Below, in pieces: positions 1 through 64,000 of a DNA stretch of 64,000 bases (within the stretch, counting starts at the first letter, position 1; the number at the start of each line of letters is the position of its first letter). Made by a program: the position numbers and the translations under genes. Under the pieces are notes generated by a model. That model was not told where the DNA came from. It did not search any database and saw only the letters and a list, made by a program, of their open reading frames with translations. The stretch is from an uncultured Acidimicrobiia bacterium (lineage in GTDB: Bacteria > Acidobacteriota > Terriglobia > Versatilivoradales > Versatilivoraceae), in contig CAWBAT010000005.1 in NCBI GenBank assembly GCA_963786955.1, positions 1,024,001 through 1,088,000 of the forward strand, given 5' to 3'.

Positions 1-244
1 TCCCCCGTCATCGCCAGGCAGATGAGACCACGACCATGGCGCGCCATGAAATTGATGGCTTCCGGCGTCACCTTTTCGGCCGCAATGGTCAAATCCCCCT
101 CGTTTTCACGATCCTCATCGTCAACAACAATGACTATTCTGCCCGCTTTGAAGTCTTCGATGGCTGCTTCAACCGTTGCAAAATAGGAATTTTCTCGTTC
201 ATGCTGCGATCCGTCTCTTCGATGGCCGCCTTTTTGCTATCCAT
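1..244 (-). CDS. ribBA: DHBP synthase / GTP cyclohydrolase II, N-terminal part (runs off window edge)
   Basis: Manual translation of the minus strand gives [58 protein letters not shown], the RibB signature [10 protein letters not shown]. Start is uncertain (probable indel near 180). RibB versus fused RibBA cannot be resolved here. Confidence 0.85.
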
Positions 245-428
245 TCTTTAACCATTCAAATATTTCAGCAATCATCAAGCGTTCTGGCAACTTCACCCTT
301 CGGCGCCTTCCCTCTATAGAGAAATGCCCCCTCTTTGTAAGGGAGCCTTTTTCTGAGCATGATTCCTTCGTGGGATGGCCCCTTCTTTCCTCATTTCTTA
401 ATCCCTCCCACAGATCATCGGCAATCCT

Positions 429-1074
429 TTAGTACCCCTGCTCTTTCAATATTCTTCCGAAAGAGGCGGCTTATTAGCATCGGAACGCTTGGCAAGGAGT
501 GATTCAACATATTTGGCCAGGATATCTACTTCGAGGTTTACGGTTCTTCCCACACCGAAGTTGTGGAAGTTCGTGTTTTCCAAGGTGTGGGGGATCAATG
601 CCACTTCAAACGACCGTTCTGTAGGTTTCGCCACAGTCAGGCTCACTCCATTTACAGAAATCGATCCCTTTTCCACGATGTACGGTCTCAATTCTGTGCG
701 AATAGAAAATTTCCATGACCCCAAACCCCTCTCGAGATTCAATCGAGAGCACTTGACTCGTCCCATCGACATGCCCTTGCACGAAATGTCCACCCAAGCG
801 ACTCCCGGGAGTTAAGGGGCGTTCCAGATTAACCTCACTTCCGATTCTTATTTCTCCCAGATTGGACCGTTTCAGCGTTTCTGATGAGATCTCAACTTGA
901 AAATCCCGCTCAGTTAATTGGCGCACAGTAAGGCAGACTCCGTTCACAGCCACACTGTCACCGAGCTGCATTCCCATCGAGAACCTTGACCGCGCTGACG
1001 GTCATCGTGGCCGTCTCACGGGAGCGTTGAATTGAGCCAACCTTACCAACTTCTTCGATAATCCCGGTAAACAT
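429..1074 (-). CDS. ribE: Riboflavin synthase (alpha chain), frameshifted in assembly
   Basis: Starts MFTGIIEE at 1074. Motifs [42 protein letters not shown] and [11 protein letters not shown] are spread over ORFs 606-977 and 446-793. Confidence 0.9.
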
Positions 1075-1117
1075 AGAGTTTGAGAATCACCTTCGAGGTG
1101 GACATGAGATACCAGTT

Positions 1118-2224
1118 TCAACGATGAACATAAGCCTCGACGAGTATGTCCACACCTACCGGTTTAATGGAATAGAAACTCAATTCTATCCCATCCACCA
1201 AATTGATGAACCCCGGTTCTCCCACGAAGGGTAGGGGGGGGACCCCTCCAAGGATTCTCGGCGCAACGAAACAATACAATTTATCCACAGCCCGCTGTTG
1301 AAAAGCCGAAAAATTAACCGTCGGTCCCGCTTCGATGAGGAGGCTCGTCATTTCCCGTCGTCCCAGTTCTTCCAGAATGCTGTCAAAGGAAAGCCGATCT
1401 TTTTCTCTTGGAACGACAATGACTTCAACGCCTTCTTCTTCGAGCTGGTTCTGACGAGAAGGATCCCGTTCAGGCGAACAAAAAACCATTATACCACCTT
1501 CCTTCCGGCTCTGGACAAGTCGACTGGCCAAGGGTAATTGCAGCTGAGAATCCAGGACGCAACGCAAAAGCGGCCGGCGGCGGGCTTGCCCCGTGCGGTC
1601 GGTCAGAAGAGGATCATCTTTCAGAATCGTCCCAATGCCCGTCAATAGTGCATCACTCTCGAATCTGAGTTGCTGTGCCCTCTCGCGGGATCGTTCACTT
1701 GAAATCCACTGGGAATGGCCGTCTGACTGAGCAATTTTCCCGTCCAGCGTCATGGCCGTCTTGAGGACCACCCATGGCCTCCGAACTCGAATATACTTGG
1801 AGTATGCTTCATTGAGCTGAAAAGCCTCTTCCTTTCCGATGCCCACGGTCAAATCGATCCCGGCTTCTTTTAACTTTCGGAAGCCCTCCCCAGAAACCAG
1901 CGGGTTCGGATCTTCCATCGCAGCAACGACCTGAACAATTCCAGATTCGATGACACGCGAAACACAGGGAGGGGTACGCCCGAAATGAGCGCAGGGCTCG
2001 AGATTAACGTAAAGAGTGGCGCCTCTGGCCTTCTCACCGGCCGCCTCGATAGCCCAGACTTCTGCATGCGTCTTCTCTGCAAAACGGTGGAAGCCCTCCG
2101 CGATGACCTGTCCTTCCTTTACGAGGAGGGCCCCGACCAGGGGGTTAGGACTGACGAGCCCTCGTCCCTGTCGTGCGAGATCCAGCGCACGGGCCATGAA
2201 GAAATTATCTTTCTGACCGGTCAT
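1118..2224 (-). CDS. ribD: Bifunctional riboflavin deaminase/reductase
   Basis: PNPLVG, HAE, LEPCAHFGRTPPC zinc motif, and KTAMTLDGKIA reductase domain. Confidence 0.95.
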   Translation of the reverse strand: MTGQKDNFFMARALDLARQGRGLVSPNPLVGALLVKEGQVIAEGFHRFAEKTHAEVWAIEAAGEKARGATLYVNLEPCAHFGRTPPCVSRVIESGIVQVVAAMEDPNPLVSGEGFRKLKEAGIDLTVGIGKEEAFQLNEAYSKYIRVRRPWVVLKTAMTLDGKIAQSDGHSQWISSERSRERAQQLRFESDALLTGIGTILKDDPLLTDRTGQARRRPLLRCVLDSQLQLPLASRLVQSRKEGGIMVFCSPERDPSRQNQLEEEGVEVIVVPREKDRLSFDSILEELGRREMTSLLIEAGPTVNFSAFQQRAVDKLYCFVAPRILGGVPPLPFVGEPGFINLVDGIELSFYSIKPVGVDILVEAYVHR

Positions 2225-2259
2225 CCGAGTTCCGCGTAGAGGAGCCGATTGGAAACTTT

Positions 2260-3206
2260 TTATTCAAAGAGGGAATTGATAAATTGCTCGGAAGAAAATT
2301 CGATGAGGTCATCGATTTTCTCTCCGATCCCGACATACCGAACCGGGAGGTTCAGATCACGGACGATGGATATGACAACTCCTCCCTTTGCGGTACCGTC
2401 CAGCTTCGTTAAGACAATTCCCGTTACTCCTGCGCTTTTTGTGAATTCCCGGGCTTGCGCCAAACCATTTTGTCCGGTGGTCGCGTCAATCACGAGCAGA
2501 ACCTCATGCGGGAGCGGTCGGAATTTCTCTTCCCGCAATGCGCCGCATCTTTTCCAGTTCTGCCATGAGATTCGCCTTGTTATGCAAGCGGCCCGCGGTA
2601 TCCACGATTAAAATGTCGATCCCGCGAGATTTGGCCGATGCGATGGCATCAAAAAGAACAGCGGAAGGGTCTGCTCCGGGTTTTTGGCGAATGACACTAA
2701 CGCCTGCCCGCGTCTCCCCAGATTTCCAATTGCTCAATTGCGGCAGCACGGAAGGTATCGGAAGCACAAACCAAGACCTTTTTCTCGTCGCGCACACAAA
2801 GGTTGGCCAATTTCCCGATCGTGGTTGTCTTCCCAACTCCATTAACCCCGACAACCATGATCACCCAGGGCCCATTCGCCGTTTGCGCATCGGGAGGCCT
2901 GTGCACTGAGTCTAGCATATTTTCAGCTCACTCTTGATCATCAATTTGAGCTGCGCCGGATCACTTAGTTGACGACGACTGACCTGATTGCGAATCTTGG
3001 CGAGCAACTCATTGGTCGTCTCAATCCGATATCGGACCCAATCAGGATCGGACTCCAGTTCATCGAGGAGGTTCGGCATCGATTTCCTTCTTCCCTTGGA
3101 TGACATCCTCAATGCGGGCAACAAGATTGGATTTGGTTGCGGCAACAGCCGCCTTAAGTTTACTGAAGAATCCTTCTCGGTTTTCCAATTTTTGGAATAA
3201 TTTCAT
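2260..3206 (-). CDS. ftsY: Signal recognition particle receptor, frameshifted in assembly
   Basis: [43 protein letters not shown] and [10 protein letters not shown] across several short ORFs. Confidence 0.92.
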
Positions 3207-3445
3207 TAGGTGCCTCAATCATCAGGTCAGAGGATGATCCTCCGATGAAACGCATCAGGCTTTACGGTCTCTGGCAGTGGGTATGATACCACTTCTTCCG
3301 GTGCGCGTTGAAAATTGAAGTGTCTTAAGTAGGCTGGATCCCCCCTCAATGGGATTCCAAAGCTTCATCCTCTATCTGAGAGGGAAGAGGGCGGCCGTGG
3401 ATTCTGTCCACTTTCCAACAACTAGAAGTTTCGCCAGGCTTGGTT

Positions 3446-5209
3446 TCAAACGGCAATAGCTTCTGGAGCAGGATGTGCAAGTTTAACCACCAGATGCCCT
3501 CGCTCGATGGCTTCGTTGAAGGCACCGACAACTGCAGGATCGTACTTGACACCTGCATTCATGGTGATTTTCTCGCGGGCATACTCAAAACTGAGGGCCT
3601 TTTGATAAGGACGATTCGTAGTCATTGCATCCAAGGTATCGGCAACGGAAATAATCCGCGCAATGAGTGGAATTTCATCGGATCGCAAACGATCCGGATA
3701 ACCATTGCCGTCCCATTGTTCATGATGGAAGCGCAGTCCAGGCAACATGTTGCGCATTTGCTCAATGGGTTTCATGATGTTGTAACCTTTGACGGTATGC
3801 AACTTCATGATCTCAAATTCTTCCGGCGTCAAGAGGCCCGGTTTCTTCAGTACTTTGTCATCGACACCAATTTTACCGACATCGTGGAGCAGGGCCGCAA
3901 TTCGGATGGTTTCCAAAGCCATTTCGTCTAACCCTAGCTGACGTGCGATAATCACCGAATATTCAGTGACTCGTTCGGAATGACCCCTTGTATACGGATC
4001 TTTTTCATCGACGGCGGCAGCCAGGGCCCGAATGGAGCCTAGGAAAAGGGCTTTGTTTTCTTCACCGGCCCGCCGGATCTGCTGAATGTAGAGTTCAAGA
4101 TCGCCGGTCATTTTGTTGAATGTTTCCGCTAGTTCGCCTATTTCATTCCGGCTTTTGATCTGGATTTTCTTGGAGAAGTCTCCTTTGGCGATCGAGTGAC
4201 TCCCTTCCACTAATTGGCTAATGGGATCCGTGATAGATCGTGCACTGTAGATTCCGACACCGGCTGAAAGCAATAACATCAGGATGCCCCATTTGATGGT
4301 CTCGGCTTTCATCTCCGCTACGGTGGCAAAGGCCGCCTTTTGATCGATCTGGACGATGACACCCCAAGGAGCTTCAGCAATCCCAAAATAAGTGCCCAGC
4401 ATTTCCTTTTGATTTCCATCCTCAACGAGCTTGAAGGGCCGAGTCTCCTGCAAGCGCAACATTCCTTTGGACAGCCGCCACTCCTCCATGAAGGCGGAAA
4501 CAATTTCGATTCGACTGAAATCCATTCCAGCAGGGTTCATCTTTTGATCCGGATGGACCACAATCTTTCCGTTGAAATCGACTACATAAGCTTTCTTGCT
4601 GGCCACACTACTGTCGGTCACCCAGCGGAGAATATCATCCAAAGCAAGGATGACGGTCGTGGCTCCTACCCAATGCCGGGAATCCGATTTGATCGGTCTC
4701 GACATGATGATGACAGGGCGGCTTTGATTCCCAACCTCCACGGTCAGGGGCTCACTCACATAAGTCTGGTCCTGGCTAGCATGCTGAAAGGCTTTAGTCA
4801 GATAGTGCTGGGTCATTTCGTCTTCATCCCCATTGTAGACTCCAGCTCGAACCCCTTTCCCTCTCTCATTCACAATATTGATATAGAGAAGATTTTTATC
4901 GCGAGTGACGAAGTCTTCGAGTTTTTTCTGCAAGGCGGGATTGGCGTTCAATTGTGCCATTTGGGAGGAACCCCCGCTGAGCTCCAAAGCGCTGGCAACA
5001 AACCCGTCGATTTGTTTGCGTGCGCTACTGAGGTAGAGGGAAATCAAGCGGGAAAGCGATTGAGCAATACTGATTTGCGAGAATCGTTCTTGGGTCTGAA
5101 GTTTTTCCCGATTGAGCCGAATCAACTGGTAGCCATAAAACCCGAGGGGACAAACACTCACCAGCATGAGCACCAGCATTACATGATGAAGAATCTTAGT
5201 CCGTTTCAT
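3446..5209 (-). CDS. Membrane Cache-HAMP-HD-GYP phosphodiesterase
   Basis: Two TM segments flank a periplasmic Cache-like region. HAMP (NEIGELAETFNKM), then YTRGHSERV, LHDVGKIG and HHEQWDGNGYP. Confidence 0.9.
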   Translation of the reverse strand: MKRTKILHHVMLVLMLVSVCPLGFYGYQLIRLNREKLQTQERFSQISIAQSLSRLISLYLSSARKQIDGFVASALELSGGSSQMAQLNANPALQKKLEDFVTRDKNLLYINIVNERGKGVRAGVYNGDEDEMTQHYLTKAFQHASQDQTYVSEPLTVEVGNQSRPVIIMSRPIKSDSRHWVGATTVILALDDILRWVTDSSVASKKAYVVDFNGKIVVHPDQKMNPAGMDFSRIEIVSAFMEEWRLSKGMLRLQETRPFKLVEDGNQKEMLGTYFGIAEAPWGVIVQIDQKAAFATVAEMKAETIKWGILMLLLSAGVGIYSARSITDPISQLVEGSHSIAKGDFSKKIQIKSRNEIGELAETFNKMTGDLELYIQQIRRAGEENKALFLGSIRALAAAVDEKDPYTRGHSERVTEYSVIIARQLGLDEMALETIRIAALLHDVGKIGVDDKVLKKPGLLTPEEFEIMKLHTVKGYNIMKPIEQMRNMLPGLRFHHEQWDGNGYPDRLRSDEIPLIARIISVADTLDAMTTNRPYQKALSFEYAREKITMNAGVKYDPAVVGAFNEAIERGHLVVKLAHPAPEAIAV

Positions 5210-5531
5210 GAAGACATCTCACCCATGAAGAGGTGATTGCGAACGCCACTTTGGATCAGCCGACCGGTTGGTGATACCAATACGGCTTGTCTCCTTTCCG
5301 ACGCACTTCGGCAACAACGTTCGAGTACACAATCACACGTCCTTTATCGACAAGCCGCGTTTTATGAATTTAAGGAATTCGGGGTGAAGCAGGAATGAAG
5401 CTTCTTTGCCAGATTATGGCAGAGTTGGCCCTGAACCAATCTTCCATTTCGCAGGATCAAACGCAATTTTCCATAGTAAAGAATCCTCAGATTGTGGGAA
5501 GAATTCTCTTCAATCCGATCCGGATCTCCCA

Positions 5532-6085
5532 TCATTTGAAGAATCTCATTGAGCCCTGAGCCTTGCTGGACGACTTGGGGAGGCAGCTTTGGAGGGCCCC
5601 TGCCGGTTTCATCAAAGAGGAGGGGACCGGTGAACTCTCTGGGGCTGAGGTGGGCAAATGTAACGGGGGTGAAGAAGCCGGCTGATCATGTTGAGAAGAG
5701 AAGAAGAGGTAGATGACAGCCTCCCATGAAACCAGAGACTGCTTCCCAGAGATCAGGCCCAAGAGGATCCCGGCAACAATCACCAATGCCCATTGTTTAC
5801 TGGACCAAGCCAAGCCCCATCTAGGAATAAACTGTATCCCATGGCGGGAGGTCTGTTTTCGAGAGCGGGCCGGACTTCATAGTTCGGCATCGTATCTGGC
5901 TCGGCGCTCGGGATCGGTTAGGGTGTCACGAATGAGGTTCAATACCTTCATCCGATCCTCGGACGCTGCTGCCTGATCGTGATGGAAATCGGGATGAGCT
6001 TTATGGGCGAGCTGGCGGTAGGCCTGTTCGATCTCTTCAACGGTGGCCTTTGGCGCAACGTTAAGCGCCTGTCGTAGAAATTCAT
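5532..6085 (-). CDS. J-domain (DnaJ-like) protein with downstream TM segment, interrupted
   Basis: Manual translation MNFY..LNVAPKATVEEIEQAYRQLAHKAHPDFHHD...MKVLNLIRDTLTDPERRARYDAEL contains the HPD motif. An in-frame TGA at 5877-5879 is followed by in-frame continuation into the hydrophobic ORF 5532-5813. Confidence 0.75.
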
Positions 6086-6289
6086 AGTGGGTTATTCTGG
6101 ATCCCCTTGAAGGGGGGGAATCGGAACGGCTTACTTGTACACTTTGATCGGGATCCCTTGGAAATCATTCCGACTCGGTTACCCCTTGTCTATTTGACAA
6201 TATCGTCAGATCCCAATAAAGGGTTTAGTGCATACACCCTAAATTGTCTTGATCACTCTTGATCCGTTCACAGGCTCAATGGGTTCACC

Positions 6290-7447
6290 TCAATAACCTA
6301 ACGCTTGCCCAAAATCCTCTAAAATATCTTCCGTTGCTTCAATCCCAATGGAAAGGCGAATCAAACTATCAGTTATTCCGATATTCTTTCGATCAGCAGG
6401 CGAAAGACCTGCATGCGAAGTATTGGCAGGACGTATCGCGAGGGTCTCCACACCGCCTAGACTGGGCGCAATGGTCGGCAATTGAACTTTTTTGAGAAAC
6501 TGTTCGGCATGCTTGAACTCCTCCCTTGGGTTCAAAGCTGAGGACTCCGCCAAAGCCTTGGAATAATTCTCGCGCCCGGGCATGACGGAAATGGGTTTCC
6601 AAACCCGGGTAGTTTACTTTTGCAACTGCCGGATGTGATTCGAGCATTCTTGCTACCGTATCGCGCTCTGATTCTGAAAACCGACTCGCAATGCCAATGT
6701 TTTGAGTCCACGATGCAATAAGAATGCCGCATGAGGATCTAAGGTCCCGCCGAAATGGTTGAGGCGGTGCTTGATTTTCTCGACAAGGTCTCTTTCCCGA
6801 GCACAGCACCACACACGATATCGTTATGCCCATTGAGATATTTTGTTCCACTATGTAAAGAGATATCAAAGCCCCAATCCAGGGGTCGAAAATTCACAGG
6901 GCTGGCAAAAGTATTGTCGATGACTGAATATAACCCATGGTTTTTGGCGAATCCGGGGACCGCCTTTAAGTCCGCTACCTGCAGCAGTGGATTTGTCATG
7001 GACTCGACATAAATCATCTTGGTATTGGGTTTCAAGTGCCGTTTCCAGCTGTCTGGCGTCATCCGCATCGATAAAGGTGTGTTCCAATCCAAATGACGCG
7101 AAGTCGCGGTTGACAAAATCGTGGGTCCCACCATAGAGACAATCTTGAATCAAAAGGTGGCTCCCGGCCGGGAGCAGTGTTAATAAGGTGGTCGAAATGG
7201 CTGCCATCCCGCTTCCAGTGACTAACGCGGCTTCCGCATTCTCCAATGCCGAAAGCTTCGTATGCAGGGCCACGTGGTTCGGAGTATTGTTGAGACGAAT
7301 ATATTTCAGATCGTTGTAGCTTTTTTCCCCGGCATACTCAAACATGGCTGACTGAAAAATGGGAATGGCTACAGCCCCTTCAATTCTCGGATCGGGCTCA
7401 CCGGAGTGAATGAGTTTGGTTTCCAGATGCTTGTATTCCTTCGACAT
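6290..7447 (-). CDS. Cys/Met metabolism PLP enzyme (cystathionine gamma-synthase / methionine gamma-lyase family), frameshifted
   Basis: PIFQS, YIRLNNTP, SGMAAI, DNTFASP, HSGTKYLNGHND (PLP lysine), SLGGVETL and LIRLSIGIE. Confidence 0.88.
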
Positions 7448-7600
7448 AAATCGAGGCTCCTGTCCAAATTTTGCTTGGGGAGTTCTCAGCCAGAATCCCA
7501 CGATGGCAACTTTCGATAGTTTACCGCTTTTACCAATGCGTTCACACTAGGAATCCTGCAAGATATTTGGTGAAGGGCAACTTCTTATTACAAAGTTCCT

Positions 7601-10271
7601 ATGAGTTCGCAAACCCAGCGCACCACACTTCTCACCTTTCTGGACGACTTTCATCAACGCGGTGACGCCGTTGCTTTTGTCGGGCAAAGGGGATTGAGAA
7701 CAGAACGTTGGTCGTATCGGAAGGTCGCCGAAACGGCTTCTATGATCGCTGTTGAGCTCGAACAACGGGGGCTGGTCCATGGGGATCGGGTTCTCGTGTG
7801 GTCTGAGAATTCTCCAGCGTGGGTTGCTGTCTTCTTCGGCTGCATGTTTCAAGGGATCGTGATCGTGCCATTAGACAGGCAAAGCCCAGACAGCTTTATG
7901 CAGCGGGTTCAAGACCAGGCCAAGGGAAAATTACTCATAGTAGGGGGCGGAGTGGACCCCGGCAAGTGTCTCCCTTTTCATTCCCACGGTGAAACTGGAT
8001 GAGCTTGTTGCCCGCTCACTTCGACATCCTCCCACCAAGAGGATGCCTTCCCGATTACCCAGTGACCTGATTGAAATTGTGTTCACATCGGGGACGACTT
8101 CTGAACCACGCGGCGTCTGCCTGACACACATGAATCTCCTTTCTAACCTGCTTCCTTTAGAAAAAGAGATCCGGCGCTATCAATGGCAGGAACGTTTGTT
8201 TCATCCTGTTCGCTTTCTCAATTTGGTGCCCTTGAGTCATGTCTTCGGACAATTGATGGGCATGCTGGTCCCGCAACTGCTCGGAGGGGAGGTTTGGTTC
8301 CTCAACTCCTTCAAGCCTGCAGAGGTCCTTGAAGTGGTTAGGGACAGAAGAATTTCAGTTTTGATCACCGTTCCACGATTCCTCGACACTTTGAAGGAAA
8401 CGGTCGAAAAAAAATTTGACGGGCGGCGGGAAACTCTCTTTCGGCTCAGGTCCACTTCTACTGGGTTTCTGAAAAACATCTGGCAAGGCCGAGCCGTTCA
8501 TCATCTATTGGGTTGGAAATTCTGGGCATTTGTATCAGGCGGGGCAACCCTGAATCCAGCGACCGGAGCTTTTTGGAGACAACTGGGGTTTGCCGTTGTC
8601 CAAGGATACGGGATGACGGAAACAGCGGCACTCGTTAGCGTGGTTCATCCTTTCAAACCAAGACAAGGATCCATTGGGAAAGTGCTCCCGGGCCATGAAG
8701 TCATGCTGAGTCCGGGAGGTGAGATTTTAGTGAGGGGTAATAGTGTTACTCCGGGATTATGGGACCCGGCCGGCACGGAAGCTAAGGTGACGGACGAGCA
8801 AGGTTGGCTTCATACCGGGGACCTCGCGCAAAAGGATTCAGAGGGCAACTTGTTTTTTAAGGGACGACAAAAAGAAGTCATCGTGACCTCGGCCGGATTG
8901 AATATCTATCCGGAAGATCTGGAACTCGCGCTGAATCAACAACCCGAAATTCTCGCCTGCGCCGTTATCGGAGTAGAGGGAAAGCGTGGCCCAGACCCTC
9001 TCGCCGTCCTTCTCCCGAGGAAAGGCAGTGATCCTCAACTTGCCGTCGAGCGTGCCAATCGAATACTGGCAAACCATCAACAAATCTTACATTGGACCGT
9101 CTGGCCGGAAAGAGATTTCCCACGTACTCCCAACCAGAAAATTCGTAAAGGGGATCTGCTTTCACGGCTGAAACTATCTTCCGAAGAATACGCTCCTATC
9201 CGCTTTGTCGAAAGCCAAGACCGGGAGCTACATGTGATCCAAAGGCTCATCGCGCAAGTCGTTGGGAAAGAACCACCCCTTGTTGGCAGAGATTCTCACC
9301 TCACTAAGGATCTTAAGTTAGATTCAATCGGGAAAATCACACTGCTGAGTGCTCTCGAAGAAGAGTACCGCACGGATATCGATGAAAATGAATTTTCTGC
9401 GGCGGACACGATCGGAGACATCGAGGATCTCGTCCTGGAACAGGCGCAACACGGAAAAGTGCAGAAGGAAATCCATTTCGGAACCACTGCCGAACCCTTC
9501 GAGCCAGACTGTCAACAGGATGTTGCCCTGCCTCGCACCGCTGCGGGAGGCCCGCCCTATCCACTGCCCCTCTGGTCTCTACGATTTCCTTTCACCTGGC
9601 TGCGGCGTTGTTTCATCCAACTGTTTCTCATTCCTTTGGCCCGGCTGCTCCTATGCCCCATCGTCTATGGTTCGGACCAGCTAAAGGAACTCTCCCCTCC
9701 AATTCTTCTCGTGGCTAATCACGTGACTTTCCTGGACCCGGTATTAGTGCTATTCGCCTTACCGCAAAAGTTTAGAAAGGGCCTGGCGATCGCCATGGAC
9801 GGTGAGAAGCTTCGTCATTGGAGGTACTCTGAATCAAACCCTTGGATCATGCGCATTTTTTATCGGCTCACTTATTTCTTAGTGGCTTCATTGTTTAACG
9901 TTTTTTCACTTCCTCAGCGAAGCGGTTTTAGGCGAAGTTTTGAGTATGCCGGAAAAGCCATGGATCTAGGATATAACGTGCTCGTCTTCCCGGAGGGTGC
10001 CCGCACTAAAGACGGCCAGATGGCACCTTTTCGAGGCGGAATCGGCCTCCTTGCATCAGGATTGAACGCAACGATCGTGCCGCTAAAATTGGAAGGCTTG
10101 TTCGAAGTCAAACAGAGATTTCTAACAAGAAAAATGAGAATTCCGCATGCCCGCGCTGGTGAAATATCGATTTGCTTCGGAAAACCTATTCATCCAGATT
10201 CATTGGGGGAACTCAAGGAAATCACCCGATTTCTGGAAAGCGCTGTTGTTAATTCATCCGACCGAACATGA
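7601..10271 (+). CDS. Long-chain acyl-CoA/ACP synthetase - ACP - PlsC acyltransferase fusion (frameshift near 7990)
   Basis: FTSGTTSEPRG, GYGMTE, HTGD, ACP motif LDSI, acyltransferase NHVTFLD and FPEGART. Confidence 0.88.
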
Positions 10272-10722
10272 TAGACCCTGCCTGTCGTAATAATCAGCAG
10301 AATAACCTCAGGTCCCTGAATTCCCGAGCCATAAACCTTTTCGACCTTGGCGGGTGAGATCCATTTGGAAGGTGGCCCCTGAAGAATGACAGGGTCAGAT
10401 TCTCCCACCCTCGTGAATCATTTGCTCCAGGCTTGAAAGAGTTCCATATCCTTTCGTTTCAAGCACTCCATATTTATAGAAAAAATGTGAAACTATAAAG
10501 ACATCTCAAGTTTTTGACGATCAGTTTATCTTAAAAAACTTAATGTTTAGGAATATCTAAGCTACACATTGAAAAGTTAGGTCATAGTTGCTAAGTTATT
10601 CGGCAGACCCAGAATAAATTGAACAATGTTATATTTATTTTTGTCATTTTTATCTTGCTGGAACACAGAGATTTCATATATTATACGAAAGTCTTGACTG
10701 TTATGTACGGAAGGCAGAAAAA

Positions 10723-12447
10723 ATGATTCTAAAAACTATGGATGGGGGCCAGGCCCTAGTTCGATGTTTGGAAAATGAAGGCGTTGAATACATATTTGGA
10801 CTATCCGGCGGAGCCGCCATCCCAATATTTGACGCTTTGGTCACAACCAAAACCAAGATCAAGCTGATATTGGTTCGGCATGAGCAAGGTGCCGCTTTCA
10901 TGGCTGACGGTTATGCAAGGGCGACAGGCAAGCCGGGAGTCGTGCTCGTGACGAGTGGCCCGGGCGCTACCAATACTTTGACTGGCATCATGACTGCGCA
11001 TATGGATTCGGTTCCAATGATCGTGATTACGGGGCAAACGGTTACTTCCATGCTTGGCAAGGACGCCTTCCAAGAAGCCGACGTCTTCGGGATTACCATG
11101 CCGGTCGTCAAACATAGCTATCTGGTCAAAAACGCCAATGACATCCCGCGAATCATGCGAGAAGCCTTTCATATCACCAATACGGGACGACCTGGACCAG
11201 TGCTCATCGACATACCTAAAGACATCAGCCAGGGACCCTTCGGCGGTGACCTCCATGCTGAAATGGACTTGCCTGGTTATCGGATTGACAGTTCCTTCGA
11301 CCAGTCCAAAGTCCTGGATATTGCAGAAGCTCTGAATCGGTCCAAGAAGCCGGTCATCCTCGCCGGTCATGGCGCTATTATTTCCGATGCTTCCGAAGCT
11401 CTCCGCAAGCTGGCAGAAAAAATAAATGCCCCGGTGACCTCTACCCTTCTGGGTAAAGGAGCATTCCCTGAATCCCACCGTTTGTCACTGGGCATGCTTG
11501 GCATGCATGGGACAGCCTATGCCAACAAAGCTCTGGTTGAATGCGACCTGATCATGTCGATCGGTTCCCGTTATGACGATCGTATTGTTGGACAGCCTCT
11601 TCGTTTTTGCCGTAACGCGGTGCGTATCCACATCGACATTGATCGAGCAGAGATTGGAAAGATGATCAAGTGCCAGCACTGGTGTGTCGGTGACGCCCGA
11701 ATGATTGTCGAAGAACTGACCAAGCATGTGACCCGCCTCGACACGCAAGAGTGGCTCAAACATCTAGACGGGTACAAGAAAAAGTTCCCCCTCAAGTACA
11801 AGAAGCAAGGCGGCTTGAAAATGCAGCATGTGTTGGACGAACTGGACAAGCTGAGTGGGGGAAAAGCCGTTATTTCTACCGACGTTGGACAGCACCAGAT
11901 GTGGGCCGCTCAGTTTTGCAAATCCGAGGCCCCTTTCAACTGGTTGAGTTCCGGCGGGGCCGGTTCGATGGGTTATGGCTTTCCGGCCGCCATAGGAGCC
12001 AAATTCGGCCGTCCCAAAGATCTGGTGGTGGCCATTGTCGGAGACGGTGGGTTTCAAATGACCATGTGCGAACTAGCAACGGCTTGTGTGCACAAAGTCC
12101 CTGTCAAAGTCCTGGTCATGAACAACCACTATTTAGGAATGGTGCGGCAATGGCAGGAATTGTTCTATGGGGACCGCAAGAGCGGAGTCGATCTCGAGGG
12201 AAACCCCGATTTTGCCAAGCTGGCGGATTGCTACCCTGGCGCAAAGGGATTTACTCTGAAACGTCCGGCCGATGTCCGCAAAATCCTCACGCGCGCGTTG
12301 GAATACGATGACGGCCCCTGCGTCATCAATGCAGAATGCGTGAAGACGGATAATGTCTATCCGATGATTCCAGCCGGGAAAGCCTTGGAAGACATGTTGA
12401 CCGAAGAACCCAAGGGCCCGATGGAAAAGCCCACTGGATCGACTTAG
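10723..12447 (+). CDS. ilvB: Acetolactate synthase large subunit
   Basis: RHEQGA, TSGPGATN, GMHG, DVGQHQMWAAQ and GDGGFQM...NN..LGMVRQWQ. Confidence 0.95.
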   Translation: MILKTMDGGQALVRCLENEGVEYIFGLSGGAAIPIFDALVTTKTKIKLILVRHEQGAAFMADGYARATGKPGVVLVTSGPGATNTLTGIMTAHMDSVPMIVITGQTVTSMLGKDAFQEADVFGITMPVVKHSYLVKNANDIPRIMREAFHITNTGRPGPVLIDIPKDISQGPFGGDLHAEMDLPGYRIDSSFDQSKVLDIAEALNRSKKPVILAGHGAIISDASEALRKLAEKINAPVTSTLLGKGAFPESHRLSLGMLGMHGTAYANKALVECDLIMSIGSRYDDRIVGQPLRFCRNAVRIHIDIDRAEIGKMIKCQHWCVGDARMIVEELTKHVTRLDTQEWLKHLDGYKKKFPLKYKKQGGLKMQHVLDELDKLSGGKAVISTDVGQHQMWAAQFCKSEAPFNWLSSGGAGSMGYGFPAAIGAKFGRPKDLVVAIVGDGGFQMTMCELATACVHKVPVKVLVMNNHYLGMVRQWQELFYGDRKSGVDLEGNPDFAKLADCYPGAKGFTLKRPADVRKILTRALEYDDGPCVINAECVKTDNVYPMIPAGKALEDMLTEEPKGPMEKPTGST

Positions 12448-12466
12448 GAGACGGAGGAACCCCAAT

Positions 12467-12979
12467 ATGGAAAATCTCTTGATCAGCCGTGATGACACTC
12501 ACACCTTGAGTGTATATGTGTCCAACAAGCCAGGCGTCTTGGCCCGAATCGCCCAGGTTTTCGCCCGGAGAGGTTACAACATCGACTCACTAGTGGTTTC
12601 GCCCTCGGTCGAAGGCAAATTCTCACGTATGACCATTACCGCCATAGGAAATCCCGAGGGCCTGGATCAAATCATTGCTCAGGTCAACAAACTCGTTGAT
12701 GTGATCCATTGTGTCGACCATACGGGCGAAAATGCCGTGGAGAGGGAACTGGCACTGATCAAGATCGGCTTGAATGCGGGCGAACGGGCTGAAGCCTTGC
12801 AGGTAGCCGAGCACTTCAAGTGCAAGACTGTAGATTTGACAGAAACTTCAGTAATTTTGATGGCCACTGGAGACACCGATAAAGTCGATGCCCTGGTGAA
12901 AATGATGGGAAATTACCGGATCATCGAACTCGTCCGGACCGGCAAAGTGGTGATGTCACGTGGAAATATTGAAACTTAA
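12467..12979 (+). CDS. ilvN: Acetolactate synthase small subunit
   Basis: ACT domain NKPGVLARIAQVFARRGYNIDSL, ERELALIK and ELVRTG; directly follows ilvB. Confidence 0.95.
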   Translation: MENLLISRDDTHTLSVYVSNKPGVLARIAQVFARRGYNIDSLVVSPSVEGKFSRMTITAIGNPEGLDQIIAQVNKLVDVIHCVDHTGENAVERELALIKIGLNAGERAEALQVAEHFKCKTVDLTETSVILMATGDTDKVDALVKMMGNYRIIELVRTGKVVMSRGNIET

Positions 12980-13082
12980 GGCCCGGTTTTATGGATCCCT
13001 TGAGGTGACCGAAACTCCAAGTATTTTCAGCCTCCTCAGAAATTAAGGGGAGGAGAAATTTGGAATCCGACCGATAATCCCC

Positions 13083-13127
13083 AATCCTCGGGTTGCAGGG
13101 CCTGGCTGAACCCTACAAACCGAGGTT
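13083..13127. repeat. Inverted repeat, GTAG REP-like hairpin
   Basis: AATCCTCGGGTTGCAGGG...CCCTACAAACCGAGGTT. The minus strand reads GTAGGG...CCCTGC inside longer arms. Confidence 0.5.
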
Positions 13128-13277
13128 GAGAGGCTGTATTTCCTCACTAAATTCGGTGAAAACCCTCCCGTGCTTCCTTCCTATTTTCGGGTTTCCTCTT
13201 CCTTTCCAATCAGGCTTGGTGGTAACATCTTTTCAAATCCACCAGAGTTCCATCCAATTCTAAAAGGAGAAAAGACG

Positions 13278-13799
13278 ATGACGATTTTCGGGAAGAGTCT
13301 TTCCGAGTATGTACGCTTTCAGAAGGCCATTCTCTGGTTTATCGCAATCGTGGGGTTGGGAAGACTTGCGCTTTCCATGGCAGGGATACCGAATGCCACC
13401 ACAAAGCTAGTCAGTATTTCCGTCGCTACCTTGTTGGGCTGGCTCTATGTATCGTACAAGGTGAACAAGAAGCAGTTCGGGGGTTATAAGCAATTGCTGC
13501 CGTTAATAGCCATTCAAACGCTTACGGCCAATATTCTCGTTAGCGCCGCAATTTCCCTGGCCATTTTTACAGGCAAAGGGAATATTTATACGGCTCCTGA
13601 ATACAGTGGTGGCGGGGACGGAAAAACGTGGGGGCACGCAGGAGCCCACTTATTCCTGGCTACGATAATTGCTTCCCTAGTCGGCTGGGGTCTTGGCTCG
13701 CTCGTGCTCTTCATCGCCCGGAAAGCCTCAGCCAAAAACCAAGGGACATCGTCTCAGAGCGAAAGCAAGAGCAGAGCAGCAGGAGCAGGCACAAAATAA
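13278..13799 (+). CDS. Hypothetical multi-pass membrane protein
   Basis: AAGGAG RBS before ATG 13278; about four hydrophobic segments. Confidence 0.75.
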   Translation: MTIFGKSLSEYVRFQKAILWFIAIVGLGRLALSMAGIPNATTKLVSISVATLLGWLYVSYKVNKKQFGGYKQLLPLIAIQTLTANILVSAAISLAIFTGKGNIYTAPEYSGGGDGKTWGHAGAHLFLATIIASLVGWGLGSLVLFIARKASAKNQGTSSQSESKSRAAGAGTK

Positions 13800-13880
13800 G
13801 CGGGATTAGAATACGCCTGAAGTTGGATCCTGTCCGATTCCGCTTCTGGCGTGTTTGGATTGTTACAGTGAACAAGAATT

Positions 13881-14070
13881 CTAGCTGATTCCCTCTGGCG
13901 GTGGTAGCTCACGGTCACCGCGCCCTCCGAAGTAAAGATAGAGGGTCGGTAGCACGATCAAGATGATCAGGGTTGCCGAAACTAGGCCTCCAATAATTAC
14001 CACCGCCAGCGGCTTCTGAACCTCCGATCCAATTCCTTTTGAAAATGCCATAGGAAGCAAACCCAGCATG
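13881..14070 (-). pseudogene. C-terminal remnant of CusA/CzcA heavy-metal RND pump
   Basis: LGLLPMAFSKGIGSEVQKPLAVVIIGGLVSATLIILIVLPTLY is the last two TM helices of HME-RND pumps; the rest of the gene is absent. Confidence 0.85.
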
Positions 14071-14138
14071 AATTGAGCTTCCCTCGTCAACCACTTACCT
14101 CAAAAGAAATAGTCACAAGCAGTCCCGAAAACCCCTAA

Positions 14139-15026
14139 GTACTGCTATTCGTAATTGCGGTGATATATCTTAAGATAGGCGCCGCGTGGGGTCACGCGGC
14201 CTACAAAGTTGATAGGGGTAGGAAGAGCCGATTCATTTCGGCCCCTCCCCCCTCCGAACCGGACAGGCGGATCTCCCGCATCCGGCTCTCCAGTTGGTGG
14301 TTTTACCTGAAACAGGATTGACCGACTTCCCCAAGACGGTGTCCAGAGTTCCGCTTGGTTCAGCAAAGTAAGTTGTTTTACTTCCATCCTCCGAGGAGGA
14401 TCGTCAACATGCGTAACTTCCAGAGCGACCGTTTCCTCTTCCTTGCAACCGAAGAGGCTTCTCCGACTCGCTTAGCCCAAGGGCACTCACGCCGGTTAGG
14501 TTTAGATCCCACTTTCCGTTACTCATCCACCTTCCTGCGTCCCTTCGCTCCATCCCCGTTACGAGACTTCGCCGCTACTATGGACGCTCTGACTCCTGTC
14601 AGCTCGGCTCTTCGGTCCTCTACCAGCAACATGAACACCGTCTCTGTTCGCCAACAGGTCTCCCTGATTCACGTGTCTGACCTTCCGATCCCTCCGTCTC
14701 CAACCACCCCCCAGGCCCTCGACGTCGATTTCGCACGCTACCCCTCATCGCATCGAGTTTCCCACTCTCGTGGGTCTAGGTTTCACCTTTGCCTAGCAGG
14801 CTCACCGACTCTGACAGGCCGAATCGAGTTTCTTATCGTACGGATGGATCGTTCACCTCCTGTTGCTCCCCACCCCGCCTCGCGGCGACGCAGTTACAGT
14901 TGGTTACAGGCCGGAGAGCGTATACCTGAAGAGGACTTCCACCTCTCCAATCAAACACGCTTTCAGGCGCACTAGGCCGGGTCACCGACCCGGCGTTAAC
15001 GTTACCGTATTTATGAAAAGCAGTAC
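14139..15026. mobile_element. MITE family A (127 bp without intron) carrying two GTAG REP-like hairpins, interrupted by a group II intron
   Basis: Imperfect ~27-bp terminal inverted repeats GTACTGCTATTCGTAATTGCGGTGAT / GTTACCGTATTTATGAAAAGCAGTAC. TAA on both flanks (14136-38, 15027-29). Related copies at 60732 and 63874. Confidence 0.8.
14212..14972 (-). mobile_element. Group II intron, ORF-less (internally deleted RT/maturase), 761 nt
   Basis: 5' end GTGCG; domain V GAGCCGGATGCGGGAGATCCGCCTGTCCGGTTC (AGC triad); domain VI ending CTACCCCTAT. Removing it restores the intact repeat seen at 63880-63915. Confidence 0.92.
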
Positions 15027-15182
15027 TAAGACCGGGATCTTGAGCCAAGAAAGAGCCCCTGGAAAATGACTCAAGGAATTCAGGTGAAGGGTCCCAGCGA
15101 AAGTTAACAATCAGGCAGCCAGGGGTATACTTCTCATCTTCCTTGGACTCTTGGCGTAAAACATACCGGCAATCTAGCCTGT

Positions 15183-15422
15183 CTATTCAATGGTCTTGTC
15201 AATGGTCTTGCCTGGATTTGAGGTCTTGGAAAGGCGAATCAGCGAATCGATAGCTCGTACTGCCTCATGGTGACTGGCATAGACGATTCCGAGTTCTTTA
15301 CTCGAAACAATTCTCGGCCCCTCGTAGAGTTCTTCGGAGACAATGAAACCGCCGTGCTTAGTCTGGATCTCAAATTTGATGCGATCATATCTTCGGGTCA
15401 AATGAGTATCTTGTACGTTCAT
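15183..15422 (-). CDS. Small hypothetical protein (79 aa)
   Basis: MNVQDTHLTRRY...; protein-like composition, no family recognised. Confidence 0.5.
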   Translation of the reverse strand: MNVQDTHLTRRYDRIKFEIQTKHGGFIVSEELYEGPRIVSSKELGIVYASHHEAVRAIDSLIRLSKTSNPGKTIDKTIE

Positions 15423-15671
15423 GGTCGCTTTTTTAACCTGAGTTGAAGATTCTCCTGAAGTGGCTCGAACCAGCCAGCGGATAGATAATAGAAAGAATAA
15501 AACTTGCCTACTCGCCCAGCAACTGCAAATTCGTTTTTGCAGGTCCACCTTGTCGCTGGTAAAAAGCTGTTTAGCGATTCCAATCGAGGCCCGGCATATA
15601 ATGAGTCCGAAACAATAACAGAAAAGGTCCTGATTTTGAGGAACTTTTCTGCTTTCTGAAATGAATAAAGA

Positions 15672-16315
15672 ATGTTGACCGAATTCGAGTCCTTGACTGG
15701 AAAGATGGCACCCTCTAATCCACTGAGCCCAGAAGTCGAATTGCTCCAGCGCATGCATAAGGGTGACGAGGACGCGTTTTTGGTCTTGTATCGGCGCTGG
15801 CAGGGGGGGATCTTTCGTTTTGCTCTACAAATGAGCGGAAGCGAATCGATCGCAGAAGATGTGACACAAGAAGTTTTTTTGACTTTGATGAGAGAGCCGG
15901 CTCGATTTGATCCAAATCGTGGGGCGCTCTCTTCTTACCTCTACGGTATTTCCAGGAACTTAGTCCTGCAAGCTTTGCATAAAGGACGCCTGCTCATCCC
16001 TTTAGAAGAAGAGGGGGACTTTCATGAAATCCTCGTCGACCCTACGACTTGCTTGACGATTTGACACGACAGGAAGGCATTGCAGCCGTTCGTCAAGCCG
16101 TGCTGGCGCTTCCGCCTCATTACCGGGAGGCTGTTGTGCTCTGTGATTTGGAGGAATTCAGCTACGAGGAGGCCGCAGAAGTCAGTGAGTGTGCGGTGGG
16201 AACGATCCGCTCTCGACTGAATCGAGCTCATAAATTACTGCTGGAGCGACTCAAGAAACTGAAAGGGGTCCACTCTGGCCCCACAGACCATCGAGTGGTA
16301 AGGAGTTTGGTATGA
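15672..16315 (+). CDS. ECF RNA polymerase sigma factor (frameshift near 16050)
   Basis: Region 2 AEDVTQEVFL; region 4 LPPHYREAVVLCDLEEFSYEEAAEV..CAVGTIRSRLNRA. Confidence 0.92.
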
Positions 16316-17177
16316 ATTGTCAGGAATTCGAAAGCCTTGTCCATGCTCTGGCTTCAGGTCGGCTTCTAAACGCGCCCCAGCAAGCACGGGCTCGCACGCA
16401 CGCTGAGAGTTGCTCTTTGTGCTTGACTCGATTCCAAAATGAACGCGTCTTGGCAACCGCACTCAGGGCAATCGCGGCAGAATCTCGAGAGAAGCAATCT
16501 CCCGTCAGGATCGAGAATGCGTTGATCGATGCATTTCGTGGAGCAAAAGATAGTGCCAGCCCGGAAGCAAAGCTTGCTGTTCCAGACCCACGGAAACCCT
16601 ACAAATGCGTTTTCCGGCACTCGAACAGGTCATGCAAATGGCCGGGCATGGACTTATCGCGGCGGCGGCTTCCGCTCTGTTGCTGGCTGGGGTCGGATTC
16701 ATGCACTGGCGAGACCGGTTTGCAGAACGGGCATCTTCTCAGACTTCAAGATTAAATGTCCTCCAGAGCCCGCCATCCTCCACTCCTTTGGGTCAAGTCT
16801 CCGTCGTTCCACAGCACTCTTACCCCCGCGTCGGCTGCCATTCCAAAGATCAAGAAGGGTAGCCACGCAGGAAAGGGTCACAATTCCAGCGTCCAGGAGA
16901 AATGTGAATCGCAAGCTGGATTCAACCTTCGGAAGAAGAAATCGGACCACGCGAAATAGATACGAGCTTTCTTCCCGTGATGGCAGCTAGTCCCTTGGAG
17001 CCAACAGAATCGGGGCATCTCATTCGCGTGAATCTGCCTCGTTCTACTATGGGAAGATTCGGGTTCCCAATCAGTGCCGAAAGAATTGAGGAACCCGTGA
17101 AAGCCGATGTCCTGATCGGAGAAGATGGGGTGGCAAGAGCCATCCGTTTCGTTTACACGACTGAGGCGCTGCCATAA
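16312..17177 (+). CDS. Putative zinc-binding anti-sigma factor, frameshifted
   Basis: Start overlaps the sigma stop. N-terminal C...HAESCSLC (HxxxCxxC), a TM segment, and C-terminal RVNLPRS...VKADVLIGEDGVARAIRFV. Confidence 0.8.
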
Positions 17178-17302
17178 CCCTGGCCGGTAGAGGGTTTGCG
17201 ACGTAAACTGACTACATCTACAGCCAAATGGTTTGAGTTTCTTCAATAGGAACAAAGCATTTTAATCATCGAAAATCTAATTCTAATAAGAAAGGAGATT
17301 TC

Positions 17303-18400
17303 ATGAAAAATTTGGTATTTAATATGGGGGTCATCGCTGTTTTCTTCTTTGCCTTGATTCCATCCGAGCGCGCATTGTCCCAACAGCGGACAAAAAATAA
17401 AGCACTCGCGCCCGAGGAAAGTGATGTTCTTGTCACAACTTCCGCGGTGGCGGTCCCACTTCCACCCCCGGGGGCCGAAGGAACAGTCGTGATCGGAGGC
17501 GGTATCGGTGCGGGAAGCCCAGGAGCAGGAATGATCCAGTTTGCCGTCAGCGACGTGGGCCTGGACATCGCTGCGAAACCTGTGAAGGGAGCGCCCTACT
17601 CTGCTGAGGCTACGACGGAAACCGTCCAAACCCTCAGTGACGGAAACCGGATTCAGCAAAAAAACAGTTCCATGGTTTATCGGGACAGTGAAGGAAGGAC
17701 CCGTCGCGAACACACCGTCGGCCCCATGATTCCCCTGGCTGGCGGAGACGAGCCCCCCCAATTGATTTTTATCAATGATCCGGTTGCCGCGAGTGAGCTA
17801 TATCCTCAATCCAAAAGACCACACGGCCAATAAAATGGTGCTCCCTTCGGCAATGAAACCTCCTACGCCTCTGGCTGGTGGCGGAAGTGGGACTCTCAAG
17901 GCTGGCAAAGGATGTGACCTTCGAAAAGAAAGTGATGCGCCCCGGGACCTGATGGGCCTTTTTTCTTCCAAAATTTCCGCACACAACTCGATGCAAAACC
18001 GGAAACAGAACCTCTCGGGAAACGCATCATTGAAGGAATAGAAACTGAGGGGTACTCGTTCAATTTTGACGATTCCGGCGGGGCAAATCGGGAATGATCA
18101 GCCCATCCAGATTGTCTCCGAACGCTGGTATTCACCAGAACTTGAGACTGTGATACTTTCAAAGCACTCGGATCCGCGTTTTGCGGAAACCACTATCGTT
18201 TGACCGGCATCAGTCGCAGCGAACCGTCCAAGTCTTTGTTCGAGATTCCAGCGGACTACACCGTCAACGAGGGCAGCCTGCCGTGCCCGCAATTGGATAT
18301 CGTAAGAGAATCGTCGCAGGGAACAATTGATCGCAACTCCCCTCACCTAAAGGCAAAACGTGAACAGGTGAACCTCGGCAGGTGTAGAGGTGCCAAGTAG
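17303..18400 (+). CDS. Secreted hypothetical protein, frameshifted
   Basis: Signal peptide; VKGAPYSAEATTETVQTLSDGNRI...YRDSEGRTRRE and a C-terminal EP..SLFEIPADY motif. Confidence 0.75.
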
Positions 18401-18508
18401 ACTGAGGATTGAATGCGAAGAAGACTGCATTCCCCCTCGTTCCTGTTCAATTCGGGCGGGGACAAGTTTCAATTTGGGGAAATTGATGGAAGCTAAACAT
18501 GAAGGATC

Positions 18509-19435
18509 CTATTTTCTTTTGATTGCTGTTGCTCTCGGCCTGCCCTTCTTCGGACCCTGAAGGGAATCATCGCTGAGATCCGGTTTACCGGCCTGTTCCC
18601 AAGCTGCCGTAATCATGGCAGCAACGGCTGTGATCGACGCATTCAACTGGTCCGCCAGGATTGAACCCGCCATCTCAAAAGAACGTGTCATAGTAAACTT
18701 CGTCATAGTCCCTTCGATTTGAGGCGGCTTTTTTGTCCGCTTTTAAAATGGGATCCGCCTGCAGGAAGCTTTTCAATAGCGAATCAAAAATAAAGTCTCG
18801 AGGATTTGAAATCGGAAATATTGGCGCAGGCTGGATATTCAATCGGTCCCGAAAACGAAGAAGGAGGTCTGATTCAAAACGAAAGTGCAGACCACTTTGC
18901 CCGGTCAATTGGCCATTATAATTGCTGATGGCGTGCAAGGGAACTTGGGCATCGCTCACGTAATGTGCAATCACCGCCGCAAAGAATTGAATTCGTCTCG
19001 GGAATAGTGATTCCGTTCTTCATGATATTGTCGGAATGCTCCGAGTAGCTGATCAAAAACCTGAGCAGTCTTCCATGGCAATAAACCTTCCTTTTCAATT
19101 TTCTCTCGACCGAACTTTTGCGTTGCCTTTTGGTAGTCCCGTGGCAATTCATCAAAAGGGTAGCTGCCATAAGCGTCCAAATCGAGAAAATGGCGAGTCG
19201 TCTCCTCCGTCAAATCCGGCCAACCGCCAAAGATCAGGGTCTATCGAATGCTCGACCACAAATGCCCGGTGCCTCTCGAAGAAGGGTCGTATCGGGTCAG
19301 GAAGAAGGGTGAGAGCCTCCCCGGTAATAAACCGATGTCCGTCATTCCCCCAAGCCCAGCAAGGGATTGCCCCCGAACTGCAGGAAGAAACAGAATGGAT
19401 GAAACCAGAAACAGTCTTGCTGAAGAGGGCAGCAT
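18509..19435 (-). CDS. S1/P1 nuclease / zinc phospholipase C-like protein, frameshifted
   Basis: Signal peptide then WGNDGH, PDLWR, HFLDLD, HYVSDAQVPLH, and LHFRFES. Confidence 0.75.
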
Positions 19436-19444
19436 TGGTATCTT

Positions 19445-21256
19445 CTATTGATTCACGTTGAGTGGGGACAGATAGAGCGGTGTATTTTCTCGCCTTAGCC
19501 GAGGACCGCAGCTCATTTCCCGCTCTCCGATTTGCTGGCGCCACATGGCATAATAGAGCCCTTTCAATTCCAGCAGTTCTCGTGCCTTCCAGACTCCACG
19601 ATTCTCCCTTTCTCCAGGACATAGATCCGTTCAGCATGGAGGACTGTCGATAACCGGTGGGCGATCAGGATGCTGATCATTTCTCGTTGCGTCGAGATCT
19701 CACGGATGGTTCACTGATCTCTTCCTCAGTTAGAGAGTCCAGAGAAGAGGTTGCTTCATCAAAGACGAGCAAATTCGGCTTTCGAAGCAGAGCTCGTGCA
19801 ATGGATAAGCGCTGTTTCTCACCGCCGGAGACTTTCACACCGCCTTCTCCGATAACCGTGTCCAGACCCTTGTCGGCTCTCGCTAGAAGGCTCTGGCAGG
19901 CGGCTTTCTCCAAAACCTCCAGGCACTCAGCGTCGGTGGCTTTAGGATTTACAAAGAGCAGGTTCTCCCGGATCGATCCGGAGAAGAGCTGGGTGTCCTG
20001 AGTGACGAAACCAATGCGATTTCGGAGGTGTTCCAGGTCTACTTCGCTCGACGCAATCGCCGTTGTAGAAGATTGTGCCCTCTTGTGGGATATAAAGACC
20101 GACTAGCAACTTAACGAGCGTGGATTTGCCGGCGCCCGAAGGTCCTACAAACGCAATCGTTTCTCCTCGCTCAACCGCAAACGAGATTTCCTCCAATGCC
20201 CGCTCTCGTAGCGGACCGGTGCTGAAAACTAACCCTCGAAAATTCTAACTGGCAGATGTCGGGTAGGATCACCGGATTTACCGGTTTTGGTTCCTTGGGG
20301 GTATGCATGATCTCTTCAAAATTGGCCAATGAGACCTCTGCCTCGCGGTAAGTATTAATGACACTCCCCAACTCCTGAAGGGGTCCAAAAATAAAAAAGC
20401 TATAAATCCATAACGCAAAAAACTCCCAACAGTTATTTGTCGCGCAAAGATCAAATACAGCATCATGAATAGAATGCTGTTCCTGAGAAAATTGACCGAG
20501 GTCCCCTGAATAAAGCTCAAGCTTCGAAGATATCGCACTTTCTTCAGTTCCAAGGCAAGAATCTTGGCCGTTGTGTTATTCAGACGTCGGATTTCCTGCT
20601 GCGCCAAGCCCAGGCTCTTGACTAATTCAATATTGCGCAATGATTCGGTCGTCGCTCCGGCTAGCGCAGTGGTCTCAGTCACAATCACTTTTTGGATTCT
20701 CTTGATCTTCTTGCTGAGGACTGAGCTGAGAATTCCAAGCAAAGGGACCGTCATAAAATAGACGGGAGCAATGGCCCAATGGACGCTCAAAGCGTACCCC
20801 ATGACAAAAACGACGCCGACCAGAGTTGTAAAAACAACATTGATCGCCACATTGATCAACTTCTCCACATCCGAGCGTACCTTTTGCAGTTTCCCGAGCG
20901 TTTCGCCGCTACGCTGATCTTCGAAAATACTATAGGGCAATTCCAGTGAATGCCTCAGCCCATCCGTATAGATTTGAGCGCCTAAGCGCTGGGTAATGAC
21001 ATTAATATAATAGTCCTGAAAATTTTTGGCTACCCGGGAGACAAAGGCAACCCCAATGGCTGCTGCCAGCAGGAGACTGACTCCCCGGAAAAATTCCATG
21101 GTCGTGTAATCCTGATAGCGGGTGGCATATTGGTCAATCAAGTGACGAAAAATCCAGGGATCAAGCAAGGAAAAAATCTGGTTGATGGCTGCGAGCACAA
21201 GAGCCAGCAACCACGAGTTTCCAATGACACTTCAAGTAGGAAAAAAGGAGTTTCAT
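19445..21256 (-). CDS. ABC transporter fused permease/ATPase (MsbA-like), frameshifted
   Basis: TM domain, Walker [10 protein letters not shown], signature SGGEKQR, Walker [10 protein letters not shown]. Confidence 0.9.
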
Positions 21257-21416
21257 GAGTCTGATGACAGTCGGTAGGGGTGTAAGAATTCTGATGATGC
21301 AAACAAATTTCTAGCCTAACTTATGCGGGCCGATTTGTCACTCGATGTGAGTGTCTTCAGCAGCCGATGGGGGTGGGCGGAGGTGACGAGGCTTCAGTGG
21401 CCTCGAATCCACAAAT

Positions 21417-22536
21417 CTAATCAGTTTTTCGGCGTGGAGCTTTTGAATGATAAGTCAGACATTCCGCTTCACGGAAGGGACAAATGGAGAGAATGGATTT
21501 AACATCCCAGCTCCCGTTGATTCGGGAAAGAATAAAGCCTTCCTTGGGTCCGAGTTCGGTGGTCGTGAGCACATCAATGGAAACGGTTAGAAACGGGATC
21601 GCGTCTGGCCGAATGACGGAATGATAAATTTGGCGGACAAGCATGGATTCTGCAGCGACCAGCAACGCTCCGGCTTCGGCGTGATTCGGATCCAACTCCA
21701 GAAAATTAGTCAAGAGATCTAAGGCTTCCGCAGCCTTTTCATGCTTGACATATTCCTTAGCCCGCTCTAAGAGGTCGTCCGTGGTCTCTAGATATTCCGG
21801 GAGTGGCGGCAGTGGGTGCACTAGCTTAGGAAGTTCATCAAGCACTTGGATAACTCCCTCGCAAAGCAGAGCTATAAAGCAAGGAATAGACATGAAATGG
21901 AGAAGCATGCATGTTGTAGCAGATCTCACCCACCGTCAATTGCTTCTTGATATACCAGAGGACTTTGGGGAGGTGGCTCCCAGCGGTCACGTCATGGAGA
22001 CTTTGCCCTGGGACAAGACCCAACACAATCCGATCAGAAGGAATCCGGGCCCGGTAACGTTGCCATTCATCTACCCGATAGATGCCTTCCATCACAACAC
22101 TGGTAGGTCTGATTTGAATCCGAATGAGGTCCTGGGGAAGCAGGGCATTGTCTTCAAAAGCGAAATCTGCCTGCTCCCATAAGAAAAGCTCGTAGATAAT
22201 TTCGAGGGCTCTCTCGCGCAGAAGTTCCATCATTTCGCCGTCATGGATAAGCCCCAGATGCACGAGTGCACGGCCCAGAGGGATCTTCAGCTGCCGGTGC
22301 TTCTCCATCCCTGCCTTAAGACCGGTCTCATCAATTTTTCCATAGTGCAAAAGGAATTGCCCGAAATACTCTTTGGGGTCATTCGAACTCGACCCCACGA
22401 TGATCCCTTTTTCAAAAAAGACCATCTTGGTGATGTTCTCGTGGCGCACCCTCAGGATCCCGCTCTTCTGGCTTATCTCCAGAAACTGTAACAGGTCGGC
22501 CACATTCATTGTCGCTAGACTGCCCACAATACTCAT
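21417..22536 (-). CDS. DUF4388 (PatA-N-like) domain protein with TPR-like region, frameshifted
   Basis: MSIVGSLATMNVADLLQFL...SGILRV...FFEKGII...ELFLWEQADFAFE pattern. Confidence 0.75.
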
Positions 22537-22752
22537 TAACGATCTCCCAGGAACTATCCCAAGAGGCAAATGCTAATGAAGGCTGCAATCGGAATGCCAC
22601 ACCCTTCCCGGCATATGCGCATAAAACAGCTCAACTAATTCCTCGGCCTTCATCCTAACTATTCGTCAAGTTGCTGTTAAATCTTGAGCTTATCTCTGGA
22701 TGAGTGCAATTGAATGAACTTCGAGCTTGTCCAAGGCGGGCGGCGCTTGAGC

Positions 22753-23257
22753 TCAAATTGTCGGTTCCGGCATGCCCCACAGAGACCATTCTTCGCGGGC
22801 TGGGCCATAGACTCCGGGAACTTTCAATCCGGCCTGGCGCATCAAGACGGTCATCTGGCCACGGTGATGAGTCTGGTGAGCAATCAAGGCAGTCAGAGTA
22901 AATCCCCGTTTCCACATATTCCCATACATTTCGTCGCTCTCTTCGAGGCTCTCATCGGTCCATTTAGATTTCATCTCCTCCATAAGGGACAATCCAGCTT
23001 CTTCGTAGGCCCGAAGGATATCTTTCATTGAAGAAGGAACATCCGAATTTTCCTCAGGGCCTTTAACAGAGAGGCCAGTCTTAGTGATCATTTCAGGAAT
23101 TGTCATAACAATATGCCAGGCGAGTCGCCCCAGTGTCCTACCACCCGGCTCGACGCTCTGAGGAAGACAACGATCCGGAATGTGCTTGAACACTTTCCTG
23201 GTTGAATCCAATCTCCTGCATCCAAACGGATTCAAAATCCTGTATTTTTCTGAACAT
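22753..23257 (-). CDS. DinB family protein (indel near 5' end)
   Basis: RTLGRLAWHI...LIAHQTHHRGQMTVLMRQAGLKVPGVYGP. Confidence 0.88.
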
Positions 23258-23390
23258 GGGTATTTTTCTCCTTTGGGATCACGAAAGTTCCTTTTCGCCC
23301 TTAACGAAGGTAAGGGGTCAAGATTTGACTGAACAAGATAAACGCAGGGGCCAAAGCTGACGTCAATGGAGGGTCGTGAACGTCGCGTGG

Positions 23391-23420
23391 GTAGGCCCCG
23401 TCACATTGCAGGGGCCATAC
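23391..23420 (+). repeat. GTAG REP-like hairpin
   Basis: GTAGGCCCC-N11-GGGGCCATAC. Confidence 0.4.
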
Positions 23421-23574
23421 TTGCAAGGTAGAGACACTGGATCTCTGGATTCAAACACAAGTGAAGTAGGTCTGGTCAGCTGGTCGTAAATCAACTGGTG
23501 ATTTCCCGCTAAAAGAGCGGCGCGGGCCAAGGACCTTCTGCGTGAAACTCAAAAAATGCTCAGGGGAAAAGTGT

Positions 23575-23606
23575 GCGGCCTGAATCCAGCGTAAAATTCA
23601 GGCCGC
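23575..23606 (-). terminator. Probable terminator hairpin downstream of DUF1501 genes
   Basis: GCGGCCTGAAT-N10-ATTCAGGCCGC, an 11-bp stem followed by a short T run on the minus strand. Confidence 0.5.
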
Positions 23607-23702
23607 TCGAGAGAGAAATGCGTTCATTGCTATAGACGCAATTCCTTACCAAAAAGACGAAGTAAAAATAAAAAAATTCCCTCGCTGCTCGCTTGCGTCA
23701 AA

Positions 23703-25180
23703 CTAAGCGATGATGGCTTTTATGGGACTGGCCGGTTCGACTCCAGTCAATCGCTGATTGAGGCCCAGGTATTTATAGCTGAACTTCTCGTGCTCGATCC
23801 CAAACTGATTTAGAATCGTCGCCTGCAAGTCCCGCACATGGACCGGATTGTTCACGATGTTGTAGGAAAACTCGTCAGTCTCCCCATACACTGTGCCCCC
23901 CTTGATCCCGCCCCCTGCCATCCACAAACTGAAGCAGCGGGGATGATGATCCCGGCCATAGTCCGTCGGTGTTAATTTCCCTTGCGAATAGATCGTTCGA
24001 CCAAACTCCCCTCCCCAAATGACCAGCGTGCTGTCCAGTAATCCGCGCGATTTGAGATCCTGCACTAACCCCCAGCAACCCTGATCGACATCTTTACACT
24101 GACTGGGTAGCACTTCCGGAAGGAAGTTGTGGACGTCCCAGCCTCGATGGTAGAGCTGCACAAAGCGGACGCCCCGTTCTACGAGTCGCCGGCCATCAAG
24201 CAACCGTTCGCAAAGGTTCCGCCTTTGCGGGCATCCTCCCCATAAAGTTCATAAGTGCTTTCAGGTTCTTTGGAAAGATCGGTCAATTCCGGAACAGAGG
24301 TCTGCATCCGGAAGGCCATCTCATACTGCGCAATACGCACTTGCGTCTCCGGATCCCCGATCTTTTCAAGTTCTAGATGGTTGAGTGCTCCGAGTCCGTC
24401 TAGCATCTGCCGTCTGATCTGAGGAGGAACCCCGTCCGGGTTATTGATATAAAGCACTGGATCACCGCCTGACCGAAGCGCCACTCCCGCATATTGCGCC
24501 GAGAGGAATCCGGCACTCCATAACCGGGCCGAAATCGCCTGCACGCCAGCCTTTGGATGAGAATGGGTGGCATTGAGGACGACAAAAGTCGGCAAGTCCT
24601 GGTTCATGCTGCCCAGACCATATGCAATCCAGGCCCCCATGCAGGGCTTCCCCGCGATCATGTTTCCCGTTTGTATAAACGTGATGGCCGGTTCGTGATT
24701 GATCGCTTCGGTGTGGACCGAGCGAATAATGGCCATGTCGTCTACCATCTTCGCCGTGTACGGCAATAGCTCCGAGACCCAAGCTCCACTCTGCCCGTGT
24801 TGCTGGAATTTGAATATGGACGGGGCAATTGGAAATCGACTCTGTCCCGCCGTCATCGTCGTCAGCCGCTGACCCTTGCGAATGGACTCCGGCAAATCCT
24901 TGTCATACCAGTCTTTCATCCCAGGCTTGTAGTCATAAAGATCGAGCTGCGGCGGCGCTCCCACCATATGCAGGTAAATCGCCCGCTTGGCTTTCGGCGC
25001 AAAGTGGGGAAGTCCGGGAACTCCTCCAACCGCTTGCGGCTTTGAAACACTTTCCGCCAGCGCATTGAGCACATTGTCACCCAGTAGGCTCGCCAGCGCT
25101 AAGCTACCCAAGCCCCGGCCGCTGCGCCCAAAAAATTGTCGCCGCGTTTCAACTAATACAGCTTGATCTATAGGATGCAT
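23703..25180 (-). CDS. DUF1501 (sulfatase-like, Tat-type) protein, copy 2 (1-base indel near 24190)
   Basis: TRRQFF Tat-like motif, [32 protein letters not shown] and WGGEFGRT. Confidence 0.9.
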
Positions 25181-25349
25181 CGATCCCCCCCAAACATATC
25201 GATTACTTGTTAAAGACTTCGTCCAAATTCATGACTTGGTTTGCTATTATGTCCAAACTCTAACCTATGATGCCGAAATCGGCAAACAAGAGGTATCCAT
25301 TTGCTCGGATTCGCAACTTTTTCGGCCCCACGATATTTCGCGGCAGTAA

Positions 25350-26828
25350 TCAAGCGATGATGGCTTTTATGGGACTGGCCGGTTCGACTCCTGTCAATCG
25401 CTGATTGAGGCCCAGGTATTTATAGCTGAACTTCTCGTGCTCGATCCCAAACTGATTTAGAATCGTCGCCTGCAAGTCCCGCACATGAACCGGATTGTTC
25501 ACGATGTTGTAGGAAAACTCGTCAGTCTCCCCATACACTGTGCCCCCTTTGATCCCGCCCCCTGCCATCCACAAACTGAAGCAGCGGGGATGATGATCCC
25601 GGCCATAGTCCGTCGGTGTTAATTTCCCTTGCGAATAGATCGTTCGACCAAACTCGCCTCCCCAAATCACCAGCGTGCTGTCCAGCAATCCGCGCGATTT
25701 GAGATCCTGCACCAACCCCCAGCAACCCTGATCGACATCCTTACACTGACTGGGCAACACTTCCGGAAGGTTTCCGTGGACGTCCCAGCCTCGATGGTAG
25801 AGTTGCACAAAGCGGACGCCCCGCTCCACCATGCGACGCGCCATCAGGCAGCTATAGGCAAAAGTCCCGCCTTTGCGGGCATCCTCCCCATAAAGTTCAT
25901 AAGTGCTTTCAGGTTCTTTGGAAAGATCGGTCAATTCCGGAACAGAGGTCTGCATCCGGAAGGCCATCTCATACTGCGCGATACGCACTTGCGTCTCCGG
26001 ATCCCCGATCTTTTCAAGTTCTAGATGGTTGAGTGCTCCGAGTCCGTCTAGCATCTGCCGTCTGATCTGAGGAGGAACCCCGTCCGGGTTATTGATATAA
26101 AGCACTGGATCACCGCCTGACCGAAGCGCCACTCCCGCATATTGCGCCGAGAGGAATCCGGCACTCCATAACCGGGCCGAAATCGCCTGCACATTTGCCT
26201 TAGGATTAGAATGAGTCGCATTGAGGACGACGAAAGTCGGCAAGTCCTGGTTCATGCTGCCCAGACCATAGGCAATCCAGGCCCCCATGCACGGTTTCCC
26301 CGCGATCATGGTTCCCGTTTGTATAAACGTGATGGCCGGTTCGTGGTTGATCGCTTCCGTGTGCACTGAACGGATAATCGCCATGTCATCTACCATCTTC
26401 GCCGTGTAGGGTAATAGCTCCGATACCCAAGCTCCACTCTGTCCGTGTTGCTGGAATTTGAAAATCGACGGGGCAATTGGAAATCGAGTCTGCCCAGCCG
26501 TCATTGTCGTCAATCGTTGGCCCTTGCGAATAGATTCGGGAAGGTCTTTGTCGTACCACTCTTTCAATCCCGGTTTGTAGTCGTAGAGATCAAGCTGCGG
26601 CGGCGCTCCTACCATATGCAGGTAGATCGCGCTCTTGGCTTTCGGGGCGAAATGGGGAAGTCCGGGAACCCCGCCTACCGCTTGCGGCTTGGCGACACTC
26701 TCTGCCAGCGCATTGAGCACATTGTCACCCAGCAGACTCGCTAGCGCCACGCTTCCCAGGCCCTTCGCACTCCGGCCAAAAAACTGGCGGCGGGTTTCAA
26801 CTAATACGGCTTCATCTATAGGATGCAT
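25350..26828 (-). CDS. DUF1501 (sulfatase-like, Tat-type) protein, copy 1
   Basis: Intact ORF with the same motifs as copy 2. Confidence 0.92.
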
Positions 26829-26853
26829 CGATCCCCTCCCCAAAATACATTGC

Positions 26854-29800
26854 TTACTTGTTGAAGACTTCGTCCAAATTCATGACCTGGTTTGCCACCA
26901 TGGTCAAAGCGGCAACTTGCGGAACTGCAGCCGTCAAGTCTGCTTTGGACTCCCCAACCGACAACAGCTTCTGGGCATCTTCGGGATGCGAGTCATAATA
27001 AGCCAGAAATTCCTTATAGGCACGCTTGACGATCTCCCGTTCTTTTTCATCGAAAGGACGAGCCAGAAGTCGTGCCGACATAAAATCAATTTCACGGTCT
27101 AAATTACCGTTGGATTCCCGCAGGGCGCGCTGAGCAAGAGCCCGTGCCGCTTCTACAAACTGCGTGTCATTCATGGTCACTAAAGCCTGTAACGGCGTGT
27201 CTGTCCGTTCCCGACGCATCGTGCAAGTCTCCCGCGTCGGCGCATTGAAAATATCCATCGAAGCCGGAGGCGCACTGCGTTTCCAGAAGGTGTACATGCT
27301 CCGTCGATAGAGATCTTCGCCTTTGTCCTGCTTGTAGAAGCGGGTATTGCTTCCTATCATCGCGACGGTTTCCCACACTCCGTCAGGCTGGTAGGGTTTG
27401 ACACTCGGCCCGCCAATCTTTGGCACCAGCAGTCCACTGGCCGCTAAGGCATAGTCCCGGACCATCTCTCGCATCCATTCGGAATCGCGGCCCGCGTGAT
27501 AACAGTCGATTCTCCGGATCCACCTTCAGCTTCTCTTCCGTCGTCACCGCCGATTGCCGGTAGGTCGCCGAGGTCACCATCAACTTGAAAAACTTCTTGA
27601 TGTCCCAGCCCGATTCGCGAAACTCCACCGCCAGCCAGTCCAGCAGTTGCGGATGCGAGGGCGCCTGCCCCTGCGATCCAAAATCTTCCGCCGTCTTCAC
27701 CAATCCCGTCCCAAACAATTCCTGCCAGTACCGATTCACCGTGACCCGCGCCGTCAACGGATTCGACGGATCCACCAGCCACTGCGCTAGCCCTAGACGG
27801 TTCCGCGGGAACGATGCCGGCATCGGCGGCAACGCCGCCGGAACGCTCGGATCTACTTTCTCCCGCATCTGATCGTATTGCCCGCGAAATAGAATATGTG
27901 CCATGGGCTTCGTGTCCGACTTCTCTTCCATGACCAGCGTCACGGCGCTGCGCTCACGAATTTCACGTTTCTCGGCTTTCAACGCTTTGAGCCGGGCAGC
28001 CAGTTCGCGATACTTGGCATCTTCGAGGGTCAAGAAATAAAGATGGAATGCATCGCGTTCGGCCGCACTCCACTGGTCGGGTTGTTTTTCGCGTGCCAAC
28101 TCCATCATGAGCCAAAGCGACGCGAGCTGCCCTTCTTCAACGGAGATCGGACGCGTGAAAATACGAAGATCCGCAATGGCGCCACCTTGAAAGAAGAGCT
28201 TACCATTCCCGCCGACTAGCATTGGGGATTTTGTCCGAATCTCTCCCACGAGCTCAGTCGTTTGGTCGCCGGCCCCTTGGGTTGGGATGGCTCTGCCATT
28301 CAAGTAGAAACTGAGACCCGCCTGTTTTCGACTTCCATCGTAAGATACAGCCACATGATTCCATGTCCCTGGCTTCAATTGTTCTTGAAAACCCGCGACA
28401 ATGCTGACAGTTTTTCCTTCGTCGCCAATGAGTCGAAACGCCACCACGCGGGCCCCAATATCAATTCCCCAACCACGATTCTTGTCATCCGGATCCATCT
28501 GATATACGACTGCAAAATTATCCGACCCGGTCGGCTGGTAAATCCAGAGGGTCACAGAAAAGGGTTTATCAGCAGAAAAATAATCACTATTGGGAAGCTG
28601 CACTTGAGTGTTAGCCCCAAATTTGAGGGCCTTACTCCCGGGAATCCCTCCTTCACCGATAGTAATTCCTTCCGGAAGAGATACCGCACTCGTCTGCCCG
28701 TTCATTCTGAGATTAGCCTGTTCTCCGAAAGAGAAAGCGAGCAATTCCGCCGACGCTTCGAAAGGGGACTTCAACTGACGGTGGGCATTTGAACTGAGCC
28801 ATTGATCAAAAGCGCTGTCCGAGGAGATCCGTGCCTGCTGCATCTGGCTCTGCACTGTTAATTCTTCTTTGTTGAGCAGGTCCCAACGCACCTGGTCTTT
28901 TTCCCCGGGTACTACGATCGCCGGAGGTGTGTTAGGCGCGTTCCCATCCATGGCGTATTGTGTAGTATTCCGGAAGAAGGCCGTCATGGAATAGAAATCC
29001 TTCTGCGAGATCGGATCAAACTTGTGGTCATGACAGGTCGCGCACCCGACCGTTAATCCCAACCACACGGCCCCCGTCGTGTCCGCCCGGTCCTTCGCAT
29101 AAATCGCCTCCACCTCTTCTGCAATGACTCCCCCTTCGTTCGTCGTCACATTACAGCGCTGAAATCCCGACGCGATCTGCTGTTCCCTTGTCCGGTTGGG
29201 CAGCAAATCCCCCGCCAACTGCTCGATCGTAAACCGGTCAAACGGAAGATTCCGATTGTAGGCGGCGATCACCCAATCCCGATACGGCCACATCTCCCGA
29301 TAGTTGTCCACATGGATCCCGTGCGTGTCCGCATACCGCGCTGCATCCAGCCAATACCGCCCTCGATGCTCTCCCCAGCGCTCCGACGCCATCAGCCGAT
29401 CCACGAGCTTCTCGTAGGCCCCCTTCGTATTGTCTTTCACAAACGCTTCCACCTCTGCCGGCTCCGGCGGTAATCCCGTCAAATCCAACGACAGTCGCCG
29501 AATCAGCGTCCGCCGATCCGCCTCCGGCGCGGGTTTCAACCCGGCCGCCTCTAGTTTCGCCAGAATAAACTGATCCATCGGATTCCGTACCCAAGCCTTT
29601 TCTTTGACCGCCGGCAACTCCGGACGCACCGGCGCTGCGAACGACCAAAGCTCTTTCCACCCTGCTCCTTGCTCAATCCACTTCTTCAAGAGCTCGATCT
29701 GTTGCGGCGTCAGCGACTTGTGCGAAGATTCTGGCGGCATCTTTCGAGCCGGATCTTCCGCCGAAATCCGCTGGTATAGCAGACTCTCCTGGGGTTTCCC

Positions 29801-30058
29801 CGCCACGATCACCGTCCCGCTGTCCCGCACTTCATACGCCCCTTCTTTTGTGTCTAATCGCAAATCCATCATGCGCGTGTTCTTGTCCGGCCCGTGGCAC
29901 TGAAAACAGTTATCCGACAGGATCGGTCTTATGACCCGCTGAAAATCAACTCCTCCTGCCCCTGCCTTTACCACCGGTTGCTGAGCCATTTTGATCGAGC
30001 AAAAAAAGCAGGCCAGGAACAAAAAACAAAACCCGAGAGAACGAAGTACTGTTTTCAT
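26854..30058 (-). CDS. Planctomycete-type cytochrome c / DUF1549 / LamG / DUF1553 protein (indel near 27470)
   Basis: CFQCH and CATCH heme motifs, [10 protein letters not shown], LamG-like [25 protein letters not shown], and TPLQAL..MND. Confidence 0.9.
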
Positions 30059-30461
30059 AGAATGCCTCACCTTGAAAACCTTAGACTGATCAAGACTTAT
30101 CCTCGCCATAGGTAATATATGATTTTACTAAATCGTTTCCCTCGTTGCAAGCCTATGGATAAATTTCGAAAGATTTGGGGGAATTCAATTTTTTGCCGGA
30201 TTGGATGGCTCCGTGGAGGAACTCCATGGGCAATTAGGATACCCACCAAGCAACGCCTTGAACGAAAAGCACCCCGGAAATCTAAAAAGCCATCGTGTAG
30301 GACCTTTTTCCGGTTATAATCTGTGCACTCCTTGGTTTTATCTGATGACTGCATCTGGCCTCAGGTTGCATTTCATTTAAAGAGCCAGAACCAAGAAGAA
30401 TCATTGCATAATGAAAATAAACGGTCTTAAAAAAGACCGTTTGAGAGAAGGGGCTATTCCA

Positions 30462-31538
30462 ATGAATAAAGGTAGAATCCAGGCGTTAATTCTCTTTATG
30501 TGTATCAGTGTCTTTCTCGTCAGCAAATTAAGTGCGCAAATGCCGTCTCAATGGAAAGCGCACGACCTGAACCGGCCACGCCCACCGATTGTAAAGCCAG
30601 GGACCCAGGCATTACCTGTCGCTCCGCCTTCGGACGCAGTGATTTTATTTGATGGAAAAGATCTTTCGAAATGGCGGAGTGAAGATGGCAGCCCGGCGAA
30701 ATGGGTTTCCGTCAACGGGTATATGGAGTCGGTGAAAGGGAGTGGTTATCTATTTACTCGCCAGAATTTCGGGGATATTCAGTTGCACGTGGAGTGGGCC
30801 ACGCCAACTCCTCCGTCGGGAACAAGTCAGGGACGCGGCAATAGCGGTGTTTTTCCAATGGGGCTTTACGAAATCCAGGTGTTGGATTCCTATCAAAACG
30901 ACACCTACCCGGATGGGCAGGCCGCGGCGGTTTATGGTCAGTATCCACCTCTGGTCAACGCTTGCTTACCGCCTGGGGAGTGGCAGTCTTTTGATATCGT
31001 ATTCCGACGACCCCGATTTGATGCCGACGGAAAGCTGCTTGAACCCGCGAAAGCCACCGTCTTCCAAAATGGCATTTTGGTCCAGGACAGCGCAAAACTG
31101 TGGGGGCCCACGACGTGGCTCCAGCATCTCCCCTATGAGCCTCATCCTGACAAGCTCCCTCTTTCTTTACAGGATCACGGCAATCCCGTCCGTTACCGGA
31201 ATATCTGGCTGCGTGAGCTTCCAGAATGGGTCGAGCCTGGCCCCACCAATCCTGCAACGGAGCCGGCTATTACTTTGCAACCGGCAGAACTAAATCGTTA
31301 TGTCGGTAAATATGAGTCGTCCAATGGCGACATTTATACTATTGCGCGCGAGGGACAACAGCTCTGGGCTCATTTCTACGGACCTGGTAAAGTGGAACTC
31401 GTGCCCCATTCGACGAGCAAGTTTTCTCTTCGATGGACGGCGGCTACTGTTACCTTTGATCTAAACGCCAATTCACTCCCCAAAGGGTTCACGATTGATA
31501 TTGGAGGGGAGCAACGTTACTCCAAGAAAGTTGAGTAA
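30462..31538 (+). CDS. DUF1080 (3-keto-disaccharide hydrolase-like) secreted protein
   Basis: PPSDAVILFDGKDLS, GQGRGNSG-like SQGRGNSG, YEIQVLDS and LQDHGNPVRYRNIW. Confidence 0.9.
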   Translation: MNKGRIQALILFMCISVFLVSKLSAQMPSQWKAHDLNRPRPPIVKPGTQALPVAPPSDAVILFDGKDLSKWRSEDGSPAKWVSVNGYMESVKGSGYLFTRQNFGDIQLHVEWATPTPPSGTSQGRGNSGVFPMGLYEIQVLDSYQNDTYPDGQAAAVYGQYPPLVNACLPPGEWQSFDIVFRRPRFDADGKLLEPAKATVFQNGILVQDSAKLWGPTTWLQHLPYEPHPDKLPLSLQDHGNPVRYRNIWLRELPEWVEPGPTNPATEPAITLQPAELNRYVGKYESSNGDIYTIAREGQQLWAHFYGPGKVELVPHSTSKFSLRWTAATVTFDLNANSLPKGFTIDIGGEQRYSKKVE

Positions 31539-31610
31539 ACTCGATAAGCCAGACGCGACCTGCGCCATTCTGCCTGGGTACAGCGTTTGTTTAGAACCAC
31601 GAGCAGGCGC

Positions 31611-32833
31611 TTACCCCCAGAACGGTTCCCCCGGCTCCATGTATTCCTTTAAGAAATCAGGGTTAATATCGAGACCCAGACCTGGTCCCATAGGGACCTG
31701 GAGCAAACTGTTTCTTACTACCGGTGGATTCGTGGCCGACATTTTTTCGGCAATCCGATCGGGCCACCCCAGCGGGCTCTCAGATCGGAAGAAATTATGT
31801 ACAGAGGCACCGAATTGGGCGGAGGCCATCGTGAGGACCAGGCTGCCCACATTATGCAAGGCTACCGGAGTACGGGTCATCGTCGCGTAGTCAGCGATTT
31901 TCTTGACGCCGGTGATCCCGCCAGCAAAAGCGAGATCGGGATGGATAAAGTCGACGGCCTGGTTATCAATAAAAGGCTTAAATCCTCTCAGCAGCTCAAG
32001 CTTTTCGCCCGTGAGCAGAGGAATCCGGGAAGAGCGTCTGAGAGACATCCAGGCTTCTGAAAATGGCACATTCAGAGGGTCTTCGTAAAACAGCGGCTCC
32101 AGCGGTTCAACGGCTCTGGCAACTGCTATCGCACTAGGCGTATCTAGTTCGTTGTGGCAGTGCACCGCAATATCAATGTCAGTACCCACTGCTTCCCGGA
32201 GGTTCGAGTAGGCACGAAATACGGTGCGAACTTGAGCGGGAGTGAGCGTGGTGGCGTAGCGCGCCGCAGCAATTCCGATGTAAGAATCGAAACTGATCTT
32301 ATAGGCGGTGAATCCTTCCGGAGCCGAGCGCACGCGTTGGGCCCATTCACGGCAAGAACCTTTATCTAACATGTCGACATTGACTACCATGTGAATAGAG
32401 AGGAATCGACTCGCGGAACGGCCCTCCCAGTAAGACGCAAACCGGACGGTTGAGGATCTTACCCGCGAGGTCCCACAGCGCGATATCAATCCCGCTGATC
32501 GTAGGGATATGAGCCATCCAGGCGTGCATGAGGGTCGTCAGGTTGTGGAAATGAACTTCAATCGCCAGGGGATCCTTCCCAATGAGATATTGTTTCATCA
32601 CTTCAATTCTGGCTCTCGCCATGGGTCCATTGGTGCCCGCTTCTCCATAACCCGGAGATGCCTGCATCCGTGTCAATGCGAATGAGACAGTTGGAACGAC
32701 TTAATTTCATGGCCCAGATATTGGTGATGCGAATCTTTCCCAGTTCGGGCTCCGCCAAAGTTTGAAATCGACTCAACCAGGCTCCCGCTGGAAGCAAAAC
32801 TGCAAATCGTAAGAGTTCCCTCCGCGTCATCAT
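31611..32833 (-). CDS. Mandelate racemase / enolase-superfamily dehydratase with Tat-like leader, frameshifted
   Basis: MTRRELL leader, IRIDTDAGISGYGEA, SGIDIALWDLAGK, FYEDP, LTGEKL and HPDLAFAGG. Confidence 0.88.
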
Positions 32834-32924
32834 TGTAATGCTCCTCCTCGCATGGCGTGCTCGTCCTCATTCTTTGTTCTGGTAATCAGTCTTGTGGGGA
32901 ATGTCTGAGGCGCCAGAGATCGCC

Positions 32925-33098
32925 CTAAGAACCCGATTCTAATGTTGATTTCGCTCTGAAAAAGACGTTGCTCGCGGCCTATCCCAAAGTAGGAAGCGCC
33001 GTAATCGCAGCTAGGGCCAAGAGTATAAGCAATAAGGCATACTCCACAAGGTCTTGGCCTTCCTCGTAATGAATTAGTTTCTCGAGTAATCTTTTCAG
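32925..33098 (-). pseudogene. Flp/Fap type IVb pilin with internal stop
   Basis: EEGQDLVEYALLLILLALAAITALPTLG*AASNVF...: Flp G/xxxxEY motif, in-frame TAG at 32979-32981, and no canonical start codon. Confidence 0.8.
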
Positions 33099-33339
33099 GA
33101 CGTTTCTCTTCCCTCGAAAAACACTTTCGAAGAAAAGAGGTCCATTACAACACCTCTGCAAGCGTGTATGAGGTCATTTCAGAATCAATTGAAGTTCGGA
33201 TAACTCTGCCTAATTGGGCATATTCTACAGAAGAAAAACCTCTCAAAGCATACTCCTCTGTAGCAATTTCTTCGATTGGAAAATTGCATCCGGCCTCAAG
33301 GGTCTGATAGGGATCGAGTGGAATAATGGGGGAGAAATT

Positions 33340-33365
33340 TGGTACGCCCGGAAGGACTCGAACCT
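33340..33365 (-). repeat. att direct repeat (copy of tRNA-Arg 3' end)
   Basis: TGGTACGCCCGGAAGGACTCGAACCT is identical over 26 bp to 45396-45421. Confidence 0.95.
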
Positions 33366-36300
33366 CAAGCGGCACCAATACATTGGATAACTGCCAGTTC
33401 GGTGTCTAACGCGGTTTTTTGTGCGTATTTTTGGAGCGCATGATAAGTCGAAGGGAGGAGCGGCACCCCTTCCCGCAAGTTCCCATCCCGCGCTCGCATT
33501 TCCGTCTCACCGGGGATCAGGATCTCCTCCACGTTTTCAGCCCGCTCTCCCGCCTTCGTTTGCTCAATCATATGGTCGACTCGCGTTGTGAATTCGGCTA
33601 TCGGCATGAACAGCTCCGGATCGATCGCCATGAAAAAGTGACCAATATCCGGTGGCTGCATCTTCTGTCGCGCGTGCTCTCGGCGATGGTCCCAGCCAAA
33701 GCCCGCTCCGGTCAACACGCCTGCCAGCACCTCCATGACAAGAGTGAGACCATACCCTTTGTGACCTCCAATGGGCACACCTAGACCGGCAGCCAGATCT
33801 GCCGGATCCGTCGAGGGATGCCCAAAGCGGTCGAGAATCCAGCCTGGAGGCAGCGGTTTCCCCTCGGCGAGTTGCAGGCCGATCTTTCCCCGCGGTGCAA
33901 CACTCATTGCAATATCAAGCAGAATCGGGTGGTAGCGTCTTGCGGGGATGCCCACGCCAAGCGGATTGTTCCCGAACGTCGGGGTGATACCGCCGGTGGG
34001 CGCCAGGATCGCCGGGCCGTTGGTGGTGCACAAGCCAATCAGCCCCTCCCGTGCGGCTAGCCAAGGGTAATGGCCGGCCGCACCGAGGTGATTGGAGCGA
34101 TGCACACCCACTATCCCCACACCCCTCTCACGTGCCATCCGGATCGCCAGCTTCATTGCCACGACAGCAACCCACTGCCCTGGACCGTTGTCTCCATCGA
34201 CGTGTGCGCTGACTTCCGAATTGCGCTCGATCCGAATATGGGGTCGGGGATTTATTATGCCGGAGGCAATCCGTCGGGCATAACGCGGAATAGCGACCAT
34301 ATTGTGCGTCGGTTGGCCGCGCAGGCTGGCCTCGAGCTGCACTTCGGTAACAATTGCCGCTCCTTCCGGCACCAGGCCAGCTCGCTCCAGTGCCTCGCGG
34401 CCATATGAGCGCAGGCTCTCTGCAGTGACACGGAGTGTGGGTTGGATCTCAACCGTCATCGCTGGGTCTCTCCGTTGGACCCGTTCTATAGCCACTCTAT
34501 GTTCAGCCAGGCCGGCAGAGGATAGAAAAGGATTTGCGACAGCCACTCGTGCCAGCTCTGAAATGGTCTGGTGCTGAAAAACCAGCTTGGGGCTGAGTTG
34601 CAGTCCAGCCTGATTCGCGCGGTTGACCATCTGGATGCTGAGGTTGGAATCCCCACCCATGTCGAAGAAGTTGTCGTCCAGGCTCACGCGATCCAGTCCT
34701 AAGACCTGTGCCCAGACCGACGTCAATACCTCCTCGGCAGGGGTATGTGCTGCGACGTGCCCCGCTTCCAGTTCCAGTAGTGCACCCCCCGGACTGAGGG
34801 AGCCGGCCCCGTCTCGGTTGTCCGCACTCGGGGCGATAGGTTCTTGGGGTAGAGTGTAGAGTCCCGCCCGGTCCACTTTCCCATTGGGCGTTCGCGGCAG
34901 TGCCACCAATTTCACGATCAGCGACGGTACCATGTACTCGGGGAGCTTCTGTTTCAGATACTCACGAAGCTCACGGGCCATGGGTTCCTGTTGGAACGGT
35001 CGCAAGTTTTCAGGAGGGCTCGCCTGAACACCTGAATTCAACACCACATACGCGACGAGGCGTTTCTCCCCCGTCGTGTCCCGTTGCGTCACCACTGCGC
35101 ATTCCCGCACCCCGGGATGCTGCCCCATGACCGCCTCGATCTCCCCCGGTTCGATGCGGTAACCGCGGAGCTTCATCTGATAGTCGACACGACCCGAGAA
35201 CTCGATGCCTCCGTCTGGCAAGTAGCGCGTCACATCCCCGGTCCGGTAAAGACGTTCCCCGGGAATGGGGCTGAACGGATCGGGCACGAATTTTTCCGCA
35301 GTCAGCTCGGGCTGGTTGAGATAGCCCCGCCCTACCCCGGCACCGCCGATATACAGCTCGCCCCAAACGCCGACGGGTACGGGTTGCCCTGAGGGGTCTA
35401 ACACGTACACTCGCGTATTGGGGATCGGACGACCTATCGGGACGACCTTCACGGATTCGCCATCGTGAGAAGGAATTGGATAGACGGTCACGATGCCGGC
35501 CGTCTCTGTCTGCCCGAACATGTTGATCAACCGGGCGCCATGCCCGAACGCTACGCCCCACTCCCTGGGCACATCCGAATATAGCGGTTCGCTAGCGGAC
35601 AGGATCAGCCGCAGTTCGTTCCTCAGCAGATCGGCTCGGGAATTGGGTTCCAAGGTTGCCAGCACCTGATTGCAGTTCCGCCAGTACGACGGAACAATGT
35701 CAATGATTGACACTCCCTGCTGCCGGATAACTTCGAATAGAGCTTGTGGATCCCGGATCTGCTCGCTCTTGGCAACAACGACAGTTGCACCGCATGAGAG
35801 CGGGACTGCGAACTGCCGGACAGAGGAAGAAAACGCAACGGACGCCGTATGGAGATAGCAATCGTCAGCCTTGATCTCTAATGCCGCGTGCATCGCGTGG
35901 ATATAATGGGACAGGTTAGCATGCGTGATCATGACACCCTTTGGCTTCCCCGTTGAACCAGAGGTATAGATCACGTACGCCAGGTTCGCCGCCGTTGCGC
36001 CACTCACTGGGTTCTGTTCACACTCTGTGGCACTGATTTCCGATTCGGATTCCAGGCACACCACCGCCGGGATGTTGGATTCTTGATTTTCGACTCTGAA
36101 TAGCTGCTGACCGGTGGCGCGATTCGAAATCCCCATTGCCGTACCCAAAATCGGAAGCAACCGCTCCTCCGTAACGAGGACAGGTAGCCGGGCATCTTCC
36201 TGCATAAAGGCGAGGCGCTCCGCCGGATACCCCGGGTCTAGGGGCACGTAAGCGCCTCCGGCCTTCATGACACCCAGCAGGGCGGCTATCATCCCCACGG

Positions 36301-39300
36301 ACCGAGTCAGGAAAATCCCCACCGGTGTCTCCGGCCTCACGCCCATTCTCTGCAGGCGCCAGGCCAATTGATTCGCTCGCCTGTTTAGCTCGCTATAAGT
36401 GAGCTGTTCCTCTCCACACCGCACCGCGGGGGCATCAGGGGTCTGCTGCACTTGCTCCTCGAAGAGGTGATGGAAACAGCGGTGGAAATACGGCAGTTCG
36501 GTTTGATTCCACGTCACCAACAGTTGGTGCCGTTCGGCGTCACTCAGCAGCGGCAACTCGGAGAGAGGGGAATTCGGGATTCGCCACAATTCCTTCCAGC
36601 AGAGTTTGGAAATTCCCGGCCATCCGTGCAATTCGGACCCCATCGAACAAGTCGGCGTTATACTGCCACGTCGCCATCAACCCCTGCTTGGTTTCCGATA
36701 GATACAGAGTCAAGTCGAACTTGGCTGTCCTACTATTCAACTCCATCGGGCTAACAGTCAGACCCAACAAAGGCTCGATAGAGGCTCCACCTGTTTCAGC
36801 CTCAAACCCGAGCCCGGGCGGTGCTGGGTGGCTATCAGTGTGAATCCTCCTGCCTGGAACGTTCTGAAAGGCAAACATTACTTGGAAAAGTGGATTGTGG
36901 CGATGATCTCGCGCTGGTTGCAGCTCCTCGATCAACATCTCAAATGGCAGGTCTTGATGCGCATATGCGTTCATGGCCGTGCTCGCACCCGCCCCAGAAC
37001 CTCACAGAATGTCGGATTCCCCGACAGATTCGCGTGCATCACCAGCGTGTTGGCAAAGAAACCAATTAAGTCCTCCGTTTCGACGAGAGTCCGATTGGCG
37101 ATCGGTGTGCCCACCGCGAGATCATCTTGTCCCGTGTAGCGGTGCAGCAAGGTCTGGAATGCCGCCAGCAGTGTCATGTAGAGCGTGGCTCTCTCCCGTT
37201 GGCTCAACGCCTTCAACCCTTCGGTCAGCTGGGCGGATATCTCCATTTGGTAACTGGAGCCCCGGAATGACTGGTGGGCAGGACGAGGTCGGTCGGTAGG
37301 CAGATCGAGCACCGGGGGGATCTTTTCGAACTGCCTCTTCCAGTATGCAAGTTGGGTCTCCAGTGCCTTCCCCTGCAACCATTTTCGCTGCCAGACAGCG
37401 AAATCACGATACTGGATCTGCAGTTCCGGCAGCGGTGATGGTCGGCCCGCCGAAAACGCTGCGTAGAGCGTCTCCAATTCCCGATTAAGTACTCTCGTGG
37501 ACCAGCCATCGGAAACGATGTGGTGCATGGTCAGGAGCAGCATGTGCTCTTCTACATCCAACCGTAGGAGTGTGACACGAAAGAGCGGTCCGTGGAGCAG
37601 ATGGAATGGACGGACGATCTCTTCGGAGGCCAGACGCACGGCCTCAGCCTGGCGGTCGGATACGGGAAGCCTCGTCAGATTCACCACCGGCAGCCGCAGG
37701 GGTTGCACCGGGGAAATGACCTGGATAGGGTGCCCGCCGACAGTGCGGAAGGTGGTGCGGAGAGCTTCGTGGCGGCGAAGGATCTCGTTGATGCTCTGCT
37801 CCAGCACCTCCTCGCGGAGCCTCCCCGTGAGACGCAGTGCGATATGCATATTATAGGCGGGGTTCCCAGGCTCAATCTGGTCGAGCAACCACAGTCGCTG
37901 CTGTGCAAATGACAGCACGCAATGCTCAGTCGCACTCCCCCGCGGAATACTCGGGCTTTCTGTGCGTAGATAAGTCGTCTTTCCATCAGCCACCCGCATC
38001 AGTAGGTAACGGGTAACAAGCTCTGCCAGCTCCGCGACGGTTGGCCTTTCAAACAGGGTTTGCATGGGCAGCTCGACCTGGAAGTCACGGTGCAACCGCG
38101 AAAATACCTGGGCTGCCTTTAGCGAGTCGCCACCTGACTGGAAGAAATTGTCATGGATGCCGAGCTGATCAATACCCAACACGCTAGCCCAGATCTCTGA
38201 CAGTCGCTCTTCTATGGACGTGCGGGGTGCAGTGAAATCGGCCAGCTTCTTGCCTGGCGCCACCAGATCCAGTTTCTCTGCCAATCCCATGCGCTGCAGT
38301 TTGCCAGTTGGCCCCTTTGGGATTTCATCCATGATCACAATTTGCTGCGGCACCTTGAAATGGGCGAGGCGCGCCGAGGCAAACTGACGGATCTCCTTGA
38401 TCAGGGGTTCCGTTGCTCGGAGATTTAGGTGTTGGGATGAGTTCACCTGAACACCTGACCTGAGAACGATCGCGACCGCGACATCCTCACCAAGGGTGGC
38501 ATGAGGGACCGGGAACGTAACAGCTTGTGCGATCACCGGGTGATCCAGCAGTACTTCATCCACCTCTCGCGGCGAGATTTTCTCCCCTCCGCGGTTGATG
38601 ATCTCCTTGAGACGCCCGGTGATGAAAAGGTAACCCTCCGCATCCAGGTAACCCCTATCGCCCGTACGGAACCACCCCCGGACAAAAGCGCTGCTATTGG
38701 CTTCGGGGTTGTTTTCATAAGCCAGCATGACGTTTGTGCCACGGATTACGACCTCGCCGTTTTCCCCTGGCGGCAACAGATTGCCGATCTCATCCATAAT
38801 CGCGACGTCCGGCCCCGCGGCCAGACCCACCGAACCTGGCTTCCGCCTGCTCGGCGGCAGCTGGCTGCTTGCAATCTGTGGAGCAGCCTCGGTCATCCCG
38901 TACGCCTCGATGAAGGGGATATGAAACACGCGTTCCATCTCCGTCATCAACTTCCTCGGCATCGGCGCGGAGGCCGAGCGGATGAATCGCAGCGAAGAGC
39001 GCGCGCGGATGCCCGGATGGTGAATAGCGTTCTCCAGGATCTCCTGGTGAATCGTGGGTGCCGCCGTGTACCACGTAGGGCGAAACGCCTCCATCCATTC
39101 AAAGAACCGCGGAGCGGAAAAGCCATCCGTGCAAATGACGCTCGCACCCGCCGCAATCGAAGCAAAAATCGTGCTCAGGCCATGAATGTGAAATAACGGC
39201 ATCACATTCAGACAACGATCGCTGTCGACTAACTCGACTGCAGCGCGAATATTGTTAGCGGAGGCGCAGATGTTACGGTGTGTCAGGGGTACCAGCTTCG

Positions 39301-39886
39301 GTAGTGCAGCCGATCCGGAAGTGTGAAGCGCCAACGCGACATCCTCCGGCTGTGCGAACCCCGCCTTCATGTTTTCAAACCTTAGGATTTCCGAGTGTTC
39401 CGCCCTGGGCACTTGAACACCCTGCTTCAGCGTGAAGAGACCTGCCTCTTCTTCTTCCAATGGTGTCAGTTCAATGATCGGGATGCCACGAGCTCGGGCA
39501 ACAGCGACTGCTGGCGATGAGCTGCCCGATTGCACCAGCAGCGCCCGGGCGCGGAGATCTGCAAGATGGAAATCGAATTCGCCGGCACGGTAGGCAGGAT
39601 TGAGGGGTGCGCAAGTGGCGCCGGCAGCGATGGTGATAAACGCTACAGCCATCTCGGGACCTTCGGGAAGCACCAATGCCACACGGTCATTCCTCCCGAC
39701 GCCGAGCGAGTTGAGCGCCTCCACGACCGTCACCAGCTGGCGGCACAAACGGCCGTAAGTAAGAGGCCTGCGTCCCGGGGCGAGAATCGCTACGGCATCG
39801 GGGTTCCGTTCGGCCTGCTCTTGGACCAGTTGACGCAGACAATAGTGCCGGGTGTGATCCGTGAATTGGATAGGATCAGCATTCAT
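33365..39886 (-). CDS. NRPS: acyl-CoA-ligase-like A - T - C - A - T - Ldh_2 dehydrogenase (one gene split by two indels near 36970 and 36600)
   Basis: MPLFHIHGL/LRFIRSAS/EAYGMTE ligase; GGDSL carrier; HHIVSDG condensation domain continuing AYAHQDLPFE and AKFDLTL in the next frame; YTSGSTGKPKG A domain; GGDSN carrier; Ldh_2 motifs SNHLG, GNNP, GGHKGYGL and IPGE. Confidence 0.88.
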
Positions 39887-39926
39887 GGTTCGTTCTCTCG
39901 TTTGTACTGCTGAAGCGTTTCACAGA

Positions 39927-42900
39927 TTACTCCTTCGATTTCCGTTCCAGCGGTCGGGGTAAAGAGACGCAGATGTCTACCAGGGCGGACCGGCCGCGGT
40001 GGACTTCTTGAAGCGCTTCCCGGAGTACCGACTGGAGTTTCGCCGGATCGTCCACGGTCCTGGCCCACAATCCCATCGCTTCCGCCACTTTGGAATACAG
40101 AGGCGGCTTCGGCAGATCGCACGCCGGGTAGTTGCCTGTCTTCCTTGCGTAGCCCTCGGGCGCTATGGCCAGAATTGCTTCGGTGGTGGCAGCATAAGCC
40201 TGATTATTGAAGATCACCGTCAAGAAAGGACTGCGGTGTTGCTCGGCCGCCCAGTACGTAACAATGGGAGAGCCGAATACCCAGGAGCCATCTCCTACCG
40301 TGCAAATAATCGTTTTAGAGGGGGAGGCAAGTTTGGCACCCAAGGCGGCTCCAAGGCCCCAACCAAGGCCGGACCCGAGGCTCTGGTAGTAGGTTCCGGG
40401 TTTATCTGAATTCAGATAATGCCAAAGGACCGGATTGTTACTGACAGCCTCGCTGACGATCACCGTGTCGTCATCCACAATTTCGTTCAAGCAGTAGGCA
40501 GCCCATTCTGGTGCGATCGGCTGCCGCACCGCCAAATCGAGAGCTCTCTGCCGCCACCCTGCCTTTTGCACCTCGTGCTCCGCGGTCAGAACATGGCGTC
40601 TTGTCTCAATCCGTGGCCGATCTGTGGGGCTCAGCCTGCGCTCGACCTCCTCCGCCAAGGCTGCCATGGCTTGCGAAGAATCGGCCTGAATGGAAAGGTC
40701 TACCGGGAATCCCCAGATCGGGATATCCCGTTTGAGGGGGTCAATGTCCACGTGGATAATTCGGCATTGAGAGGGTGGTTGTCCTTGCGCAGGGACCCAT
40801 GGAACATCGTGGTCGACAATCAGAACGCAATCAGCATGCTGCAAGTAGTGAGCGGCCGAAAATCCGAGATGAAGCGGGTGTCCCGTAGGAAAATTCATTC
40901 GGTGACGCAACTCCACTACTGGGGCTGCAAGCTTCTCGGCAAGTCTAACCAGAGAGGCCACAGCCTTGGGATTGCGGCCCGCATAGGCCACAAGAATTAA
41001 AGGTCTTTCCGCCTCGATCAGCCACTGCGCTGCCTGAGCAAGGCTCTCAGGGTCAGCCGCCAGTGTTGAAATCACTGGCGTGCGCCGGGGTCCCACAATC
41101 GGAGTCTCCAACTTCTCCAAGAGCACTTCCTTCGGGAGGGTCAAATATACCGGGCCCGCCGGCTCCGTGCCGGCTAACTGGAATGCACGCTGCATCGCCA
41201 CGTGAAGGTTTTCCCGGCGGGTCAGCTCGTAATGCCACTTGACGTAATTCTGCACAATGCCTGCCTGGTTAAACTGCTCTTGTATCCAGTCGATAGAGCG
41301 ATTGCGCCCACCCTCGACGTTGCCATCGACGGTGTAGGGGGATCTCCCCGCACAGATAACCACTCCGGCGCGACCACGCTGTGCGTTGTGTAGATTCGCA
41401 CCGATGTTCTGGGTGCCCACGTCAACGTGAACCAGGACTACCTGAGGCCTTCCGGTAATCATGAAGTAGCCGTGCGCAGCTGCCATAGCCACAGACTCAT
41501 GAAGACAGAGGATCAGCTCAGGTGCCCGGCGTCCCTGGGCTTTAAACTTGGCTATGGATTCCTGGATCGGCGCAATGTCGCTACCCGGGTTGATAAAGAT
41601 GTAATCGACGGCGTAGGCGTTGAGCAGCTCAATATAACCGTCGGAGACGTTGTCAATCAGCAGACTCTGTGGTTCTGCCTTGTGCAACCGTTGAGACTCA
41701 CGAGGCACGACATGTGGGAACACCTTCGCCGGTGCCTGAATTTGCGCGCGTTCGAGGCAAGCCTTCAACTGTTGGGCCAGGACCTGAACGTTTGGTTTCA
41801 CCAAGATTAAGCCGGAGTCATCGCCGGGCACATTGTAAATCTCCAGGCCTCCGGCAGCCAGCCGACTCCAGTGCAGCCTGCGATCCTCTTCGGGAGCAAC
41901 GTTACGGCCCTCGGCCTGAAAAAGGACAACGCGCCCTGGGTAGGTGTGCGGCTTGTAATGGTGAACCGCAGCTAGATTAGCCTGCCTAACAACCCCCCCA
42001 TAGAACACGTTGCGGTCACCCCTGAAAAGGTCGCGCTGGGCGACCATCTGCTTGAGTGTCTTAAGCCGCTCAATCAGGTATTCGAATCGCTGCCGGCCAC
42101 GGAGCCTCGCAAGCGTATCGCCGTAAAGCCGTATCCGGCTGACCGTGAGATTGAGGGCCGCCAGCACGCGCAGAGCGGGCCGGAACCATAGCTTAGAGGT
42201 CACCACCGGCGGCCTCGGCTCAAGGAGAGCTAAGAGGCCGACCTTTTGTCCTGCTGAGTGCAGCTGTTGTGCCATCTCATACGCGACAACAGCGCCCATG
42301 CACCCACCGGCGAGATAGTAGGGACCCTCGGGTTGCAGCTCACGGATTTCCTCCAGATAGGTCGCCGCGATCTCCTCAATGCTTGTCAGCGGCTTCTCCG
42401 TTCCACTGAGTCCGCGCGATTGCAGGCCATAGAAGGGCTGCTCCGGACCCAGAAGCCGCGCGAGGTCGTTAAAGCCGAGCACGTTACCCCCGACGCCCGG
42501 TACAGCAAATAGGGGTGGTCGGCTTCCCGCCGGCTGAATCGAAACCAGGGAGCGCCATGACTGTGACTCACTGCCCTTGCCAATGACTGCGGCGAGCCCT
42601 TCGATGGTGGGCGCCCGGAACAGCGTCGCGAGCGGTAGCCTGATCCGTAAACATTCTTCCAGCCGTGCGAACATCACGGCGGCGAGCAGTGAGTGGCCCC
42701 CGAGGTCGAAGAAGTTTTCTCGAGTCCCAACAGGATTAACCATGAGAATCTCTTCCCAAATCTTAACCAGTTGTCGCTCGACCTCATTTTGGGGTTGGGT
42801 GAATGTGGATGTCCGATCCCTGCTCCTGTCCGGCGGAGGAAGCGCTCGGCGGTCTATCTTACCGTTGGGCGTTAAAGGCAGTGCTTCCAAGAATACAAAC

Positions 42901-44426
42901 GCAGAGGGAATCATATAATCAGGCAACTTCTGCTGGAGAAAAGCGCGCAGTTCGCCGCCTGTCGGAGCCAGTTCTTGTGACGGAACAATATAGGCAATTA
43001 ATTGTTTATCATTTGGTACGTTGTCCAGCACTACAACCACTGCTTCTCGAACAATTGGATGTTGACGGAGTACGGCCTCAATCTCATTCAGCTCAACACG
43101 GAAGCCCCGGATCTTCACCTGATGATCAGCGCGGCCCAGAAACTCGAAACTGCCATCTGACAAGAATCGCCCACGGTCGCCGGTTCGATAAATCCGCTGC
43201 CCGGGAACTTCCGGGTCAGGCTTGAAGACTGGGGCCGTTTCTTCCGGGCGGTGCCAATACCCTTCGGCAATATAGCGGCTCTTGACGACTAATTCACCTA
43301 TCTCCCCCCTGGCGACAGGCTGACCTGATTCGTCAACGAGCTCGAGGCATTTGTCTGCTACCGGTCGACCAGCCGACAGGGCTCCAAGGTCTTTCACCAT
43401 ATTCGCATCGATGCGAGCTACGCATAGTAGGCCGGTCTCGGTCGTGGAAAAGCGATGCATCAGCACGCAGGAACTTCCGAAATGCAGCTTCCATTTTTCT
43501 ATATCGGTACGTAGGACCACATCTCCAGCCAGGGCCACCGACCTTACCGAGGGAAACAAATTCTCCCCCTCCAGAGTGGAAAGGAACCTCCGAAACAGCA
43601 GCACGGGGGGATGCAGCAGGGTGATTTGCTCCTCTTCGAGCCATTCCCTGAAGGCCGTCAGACCTTCTGATGCAAAATCAAACACACAGAGAGTGGCACC
43701 GTTAAGTAGGGCTCCAAACATGTCCGCTTCCGACGCCGAAAAACTGCAGTGGGTCAATAGAGACTGCCGATCAGCCGGAGTGATGGCATCATGTTGTGCG
43801 AAGAGCCATACACGGTGCAGAACCGCCCGATGGCTCTTCACTACCCCCTTCGGTTGGCCGGTCGTCCCAGAGGTATAGAAGATTGTTGACGGGTCATGCG
43901 GCCTTATCTCAATCTGCGGGCTATCCTCGGGAAACCCAGCATCGATCTCATCAAGCATCAAAAGGGAAGTGGGCCCGGCCATTAACTCGCGGGCGCGGGA
44001 TTCAAACGCGGCAGTCGTCAGAATCAAATCCGGGGCCACGTCTCGCACGATTTCCGCCTGCCGCTTGGCTGGCATTCTAGGGTGAATGGCTAAATATGTC
44101 TTTCCAGCCTTCAGCACCGCAAGCGTGGCAATCACCATTTCCGGCGAATGATCTAATAAATAGGGAACACATCCGACACCGGGATGTGTGCGCTCCTTGA
44201 TGGCGTGCGCAATCCGATTTACTTGTCTGTTTAGATCCTGGTAGGTCCACTGCCGGCCAGCGCCGGTGAGAGCGATGTGATTTGGAAAGCGGCAGACCAC
44301 TTGTTCGAAACGAGCCGGTACGGTCTGCTCAATTTCCGCCCTTGAAAAAGGGAGACTCGGGGGTGGAGCGGCTTCACCCGTGTTAGTCGTCGTCTCCACA
44401 AGCCTCAACATGAGCAGATTCCCCAA
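39927..44426 (-). CDS. NRPS-like protein: A - T - TE - thiamine-diphosphate enzyme fusion
   Basis: YTSGTTGQPKG, YRTGD and PLTPNGKIDR (A); FFDLGGHSL (T); GPYYLAGGCMG (TE); CLHESVA and GDGS-x-NN (ThDP), all in one uninterrupted 1499-aa ORF. Confidence 0.92.
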   Translation of the reverse strand: MGNLLMLRLVETTTNTGEAAPPPSLPFSRAEIEQTVPARFEQVVCRFPNHIALTGAGRQWTYQDLNRQVNRIAHAIKERTHPGVGCVPYLLDHSPEMVIATLAVLKAGKTYLAIHPRMPAKRQAEIVRDVAPDLILTTAAFESRARELMAGPTSLLMLDEIDAGFPEDSPQIEIRPHDPSTIFYTSGTTGQPKGVVKSHRAVLHRVWLFAQHDAITPADRQSLLTHCSFSASEADMFGALLNGATLCVFDFASEGLTAFREWLEEEQITLLHPPVLLFRRFLSTLEGENLFPSVRSVALAGDVVLRTDIEKWKLHFGSSCVLMHRFSTTETGLLCVARIDANMVKDLGALSAGRPVADKCLELVDESGQPVARGEIGELVVKSRYIAEGYWHRPEETAPVFKPDPEVPGQRIYRTGDRGRFLSDGSFEFLGRADHQVKIRGFRVELNEIEAVLRQHPIVREAVVVVLDNVPNDKQLIAYIVPSQELAPTGGELRAFLQQKLPDYMIPSAFVFLEALPLTPNGKIDRRALPPPDRSRDRTSTFTQPQNEVERQLVKIWEEILMVNPVGTRENFFDLGGHSLLAAVMFARLEECLRIRLPLATLFRAPTIEGLAAVIGKGSESQSWRSLVSIQPAGSRPPLFAVPGVGGNVLGFNDLARLLGPEQPFYGLQSRGLSGTEKPLTSIEEIAATYLEEIRELQPEGPYYLAGGCMGAVVAYEMAQQLHSAGQKVGLLALLEPRPPVVTSKLWFRPALRVLAALNLTVSRIRLYGDTLARLRGRQRFEYLIERLKTLKQMVAQRDLFRGDRNVFYGGVVRQANLAAVHHYKPHTYPGRVVLFQAEGRNVAPEEDRRLHWSRLAAGGLEIYNVPGDDSGLILVKPNVQVLAQQLKACLERAQIQAPAKVFPHVVPRESQRLHKAEPQSLLIDNVSDGYIELLNAYAVDYIFINPGSDIAPIQESIAKFKAQGRRAPELILCLHESVAMAAAHGYFMITGRPQVVLVHVDVGTQNIGANLHNAQRGRAGVVICAGRSPYTVDGNVEGGRNRSIDWIQEQFNQAGIVQNYVKWHYELTRRENLHVAMQRAFQLAGTEPAGPVYLTLPKEVLLEKLETPIVGPRRTPVISTLAADPESLAQAAQWLIEAERPLILVAYAGRNPKAVASLVRLAEKLAAPVVELRHRMNFPTGHPLHLGFSAAHYLQHADCVLIVDHDVPWVPAQGQPPSQCRIIHVDIDPLKRDIPIWGFPVDLSIQADSSQAMAALAEEVERRLSPTDRPRIETRRHVLTAEHEVQKAGWRQRALDLAVRQPIAPEWAAYCLNEIVDDDTVIVSEAVSNNPVLWHYLNSDKPGTYYQSLGSGLGWGLGAALGAKLASPSKTIICTVGDGSWVFGSPIVTYWAAEQHRSPFLTVIFNNQAYAATTEAILAIAPEGYARKTGNYPACDLPKPPLYSKVAEAMGLWARTVDDPAKLQSVLREALQEVHRGRSALVDICVSLPRPLERKSKE

Positions 44427-45039
44427 GAACTAACGATGCAACCATCCCAGCTGCAATTTATTACGGCGAAGAATGACATCCATCTCCAATCAATCCGCTA
44501 CCTCTGCCCTTGCTCCTTCTCGGCATACTGCATTTGGCGTGCCTAATCCGGCAATCAGGGCTCCTTCAGGCTTCCCTGCGTGGCGCGGTTCAGCCCATGT
44601 GGGGGAATGCAAAAGGCAGGCAACCCCCCTGTTTTCTTGCAAATCTCCAACCAAATCAAAATGATACTTGCTAATATAGTCGGCGGCGGGTGCAACTACC
44701 AATTTCTCCTATGAATAAAAGCGTAGCTTCCTTATCCCATATTTTTTCCGCTCTTGAGAAAGTGGAAAACCTTTTCCATTAATGTCCATCCAAATGTGGT
44801 AGAGATTATAAGCAACATGGTTTGGACTATTTGCCACCAATTATTTGCCGATTTTTTGGGGCGCAAACTCGTGGCTGCACGACGGCAACCTGGAGTTAAC
44901 TAAGCGGAATCAGTCCAACCACTGAATACCGACATAAGTCGGCTTTTTCTTATTGTAAGTAGTTGTCTAATTCAATCGGCCCTATATGCATAATCAAGGT
45001 AAACGAACTGCTGCGGTGTTGTTCCGCGACTCTGTTCGG

Positions 45040-45330
45040 CTCGACTAAGGAAACCGTTACCTATGTGATGGGCAGCCACGTCTTGCCGAGGTGTGTCGAG
45101 ACACGCCTCTACAATCCGACGCGATTCAATCTCCATTCCCATTTGAACTAGCTCGCGAAGAAATATTCAGAATCGGCCGTTCAGAAGGCACGAACCTGAT
45201 TGAACGGCGCATTCGAGGAAGCTATTGATCAGGACTTCTCGTTTAAGAATCCTGCCAGGAAACTGGCAGTGTGGGTCACCCGCAAGAGCTGCAAACGTTA
45301 CCTTAGTGCCAAGGAAATCCACAAACCTGA
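45040..45330 (+). pseudogene. Tyrosine integrase remnant (core-binding region only)
   Basis: One frame reads STKETVTYVMGSHVLP...TRFNLHSHLN*LAKKYSESAVQKART*LNGAFEEAIDQDFSFKNPARKL...RKSCKRYLSAKEI. It has two in-frame stops, no catalytic domain, and lies adjacent to the tRNA 3' end. Confidence 0.75.
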
Positions 45331-45395
45331 TCGCCCGGAGACTGATTGTTTGTGCTCTAAGACCTGGGAAGTTATTCGCTTAACGATTGAAAGGA

Positions 45396-45472
<77 letters not shown>

Positions 45473-45830
45473 GCGCGGCAAGAATTTCTCGTAAACATAG
45501 ATGAGCGGCCATAATGCCGCATGGGAAAAAGGCCCCCGTCCATGGGCTTCTTAAGCTTTGTAAGGTATCATAAGAAATCCGACCCGAAAAGCGGAAACCC
45601 CACAATATGCTATAGTGATAGGGTGTTACTCGAACTTAATGATGCATGATGTTTGATCTGTCTGAAAGTTAGTCTTAAGGAGCTGCACTGAATTAGGGTC
45701 TCCCCGGTCTGTCCGCTGAAGGACCGCCCTCTCCCCAAAGAGAGGGCAGAAATCATTATCTTTTTGCATGTTCGAATGGGAAAAGCCGCTGAGGGGATTT
45801 TGCCGTGATTTACTCGCGGGTTCTTTCGTT

Positions 45831-46151
45831 ATGCCTCGAATTCGAATTCTTCCGGACCAAGTTGAAGTTCAAGTCAGGCCAGGAATTACTCTGCTGAAAA
45901 GCGCTGAGCAAGCCGGTGTCGAGATCCTGCATTCTTGCGGAGGCCTCGGTGCCTGCACTTCCTGTCGTGTCCTCATCATAGAAGGGAGAGATCGATTGAC
46001 TCCGATCGGACAGGCTGAAGAAGAACAACTCGTCGAGTCGGGACTGCTCCATTCTCACCGCCTGGCCTGCCAAGCCGCCATTCTTGGGGATGTTGTCATC
46101 GAACGCCCGAAATGGCGATCCTCATTAGATTCTCCAATTACAGGAGAGTAG
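45831..46151 (+). CDS. 2Fe-2S ferredoxin
   Basis: CGGLGACTSC...RLACQ. Confidence 0.9.
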   Translation: MPRIRILPDQVEVQVRPGITLLKSAEQAGVEILHSCGGLGACTSCRVLIIEGRDRLTPIGQAEEEQLVESGLLHSHRLACQAAILGDVVIERPKWRSSLDSPITGE

Positions 46152-46154
46152 CCC

Positions 46155-47834
46155 ATGAGTGTCGACCGAGAGATCCTCGAAGTCGATGTTTTGTTCATTG
46201 GAGCAGGACCCGCCAGTTTGAGCGGAGCACTGCACTTGCAAAATCTGATCGATGGCCACAACCAGAATTTGCCGAGCGGTCAGGAAAAGCTTCGTCCGAG
46301 CATTGCGGTGATTGAAAAGGGACGTGAAATTGGCGCCCATTGCTTATCCGGGGCAATCCTTGATCCGCGGGCTTTGGAGGAACTGCTCCCTAACTACCGA
46401 GACCTGGGAGTCCCACTGGCGACACCTGTCACCCAGGATGACATCTATTATCTCACCCCATCCCGAAAAATTCGGTTTCCAATCATTCCTCCGCCTCTGG
46501 ACAACCAGGGAAATTACCTCATTTCCCTAAACCGGTTCGTTCAATGGCTAGGAGAAAAGGTAGCCGCAAAGGGGGTTGACCTCTTCCCAGGCTTTGCGGG
46601 TACCGATTTGATTTTTGATGGGGACCGGATTGTCGGCATTCGCACAGGTGACAGAGGGGTCGATAAGCAAGGGAAGCCAAAAGCTTCTTTCGAACCCGGC
46701 GTTGATATTATGGCCAAGGTGGTCGTTTTCGGGGAGGGAGTGCGCGGGTCTTTGACCAAGCAGTTAGTAGAGCGATTGAAACTAGATCAGGGAAAAGCTC
46801 CCCAGGTGTATGCCATCGGCGTCAAAGAGGTCTGGGAATTGCCCGTAGAATCCTCTCAAAAAGGGCATGTCATCCACACCCTCGGTTATCCCCTGAAGCA
46901 CAAGAACTACGGGGGAGGCTTCATCTATAACATGGGATCTCTTCTATCTGTCGGTCTGGTCATCGGTTTAGACTACGAAGATCCTGCATTGGACCCCCAC
47001 CTATGCTTCCAGCAATTCAAGACTCATCCCTTGATCACCGGAATGTTGAAAGGTGCAAAATTAGCGCATTACGGAGCCAAAGCCATTCCCGAAGGAGGTT
47101 ACTATTCCATCCCGAAAAGCTCAATGAACGGCGGACTTATCATCGGCGACAGCGCAGGACTACTGAACTCGCAGCGTCTCAAAGGAATCCACCTAGCTAT
47201 GAAATCGGGGCTGTTGGCGGCCGAGACTCTGCTGGAGGCCCTGTTGAAAAAGGATTTCAGTGAGGCGACGCTGGCAGGCTATGAACGCCGTGTCAAAGCA
47301 AGTTGGGTGGAGAAGGAATTGTTTCCGGTTCGAAATTTTCGTCAGGGGTTTGAGCATGGTTTGTTCTCCGGTGTCGTCAATGCTGGACTACAGAGCCTCA
47401 CGGGAGGCCGGGGGTGGAAAGATCCGCTTTTATCAAGAGCAGGGCATGAGCGCATGAGAAAGCTTATGGACGACGACCTTGCCCGCGCGACGGTTTTACC
47501 TCCAGGGGCCAATGGGGAGTTGGCTGTCAGCAAGGCCACAGATATCTATTTTTCCAGCATCAAGCATGAAGAGGATCAACCAACGCACTTATTGATTTCC
47601 GACTATGACATTTGTAATCAGCGCTGTAGGGGGGAATATGACAATCCTTGTGTACGCTTCTGCCCGGCCCATGTGTATGAGATGGTTGAGCGAGAGGATG
47701 GAAAGGGAAAACGGCTGCAGTTGAACCCCAGCAACTGCATTCACTGCAAGACTTGTGACATTATGGACCCTTACCAGATTATTACCTGGGTGCCTCCGGA
47801 AGGAGGCAGCGGTCCCAATTTTGTAAACCTCTAG
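46155..47834 (+). CDS. Electron transfer flavoprotein-quinone oxidoreductase
   Basis: GAGPA FAD motif, SGA, IPEGG, KGIHLAMKSG, and 4Fe-4S RFCPAHVYE...NCIHCKTCDI. Confidence 0.95.
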   Translation: MSVDREILEVDVLFIGAGPASLSGALHLQNLIDGHNQNLPSGQEKLRPSIAVIEKGREIGAHCLSGAILDPRALEELLPNYRDLGVPLATPVTQDDIYYLTPSRKIRFPIIPPPLDNQGNYLISLNRFVQWLGEKVAAKGVDLFPGFAGTDLIFDGDRIVGIRTGDRGVDKQGKPKASFEPGVDIMAKVVVFGEGVRGSLTKQLVERLKLDQGKAPQVYAIGVKEVWELPVESSQKGHVIHTLGYPLKHKNYGGGFIYNMGSLLSVGLVIGLDYEDPALDPHLCFQQFKTHPLITGMLKGAKLAHYGAKAIPEGGYYSIPKSSMNGGLIIGDSAGLLNSQRLKGIHLAMKSGLLAAETLLEALLKKDFSEATLAGYERRVKASWVEKELFPVRNFRQGFEHGLFSGVVNAGLQSLTGGRGWKDPLLSRAGHERMRKLMDDDLARATVLPPGANGELAVSKATDIYFSSIKHEEDQPTHLLISDYDICNQRCRGEYDNPCVRFCPAHVYEMVEREDGKGKRLQLNPSNCIHCKTCDIMDPYQIITWVPPEGGSGPNFVNL

Positions 47835-47879
47835 TCCTATTGACAGCCCATCTTCGGTGCCGTCTCGAAATCCTCCCTA

Positions 47880-48042
47880 GAGTAATGCGTTAATTATCGG
47901 GGGAATTTCTAGTAGGGCGCGCGCGCCGCGGACGGCCCGGCGGTCCGTCCCTACCCACTCAGCCGCTACAGAAGCGACAATCTCAAATCGTCACCGAAGG
48001 CATTGCCCTTACAGATTTCCCCCCGTAACTAACGCATTACTC
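47880..48042. mobile_element. MITE family B (163 bp) with internal GTAG REP-like hairpin
   Basis: ~30-bp TIRs GAGTAATGCGTTAATTATCGGGGGAATTTCT / AGATTTCCCCCCGTAACTAACGCATTACTC, CCTA direct repeat on both flanks, and internal GTAGGG...CCCTAC. Confidence 0.8.
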
Positions 48043-48059
48043 CCTAGACTATTTTGTTA

Positions 48060-48087
48060 TTGCTATTCTATCAATTACCGATATAAT
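48060..48087 (+). promoter_or_regulatory. Candidate sigma70 promoter for DEAD-box helicase
   Basis: TTGCTA-N16-TATAAT. Confidence 0.55.
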
Positions 48088-48354
48088 CACTGACCAGGGT
48101 TACATCTGCGTAGCAAATCCTCTCGGTTTATCTAACCTAGAAGTCTTCCTCCGCCGAATGTGCCAACCAATGTGGTAAGAATTCTGAGACTTCGTTGCAC
48201 TGTCTCTTTGCCCGAGCTGCAGAAAAGTTCTTACTCCTCCGATTGGCTGTGATCCTTCAACGCCGACAAAACTCTTAAACGAGGGCCACCTGCGCCCGGC
48301 GTTTTCAAAACACTTTACTTGGAATTCGAATAGATTTCCAATCATGGAGACATA

Positions 48355-49857
48355 ATGCCTTTTTCACAACTCGGCTTACAGCCTGAATTGGCCCGCGCCT
48401 TGAGCGATGCCAATTATCTTCGTCCCACCCCGATTCAATCTAAAGCCATCCCGGTGATCCTGGAAGGTAACGACGTGGTCGGCACCGCCCAAACCGGTAC
48501 CGGCAAAACAGCCGCTTTTCTTCTTCCCCTCTTGCAGCGGCTGGCGAGCCCTTCCCATAAGACACGGGGGCTCATCCTCACTCCCACCCGGGAACTCGCC
48601 ACACAAGTTGAGCTCTTCCTACGCAAGTACGGACGGTTCCTCAAATTGCGTTCCACCGCAATTTTTGGGGGAGTCCCTCAGAAACCGCAAGTACAGGCCC
48701 TGCGAAAGGGCGTGGACGTACTCGTCGCAACCCCGGGACGTTTGTTGGATTTGATCCAGCAACACTGCATTGATCTCTCCGCGGTTGAAATTTTTGTTCT
48801 AGACGAGGCGGATCGTATGTTGGACATGGGGTTTTTGCCGGATATCCAGAAGGTCGTCAAGCTTCTTCCGAAGCAGCGCCAGACGATTCTCTTCTCCGCC
48901 ACCATGCCTCAAGAAATCCGGGATTTAGCCTGCTCGTTGCAAAAGAATTCGGTTCTCGTTGAAGTCGCAAGACATCCGGAATCGGTGGCGGTCGTGGAGC
49001 AGAAATTTTTTCCGGTTCCCTCTCACTTAAAGGCGGATCTGCTCATGCATCTCCTCACCCGCGAGACCATGAAACCACTGCTTGTGTTCTCCAGAACCAA
49101 ACATGGCGCAGACCGGCTTCATTCCTTCTTGGGAAGCCATGGGATATCGTCGGCGCGCATCCACTCGGGGTTGACGCAAAGCCAACGCAAAGAGGCCATG
49201 GACGGGTTCCGGCAATCGCGTTGGCAAATCCTGATTGCGACTGACATCGCGGCTCGAGGAATTGATGTCCATGATATTTCGCATGTCATCAATTTCGATA
49301 TCCCGAATAATCCCGATGACTATACCCATCGCATTGGTCGCACCGGACGGGCCGAGAAGGCTGGAACGGCTTACACTTTCGTTAGCCCTGAAGAGGAAGC
49401 CTTTGCCCGGGCCATTGAGAAGTCCAGTCGGCGAAAAATTGAAAGAGTGCGATTGGAAGATTTTGATTATGGCGCCCCCCCCAAATCCAGGGGCTTGTCT
49501 CCACGCGCCCAACCACGAAATGACGCGGTCTCTCGCTTTCTTGCGCCCCAAAAGGAAAAAGAAAGTTCTCCCAAAGTATTTGACCGGGCAGCTCACGCCG
49601 TGCAAGGCCGGACGGGGCCGACGAGAAATGCGAGTTCTCCCTCTCATGGGAAGAAAGGCCAGCGGGATAACGCCCGTGGCCGCAGTCGAAATTCCAAAGA
49701 TGGGAAATCTAGCGCAAAAGAAGGATGGCTCGGGTTACCGAGTTCTGAGGAGCAACAGGAATTAAAACGGATCCGATTGAAGCTATTCGGTACAACCGGG
49801 GGAAACTCATTTCGCGAACGGCCTTCGTTCAAGAAGAATTCACGAGCCCGGTATTAG
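48355..49857 (+). CDS. DEAD-box RNA helicase (RhlE-like)
   Basis: AQTGTGKT, PTRELA, DEAD, SAT, ARGID and HRIGRTGR, plus a basic tail. Confidence 0.95.
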   Translation: MPFSQLGLQPELARALSDANYLRPTPIQSKAIPVILEGNDVVGTAQTGTGKTAAFLLPLLQRLASPSHKTRGLILTPTRELATQVELFLRKYGRFLKLRSTAIFGGVPQKPQVQALRKGVDVLVATPGRLLDLIQQHCIDLSAVEIFVLDEADRMLDMGFLPDIQKVVKLLPKQRQTILFSATMPQEIRDLACSLQKNSVLVEVARHPESVAVVEQKFFPVPSHLKADLLMHLLTRETMKPLLVFSRTKHGADRLHSFLGSHGISSARIHSGLTQSQRKEAMDGFRQSRWQILIATDIAARGIDVHDISHVINFDIPNNPDDYTHRIGRTGRAEKAGTAYTFVSPEEEAFARAIEKSSRRKIERVRLEDFDYGAPPKSRGLSPRAQPRNDAVSRFLAPQKEKESSPKVFDRAAHAVQGRTGPTRNASSPSHGKKGQRDNARGRSRNSKDGKSSAKEGWLGLPSSEEQQELKRIRLKLFGTTGGNSFRERPSFKKNSRARY

Positions 49858-49894
49858 TTTACGAGCGCTCAGATCCCTCCGCGCTCACCCGTTT

Positions 49895-50959
49895 TCATAG
49901 GATCAGCATACAGTCCCCATAGCTATAGAACCGGTAGCCTAAGAGAATGGCTTGGCGATAGGCTTCCCGAATCAACTCTGGGCCTGCAAAGGCAGAAACC
50001 AGCATCAGCAAAGTGGATCGAGGCAGGTGAAAGTTGGTGAGCAAGCCATTCACGCAACGAAAGGAAAACCCCGGATAGATAAATAGATTCGTTTCGCCCA
50101 CCTCCGGAACCATTTGGCCCCCATGTCTTAAGGCAATGAATTCCAGCGTCCGCGTTACGGTTGTCCCGACTGCGATGACCCGCCTTTTTTCGGCGATGGC
50201 GCATTGAATAAGATTGGCGGTTTCTAAAGTAACCTCGAAAGATTCCGGTTCCATCGAATGTTCTTCAAGTGTGTCACTACGGACTGGCTGAAATGTCCCT
50301 AGACCGACATGCAGGGTAATCTCTTGCCATTGGATTCCCTTGGCTCTAAGCCGATCAAACACGGCCGGAGTAAAGTGGAGACCTGCCGTCGGCGCGGCAA
50401 CAGCGCCACGCCTCTTGGCAAAAACTGTCTGATAACGGTTAATATCTTCTGCGGTATCCGGACGCGCAAGATACGGTGGCAAAGGCACATGTCCGAGTCT
50501 GTCGACCAAGGCTTCGAAGCTACCCTCAAAATCAAATTTTAGTTTGCGGATGCCGCGGAGACCGCGCTCGAGTACCGTACCCTCCAATTCCCCTTTTCCG
50601 AAACTTACCCTTTCTCCAATTCGCAGTTTGCGCCCCGGTTTTACTAACGCTTCCCATACTTTTTCTTCCACTTGCCTGACTAATAGAACCTCAATCTGGG
50701 CACTGCAAGAGCCGGCTTTCCCTTCCATTGCCGCAAAACCGAGCCTTCGCCCCAAAAGGCGGGCTGGGAAAACCTTGGTATTATTCAGCACGACGATATC
50801 GGAGCACTCCAGAAGGTCTGGAAAGTCAGAAAACAAATGGTGCGAGATCGAACCGGTGTTCCGGTGCAGCAGCATGAGTTTCGACTGGTCTCGGCTGGTT
50901 AGCGGGTAAGCGGCGATGCGTTCCGGGGGCAACTGAAAATCAAAATCGGAAACTCTCAC
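49895..50959 (-). CDS. queA: SAM:tRNA ribosyltransferase-isomerase
   Basis: PLPPY, RYQTVFA, AAPTAGLHFT, TLHVGLGTF, TNFHLPRSTL and RFYSYGD. Confidence 0.97.
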   Translation of the reverse strand: MRVSDFDFQLPPERIAAYPLTSRDQSKLMLLHRNTGSISHHLFSDFPDLLECSDIVVLNNTKVFPARLLGRRLGFAAMEGKAGSCSAQIEVLLVRQVEEKVWEALVKPGRKLRIGERVSFGKGELEGTVLERGLRGIRKLKFDFEGSFEALVDRLGHVPLPPYLARPDTAEDINRYQTVFAKRRGAVAAPTAGLHFTPAVFDRLRAKGIQWQEITLHVGLGTFQPVRSDTLEEHSMEPESFEVTLETANLIQCAIAEKRRVIAVGTTVTRTLEFIALRHGGQMVPEVGETNLFIYPGFSFRCVNGLLTNFHLPRSTLLMLVSAFAGPELIREAYRQAILLGYRFYSYGDCMLIL

Positions 50960-51018
50960 CAGGCAATCAAAACACAACCTCGTTTGGGGTTCAACATATC
51001 TGTGGTAAATTCAGCCCT

Positions 51019-52185
51019 ATGAGCAAGGATCGGGCAGTCATTTCTCTTAAGGGTCTGGAACGCTTGCAGGCAGGGCATTTGTGGATCTATCGGTCTGATG
51101 TTCTGGAGTGCGAAGCGTCCGCGGGAAGCATCGTGGCGGTTTACAATAAGAAGGGGCATTGCGTCGGAAGAGCTTTTTTTAGCGACCGCTCGCAGATTAG
51201 CTTGCGCTTCTTAAGCAGAGAAGATATCCCGATCAATCGCGAATTCTTCGAAAAGAGGCTTCTCCAGGCTTCCGAACTCAGGCAACGAGTCGTGAAAAAC
51301 AGTGAGGTCTATCGACTCGTTCATGCCGAAGCCGATGGGCTTCCGTCAATTATCGTTGATCGTTACGGGGATTTCCTGAGCATTCAGACATTGACACAGG
51401 GTTCAGACTCTGTGAAATCAATGCTCGTGGATCTGCTCGCCGATTTGTTTCACCCGACGGGAATTGTTGAACGTAATGATGGCAAGGTTCGCGAACTGGA
51501 AGGCTTGGACTTGATAAACTCAAGTTTGTACGGGGAAGTTCCTGCTGAAGTCTTGTCTATGGAAAATGGATTTAATTTTCGTTACCAACTGGCCGGTGGG
51601 CAAAAGACCGGGGCGTTTCTCGATCAACGAGAAAATAGAGCCCGAGCGAGTGAGTTTGCTTTTGGACGGGCGTTGGACTGTTTTTGCTATGAAGGCGGGT
51701 TTGCCGTCCAAATCGCTCGAAATTGTGAGGAAGTTGAAGCCCTGGATATTTCTGAAGATGCCGTTCGAAAGGCGGAGGCGAATGCCGAGCTCAACCAAGT
51801 CCACAATGTCCACTTCGAAGTTGAAAATGCCTTTGACCGGCTGAGGCTTCTCGATAACCTCAAAAGGCGATATGATACCATCATTCTTGATCCTCCTGCA
51901 TTTGCCAAGAATCGGAGCCACATGGATGCCGCCTTGCGAGGTTATAAAGAGATTAACCTCCGTGCCTTCCGGCTTCTCAATCCTGGGGGGTACCTCATTA
52001 CCTCTACTTGCTCCCAGCTCATTAATGAAGATACATTTCTGAATGTGCTTTCAGAAGCCTCTACCGACGCAAAACGAGTGGTTCAAGTGATTGAAAAAAG
52101 AACACAATCTAGGGATCATCCCATTTTGTTAACCATGCCAGAAACCTATTATCTTAAATGCATGATCGTCAGAGTAATTCACTGA
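51019..52185 (+). CDS. rlmI: RlmI-like 23S rRNA m5C methyltransferase
   Basis: PUA N-terminus GHLWIY, GQKTGAFLDQRENR, ILDPPAF, and ETYYLK. Confidence 0.88.
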   Translation: MSKDRAVISLKGLERLQAGHLWIYRSDVLECEASAGSIVAVYNKKGHCVGRAFFSDRSQISLRFLSREDIPINREFFEKRLLQASELRQRVVKNSEVYRLVHAEADGLPSIIVDRYGDFLSIQTLTQGSDSVKSMLVDLLADLFHPTGIVERNDGKVRELEGLDLINSSLYGEVPAEVLSMENGFNFRYQLAGGQKTGAFLDQRENRARASEFAFGRALDCFCYEGGFAVQIARNCEEVEALDISEDAVRKAEANAELNQVHNVHFEVENAFDRLRLLDNLKRRYDTIILDPPAFAKNRSHMDAALRGYKEINLRAFRLLNPGGYLITSTCSQLINEDTFLNVLSEASTDAKRVVQVIEKRTQSRDHPILLTMPETYYLKCMIVRVIH

Positions 52186-52259
52186 AAGGAATCATTCGTC
52201 ACTATCATTAAATAAATCAAATGTTTACGAAATAAGAAGAAAATTTTTCAATCGGTGAT

Positions 52260-52288
52260 TTGACAACCTTATACTCAGATTTTATTAT
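52260..52288 (+). promoter_or_regulatory. Sigma70 promoter of hsp20-clpB
   Basis: TTGACA-N17-TATTAT, followed by an AGGAGG RBS. Confidence 0.7.
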
Positions 52289-52323
52289 AACTCTGTACTA
52301 ATCATTAGTTAGGAGGAGATATC

Positions 52324-52776
52324 ATGACAATAGCCAAGTGGGAGCCACTAAGAGATTTGCTGACTTTGCAGGATCGAATGAATCGACTCTTTGACGATTC
52401 TGTAAGAGGGTTACGCCCGGGAGATGAGGGGCTAACTTCTGGGATATGGAGTCCGCCTGTTGATATCTATGAAACGGACAATGAAGTGATCTTAAAAGCT
52501 GAATTGCCTGAAGTGAATCAGAAAGATATCGACATTCAAATTGAGAACAATACGTTAACTCTCAAGGGAGAGCGGAAGTTCGAAAAGGAAACCAAAAAGG
52601 AGAATTTCCATCGCGTTGAGCGTTCTTACGGCGCGTTTTCCCGCTCCTTTACGCTCCCTAACGCGATCGATCAGGACAAGATCCACGCTGACTACAAGGA
52701 TGGTGTCCTGAAAATCTCGATGCCTAAACGTGAAGAGACCAAGCCAAAGCAAATCAAGGTTGCGTTAGATTCATAA
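52324..52776 (+). CDS. Hsp20/alpha-crystallin small heat shock protein
   Basis: PPVDIYET, AELP, ERSYGAFSRSFTLP and YKDGVL. Confidence 0.95.
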   Translation: MTIAKWEPLRDLLTLQDRMNRLFDDSVRGLRPGDEGLTSGIWSPPVDIYETDNEVILKAELPEVNQKDIDIQIENNTLTLKGERKFEKETKKENFHRVERSYGAFSRSFTLPNAIDQDKIHADYKDGVLKISMPKREETKPKQIKVALDS

Positions 52777-53053
52777 CATAATGGTGGATCCGGACGTTTT
52801 TCTTTAGCACGCAGACGAAGAGGGAGCTGTCTGTGAGATTCCATGCCAGGCCGCCGAGCTAACTTAGCCTTTAGCTCAGCAGAGTGGCGTAATGGCTTCG
52901 GAGGGGATGTGTGTTGAAATAGCCTGGAAACTGTTGTTTGGCCATTATTTCAAGCCCTCCAAATCAAAGCCAATTTGAGGGCAAGGGGCGGGCTTCTTTC
53001 GCCGCTGAGTTCTCCGGAAAAAGAGTCCTGGAAGATTGGAAAGGGGTTTTAGA

Positions 53054-55666
53054 ATGAATTTTGAAAAATTGACTTTGAAGGCCCAGGAAGCCGTTATCGA
53101 GGCCGAACGGCTAGCGGGCGAATTTTCAAACCCGCAGATCGAGCCGGAGCACCTCTTAAGGGCGCTACTCGTTCAATCTGAAGGCATCATCCTTCCGGTT
53201 CTCAACAAACTCGAGGTGTCGCAAGGGTCTTTTTTTCAAGCAGTTGAAGAATCCCTCTCGAAGCTCCCCAAAGTCGAGGGTGTCACGGGCAGGCCGATTT
53301 CGCCGAAATTAAATCGAGTGCTGGAAAATGCACTGAAACAGGCTGATCGCCTCAAAGATGAATACGTTAGCACGGAGCATCTGTTGCTCGCACTGGCAGA
53401 GATCAAAGACACTGCCGCCCAAGGGGTCCTTGCGACTCAGGGGATCACGACGGAGAAGGTTCTAAAGGTGTTGGTCGGCGTACGCGGTCATCAGCGAGTG
53501 ACCGATCAGAACCCCGAGAATAAGTATCAAGCTCTCGAGCGTTATGCTCGCAATCTCACCGATTTGGCTCGCCGAGGAAAATTAGACCCTGTCATTGGAA
53601 GAGACGATGAAGTTCGCCGGGTCATTCAAGTCCTCTCGCGCAGAACCAAGAATAACCCCGTATTGATCGGTGAACCGGGTGTCGGGAAGACAGCCATTGT
53701 GGAAGGTCTGGCACAACGGATCATCGCCGGGGATGTGCCTGAAAGCCTGAAACACAAGAGGTTGGTGGCACTGGACTTGGGTGCGATGATTGCCGGAGCC
53801 AAGTATCGCGGCGAATTTGAGGATCGTCTGAAGGCCGTTTTGAAAGAAATTGCCGAAGCTGAAGGGGAGATTGTTCTCTTCATCGACGAACTCCACACAT
53901 TGGTTGGCGCGGGGGGAGCGGAAGGGGCTGTCGATGCGTCGAACATGCTCAAGCCGGCTTTGGCGCGAGGTGAGTTACGTTGTATTGGTGCGACCACCCT
54001 CAACGAATATAAGAAGCATATTGAAAAAGATGCGGCTCTGGAACGGCGATTCCAGCAAGTCTATGTAGGCGAGCCCACTGTGGAGGACACAATTGCAATT
54101 CTGCGTGGCTTGAAAGAGCGCTACGAAGTGTATCATGGCATCAAGATCAAAGATTCTGCCATTGTCGCGGCTGCCACGTTATCCAATCGTTACATTTCGG
54201 ATCGCTTTCTGCCGGACAAAGCCATCGACCTGGTAGATGAAGCCGCCGCTTCATTGCGCATTGAAATCGATTCAATGCCCGTGGAAATCGACGAGGTGGA
54301 GCGCCGCATTACCCAGCTGGAAATTGAACGCCAGGCCTTAACGAAAGAACAAGATTCGTCTTCCCGCGAACGTTTGAAACTGCTGGAGGCGGAACTTGCT
54401 AACCTAAAAGAAAAATCGGGAGAGATGAAAGCCCGATGGCAGCATGAAAAAGAGGTGATCTCCAAGATTCAAGAGCTCAAGGAGAAGATTGAACAAAGCA
54501 AGCTGGAAGAACAGAAATATGAAAGGGAAGGGAACCTGGGCAAAGTTGCAGAGATCCGCTATGGGTCACAGGTTGATCTCAAACGGCAGTTGGATTCCGT
54601 CAACCAGAAATTGGCCGAGCTTCAACAAAATAGCCGGATGTTAAAAGAGGAAGTCGATGAGGAAGACATCGCCAAAGTCGTGGCCAAATGGACTGGAATT
54701 CCAGTCACCCGGATGTTAGAAGGAGAAATCGGGAAACTGGTTCACATGGAAGAGCGTTTAGAGACCCGGGTCGTCGGCCAAGGTGCCGCCCTCGCTTCCG
54801 TCTCAAACGCGATTCGCCGGAGCCGCTCGGGGCTGCAAGATCAGCAACGGCCGGTGGGGTCCTTTATTTTTCTCGGACCCACGGGGGTCGGGAAAACGGA
54901 GTTGGCGCGTGCGCTGGCGGAATTCCTGTTTGACAGCGAGAAAGCTATGATCCGGATGGACATGTCTGAGTACATGGAAAAGCACTCCGTCGCAAGGCTC
55001 ATCGGCGCACCTCCAGGATATGTCGGCTATGAGGAAGGTGGATTTCTGACTGAAGCCATCAAGCGGCGTCCCTATTCGGTGATTCTCTTCGATGAAATCG
55101 AAAAGGCCCACCCGGATGTCTTTAACATTCTCTTGCAGATTCTCGACGATGGGAGGTTAACGGACGGGAAGGGTCGAACGGTGAATTTCAAGAACACTGT
55201 CATCATCATGACTTCCAATATCGGGAGCACCTGGATTCAAGAGCTCGGCGAGAAGGATCCCGCGCAGATGCAGTCACGGGTGATGGATGCGCTACGCTCC
55301 ACGTTTAAACCTGAGTTCTTGAATCGGGTTGATGACATCATGATCTTCAATTCTTTAGGTCGTCACGAGATCAACCGGATCATCGATATTCAATTGCAGC
55401 GCCTGCAACGCCTGCTGGCAGAAAAGAAACTGTCCATCGAATTGACCGCTAAGGCAAGAGAGTTGCTCTTCAAAGAAGGGTACGATCCGACCTATGGAGC
55501 CCGACCCTTGAAAAGGGCTCTCCAGCATCAGATTCAGGACAAGCTGGCTCTTAAGATCTTGGACGGTGAATTCCTGCCGGGAGATCACATCTTGGTGGAT
55601 GCCGATTGGTCGGCGGGAAAGATGACTTTCAGCAAGACCTCGAGTGAGAAGCAAGTCCATGCTTGA
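53054..55666 (+). CDS. clpB: Chaperone ClpB
   Basis: Two AAA+ modules ([16 protein letters not shown]), coiled-coil middle domain, and GARPLKR. Confidence 0.97.
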
Positions 55667-55803
55667 AGCACGCTCCGGTCATTTGACAGAAGGAACCGTC
55701 AATATTATTTATAGGGTCACCTAAAGCCTGGCGACGTTGTAGAAAACCTTAACTTCAGAAAAGAGTCACCGCAGGCAAATTAAACTCAAGGAGGTAAAAA
55801 CCT

Positions 55804-56298
55804 ATGTCTTTATTAGCTCGAAATCTGTTTGAGGATCTCTTCTCACTGCATCGGGAATTGGACACCCTGTTCGAACACAGCTGGCATTCCTTAGGGCGAG
55901 CCCTTCCCGAGCCCGCAGCTCATTGGGGAGGCTTCTTTCCGGAAATTGAAACCTACACGAAGGACGGAAGTGTGGTCTATCGGCTTGCGATTCCTGGAGT
56001 CGATCCCAAAGATGTTGAGCTTTCCATTGTAGGCGGGGAAATCGCAATCAAGGGGGAAAGGAAATTACCCGTCGAAGTTAAGGATGAGAACTGGCTGGTC
56101 CGAAATTTTCGATACGGCCGTTTTGAAAGAACCTTACGGTTGCCTGAAGGAGTCGACCTAGACAAGGTGAATGCCACTTTCCACAACGGACTGCTCGAGA
56201 TCACGGTGCCTGCCTCGATGGCCGCTCTGCCACGGAAGATCGAAATCAAGCGGGTTGAAAGCGGAGAAGAGAAACCCAGACTCAAAGCCAGCGCCTGA
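55804..56298 (+). CDS. Second Hsp20 small heat shock protein
   Basis: IPGVDPKDV, RYGRFERTLRLP and FHNGLLEITVP. Confidence 0.92.
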   Translation: MSLLARNLFEDLFSLHRELDTLFEHSWHSLGRALPEPAAHWGGFFPEIETYTKDGSVVYRLAIPGVDPKDVELSIVGGEIAIKGERKLPVEVKDENWLVRNFRYGRFERTLRLPEGVDLDKVNATFHNGLLEITVPASMAALPRKIEIKRVESGEEKPRLKASA

Positions 56299-56325
56299 TC
56301 ATTTTTTTCCAATTGGAAAGGATAG

Positions 56326-56361
56326 GGAGATTGGAGTGGCTGTTCCAATCTCCTTTTTTTT
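56326..56361 (+). terminator. Rho-independent terminator
   Basis: GGAGATTGGA-N8-TCCAATCTCC followed by T8. Confidence 0.85.
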
Positions 56362-56420
56362 GTGAGATTCTTATCGGGCCCGGAAATACCTCAAATTCTG
56401 CGTCAGAGGAAACAATCTGA

Positions 56421-57113
56421 ATGAAAGAAGCAAAGACTAAAGCGAAAGATGATCAACCCCAAGGAGAGAAAAAAGGACTGCCGATTCCTGTGAAGATTAT
56501 TCAACACGAAGAGGATCCCGTTCGCGTTACCGACAAACGGTTCTGGGTCCAGGATGGGGCTCAGGCAGCGGAGGAAACTCTGCCGTATTCTTTCAAACCA
56601 AGCTTTGTTGAAGAGCTGGAAAAAAAGCTTTCCGATTCGCAAAAGAAAATTGAAGAAGTATTGTCCTCATACAAAGAGGTCAAACAGGAGTCTGCAGCCG
56701 AAATTCAAAAGGCGAGAGAGAGAATCCAGAATGAATTTAACCGTCGCACCGCCAAGACAAAGTCCGATCTCGCCAGCAAATTCATCGATATCCTGGAAAA
56801 CTTCGAAAGGGCATTGGCCATTGCCAGCCAAAAGCATAGCTTTGATAGCCTCCTTGAGGGGGTACAGCTGATTCGAAATCAGTTTATTGCTGCCCTGGCC
56901 GAACACGACGTGACAGAGTTGAACGTGGAAGGGCAGCCCTTCAATCCTGAGTTAGCCGAGGCTGTTGGTGTCATTGACGTGGAAAGTCCCGAGCATGACC
57001 AAATGATCCTAGAAGTCGTCAACAAGGGATATCGCATGGGTGATCTCTTGATACGACCGGCAAAAGTCAAAATCGGACGTGCTACGGTCCCTGCCGATGA
57101 ACCTGGCCATTGA
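56421..57113 (+). CDS. grpE: Nucleotide exchange factor GrpE
   Basis: LENFERAL, GQPFNPELAEAV and KGYRMGDLLIRPAKVKI. Confidence 0.92.
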   Translation: MKEAKTKAKDDQPQGEKKGLPIPVKIIQHEEDPVRVTDKRFWVQDGAQAAEETLPYSFKPSFVEELEKKLSDSQKKIEEVLSSYKEVKQESAAEIQKARERIQNEFNRRTAKTKSDLASKFIDILENFERALAIASQKHSFDSLLEGVQLIRNQFIAALAEHDVTELNVEGQPFNPELAEAVGVIDVESPEHDQMILEVVNKGYRMGDLLIRPAKVKIGRATVPADEPGH

Positions 57114-57277
57114 TTCCTTGCTGCAGAATCCTGCAAATTCCAAGTTACAGGGTGCCGCCAATGGAGTCACGCCGGCCTGCTCTCCGCTTCTGGATGGATC
57201 CCTTGACTGACCCGCAAAGCAAAATTGCAAAACGGATTTCTCTTGCCTCCAGATCACTTCCTCCAGGAGTTCTTCCC

Positions 57278-58237
57278 TCACACTTGATGGGGAGTAGGAC
57301 CCGCGCTGCGTAAGCCTTGCAACAAGAGAGGAGTGTAAACCCGCACGCAATTTTTTCCTTCGTGCTTGGCCTTCATTAGCGCCGCTTCAGCAGCATGAAG
57401 GAGGTCTGAAGCCGATTTGAAGTTTTTCCTCCAACAGGTGGCCACTCCGACGCTTCCCGCCACCCGAAACGGGGTTCCCCTAAAAGCAAAGCTTTTCTTG
57501 GAGATAGTGCGGCGGAGTTTCTCTGCTATTGTGATGACCACTTCTTTGTCAGCCTCGGGAGCGAGGAGTACAAATTCCTCCCCTCCAAATCGGCATTTCA
57601 GATCACAGGAGCGGAAACTGTTGAGGAGGAGGTCTCCAATCTGGTTGAGCACCTGATCGCCCATCCGGTGTCCGAAGGCATGGTTGATTCTCTTAAAATC
57701 GTCGATATCCAGGATGATGCAGCTCAGAGGACGGTCATAGCGCTCACTCCGTTCAAACTCGAGTTTGAACTGTGACTCGAAATATTGGCGGTTCGACAAG
57801 CCGGTCAGTGAATCCGTGTAGGCCAAGTGAACTAATTCCTGAAAACATCGCTTATTTTCAAGATATTGTCGCTGGTTTTTCAAAACTGACTGAATCGCTA
57901 CCTTCAGTTCTCTCATTCTGACCGGTTTCAGCAGATAGTCATTGGCGCCCCTCTGGGGTATTTTTACCGTCGGCTCAGCTCTGTCCGGAATCTCACCCGT
58001 CAGCAGGATGACTCCGATCAATGGATGGGTTTCTTTGACGGCTCGAAGAATCTCAAATCCGGAGAGTTTCGGCATCTGGATGCCGCTGATGACTAGATCA
58101 AAATCGCCATTGCGGAATATTTCCAGCGCTCGTTCTGGCTGGTGAGTAGAAATGACGTGGTATTCATGGCGGAGGGCCATCTCAAGCTTGCGAGCAAGGT
58201 TCATCTCATCATCGACGATCAAAATATTCGGCTTCAA
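57278..58237 (-). CDS. Receiver-GGDEF diguanylate cyclase (atypical receiver)
   Basis: ILIVDDE...KP receiver; DSLTGLSNR, DIDDFKRIN and RSCDLKCRFGGEEF. Confidence 0.9.
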   Translation of the reverse strand: MKPNILIVDDEMNLARKLEMALRHEYHVISTHQPERALEIFRNGDFDLVISGIQMPKLSGFEILRAVKETHPLIGVILLTGEIPDRAEPTVKIPQRGANDYLLKPVRMRELKVAIQSVLKNQRQYLENKRCFQELVHLAYTDSLTGLSNRQYFESQFKLEFERSERYDRPLSCIILDIDDFKRINHAFGHRMGDQVLNQIGDLLLNSFRSCDLKCRFGGEEFVLLAPEADKEVVITIAEKLRRTISKKSFAFRGTPFRVAGSVGVATCWRKNFKSASDLLHAAEAALMKAKHEGKNCVRVYTPLLLQGLRSAGPTPHQV

Positions 58238-58363
58238 GTGTTATGCCCTCTCCTGGAAAATGACCCGTTCGAACACGACGGCGAAATTAGCAAATTACAA
58301 GCTAATGACATTTTCGGCATCTGAAGTTTAGGAGCTTAGTTTTTTCGAACGTCGAGAGTTGGG

Positions 58364-58948
58364 CTACTTCGAAAAATCAACTTTGGGGACCTCTCGTGCT
58401 TGTCCTTCTGCCTTAAAATAGGCATCCTCTCGTTGAAACCCGGAGATTGAGGCAATCAGGTTATTGGGAAAGAGTTGGATGTTCGTGTTGTACTTCTGGA
58501 CGACTTCGTTATAGCGACGCCGTTCTACGGCAATTCGGTTTTCCGTTCCCGACAACTCATCCTGGAGTTTAAGGAATTGTTGGTCGGCTTTCAGATTAGG
58601 ATAGTTTTCCACAACGACTAATAATCGGCTCAGAGCACCGTCCAGCTGGCTATTGGCTGCAATTCGATCAGCGGGTGTGCGGGCGCCAGCCAACTGGGCC
58701 CGAGCTGAGGCAATGTCGTCAAAAACCTTTTGCTCATGGGCGGCGTACCCTTTGACGGTGTTCACCAGATTGGGAATCAGGTCTGCGCGGCGCTGGAGGA
58801 CATTATCGACTTGAGCCCAGGCAGCGCGAATTGCCTCCTTCTGCGATACCATTTCATTGCGTCGGCTGACGAACGCACCCCCGAGAAAGATCGCAGCGAT
58901 CAAAAGAAAAGTGAGTATCACACCAAACCCAATCAATAGTTTTTTCAT
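58364..58948 (-). CDS. lemA: LemA family protein
   Basis: QRRADLIPNLVNTVKGYA, ENYPNLKA and TENRIAVERRRYN. Confidence 0.95.
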   Translation of the reverse strand: MKKLLIGFGVILTFLLIAAIFLGGAFVSRRNEMVSQKEAIRAAWAQVDNVLQRRADLIPNLVNTVKGYAAHEQKVFDDIASARAQLAGARTPADRIAANSQLDGALSRLLVVVENYPNLKADQQFLKLQDELSGTENRIAVERRRYNEVVQKYNTNIQLFPNNLIASISGFQREDAYFKAEGQAREVPKVDFSK

Positions 58949-59206
58949 TGTGCTCTCCGCATGAACCGATCATGATCCTGCCCCATGATCGGAGAATTTT
59001 GAATTGCGATTGAACCGCTTTGACTACTAATACAAACGTACGAAGTAAAGTTACACTTTGGCTCATCCTCGAATCATCCCTCCCTCACCCGGCCTTTGGC
59101 CACCGCGTTGGGGCGAGGGATCCGGCCTTATAAGGGCCGAGTTCCACGAGGCCGCGGTTCTCGGCGTCGGCGCGGGGCGCAGCTATGCGCAAACTTGATG
59201 CCTCAC

Positions 59207-60064
59207 TCACCAATCGCTCGACCCGCCGCCGCCGCCACTCTGGCCTCCTCCGAAGCCGCCAAATCCGCCGGAATCTGATCCGCCCCCGCCCATTCCTCCA
59301 AAACCGCCCATCCCACCAGGAAACCCTCCCCCCCGGTAGAATCTTCCCGGCGGCGTTCGATAGATCTGTTTTTTTCTGGCAGACAATAATAAGGGAAGAA
59401 GGAAAAAGATTCCTAAAAAAATCAAAGTCCCTAACGATCCGATTGCAGGGTGTGGCTCTCTGTTATTGTGAATTCTTAAGGGGTTGGCTCCGAGGTTTGG
59501 AGAGAGCTGCACTCCGGAGCTTTCCGCAACCCGACTGGCCAGCGCAAAGGCACCCTGGTAAAGCCCTTCCCCATATTGATTGGCCCGAAAATAAGGACGA
59601 AGAGAGCGGAGAATTTCTCCTGAAATGCCATCCGTGATGACCGGTTCAAATCCATAACCTACTTCGATTTTGGATTTTCGATCCTGTACACCAATCAGCA
59701 GCAGTAGGCCATTGGATTTGTCTTTCTTCCCAATTCCCCACTGTTCAAAAAGCTTGACGGCAAAATCGTCAATCGGTTCCCCCTTCAATGACTCGATCGT
59801 CACGACAGTTAGCTGTGCGCCGGTCTTGTCTTCCAATTCCTGACACAATCGTTCTATCCGCTGCAGGGACGACGGGTCAATGACTCGAGCGAAATCGCTG
59901 ACATAACGGCTCGGCTTAGGAAGCGCTTGGGCATGAACTGCCGCTTGATTCACGAGCAAGGTGTATGAAAAAGCCCAGAAGCACGCAATTGTACTTCCCA
60001 GAATCCATGACTGCTTTGTTCGGTCGGCATTCATCCGTTCAGCCAGACATCCTTTCCCTTTCAT
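59207..60064 (-). CDS. TPM domain protein (YgcG-like)
   Basis: YVSDFARVI, WGIGKKDKSNGLLLLI, IEVGYG and a Gly-rich tail; adjacent to lemA. Confidence 0.92.
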   Translation of the reverse strand: MKGKGCLAERMNADRTKQSWILGSTIACFWAFSYTLLVNQAAVHAQALPKPSRYVSDFARVIDPSSLQRIERLCQELEDKTGAQLTVVTIESLKGEPIDDFAVKLFEQWGIGKKDKSNGLLLLIGVQDRKSKIEVGYGFEPVITDGISGEILRSLRPYFRANQYGEGLYQGAFALASRVAESSGVQLSPNLGANPLRIHNNREPHPAIGSLGTLIFLGIFFLLPLLLSARKKQIYRTPPGRFYRGGGFPGGMGGFGGMGGGGSDSGGFGGFGGGQSGGGGGSSDW

Positions 60065-60302
60065 AGACTATCAGAGAATATAGTACTCAGGGTAGATTTC
60101 CAGCAGATGCCGCTCCCAGGGTTATTGCGATACATTAGGGAGTGATAAACGTTTTTGAGTTTAAGGAAATAGGCAAAATTACGGGTTGCAGCAAGTTGTA
60201 TTTAGGCTATAATCGCAGCATTTTGAAGTCGGAAAGAATCGTCGCATCTTCCTCGTTGAGTTGAGAGGATGTAGTTCAAAATAAAGTATTGAGGTTATCT
60301 AA

Positions 60303-60635
60303 ATGAAGAGAGGAATTACTGTTCTTGCATTGGTATTGAGTCTCGGATTCATGTCAATGACATATCTCAGAGCCGAGGATCAGCCGTCCCCGGCAGATCT
60401 CTATAAGAAGAAATGTGCGATGTGTCACAAAGCGGATGGGAAAGGCTATGCCTCGATGAAGACTCCAGATTTTACCAGCAAGGAGTGGCAGGACAGCAGA
60501 AAGGACGAAGAACTAATTGAGACAGTATCCAAAGGGAAGCCCCCGATGCCCGCTTTCGAAAAGCAACTGAGTCCTGAAGAGATCAAAGCGATCATAACCG
60601 ACGTAGTGCGGAAGTTTGTGGAAGAGAGTAAGTAA
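60303..60635 (+). CDS. Monoheme cytochrome c
   Basis: Signal peptide, CAMCH, and distal Met in MPAF. Confidence 0.92.
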   Translation: MKRGITVLALVLSLGFMSMTYLRAEDQPSPADLYKKKCAMCHKADGKGYASMKTPDFTSKEWQDSRKDEELIETVSKGKPPMPAFEKQLSPEEIKAIITDVVRKFVEESK

Positions 60636-60658
60636 GGGCCCGCAAAAACTTCGTGCAT

Positions 60659-60691
60659 AAAAAGGCGTGGAAGAAACTCCACGCTTTTTTT
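60659..60691 (+). terminator. Rho-independent terminator (possibly bidirectional)
   Basis: A-run, GCGTGGA-N6-TCCACGC, T7. Confidence 0.75.
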
Positions 60692-60731
60692 ATTTTCACC
60701 CAGCAGAAGCACAGCGTGTCTCCATCCCCAA

Positions 60732-60889
60732 GTACTGCTTTTCAAAAATACGACGACGTTAACCCCGGGGAGGTGATGAAGCATTGAGAATGCTTCATGC
60801 CTACAACTATGTAATGGGGCTATCTCAAAGCCCCAACCTCACGCGGCGCCTATCCTAAGGTAAGTTGCCGTAATTACGAATAGTAGTAC
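60732..60889. mobile_element. MITE family A, intron-free copy with replaced hairpins (opposite orientation to 14139 copy)
   Basis: GTACTGCTTTTCAAAAATACG...CGTAATTACGAATAGTAGTAC termini; flanks CAA/TAA; central GCCTACAACTATGTA. Confidence 0.8.
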
Positions 60890-60989
60890 TAAGGAAGTGA
60901 ATCGCCCCAGTAACTTCCTTCGCTCAACATTCTCTTCGAAAGCTCGAATCAATGCAGCCGTTCCGAATGCCGGTTCAGGAAGTTTCTGC

Positions 60990-61907
60990 CTACCAGGGGA
61001 TAGTCAGGTTAAACTGCTTCAACTTCTCCTCGAGTTCCTGTCGTTCCCGATTCCGCTTCAACCCTTCCGAACCGTATGAGACGAGTCCGTAGCTCATGGC
61101 TAACGCTTTGGCCTGCTCAGGCTGGGACGACGTTAACGCCTTGATGATCTCTTCCTCTAAGCGGGAAAGGTGGGTGGCGTGGAAACGATAATCAAGAAAA
61201 GCTTCCCACGCGAAGGGGCACCACTTGCTGACTATTTCATACCCTATCACCCGGCTATATTGGCGAATCTCCAATTGGGCATGTTCGTCCATGCGCAGCG
61301 CCAGGAAATGGAAGAGATTATGCAAATCAATTTTCCAATAGGCTTCCGTGTAGGTGGATAAAGGGAGATCTTTTCTAGCCTGCTCGCGGGCCACTCCGGC
61401 CTGAAGGCGTTCTTCATACAGATCCCGACTCAAACGCTGTAAGTCCCGCTCTTTTTGGGAAAGTTCGGCACCTTTTTCTGAAACGAGGAATCCACCACTG
61501 CCTTGGCGATTTCCTGCCGCCTGGAGCCGCCAGTCCCCTTCTACAGTCGTTTGGGCTGCATCGATCGCTTCCGAATAACGCGTGGAGTACTCATTGACGT
61601 TGGCCGTTCGATGGCGGATCCACTGCCGCCAGCAGTCCATGGGGACTCTGACGTGGAGTTTAATCTCACACATCTCAAAGGGAGTCGTGTGATGGTGTCG
61701 CATCAAATAACGGATGAGGCCCCGATCCTCATGAACCTTTTTAGTCCCCTTTCCGTAGGAGACGCGGGCCGCTTGGACGATAGAATCGTCAGAGCCCATA
61801 TAGTCGATCACCCGCACAAATCCGTCATCCAGGACTTTGATCGGAATACCCAGCATTTGATCCAGGCCGTCCACTACCACGCGTTCCATTTTATCAAGTT
61901 CGTTCAT
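60990..61907 (-). CDS. thyX: Flavin-dependent thymidylate synthase
   Basis: AARVSY, HTTPFE, RQWIRHRTANVNEYSTRY, REQAR and HAQLEIR. Confidence 0.96.
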   Translation of the reverse strand: MNELDKMERVVVDGLDQMLGIPIKVLDDGFVRVIDYMGSDDSIVQAARVSYGKGTKKVHEDRGLIRYLMRHHHTTPFEMCEIKLHVRVPMDCWRQWIRHRTANVNEYSTRYSEAIDAAQTTVEGDWRLQAAGNRQGSGGFLVSEKGAELSQKERDLQRLSRDLYEERLQAGVAREQARKDLPLSTYTEAYWKIDLHNLFHFLALRMDEHAQLEIRQYSRVIGYEIVSKWCPFAWEAFLDYRFHATHLSRLEEEIIKALTSSQPEQAKALAMSYGLVSYGSEGLKRNRERQELEEKLKQFNLTIPW

Positions 61908-61940
61908 TGAAAATCCTTTTTCTGATCGTCTGGGTCCCCA

Positions 61941-63824
61941 TCATGACTTCAACACCAGCTCATTAATCCGCGCTCGATACTTCTGATACATCATAGAAAC
62001 CACCAGAAGAAGAACGCCCAATCCGATGGAAGCAACAATCCGGTAGATCTTTTCCATCTGTTGAAGGTCAAACAGGAACACTTTGAGAATTGTGACTGCA
62101 AAGAGAAGAATTGCCATGATTCGAATGGAACGAAACCGACGGATGATACCGATCGAGACTAGAATGATCGAATAAAGCCCCCATAAGCCAGAAATAGCCA
62201 GTTGCATCCGGCTGCGAATTTCTCGCCGCAGGCCCCGATTTTCGATCTGGTAATAATCGCGCTCGAAGTATCGTGACACTTCAGTCGTCAAGAAGAAGAG
62301 CATGAGGAAATTGGCCAGCACAACCAATCCGGCCATGAGCCCGTGTTCCGTCTCGTCTAAGCATTTGGAATAGCGGGTATAACAATGCGCCATAGCAAAT
62401 ATACCCACCACCCCGAACAAAAAAGTTAGCCCGCGTGGATTCACAAGAAATGTATAGTCGTCTGCCAATCCGTCCCTCGAAGGGTTGTCGAAAAAAAGAA
62501 GACGAATCGTAAACAAGAAAACAACGATCAGAGCGGCCCAGCGGGTGTAGCGATTGTCGAAGCGAAACCCAACCCAGCATAATGCAAAAGCCTCTATTGT
62601 CCAGCCAATGCTAATCCAGTTCTTCTCCAATTGAATGGGGATTGCCAAGGTCAGAAATGTCAGAGATAGCCCCAGAAGTACGAGCGACAATTTAGAGTCG
62701 GTCGAGGAACGTCGAAGCAGAGAGGAACCGATCCCAAGATAGAAAATCGCGAGGCAAATTGTATAAAGCCCCAAAGAATGGAAGTATTGGGCCTCATAAA
62801 GGGCATAGGTCCAGAGGAAGTACAGGAGGCCGTTGGCGGCGACGAGCCAAAGATCCCAAAATTTTGTCTTCTGCTTGTGAGTGAAGCTGTAAAGGAGTGA
62901 GGTGACCGCAAAAATTAAAAAGAAAAGGGTCAGAAAGCCTTCTGTTTGCCATAGTTTGCTTTCATCGTAGTAGCTCAGGCTCCAGGCGAGGGAAACCAAA
63001 TGCGTGAAAAGAAAGGACAACAGGCTGAGCCCACGCCAATTCTTGAAATAAGCGAGTGAAAGAACACCTAAGTCCAGTAGTGCGATGTAACAAAAAAGAC
63101 CGACCTGATTGTCCCTTCCCGAACTCAAAAGAGATGGAGTGAGGAAGCCCCCGACCGTTGCGAAAATCGCAATAGTCAACGAATCATGGCGAACGGAGAT
63201 CACCACTGCTGTCGTCGTGATCAGGATCATGATGAAAAGGGCGGGTAATTGGGAAAGCAAGTTATAGAAATTGAAGGCGGCAAATATTGAGAAATAGAGG
63301 ATGGCGATTCCGCCGCCTTGCACGGTGATCGAATAGCCGCGGTATCTTCTTCTCTGAAGGACCTCTCCCCAACCCAGGAAACCCAAACCTGTAAGGATAC
63401 CAATGATCACTCTCCCCATTTCCCCTATCCATCGATTTTCGATGGCATACTTCAGAAAATAGGACATTCCGAGAAGGATTGCCACCATACCAATCTTGTT
63501 CAAAACATTGCCGCCGATGGTTGACTCCAGCGACTCTTGCTGAGAGGCGACAGACGTATGAGTCGCCCTACGATCTTCGCTTAATTGCGGGTGCGCTCCC
63601 CGTCCTGCCGAGGCTGGATGCGGCTCCTGGGTTCCAGCGTCTTCGATCTTAGGCAGCGGGACTTGTGGTGTGTGTAGGATGCCCGTGGAACTCCGCAATT
63701 CCGAGGAGGGGAATGCCCATTTTTCAAGCGCATGAGTTCGCTGAATCAACGCTTGAATTAAATCCTCGAGGCGATCCAGGCGTTGCTGGAGTAGTTTTAG
63801 CTGATCCTCAGGACGGTTGGCCAT
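61941..63824 (-). CDS. DUF2339 family predicted membrane protein
   Basis: LESTIGGNVLNKIG..., GGFLTP, many TM helices, and C-terminal KVFLFDL...YRIVA. Confidence 0.85.
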   Translation of the reverse strand: MANRPEDQLKLLQQRLDRLEDLIQALIQRTHALEKWAFPSSELRSSTGILHTPQVPLPKIEDAGTQEPHPASAGRGAHPQLSEDRRATHTSVASQQESLESTIGGNVLNKIGMVAILLGMSYFLKYAIENRWIGEMGRVIIGILTGLGFLGWGEVLQRRRYRGYSITVQGGGIAILYFSIFAAFNFYNLLSQLPALFIMILITTTAVVISVRHDSLTIAIFATVGGFLTPSLLSSGRDNQVGLFCYIALLDLGVLSLAYFKNWRGLSLLSFLFTHLVSLAWSLSYYDESKLWQTEGFLTLFFLIFAVTSLLYSFTHKQKTKFWDLWLVAANGLLYFLWTYALYEAQYFHSLGLYTICLAIFYLGIGSSLLRRSSTDSKLSLVLLGLSLTFLTLAIPIQLEKNWISIGWTIEAFALCWVGFRFDNRYTRWAALIVVFLFTIRLLFFDNPSRDGLADDYTFLVNPRGLTFLFGVVGIFAMAHCYTRYSKCLDETEHGLMAGLVVLANFLMLFFLTTEVSRYFERDYYQIENRGLRREIRSRMQLAISGLWGLYSIILVSIGIIRRFRSIRIMAILLFAVTILKVFLFDLQQMEKIYRIVASIGLGVLLLVVSMMYQKYRARINELVLKS

Positions 63825-63873
63825 ATTGAGGGTTCACTATAGATTCGCGAGGAATTGAAGTCAAGCGAGGGGG

Positions 63874-63946
63874 CACGCGTCCTACAAAGGTGTAGGCCGG
63901 GTCACTGACCCGGCGTTAACGTTATCGAATTTCTGAAACGCAGTAC
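63874..63946. repeat. MITE family A, partial intron-free copy
   Basis: CACGCGTCCTACAAAGGTGTAGGCCGGGTCACTGACCCGGCGTTAACGTTATCGAATTTCTGAAACGCAGTAC matches the joined intron flanks; the left TIR is missing. Confidence 0.85.
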
Positions 63947-64000
63947 TACGCCACCACATAGCCGCGCAGAATTTCGTCAAGTTGTTCGGTGGTCAACGGC

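Follow-up and report, generated by a model that had tools for sequence, protein, structure and literature searches.

The group II intron lineage analysed here, to which an intron in a 64,000-nt window (the whole stretch of DNA under study) belongs, can be set against several described systems, first among them the group IIC introns. As portrayed in parts of Toor 2006 and Chung 2022 (PMC1702495, PMC10190682), IIC introns such as B.h.I1 and the cryo-EM retroelement of the latter study insert a few nucleotides downstream of a DNA stem-loop at intergenic sites, use a short EBS1-IBS1 pairing with a single EBS3-IBS3 pair and no EBS2, and encode a protein without an endonuclease domain; the lineage resembles them in each of these respects. 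The RNA features that define the class, in the portion of Toor 2006 (PMC1702495) dealing with them, are a CGC triad, a distal domain V stem 2 bp shorter than in IIA and IIB introns, an EBS1-IBS1 pairing of 3-4 bp, EBS3-IBS3 recognition of the 3′ exon, and an 11-nt epsilon′ bulge with a conserved AGGAA in an abbreviated ribozyme. The lineage departs from this description in its domain V (AGC triad, 33 nt and a 5-nt loop, against CGC and a shortened distal stem), in an EBS1 of 5 bp (6 bp by eye in some sublineages) instead of 3-4 bp, and in its hairpins, REP-like GC-rich repeats that lack a T-tract, whereas those of IIC introns are terminators.

Intron-encoded protein (IEP) types outside class C have already been reported behind hairpins. 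In the passages of Miura et al. 2022 (PMC8919778) devoted to placement, types g6, U1 and U2 lie directly behind predicted terminators, and the terminators counted there include 'I-shaped' ones, which have no U-tract. The lineage shares with these three the IIC-like placement and possibly a protein type outside class C, but the g6 RNA is said to be IIC-like (Toro & Nisa-Martinez 2014, PMC4244168) and that of the lineage is not. The lineage may coincide with U1 or U2; REPs and EBS1 retargeting are unmentioned in those passages of Miura et al. 2022. Group IIE and IIF introns (Nagy et al. 2013, PMC3753933) resemble the lineage in their IIB-like ribozyme, which measures 450-700 nt when the ORF is discounted, their 5-nt domain V loop in place of a tetraloop and their protein without an endonuclease domain, and phyla similar to those of the lineage harbour their g5 variety (Ku.st, So.us, Ge.ur, Pe.th). 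The members studied, however, were chosen for a clear EBS2-IBS2 pairing and treated as site-specific, whereas in the lineage the hairpin replaces EBS2.

Repetitive extragenic palindromes are known as abundant intergenic landing sites from ISPpu9, ISPpu10 and IS1397 and, in the section of Tobes & Pareja 2006 (PMC1525189) on these elements, 2 of the 9 copies of a P. putida KT2440 group II intron are also REP-associated. Unlike the introns considered here, the three insertion sequences are DNA transposons, and the intron case is a minority there, for which that section gives no mechanism. A structured single-stranded DNA repeat likewise lies just upstream of IIC-attC introns and of IIB introns adjoining attC (Sonbol & Siam 2021, PMC7923331), but their target is the integron attC and not a REP, and the IIB cases, each a single or truncated copy, lack covariation evidence. 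In the REPIN/RAYT literature searched, the term 'group II intron' was absent save for passing mention in two IS papers. The first-pass annotation of the window, made from sequence, knew of no description of the targeting treated below: the link to REPs and the retargeting of EBS1 were indeed not met in the literature searched, but the relevant sections of Miura et al. 2022 and Tobes & Pareja 2006 precede it on placement behind hairpins and on REP association.

The features of the locus are collected in Table 1. On the minus strand, the junctions of the intron read GCCGGGTC-GGT-GACCCGGC-CTA/GTGCG...CCCCTAT/C-AACTTT-GTAG-GCCGCGTG-ACCC-CACGCGGC (slashes mark splice junctions), and its ends, GUGCG...UAU, agree with the group II termini 5′ GUGYG and 3′ AY. 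The Rfam model of domains V and VI (RF00029) matches at 14212-14290 (-) with 55.4 bits (gathering score 40, E 3.7e-8). Copies of 761 nt with 95-96% identity, identical first and last bases and different flanks occur in two relatives, and across relatives the intron starts with GTGCG in 69/75 and ends with CCCTAT in 72/75. Together with the empty site presented below, the Rfam match and the relatives bear out the initial claim of a group II intron with these boundaries: the element is a real group II intron, ORF-less and with precisely defined ends.

Table 1. Coordinates of the intron, its guide pairings and the surrounding repeats in the window
Feature	Position	Strand	Description
ORF-less group II intron	14212..14972	-	761 nt, GUGCG...CCCCUAU; six domains, domain IV internally deleted
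Domain VI	14214..14255	-	Candidate branch point: unpaired A at 14219 (8th nt from the 3′ end)
Domain V, 33 nt	14256..14288	-	AGC triad 14287-14285, CU bulge, 4-bp distal stem, 5-nt loop GAGAU
EBS1, UAGGC (intron nt 178-182)	14791..14795	-	Terminal loop of a domain I stem (RNAalifold, 7 copies)
IBS1, GCCUA	14973..14977	-	Last 2 nt of stem plus CTA of the CTAC tag; pairs 5/5 with EBS1
EBS3, G (intron nt 269)	14704	-	Partner is the first 3′-exon base
IBS3, C	14211	-	First 3′-exon base, last base of the CTAC tag
5′-exon REP hairpin, GCCGGGTC-GGT-GACCCGGC	14976..14994	-	3 nt between its end and the 5′ splice site
Second REP of doublet, GTAG + GCCGCGTG-ACCC-CACGCGGC	14181..14204	-	Head-to-head with the first REP
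Uninterrupted REP-doublet repeat (empty site), ~84 nt	63865..63948	+	Homologue of the interrupted doublet

An RNAalifold consensus of seven ORF-less copies yields a six-domain fold with 215 pairs, 53 of which show compensatory changes; the candidate branch-point A, in alignment column 768, stands unpaired and is flanked by the pairs 738-767 and 737-769. Aligned with an ORF-containing relative, the window intron matches at nt 1-513 and 651-761, and about 1.2 kb of ORF is absent. In that relative the ORF extends from about nt 452 to 1783 of 1871, leaving a ribozyme of about 540 nt without ORF, as against 412 nt for the O. iheyensis IIC ribozyme (Nagy 2013, PMC3753933). Full-length, ORF-containing copies of the lineage measure 1836-1943 nt; members with an ORF include a copy in G002 and one on a Cupriavidus taiwanensis plasmid. 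A 7.9-Mb Limisphaerales chromosome yielded 5 loci, and the 5′ junctions of four were inspected. ORF-less forms of 708-763 nt are found in 7 genomes and have in common a structured domain IV remnant in which compensatory changes are present. By alignment, the window element is thus non-autonomous and derives by deletion from a group II intron retroelement. Introns without an ORF are reportedly considered rare in bacteria.

The intron separates the hairpins of a head-to-head GTAG-REP doublet, whose 8-bp stems carry loops of 3-4 nt and whose GTAG tags face each other over AACTTT. Both the junction sequence and the empty site confirm the proposal that it splits CTA/C at the foot of a REP hairpin. 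Among the hairpin+CTAC sites of the genome, the stem of the 5′-exon hairpin is the commonest (49 sites) and that of the second REP the second commonest (46 sites). In the parts of Di Nocera 2013 and Bertels & Rainey 2011 that characterize them, GTAG-tagged REPs and REPINs are short GC-rich stem-loops with GTAG, dispersed in many copies and often arranged as head-to-head dimers; by stem-loop, tag, copy number and head-to-head dimer, the repeat at the insertion site is one of them. Intron-free versions had been proposed at two sites. The one at 63881-63914, with the sequence ...GACCCGGCCTAC-A..., is a true homologue, and the one at 60799-60813 is only a looser relative, in which a different hairpin is followed by GCCTACAACTATGTAA. 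Searching the genome with the empty-site repeat by BLAST returned 83 matches (E<=1e-4, self included), a family of about 80 copies, and one match is the 5′ flank of the intron, terminating exactly at the insertion point.

The asserted abundance of GTAG-REPs also stands, a hairpin being present 0-2 nt upstream of 1075/21814 CTAC sites of the genome (4.9%), compared with about 1.9-2.2% for the controls (four shuffled tetramers and GTAG). The genome offers 184 candidate sites in which a hairpin is followed by GCCTA/C, one of them occupied, and it contains one full intron copy plus one internally deleted remnant. The target of the remnant is the CCGGGGCC hairpin family. Y1-transposase (Y1_Tnp) matches number 21 in the genome, and GTAG-hairpins, the CCGGGGCC family among them, flank at least 3 of the 10 Y1_Tnp genes examined; no member of the GCCGGGTC/GCCGCGTG family was seen in the 700 nt around each of these 10 genes.

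The class of the ribozyme can be read from domain V. An AGC triad, as described in the first-pass annotation, is present in 74/75 copies, and 74/75 also have a 33-nt domain V; the loops are of 5 nt (GAGAU, GAAAU and similar among the copies listed). The canonical IIC intron of the same genome has a CGC triad, a 3-bp distal stem and a 4-nt loop. On the basis of the 33-nt domain V, the AGC triad and the 5-nt loop, the predicted ribozyme core is IIB-like. Set against the IIC features, the lineage deviates in its AGC triad, its unshortened distal stem and its 5-bp EBS1, and agrees in the absence of EBS2, the upstream hairpin and EBS3-IBS3 pairing: its targeting mode is IIC-like despite a non-IIC domain V. 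EBS3-IBS3 recognition is also a feature of IIB introns. Classification with the Rfam group II models, which had been suggested as a check, succeeded above threshold for RF00029; the D1-D4 subclass models gave sub-threshold matches only (D1D4-1 22.1 bits, D1D4-3 21.5 bits), from which no class is assigned. A candidate alpha-alpha′ pairing joins ACGCU (14921-14917) to AGCGU (14739-14735), the latter in a terminal loop of the RNAalifold fold. Over 73 copies it forms 4.15 of 6 pairs versus 3.91 after shuffling (max 4.14), a marginal excess, and the alpha′ at the tip of the Id3 stem-loop that typifies IIE and IIF introns (PMC3753933) is thereby only weakly favoured in the lineage.

The protein of the lineage (RVT_1 and GIIM, 444 aa) has no endonuclease domain; its identity is 54-100% within the lineage and 37% to the IIC protein of the same genome. 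Compared with solved structures, it scores 212 bits against GsI-IIC and 205 bits against 7uim, a group II intron RT/maturase, and 151 and 138 bits against the 6me0 maturase RT and LtrA. For these chains we use the labels IIC, CL and ML, which we take to be their classes; only GsI-IIC is so named by its depositor. These scores speak for regarding the window intron as simply a canonical IIC intron that inserts behind inverted repeats as in textbooks, the best solved relatives of the protein being IIC reverse transcriptases. The lifestyle is also the same (a 5′-exon hairpin, no EBS2, EBS3-type recognition, no endonuclease domain), and the full-length copies are comparable in size with IIC introns. 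Yet three of the RNA features of Toor 2006 fail (triad, distal stem and EBS1 length), the true IIC intron of this very genome does have the CGC triad and 3-bp distal stem, and the identity of its protein to that of the lineage falls outside the range found within the lineage. We consider this explanation unlikely. The first-pass designation of a non-IIC lineage holds for the RNA, by the AGC triad in 74/75 copies and the shape of domain V, and for the RNA only.

No cognate IEP gene was found in the assembly, which is 93% complete, and the window copy is therefore probably stranded. A reverse transcriptase fragment at G000:C4:876199-876957 (49% identity, residues 51-287) was rejected as a helper copy because no lineage ribozyme ends lie nearby. 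The genome does encode an intact 459-aa IIC-type protein, located about 2.4-3.7 kb into contig G000:C5, and the ribozyme of the window copy appears intact, so that the copy might still be mobile with help in trans from this unrelated intron protein. Such help is improbable, to about the same degree as canonical IIC membership: identity between the two proteins is 37%, a group II intron protein is as a rule specific to its own RNA, and the genome holds a single full copy and a deleted remnant despite 184 matching candidate sites.

Read data were consulted for the window copy as well. Part of the stretch queried occurs in 20 runs, none with more than 0.49 of its words. In four runs at 90% likeness, taking all contigs, cover falls mainly on conserved parts of the intron and has its origin in many organisms; parts without cover are uninformative. 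The intron is skipped in two RNA-library contigs, one running from 14210 to 14973 over a single foreign letter and the other from 14205 to 14973 over 35 foreign letters; these skips are uninformative on splicing, given the roughly 80 genomic copies of the repeat and a joint that deviates from the precise exon junction. The contig that differs by one base may derive from any other copy of the repeat. GC skew, at about -0.01, pointed only weakly to a replication strand and gave opposite answers for the two copies of the genome; intron orientation relative to replication is uninformative.

The identification of UAGGC as EBS1, put forward at the outset together with folding of domain I as a check, is supported by the consensus fold of the seven copies (Table 1) and by covariation with IBS1 in relatives. 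The 80 lineage copies used come from many phyla and include same-genome and close-kin copies, which are not independent, so that counts overstate the number of events. EBS1 and IBS1 pair 5/5 in 61/80 copies (46 with Watson-Crick pairs only) and show at least one mismatch in 19/80. Among distinct combinations, 38/55 pair 5/5, whereas permutation gave 2.3 on average and at most 8; the observed count was reached in 0/2000 permutations. Registers shifted by 1-3 nt gave 5/5 pairing in 0/80, 0/80 and 0/79 copies, and pairing over exon positions -1 to -5 was observed at 0.92-0.93. There are 44 distinct EBS1 and 43 distinct IBS1 sequences, and by eye the pairing reaches 6 bp in some sublineages. EBS3 pairs with IBS3 in 69/73 copies (C:G 57, A:U 7, U:A 2, U:G 3).

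In a scan that compared 190 columns of the intron with exon positions -1 to -25, EBS1 was the sole covarying intron-exon pairing. An EBS2 signal sought 5′ of the EBS1 stem was not found, mean exon complementarity being 5.37 versus 5.46 +/- 0.13 permuted, and a candidate there that by eye resembled one REP arm was ruled out by the permutation test and the scan. Six target bases only are thus predicted to be read by pairing in the lineage, five by EBS1 and one by EBS3; in the window, EBS1 and EBS3 together would read GCCUA/C, that is, the foot of the stem and the whole complement of GTAG.

Beyond these six bases, the feature shared is the hairpin. An uninterrupted stem of at least 6 bp ends 0-6 nt before the site in 59/80 copies versus 274/2997 control windows, a stem of at least 8 bp precedes it in 40/80 versus 41/2997, and the gap between hairpin and site is 2-4 nt in 49 of the 59 copies with a stem of at least 6 bp. 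In most members of the lineage, the insertion point follows a GC-rich DNA hairpin at a distance of 2-4 nt. The uninterrupted stem of at least 6 bp is absent in 21/80 copies, and 7 have no stem even at a 5-bp threshold. By eye, several copies without such a stem have interrupted palindromes. Tabulating the flanks of each copy, as the first-pass annotation had advised, made CTA/C the commonest single junction (17/72 copies), but it is one class of many and most copies sit at other junctions; CTAC/ occurs in 2/72. The suggestion that the lineage is programmed for GTAG was therefore too narrow, since the common feature of the 80 copies is the hairpin and IBS1 varies freely.

Relatives likewise carry their targets as dispersed repeats, with 30 copies in G010 (control 1) and 19 and 21 copies in G002 and G006 (control 0). 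Near-identical ribozymes are found behind unrelated hairpins, contigs from environmental data that are at least 90% alike diverge in EBS3 and in every one of the five EBS1 positions, and on a quick IEP tree of 14 rows the CTA/C label needs 7 changes, at least 3 of them forced by strongly supported branches. With EBS1 and EBS3 varying so freely among close relatives, copies have come to target the tails of different repeats with hairpins, and the diversity of hairpin sequences suggests that the hairpin is recognised as a structure and not as a sequence. Ordinary sequence-specific retrohoming, to a homing site that happens to be a REP consensus and with an incidental hairpin, could account for the near-identical flanks of several copies within one genome (e.g. 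L040/L041, L127-L131) and for the flank common to Cupriavidus and Paraburkholderia plasmid copies. It sits poorly, however, with copies of nearly the same ribozyme that have completely different hairpin sequences, with covariation limited to 6 nt and with a hairpin constrained in position but free in sequence, and we judge it somewhat less probable than either alternative discussed above. The reverse association, in which REPs, themselves mobile (the genome has 21 Y1-transposase matches), spread beside introns or the hairpin forms part of the mobile unit, is close to refuted by the roughly 80 intron-free doublets and the precise interruption of one doublet by the intron, by hairpins that vary from copy to copy, and by the EBS1-IBS1 covariation, which places the hairpin outside the intron.

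The reading that we favour, and hold with considerable confidence, is that the window intron is an ORF-less derivative of a IIB-like lineage targeted by a hairpin together with EBS1 and EBS3, presumably through a IIC-like mechanism, and that this copy is probably stranded. By analogy with IIC introns, as treated in parts of Toor 2006 (PMC1702495) and Chung 2022 (PMC10190682), the intron ribonucleoprotein would recognise the folded hairpin by its shape on single-stranded DNA at replication forks, the intron would reverse-splice behind the hairpin, and the inserted intron would be copied with the nascent DNA strand as primer. The window copy would depend on protein supplied in trans; of the ORF region it retains the first ~120 nt, the expected location of the protein-binding subdomain, and intergenic REPs as the site would make insertion harmless for the host. 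More tentatively, and with somewhat less than an even chance in our estimation, the many-phyla IIB-like lineage as a whole may be a hairpin-targeting parasite of REP/REPIN populations, with EBS1 and EBS3 tracking the REP tails of its hosts with the hairpin requirement kept, and with a persistent, trans-mobilised, MITE-like ORF-less sublineage. Among the REP tails concerned are GTAG tags and a single palindrome in either orientation.

If the lineage is such a parasite, hairpin targeting, an insertion habit so far attributed mainly to another intron class, would not be peculiar to class C, and two mobile systems that operate on single-stranded DNA, RAYT/REPIN and group II introns, would share one substrate. 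A well-sampled lineage with a non-IIC core that targets a hairpin plus 5 + 1 nt bears on whether this mode is ancestral or was gained repeatedly, and offers an independent second case in which to study how DNA shape is read by an intron ribonucleoprotein. The simplicity of the rule, a 6-nt guide and a hairpin, could serve the targeting of repeated intergenic sites. The lineage also links group II introns to REP/REPIN biology, in which REP tails appear to be moving targets that the introns track through changes in EBS1.

The first-pass annotation read the 761-nt element at 14212-14972 as a group II intron with these ends, and both its nature and its limits hold: at 55.4 bits, above the gathering score of 40, 14212-14290 matches the Rfam model for domains V and VI of group II introns, and the match of the 5′ flank to the interrupted repeat stops at the insertion point. 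This repeat is a unit of about 84 nt consisting of two GTAG-tagged hairpins placed head to head, the commonest dimer type among GTAG-REPs in the account of Di Nocera 2013 (PMC3733652). Two empty sites had been proposed to fix the boundaries; that at 63881-63914 lies in a copy of this repeat that no intron interrupts, and does so, whereas the site at 60799-60813 is a looser relative. A BLAST search of the whole genome with 63865-63948 returned 83 matches at E<=1e-4, counting the query stretch and the 5′ flank of the window intron. No internal reverse-transcriptase (RT) ORF was detected in the intron, and an opposite-strand ORF of 206 aa had no Pfam match. Folding seven ORF-less copies together with RNAalifold yields a six-domain consensus of 215 pairs, among which 53 show compensatory changes. 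Its domain V spans 33 nt and combines an AGC triad and a CU bulge with a distal stem of 4 bp and a loop of 5 nt; in domain VI, the A eight bases from the 3′ end is unpaired. Just 3′ of the REP doublet lies a 69-aa ORF (13881-14090, minus strand) whose match to the AcrB/RND transporter family is confined to the final ~50 positions (972-1020 of 1021); it is apparently what remains of the 3′ end of a truncated pump gene.

Coordinates of the window intron, its flanking repeats and related features of the source genome (G000)
Feature	Position	Strand	Basis
5′-exon REP hairpin GCCGGGTC-GGT-GACCCGGC, then CTA	14994-14976	minus	sequence
Group II intron, GTGCG...CCUACCCCUAU	14972 to 14212	minus	sequence
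3′ side of intron: C-AACTTT-GTAG, then second hairpin GCCGCGTG-ACCC-CACGCGGC	hairpin 14200-14181	minus	sequence
Intron-free copy of the same repeat, reads GACCCGGCCTAC-A	63865-63948		sequence comparison
Remnant "mini" copy, 167 nt (nt 1-104 joined to last ~79 nt)	G000:C4:568526-568692 (L002 1501-1667)		sequence
Canonical IIC intron, 459-aa RT-maturase	G000:C5 about 1950-5075, outside window; loci L005-L008		sequence

Target reading was analyzed on 94 collected 5′ junctions, reduced to 89 by removal of five same-locus duplicates; 87 offered sufficient intron sequence for alignment, and in 80 of them the EBS1 column was complete and the flank 5 nt or longer. The UAGGC loop initially put forward as EBS1 is borne out. 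The corresponding loop pairs with the last five exon bases at 5/5 positions in 61/80 copies counting G-U pairs (46/80 with Watson-Crick pairs only) and at 4/5 in another 17. The 80 copies have 44 different EBS1 and 43 different IBS1 sequences. Among distinct EBS1-IBS1 combinations, 38/55 pair completely, against a mean of 2.3 and a maximum of 8 in 2000 permutations, and shifting the register by 1, 2 or 3 nt leaves complete pairing in 0/80, 0/80 and 0/79 copies. When 190 intron columns were scanned against exon positions -1 to -25, this pairing alone emerged, and the segment expected to hold EBS2 was no more complementary to the exon than permuted pairs (5.37 vs 5.46 +/- 0.13). EBS3 lies at intron nt 269 (window 14704); 69/73 copies allow it to pair with the first 3′-exon base (C:G 57, A:U 7, U:A 2, U:G 3). 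From these pairings, the window copy reads GCCUA|C (the bar marking the splice site), that is, the final two bases of the stem plus the complete CTAC.

Hairpins were counted as uninterrupted stems ending 0-6 nt before the splice site in the 80 copies whose 5′ flank reached at least 45 nt, and in random windows from the same loci. Stems of at least 6, 7 and 8 bp precede 59, 53 and 40 of the 80 copies, compared with 274, 87 and 41 of 2997 control windows. In the 59 copies with stems of at least 6 bp, the gap to the splice site is 2, 3 or 4 nt in 15, 20 and 14 cases, and the loop has 3-4 nt in 49; several of the 21 copies below this threshold show, by eye, interrupted palindromes. Copies with nearly identical ribozymes sit behind unrelated hairpin sequences. 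Target hairpins recur elsewhere as dispersed repeats, one 30 times in the related genome G010 (control 1) and another 19 times in G002 and 21 times in G006 (control 0). In a delta-proteobacterial clade, two intermixed sets of close introns from MAGs (L096, L094 and L101 vs L100 and L109-L111) lie behind ...GGAATCC| (EBS1 GGAUU) and ...GGAATGA| (EBS1 UCAUU), with EBS1 and EBS3 altered to match; by eye, these flanks appear to be the two orientations of one palindromic repeat.

GTAG-REPs are abundant in the source genome (51.5% GC), as had been claimed from the window: besides the 83 matches of the doublet, a hairpin of at least 6 bp ends 0-2 nt upstream of 1075/21814 CTAC sites genome-wide (4.9%), against about 1.9-2.2% for GTAG and the four shuffled control tetramers; two overlapping tails, CCTA and GCTA, reach 3.9% and 3.3%. 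The two stems flanking the window intron are the two commonest at these sites (49 and 46). The genome has 21 matches to the Y1 transposase family, and GTAG-hairpins flank some of these genes; at G000:C7:33291-33614 and C9:203666-204010 tagged hairpins lie on both sides in a REPtron-like layout, the latter gene adjoining the CCGGGGCC family, one of several distinct REP families in this genome.

The source genome contains one full intron copy, that of the window, and the internally deleted remnant, which sits behind another GTAG-REP, CCGGGGCC-AAC-GGCCCCGG-CTAC, inserted after the whole CTAC and not after CTA. Matches to the window intron occur in 27/61 genomes (the source genome and 60 relatives), including 761-nt copies 95-96% identical in two other genomes as well as ORF-containing copies. 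Among 75 copies with both ends found, 65 measure 1836-1943 nt and seven 708-763 nt, with single copies of 167, 1030 and 3214 nt; the last (L043, G002:C13:262347-265560) extends about 1.3 kb beyond its relatives, has an EBS1 mismatched to its own flank and may carry an insertion. The lineage protein has RVT_1 and GIIM domains, without an endonuclease domain. Searching one genome per species with a relative's 444-aa protein confirmed 188 stretches; the best 80 share 54-100% identity and have record titles naming MAGs of Acidobacteriota, Planctomycetota, Verrucomicrobiota, delta-proteobacterial groups and others. The lineage is also represented on plasmids of Cupriavidus and Paraburkholderia, at 52-53% identity (next best plasmid match, 44.6%). 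These members in cultured bacteria, annotated only as ltrA, are L140 (Cupriavidus taiwanensis), with an annotated transglutaminase-like protein as neighbour, and L141 (Paraburkholderia aromaticivorans), between integrase genes; they share one flank, the 5-bp hairpin ACCGC-GTCA-GCGGT followed by TTAGT|, and their EBS1 is ACUAA. Metagenomes from freshwater, wetland and sediment, and metatranscriptome libraries (runs X1, X2, X15 and X16, compared with window 14100-15100), contain near-identical pieces of the intron family, the flanks of the window's copy being barely present.

Against an ORF-containing relative, the window copy aligns at nt 1-513 (90.5%), 540-570 and 651-761; the relative's ORF is open from nt 416 to 1783, so the window copy has lost ~1.2 kb of ORF and kept its first ~120 nt. 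ORF-less forms (708-763 nt) in seven genomes have a common structured domain IV remnant with compensatory changes. They may be mobilised in trans, which fits the joint presence of ORF-less and ORF-containing copies in G002 and G010. The window copy is probably stranded, since no cognate protein gene was found in its own assembly (93% complete), where 1/184 hairpin+GCCTA|C sites is occupied. An RT fragment at G000:C4:876199-876957 (minus strand; 353-aa open frame), 49% identical to the lineage protein over residues 51-287, was rejected as a candidate, having no family ribozyme ends nearby.

Judged on RNA features, the lineage ribozyme is non-IIC. Of the defining IIC features given by Toor 2006 (PMC1702495), it shares the 5′-exon stem-loop without EBS2 and EBS3-type recognition of the 3′ exon; instead of a CGC triad, a domain V distal stem 2 bp shorter and an EBS1 of 3-4 bp, it has AGC in 74/75 copies, as first observed in the window, a 4-bp distal stem in a 33-nt domain V and an EBS1 of 5 bp. 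The source genome also harbors a textbook IIC intron, with a CGC triad, a 3-bp domain V distal stem and, in the 5′ exon, a hairpin with a T-rich run after it. A duplicate of its 3′ portion lies 1242 nt downstream, where GIIM and domain V match a second time and a 295-aa ORF is identical to the C-terminal portion of the first protein. The 459-aa IIC protein is 37% identical to the lineage protein, whose best matches among solved structures are IIC RTs scoring 212 bits (deposited as GsI-IIC) and 205 bits; two other group II intron RTs score 151 and 138 bits. The 5-nt domain V loop and ribozyme size resemble IIE/IIF as listed by Nagy 2013 (PMC3753933), whose alpha' placement is weakly supported in the lineage.

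At replication forks, the ribonucleoprotein would, by analogy with IIC introns, recognise the hairpin folded in single-stranded DNA, and EBS1 and EBS3 would pair with the six bases behind it, followed by reverse splicing. The analogy is drawn because IIC introns read stem-loop shape through protein and RNA together and pair the single-stranded bases behind it with EBS1 and EBS3 (Chung 2022, PMC10190682). GC skew gave no usable answer as a guide to replication strand, and neither splicing nor mobility was seen in the metagenome and metatranscriptome reads.

Hairpin targeting as such is already known. The first-pass annotation knew of no description of this targeting, and our literature search turned up nothing on group II introns that target REPs or REPINs. 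According to Sonbol & Siam 2021 (PMC7923331), upstream stem-loops had been reported only for IIC. IEP types g6, U1 and U2 have been located directly behind predicted terminators (Miura 2022, PMC8919778), g6 having an IIC-like RNA (Toro & Nisa-Martinez 2014, PMC4244168), and 2/9 P. putida intron copies are listed as REP-associated (Tobes & Pareja 2006, PMC1525189). Hairpin targeting by a non-IIC ribozyme, EBS1/EBS3 retuning to REP families and the ORF-less sublineage appear to be undescribed in the literature consulted.

The proposal that the intron is programmed for GTAG-REPs stands in part. CTA|C is the commonest junction, at 17/72 copies with both flanks, and CTAC| occurs in 2/72; the other 53/72 have different junctions, including CTC|C (9), CCA|C (7), TGA|C (7), TCC|A (6) and further ones, the hairpin being what is constant. 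On a quick IQ-TREE phylogeny of 61 proteins, which leaves out broken ORFs (L013, L037, L039 and L057) and, by length, the ORF-less and 3214-nt copies, the CTA|C label needs 7 changes among 14 rows, at least 3 of them being forced by strongly supported branches, and sister copies have different targets. Environmental contigs at least 90% alike differ at EBS3 and at each of the five EBS1 positions. The varied junctions, scattered tree labels and EBS variation therefore indicate a lineage that tracks hairpins and adjusts six bases to them; GTAG-REPs are the target it uses most often but do not define it.

Follow-up and report, generated by a model that had tools for sequence, protein, structure and literature searches.

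The locus raises the question of whether two NRPS-like genes, one ending in a ThDP-enzyme domain and the other in an Ldh_2 dehydrogenase domain, encode a functional assembly line, and what such a line might make. The reading preferred here, in which our confidence is roughly even, is that of a functional two-protein, three-carrier NRPS-like line that is intact except at two positions, each probably a 1-nt assembly error, and that would combine three carboxylic or 2-oxo acids into a small nonpeptide product. Within the stretch of DNA analyzed (the window; 64,000 nt), the gene pair is located, within a genome of planctomycete type, in a mobile island of ∼12 kb that targets a tRNA-Arg gene (Table 1) and has a G+C content of 0.57 to 0.60 versus ∼0.50 outside. 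The last base of the left-hand att repeat overlaps the stop codon of gene 2 (33365-33367). The ORFs between gene 1 and the tRNA are short, and ten of the longer ones gave no Pfam match at E < 0.1; the gene pair is therefore the only cargo of the island, as the initial annotation proposed, and its statement that tailoring, transporter, regulator, and PPTase genes are absent from the island also holds for the ORFs and Pfam matches. An integrase was likewise not detected by Pfam among the ORFs examined in 44427-45395. Part of this region (44427-44832) is conserved at 80% nucleotide identity in the island of a same-genus genome (G002), where the same cargo is sited at a tRNA-Leu gene and is full of stops.

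Table 1. Coordinates of the island features in the window, with the basis of each assignment
Feature	Position	Strand	Basis or remark
Left-hand att repeat, 26/26 copy of the tRNA-Arg 3' end	33340..33365		Repeat search and sequence reading
Gene 2, ligase-T1-C-A2-T2-Ldh_2, three frames	33365..39886	(-)	ORFs and Pfam
Ldh_2 domain, full length	33431..34429	(-)	Pfam and comparison with solved structures
T2 carrier domain (GGDS)	34547..34729	(-)	Pfam and motif positions
A2, adenylation domain	34877..36463	(-)	Pfam and family alignment
Condensation domain, HHIVSDG intact, broken by frameshift 1	36570..37927	(-)	Pfam and motif
Frameshift 2	36573..36574		One A surplus (minus strand GAA versus GA of loci L089 and L025); C-A linker
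Frameshift 1	36979..36980		One A (minus strand) missing versus L089 and L025
T1 carrier domain (GGDS)	38015..38209	(-)	Pfam and motif positions
AAE3/Pcs60-like acyl ligase domain	38300..39823	(-)	Comparison with solved structures
Gene 1, A3-T3-TE-ThDP, 1499 aa, TTG start	39927..44426	(-)	ORF and Pfam
ThDP-enzyme domain, N, M, and C subdomains	39972..41651	(-)	Pfam, NF006203, motifs
Thioesterase-fold domain	41757..42515	(-)	Pfam and alignments
T3 carrier domain (GGHS)	42582..42773	(-)	Pfam and motif positions
A3, gene 1 adenylation domain	42858..44309	(-)	Pfam; alignment to LgrA
Island remainder, noncoding, gene 1 to tRNA-Arg	44427..45395		Short ORFs only
Right-hand att repeat, 26 nt of the tRNA-Arg 3' end	45396-45421		Repeat family D3
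tRNA-Arg(TCT), integration target	45396..45472	(-)	ARAGORN

The architectures initially read for both genes were recovered by the Pfam domain calls. Gene 2 is split by two 1-nt frameshifts, inside or just past the C domain, into three ORFs. The first (36971-39886; 971 aa) matches AMP-binding, PP-binding, and positions 3-318 of the 456-position Condensation profile; the second (36540-36974; 144 aa) continues that profile (322-439); and the third (33365-36643; 1092 aa) matches AMP-binding, PP-binding (639-699), and Ldh_2 (739-1071), the latter over the entire profile (1-333 of 333; 371 bits). Gene 1, for which the database copy (P0005) has an ATG start at 44411 and 1494 aa, matches AMP-binding (40-391), AMP-binding_C, PP-binding (552-615), Thioesterase (638-775), and TPP_enzyme_N, _M, and _C (across 926-1485). 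The three GGxS carrier serines and the A10 lysines of the two genes are all in place. Both terminal fusions lie, as first described, within uninterrupted ORFs (39927-44426 and 33365-36643). They are real: the same architectures recur in independent assemblies, which excludes the chimeras that had been considered possible. Literature searches on such fusions or related chemistry yielded no paper describing either one, consistent with the initial statement that no characterized NRPS is known to carry them.

The system is not the one-off that it first appeared to be but represents a variant within a gene family that is widely distributed, cultured Mesorhizobium included, and for which no published characterization was located. 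The gene 2 architecture (C, A, T, and Ldh_2) was found in 100 of the 120 matches listed, and intact relatives range from 1955 to 2415 aa. The 120 matches listed for gene 1 include 27 with A-T-TE-ThDP and 21 with A-T-ThDP. The fused gene is present in 38 of the 79 loci retained, in at least seven phyla. The conserved core consists of gene 2 and a gene 1-type A domain, the partner protein occurring as A alone, A-T-TE, A-T-ThDP, or A-T-TE-ThDP. For example, in four of the six Mesorhizobium loci, those of the M. loti type (L012, L014, L015, and L018), the partner was called as A, without T, TE, or ThDP, and in L015 it is a 557-aa A-only protein by Pfam. Therefore, ThDP and TE cannot be essential to the core chemistry; they are accessory domains.

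Because Asp235 and the A5 proline are absent from A2 and A3, the two NRPS A domains, their substrates are probably not amino acids, and to that extent the small carboxylic or oxo acid substrates suggested initially are upheld. A2 has FSSSVRQ as its A4 motif, where Ser272 and Arg276 are the same in 37 of 37 sequences, and NMFGQTE as its A5 motif, with Gln in place of Pro (Gln378 in at least 90% of the sequences). In A3, alignment to LgrA places Ser at the Asp235 position (A4 motif FSASEAD), and the A5 motif, HRFSTTE, has Ser-Thr instead of Gly-Pro; the A10 Lys is kept. Changes of Asp235 and the A5 Pro are reported for keto-acid-activating A domains (PMC11253843, PMC13643306), such as StsA, with Ile and Met, respectively (PMC11253843), but the Ser that replaces Asp235 here is not the hydrophobic residue reported in these accounts. 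The keto-acid depsipeptide modules of cereulide (CesA/StsA), cryptophycin (CrpD-M2), and Dol15D-M2, described as C-A(k)/KAL-KR-T, resemble gene 2 in combining a C-A-T series, the A domain of which lacks Asp235 and the A5 Pro, with an NAD(P)H-type oxidoreductase on the same polypeptide; the expected outcome would be a 2-hydroxyacyl thioester that the C domain could esterify. In contrast to these modules, gene 2 has no KR, its unrelated Ldh_2 fold follows the carrier rather than lying between A and T, and its A domain, with Ser at 235, is of the normal NRPS type and not of the KAL clade.

Among solved structures, the oxalyl-CoA synthetases AtAAE3 (5ie0; E 2e-113), LsOCS (6qjz; E 6.5e-110), and yeast Pcs60 (8aff; E 1e-99) match the gene 2 ligase best by a wide margin and over its full length; the next family is at 6e-54. 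To judge from CDD naming, FUM10 presumably belongs to the same AAE3/Pcs60 clade. The ligase keeps the equivalents of AtAAE3 His214-x-His216 and Ser289 but differs in having Ala for Cys288, a nearly family-invariant Pro for His319, and a fused carrier domain rather than CoA as the acceptor. Two residues have been described as setting oxalate enzymes apart (PMC8905533), and His319 is one of them; its replacement makes oxalate itself a doubtful substrate. In fumonisin biosynthesis, for which FUM10 (A), FUM14 (T-C), and FUM7 are reported, an acyl-CoA-ligase-type A unit and a T-C protein attach a small polycarboxylic acid, as may be the case in gene 2, with involvement of a reductase; FUM14 makes a C-O bond (PMC3705289). 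That system, as reported, is fungal, distributes its parts over separate proteins, and uses a polyketide alcohol as the acceptor, unlike gene 2 (PMC3705289). The C domain of gene 2 has its closest counterparts in those of Txo1/Txo2 and TycC, which are ordinary C domains that form peptides, and comparison with known C domains revealed no ester-forming mark.

From these features, we infer every substrate and every chemical step of the line as follows. The AAE3/Pcs60-like ligase would adenylate a small, probably dicarboxylic, oxalate-like acid and load it on T1, and A2, with its invariant pocket Ser and Arg, would place a 2-oxo or 2-hydroxy acid on T2. The C-terminal Ldh_2 domain would then use NAD(P)H to reduce the 2-oxoacyl group tethered on T2, as the embedded KR does in modules of the cereulide and cryptophycin type, and the C domain could esterify the resulting hydroxyl with the acyl group carried by T1, in the manner of FUM14. 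A3 would charge T3 with a third non-amino acid; the benzoylformate decarboxylase-like ThDP domain may decarboxylate a 2-oxo acid and create a C-C bond with a partner bound to a carrier or Cys; and the Cys-type TE-fold domain would pass on or free the product. The whole would comprise C-C bond formation or decarboxylation, a single condensation, and a single reduction. To our knowledge, Ldh_2 enzymes act on free 2-oxo acids or cyclic imines and not on thioesters, which counts against this route. The three carriers are served by one C domain, and the route by which the T3-bound unit would join is another point against the proposal.

Instead of an in-line ketoreductase, Ldh_2 could be an imine or 2-oxo acid reductase that acts on the released or cyclized product, with possible off-loading in TE-less variants, a role that we consider unlikely. 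It occupies the very C-terminal end of gene 2, the usual place of release domains; in the four M. loti-type loci, neither TE nor ThDP was called near gene 2; and the family includes delta1-piperideine-2-carboxylate reductase (PDB 1wtj/2cwf; E 1.3e-34), DpkA-type enzymes being said to reduce cyclic imines and to make N-alkyl amino acids. However, this imine reductase scores far lower than the best solved relatives, the archaeal and Thermus malate dehydrogenases and L-sulfolactate dehydrogenase (E 1e-66 to 1e-58). Furthermore, among the matches listed, the T2-Ldh_2 fusion was seen only in the gene 2 family (100 plus 47 clusters), always behind an A domain without Asp235 (37 aligned sequences), which fits Ldh_2 acting on the load of A2, as in-line reduction would require.

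The initial annotation named RalA, TdiA, and AtrA, A-T-TE "NRPS-like" enzymes that condense 2-oxo acids, for comparison with gene 1. Compared by description only, these share with gene 1 the domain order, the absence of C, and an A domain not resembling amino acid-specific ones; the likeness fails for the TE, which is not of the Ser-His-Asp type, and gene 1 further differs in its fused ThDP domain and in being always accompanied by a second synthetase with a C domain. The nucleophile of the TE-fold domain is Cys709 in GGCMG (codon 42300-42302), and PGDDSG takes the place of the GxH of TEs. No conserved His was found in the Cys-type subfamily (77 sequences), D/N-S-G occupying its usual site, and the domain might not be a hydrolase at all. 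A catalytic Cys in place of Ser is also reported for ObiF1, the β-lactone-forming TE of obafluorin, but there as part of a Cys1146-His1284-Asp1254 triad (PMC6668435).

The ThDP domain scores 659.6 bits (cutoff, 456) against NF006203 (PRK08327), a "thiamine pyrophosphate-requiring protein" model that names no substrate, and contains the GDG-X26-NN motif. Like benzoylformate decarboxylase (E 3.5e-41), it has the three-subdomain fold and the equivalents of Ser26, Glu47, and His70; it differs in its fusion to A-T(-TE), and the alignment has a gap over the His281 region. These retained catalytic residues would also suit a fused precursor-supply enzyme that decarboxylates a free 2-oxo acid, yielding an aldehyde or acyloin for A3 or another enzyme, and never handles carrier-bound intermediates. 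Such a role is compatible with the free-standing state of the closest nonfused relatives (550 to 620 aa; 31 to 44% identity), the absence of the domain from many family members, and the separate, distant ThDP genes next to gene 2 in L016 (27%) and L054 (33%). It appears improbable, however, given that the domain always directly follows T or T-TE, has been combined with three or more distinct front ends, and occupies the release-domain position in TE-less forms. For example, the same ThDP type (76 to 81% identical) follows unrelated A-T-TE proteins (A, 38 to 41%; Ser-type TE) in P0021 and P0027, and it is also found behind TE-less front ends with T domains just 29 to 41% identical. The fusion to such varied front ends suggests that the ThDP domain is functionally coupled to carriers, as the proposed line would require.

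Both frameshifts in gene 2 are probably assembly errors. Of the two indels initially flagged for checking, frameshift 1 is in frame in an independent, otherwise identical 151-nt metagenome contig (run X2) that has the additional A, and the corrected frame, ...RVRATAMNAYAHQ, agrees with the family consensus; frameshift 2 is spanned by no identical read contig. The nine-contig assembly splits other genes likewise, namely PSD1 (27383-27474) and an Ldh_2 gene on contig C4. At columns with conservation of 95% or higher, gene 2 departs from its 29 relatives in 6 of 387 (rank 9 of 30) and gene 1 from its own relatives in 22 of 563 (rank 18 of 22). It is improbable that the island is decaying, with both frameshifts genuine lesions, and that nothing is made here. 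In favor of this reading are the two breaks themselves, the missing integrase and other island genes, the uncontradicted frameshift 2, and the stop-ridden G002 copy; against it stand the in-frame version of frameshift 1, the nature of both lesions as 1-nt A length differences, ordinary host genes broken alike, substitutions in conserved columns within the range of intact relatives, and the lack of in-frame stops in the gene pair. Contrary to what was first proposed, the line is not fully self-contained: it needs a PPTase in trans, for which an Sfp-size candidate frame is present on another contig (C8).

Four long open reading frames (ORFs) on the minus strand span positions 33365-44426 of the window, and the architecture proposed in the initial annotation, with gene 2 broken at two points, is correct because the Pfam domain content of these frames agrees with it. 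The two genes contain three matches to AMP-binding plus AMP-binding_C (E values of 1e-61 to 1e-94), and the A10 lysine is kept in all three adenylation (A) domains, in the motifs NGKIDR, GKVDR, and TGKLQR. The three PP-binding matches carry the phosphopantetheine-serine motifs GGHS, GGDS, and GGDS. The genome contains a single condensation (C) domain, that of gene 2; it has the HHxxxDG motif in the form HHIVSDG (residues 788-794 of piece 1) and is similar to the usual elongation-type C domains (Txo1/Txo2 and TycC). No PPTase gene was found within the island. The PPTase candidates are two ACPS-family frames outside it, of 130 and 286 amino acids (aa), the latter, of Sfp size, being located on contig C8 beside another A domain.

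Positions of the two biosynthetic genes and of the features around them in the window
Feature	Position	Strand	Content
Gene 1 ORF	39927-44426	-	1499 aa; AMP-binding, PP-binding, Thioesterase, then TPP_enzyme_N/_M/_C, in a single frame (Pfam)
Thioesterase (TE) of gene 1	41757-42515		Nucleophile motif GxCMG
Gene 2, piece 1	36971-39886	-	AMP-binding, PP-binding, initial two thirds of Condensation (Pfam)
Gene 2, piece 2	36540-36974	-	Remaining third of the same Condensation domain (Pfam)
Gene 2, piece 3	33365-36643	-	AMP-binding, PP-binding, complete Ldh_2 (Pfam)
tRNA-Arg(TCT)	45396-45472	-	Integration target of the island
Repeat of the tRNA 3' end	33340-33365		26 nt, ending inside the gene 2 stop codon
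PSCyt1/PSCyt2/PSD1 host gene	26854-30109		Frameshift-split at 27383-27474
DUF1501 host gene	23703-25180		Probably split near 24179-24203
Small ORF	32979-33161	-	Ends ...EEGQDLVEYALLLILLALAAITALPTLG

Sequence searches revealed that both terminal fusions recur in many independent proteins. When the region comprising the carrier (T2) and Ldh_2 domains of gene 2 was compared with longer proteins, 100 of the 120 matches listed combined Condensation, AMP-binding, PP-binding, and Ldh_2; these fused proteins are 1955-2415 aa long, share 51-77% identity over the query region, and include RefSeq proteins from several Mesorhizobium species. A near-length search yielded 47 further clusters with A/T plus Ldh_2, many of them on short contigs. 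For the region comprising the TE and the thiamine-diphosphate (ThDP) enzyme of gene 1, the 120 matches listed included 27 full A-T-TE-ThDP proteins (1392-1565 aa), 21 A-T-ThDP proteins without a TE, and 11 hydrolase-ThDP proteins without A or T. With one genome per species, the fused gene was present in 38 of the 79 loci retained. Recurrence on this scale excludes a chimeric assembly as the origin of the fusions.

By record title, the carriers belong to Gemmatimonadota, Acidobacteriota, Planctomycetota, Verrucomicrobiota, Obscuribacteraceae, Sumerlaeia, and Cryomorphaceae and, within Pseudomonadota, to Mesorhizobium, Steroidobacteraceae, Haliea, and Burkholderiales, among others. Cultured Mesorhizobium species carry an intact gene 2 form, which opens the core chemistry to direct testing; the ThDP variants have so far come from metagenome assemblies only. 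In the ESM Atlas, the gene 1 query returned only A-T-TE clusters and no ThDP fusion. A tblastn search of a plasmid collection with T2-Ldh_2 yielded 113 records, none of which reached 60% identity; no fused form was among the 12 matches listed, whose annotations are those of free-standing Ldh family oxidoreductases. Other Ldh_2 fusions were also observed, namely, methyltransferase-Ldh_2 (609 aa) and ATP-grasp-Ldh_2 (770 aa) proteins (P0440/P0441), both at 32-34% identity. Database names of the family proteins are generic, for example, "amino acid adenylation domain-containing protein" or "thiamine pyrophosphate-requiring protein." A literature search on such fusions, supplements aside, found no paper on a nonribosomal peptide synthetase (NRPS) to which a ThDP or Ldh_2 domain is fused, the literature on ThDP enzymes with NRPS adenylation being judged from titles and abstracts; the initial annotation had likewise named no characterized NRPS with either fusion. 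Titles and abstracts on oxalyl units with nonribosomal carrier proteins and biosynthetic gene clusters contained nothing relevant. The system is an NRPS-like line with two fused enzyme folds without precedent in the literature found and with an atypical TE, and the pair in the window is one member of a large uncharacterized family, not a singular oddity.

Across the family loci, gene 2 and an A domain like that of gene 1, recognizable by the common motifs CSF[SA][AS]SE and HRFS[STI]TE, are constant, and what comes after that A domain varies. Nothing further is called after it in L012, L014, L015, and L018 (M. loti type), the L015 partner being a 557-aa protein in which Pfam identifies an A domain only. 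T-TE follows in nine loci, including those of Mesorhizobium sp. STM 4661 and M. mediterraneum, and the partners in L037, L041, L027, and L028 are plain A-T-TE proteins. T-ThDP follows in L007, L008, L009, L011, and L017/L089 and, more distantly, in L038, and T-TE-ThDP is found in the window and in the Gemmatimonadota copy, L025. Given this variable tail on a constant gene 2 and A domain, ThDP and TE are accessory to a conserved core. In the neighborhoods of 39 family loci, no accessory gene is broadly conserved besides the partner gene. A PPTase gene lies directly upstream in L037, and in two gammaproteobacterial loci a gene for a TauD/TfdA-family dioxygenase, possibly responsible for a tailoring step of a variant pathway, separates gene 2 from the A-T-ThDP gene (L009, 13072-14064; L011, 13123-14142).

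Domain-by-domain comparison of the identities reveals an exchange of cassettes within the family. The ThDP domain of the window is 76-81% identical to those of proteins P0021/P0027, although their A domains show no more than 38-41% identity and their TEs are of the Ser type; with the ThDP domains of TE-less proteins it shares up to 80% identity, against 29-41% for the T domain. These contrasts imply that a single type of ThDP domain has come to follow no fewer than three different front ends with a carrier, which we read as a sign that the ThDP domain works with the carrier.

The nearest solved ANL enzymes to the gene 2 ligase, by far and over the full length, are oxalyl-CoA synthetases (AAE3/Pcs60): the matches to 6qjz (2e-113), 5ie0 (6.5e-110), and 8aff (1e-99) are followed by FadD13 at 6e-54. 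In AtAAE3, Ser289 and His319 are described as oxalate-specific residues (PMC8905533). In the alignments, the gene 2 ligase keeps Ser289 but has Pro in place of His319, as do at least 90% of the family; because of this near-invariant replacement, the ligase substrate is called an oxalate-like small acid rather than oxalate.

The two other adenylation domains, A2 ahead of Ldh_2 in gene 2 and A3 in gene 1, depart from the usual sequence at the same two sites, the specificity positions considered being those fixed by motifs rather than the full 10-residue code. A3, aligned to LgrA, has Ser at the Asp235 position; in A2, that position is occupied by Ser272, and all 37 of 37 aligned sequences share both this residue and Arg276. 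The A5 proline is lost in both domains (Ser-Thr in A3, Gln378 in A2). Asp235 and the A5 proline are two positions changed in the keto-acid-activating A domain of StsA (PMC11253843), and loss of Asp235 is a stated hallmark of keto-acid modules (PMC13643306). Both positions are replaced in the keto-acid depsipeptide module C-A(k)-KR-T as they are in A2 and A3, but the residue at 235 is hydrophobic in those modules and a polar Ser here. Moreover, the KR of that module is embedded between A and T, whereas Pfam identifies no KR or SDR family in either of the two genes, and gene 2 has Ldh_2 after T2 instead. With Ser at the Asp235 position of both A2 and A3, the line is designated NRPS-like and a non-peptide product is expected; that the product is a non-peptide made from non-amino acids is, in our judgment, highly probable.

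The A-T-TE part of gene 1 (residues 40-890) lacks a C domain and, by domain order, can be likened to synthetases of the RalA/TdiA/AtrA type, which activate aryl-pyruvates and self-condense two units. Those enzymes have a canonical TE triad with His, whereas the gene 1 TE does not. Of 82 homologues, 77 have Cys as the nucleophile, PGD[DN]SG stands at the site of the usual TE GxH, and no His column reaches 90% conservation in the 77-sequence alignment. The Cys-TE of ObiF1, by contrast, has a Cys-His-Asp triad (PMC6668435). The gene 1 TE belongs to a large subfamily characterized by the GxCMG nucleophile motif, by PGD[DN]SG at the GxH site, and by the lack of a conserved histidine, and among the matches listed this subfamily also ends about 50 clusters of ∼1390-aa C-A-T-TE proteins (P0063-P0124), many with a TubC_N docking domain. 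Gene 1 seems to have acquired the T-TE cassette of this subfamily by exchange.

ThDP enzymes are recognized by a cofactor-activating Glu and the motif GDG-X(24-27)-NN. In gene 1, the latter takes the form GDG-X26-NN (GDG at residues 1378-1380, NN at 1407-1408), and the Glu of LHESV aligns with the cofactor glutamate, Glu47, of benzoylformate decarboxylase. The domain, with its N, M, and C subdomains, scores 659.6 bits against NF006203 (cut-off, 456). Benzoylformate decarboxylases are the closest enzymes (3.5e-41), the equivalents of Ser26, Glu47, and His70 being kept and the His281 region being gapped. In a search against 1.84 billion representatives, fused domains came out on top, with at least 50% identity, followed by free-standing proteins of 550-620 aa with 31-44%.

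The Ldh_2 domain matches its Pfam profile in full (371.4 bits against a cut-off of 38.8; positions 1-333 of 333), and its closest solved relatives are malate and L-sulfolactate dehydrogenases. It falls under all NCBIfam equivalog cut-offs (241 versus 500 for sulfolactate, and likewise for ureidoglycolate dehydrogenase), so no named subfamily applies. Free-standing Ldh_2 genes from Chloroflexota metagenome-assembled genomes (L040, L043-L049, and L051) are 56-68% identical to the fused domain and have the motif E[AS]SLRGQxTH in common with it; other free-standing Ldh_2 proteins are only 35-42% identical. Judged by this similarity, the Chloroflexota genes may be the source of the fused domain. 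These nine genes, the closest free-standing ones, have no conserved neighbor and therefore give no hint of a substrate.

The most likely mechanism as a whole, which we infer from the domains and their motifs, would comprise seven steps. The ligase would put a small acid on its carrier, T1, and A2 would load a 2-oxo acid on T2, where Ldh_2 would reduce it in cis. The C domain would then esterify the new hydroxyl, an ester-forming C domain having a precedent in FUM14 (PMC3705289). A third acid would be loaded by A3 on the gene 1 carrier, T3, the ThDP domain would carry out a decarboxylative carboligation with a tethered partner, and the Cys-type TE-fold domain would relay or release the product. 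The weak points of this route are the His319-to-Pro replacement in the ligase, the Ser rather than a hydrophobic residue at 235, the presence of three carriers versus one C domain, and the A-domain-only partner in some family members. Reduction in line by Ldh_2 is a tentative assignment, somewhat less probable than its alternatives taken together, and a carrier dependence of the ThDP chemistry is doubtful. Rather unlikely to hold in all its parts is the joint reading of the ThDP domain as a new carrier-dependent domain for C-C bond formation or release, which would decarboxylate a 2-oxo acid and couple it to a partner bound as a thioester, of the His-less Cys "TE" as an acyl relay, and of Ldh_2 as an in-line, non-SDR 2-ketoacyl reductase.

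Should the joint reading be true, a mobile two-gene pathway would lead to a new class of small oxo-/hydroxy-acid conjugates in many soil and sediment phyla. Provided that the inferred roles are right, a ThDP decarboxylase/carboligase and an Ldh_2 oxidoreductase, neither fold being described within NRPS lines in the literature found, would join the NRPS toolbox, and a thioesterase-fold domain working without the usual histidine would be the third new element. Bacteria of soils, sediments, and wetlands commonly carry the family, which travels on small islands targeted to tRNA genes; the product may therefore be of ecological importance, for example, by acting as a chelator, signal, or antimetabolite.

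Nucleotide alignment with L025 and with L089, the copy in the same-genus genome G002, reduces both breaks in gene 2 to single-base differences in the length of A runs: the window is one A short at 36979/36980 and has one A in excess at 36573/36574. Public metagenome contigs were compared over 36300-37200 of the window, the share of sampled words in the metagenome runs found being at most 0.35. This check of the two indels, suggested in the initial annotation, succeeded for the first of them: a 151-nt contig from a public run (depth of 2, zero mismatches) has precisely the base absent at 36979, and the restored reading, ...RVRATAMNAYAHQ..., agrees with the family consensus. For the second, no identical contig was found over 36553-36594, and a diverged contig in the region, with 103 letters versus 101 in the window, is given no weight. 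In a decay test, 6 of 387 near-invariant columns of gene 2 deviate from 29 intact relatives (rank 9 of 30), and 22 of 563 such columns deviate in gene 1 (rank 18 of 22), with no sign of relaxed selection in either gene. Frameshifts also split the PSCyt1/PSCyt2/PSD1 host gene, probably the DUF1501 gene, and a second Ldh_2 gene elsewhere in the genome (G000:C4:40862-41849). That host genes are split like gene 2 points to indel errors across the 9-contig assembly, and both breaks in gene 2 are very probably such errors.

The island differs from its surroundings in G+C content (0.57-0.60 inside versus ∼0.50 outside), and its host neighbors (PSCyt1/2, PSD1, and DUF1501) are of planctomycete type. 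Pfam gives no match of any kind in 44427-45395, neither an integrase nor a remnant of one, and the corresponding remainder of the G002 island has no ORF of at least 150 aa and hence no visible integrase. In G002, the same cargo, with 80-85% nucleotide identity, is located elsewhere, at tRNA-Leu(CAG); this island (G002:C2, 3502-19784) is bounded by 57-nt direct repeats 16.2 kb apart and contains an A-T-ThDP gene without the T-TE cassette, gene 2, and an additional C-A module (∼3.9 kb). Short frames abound in it, as would fit a noisy assembly, and a 31-nt motif (TTTGTGACATGGATTGTGAC...) is present near both of its ends. At the tRNA-Arg(TCT) site of G002 (G002:C18:114129-135549), ∼21.4 kb separate the flanks, and 45 nt of the tRNA end are repeated. 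The site thus holds a different insert there, which marks it as an integration hot spot. Finally, just outside the island of the window lies a small ORF that we take, by eye, to be Flp-type pilin-like; the ∼160-nt stretch at 32926-33089 has several matches in G001, G002, and G004, at 70-75% identity, indicating a multicopy gene.
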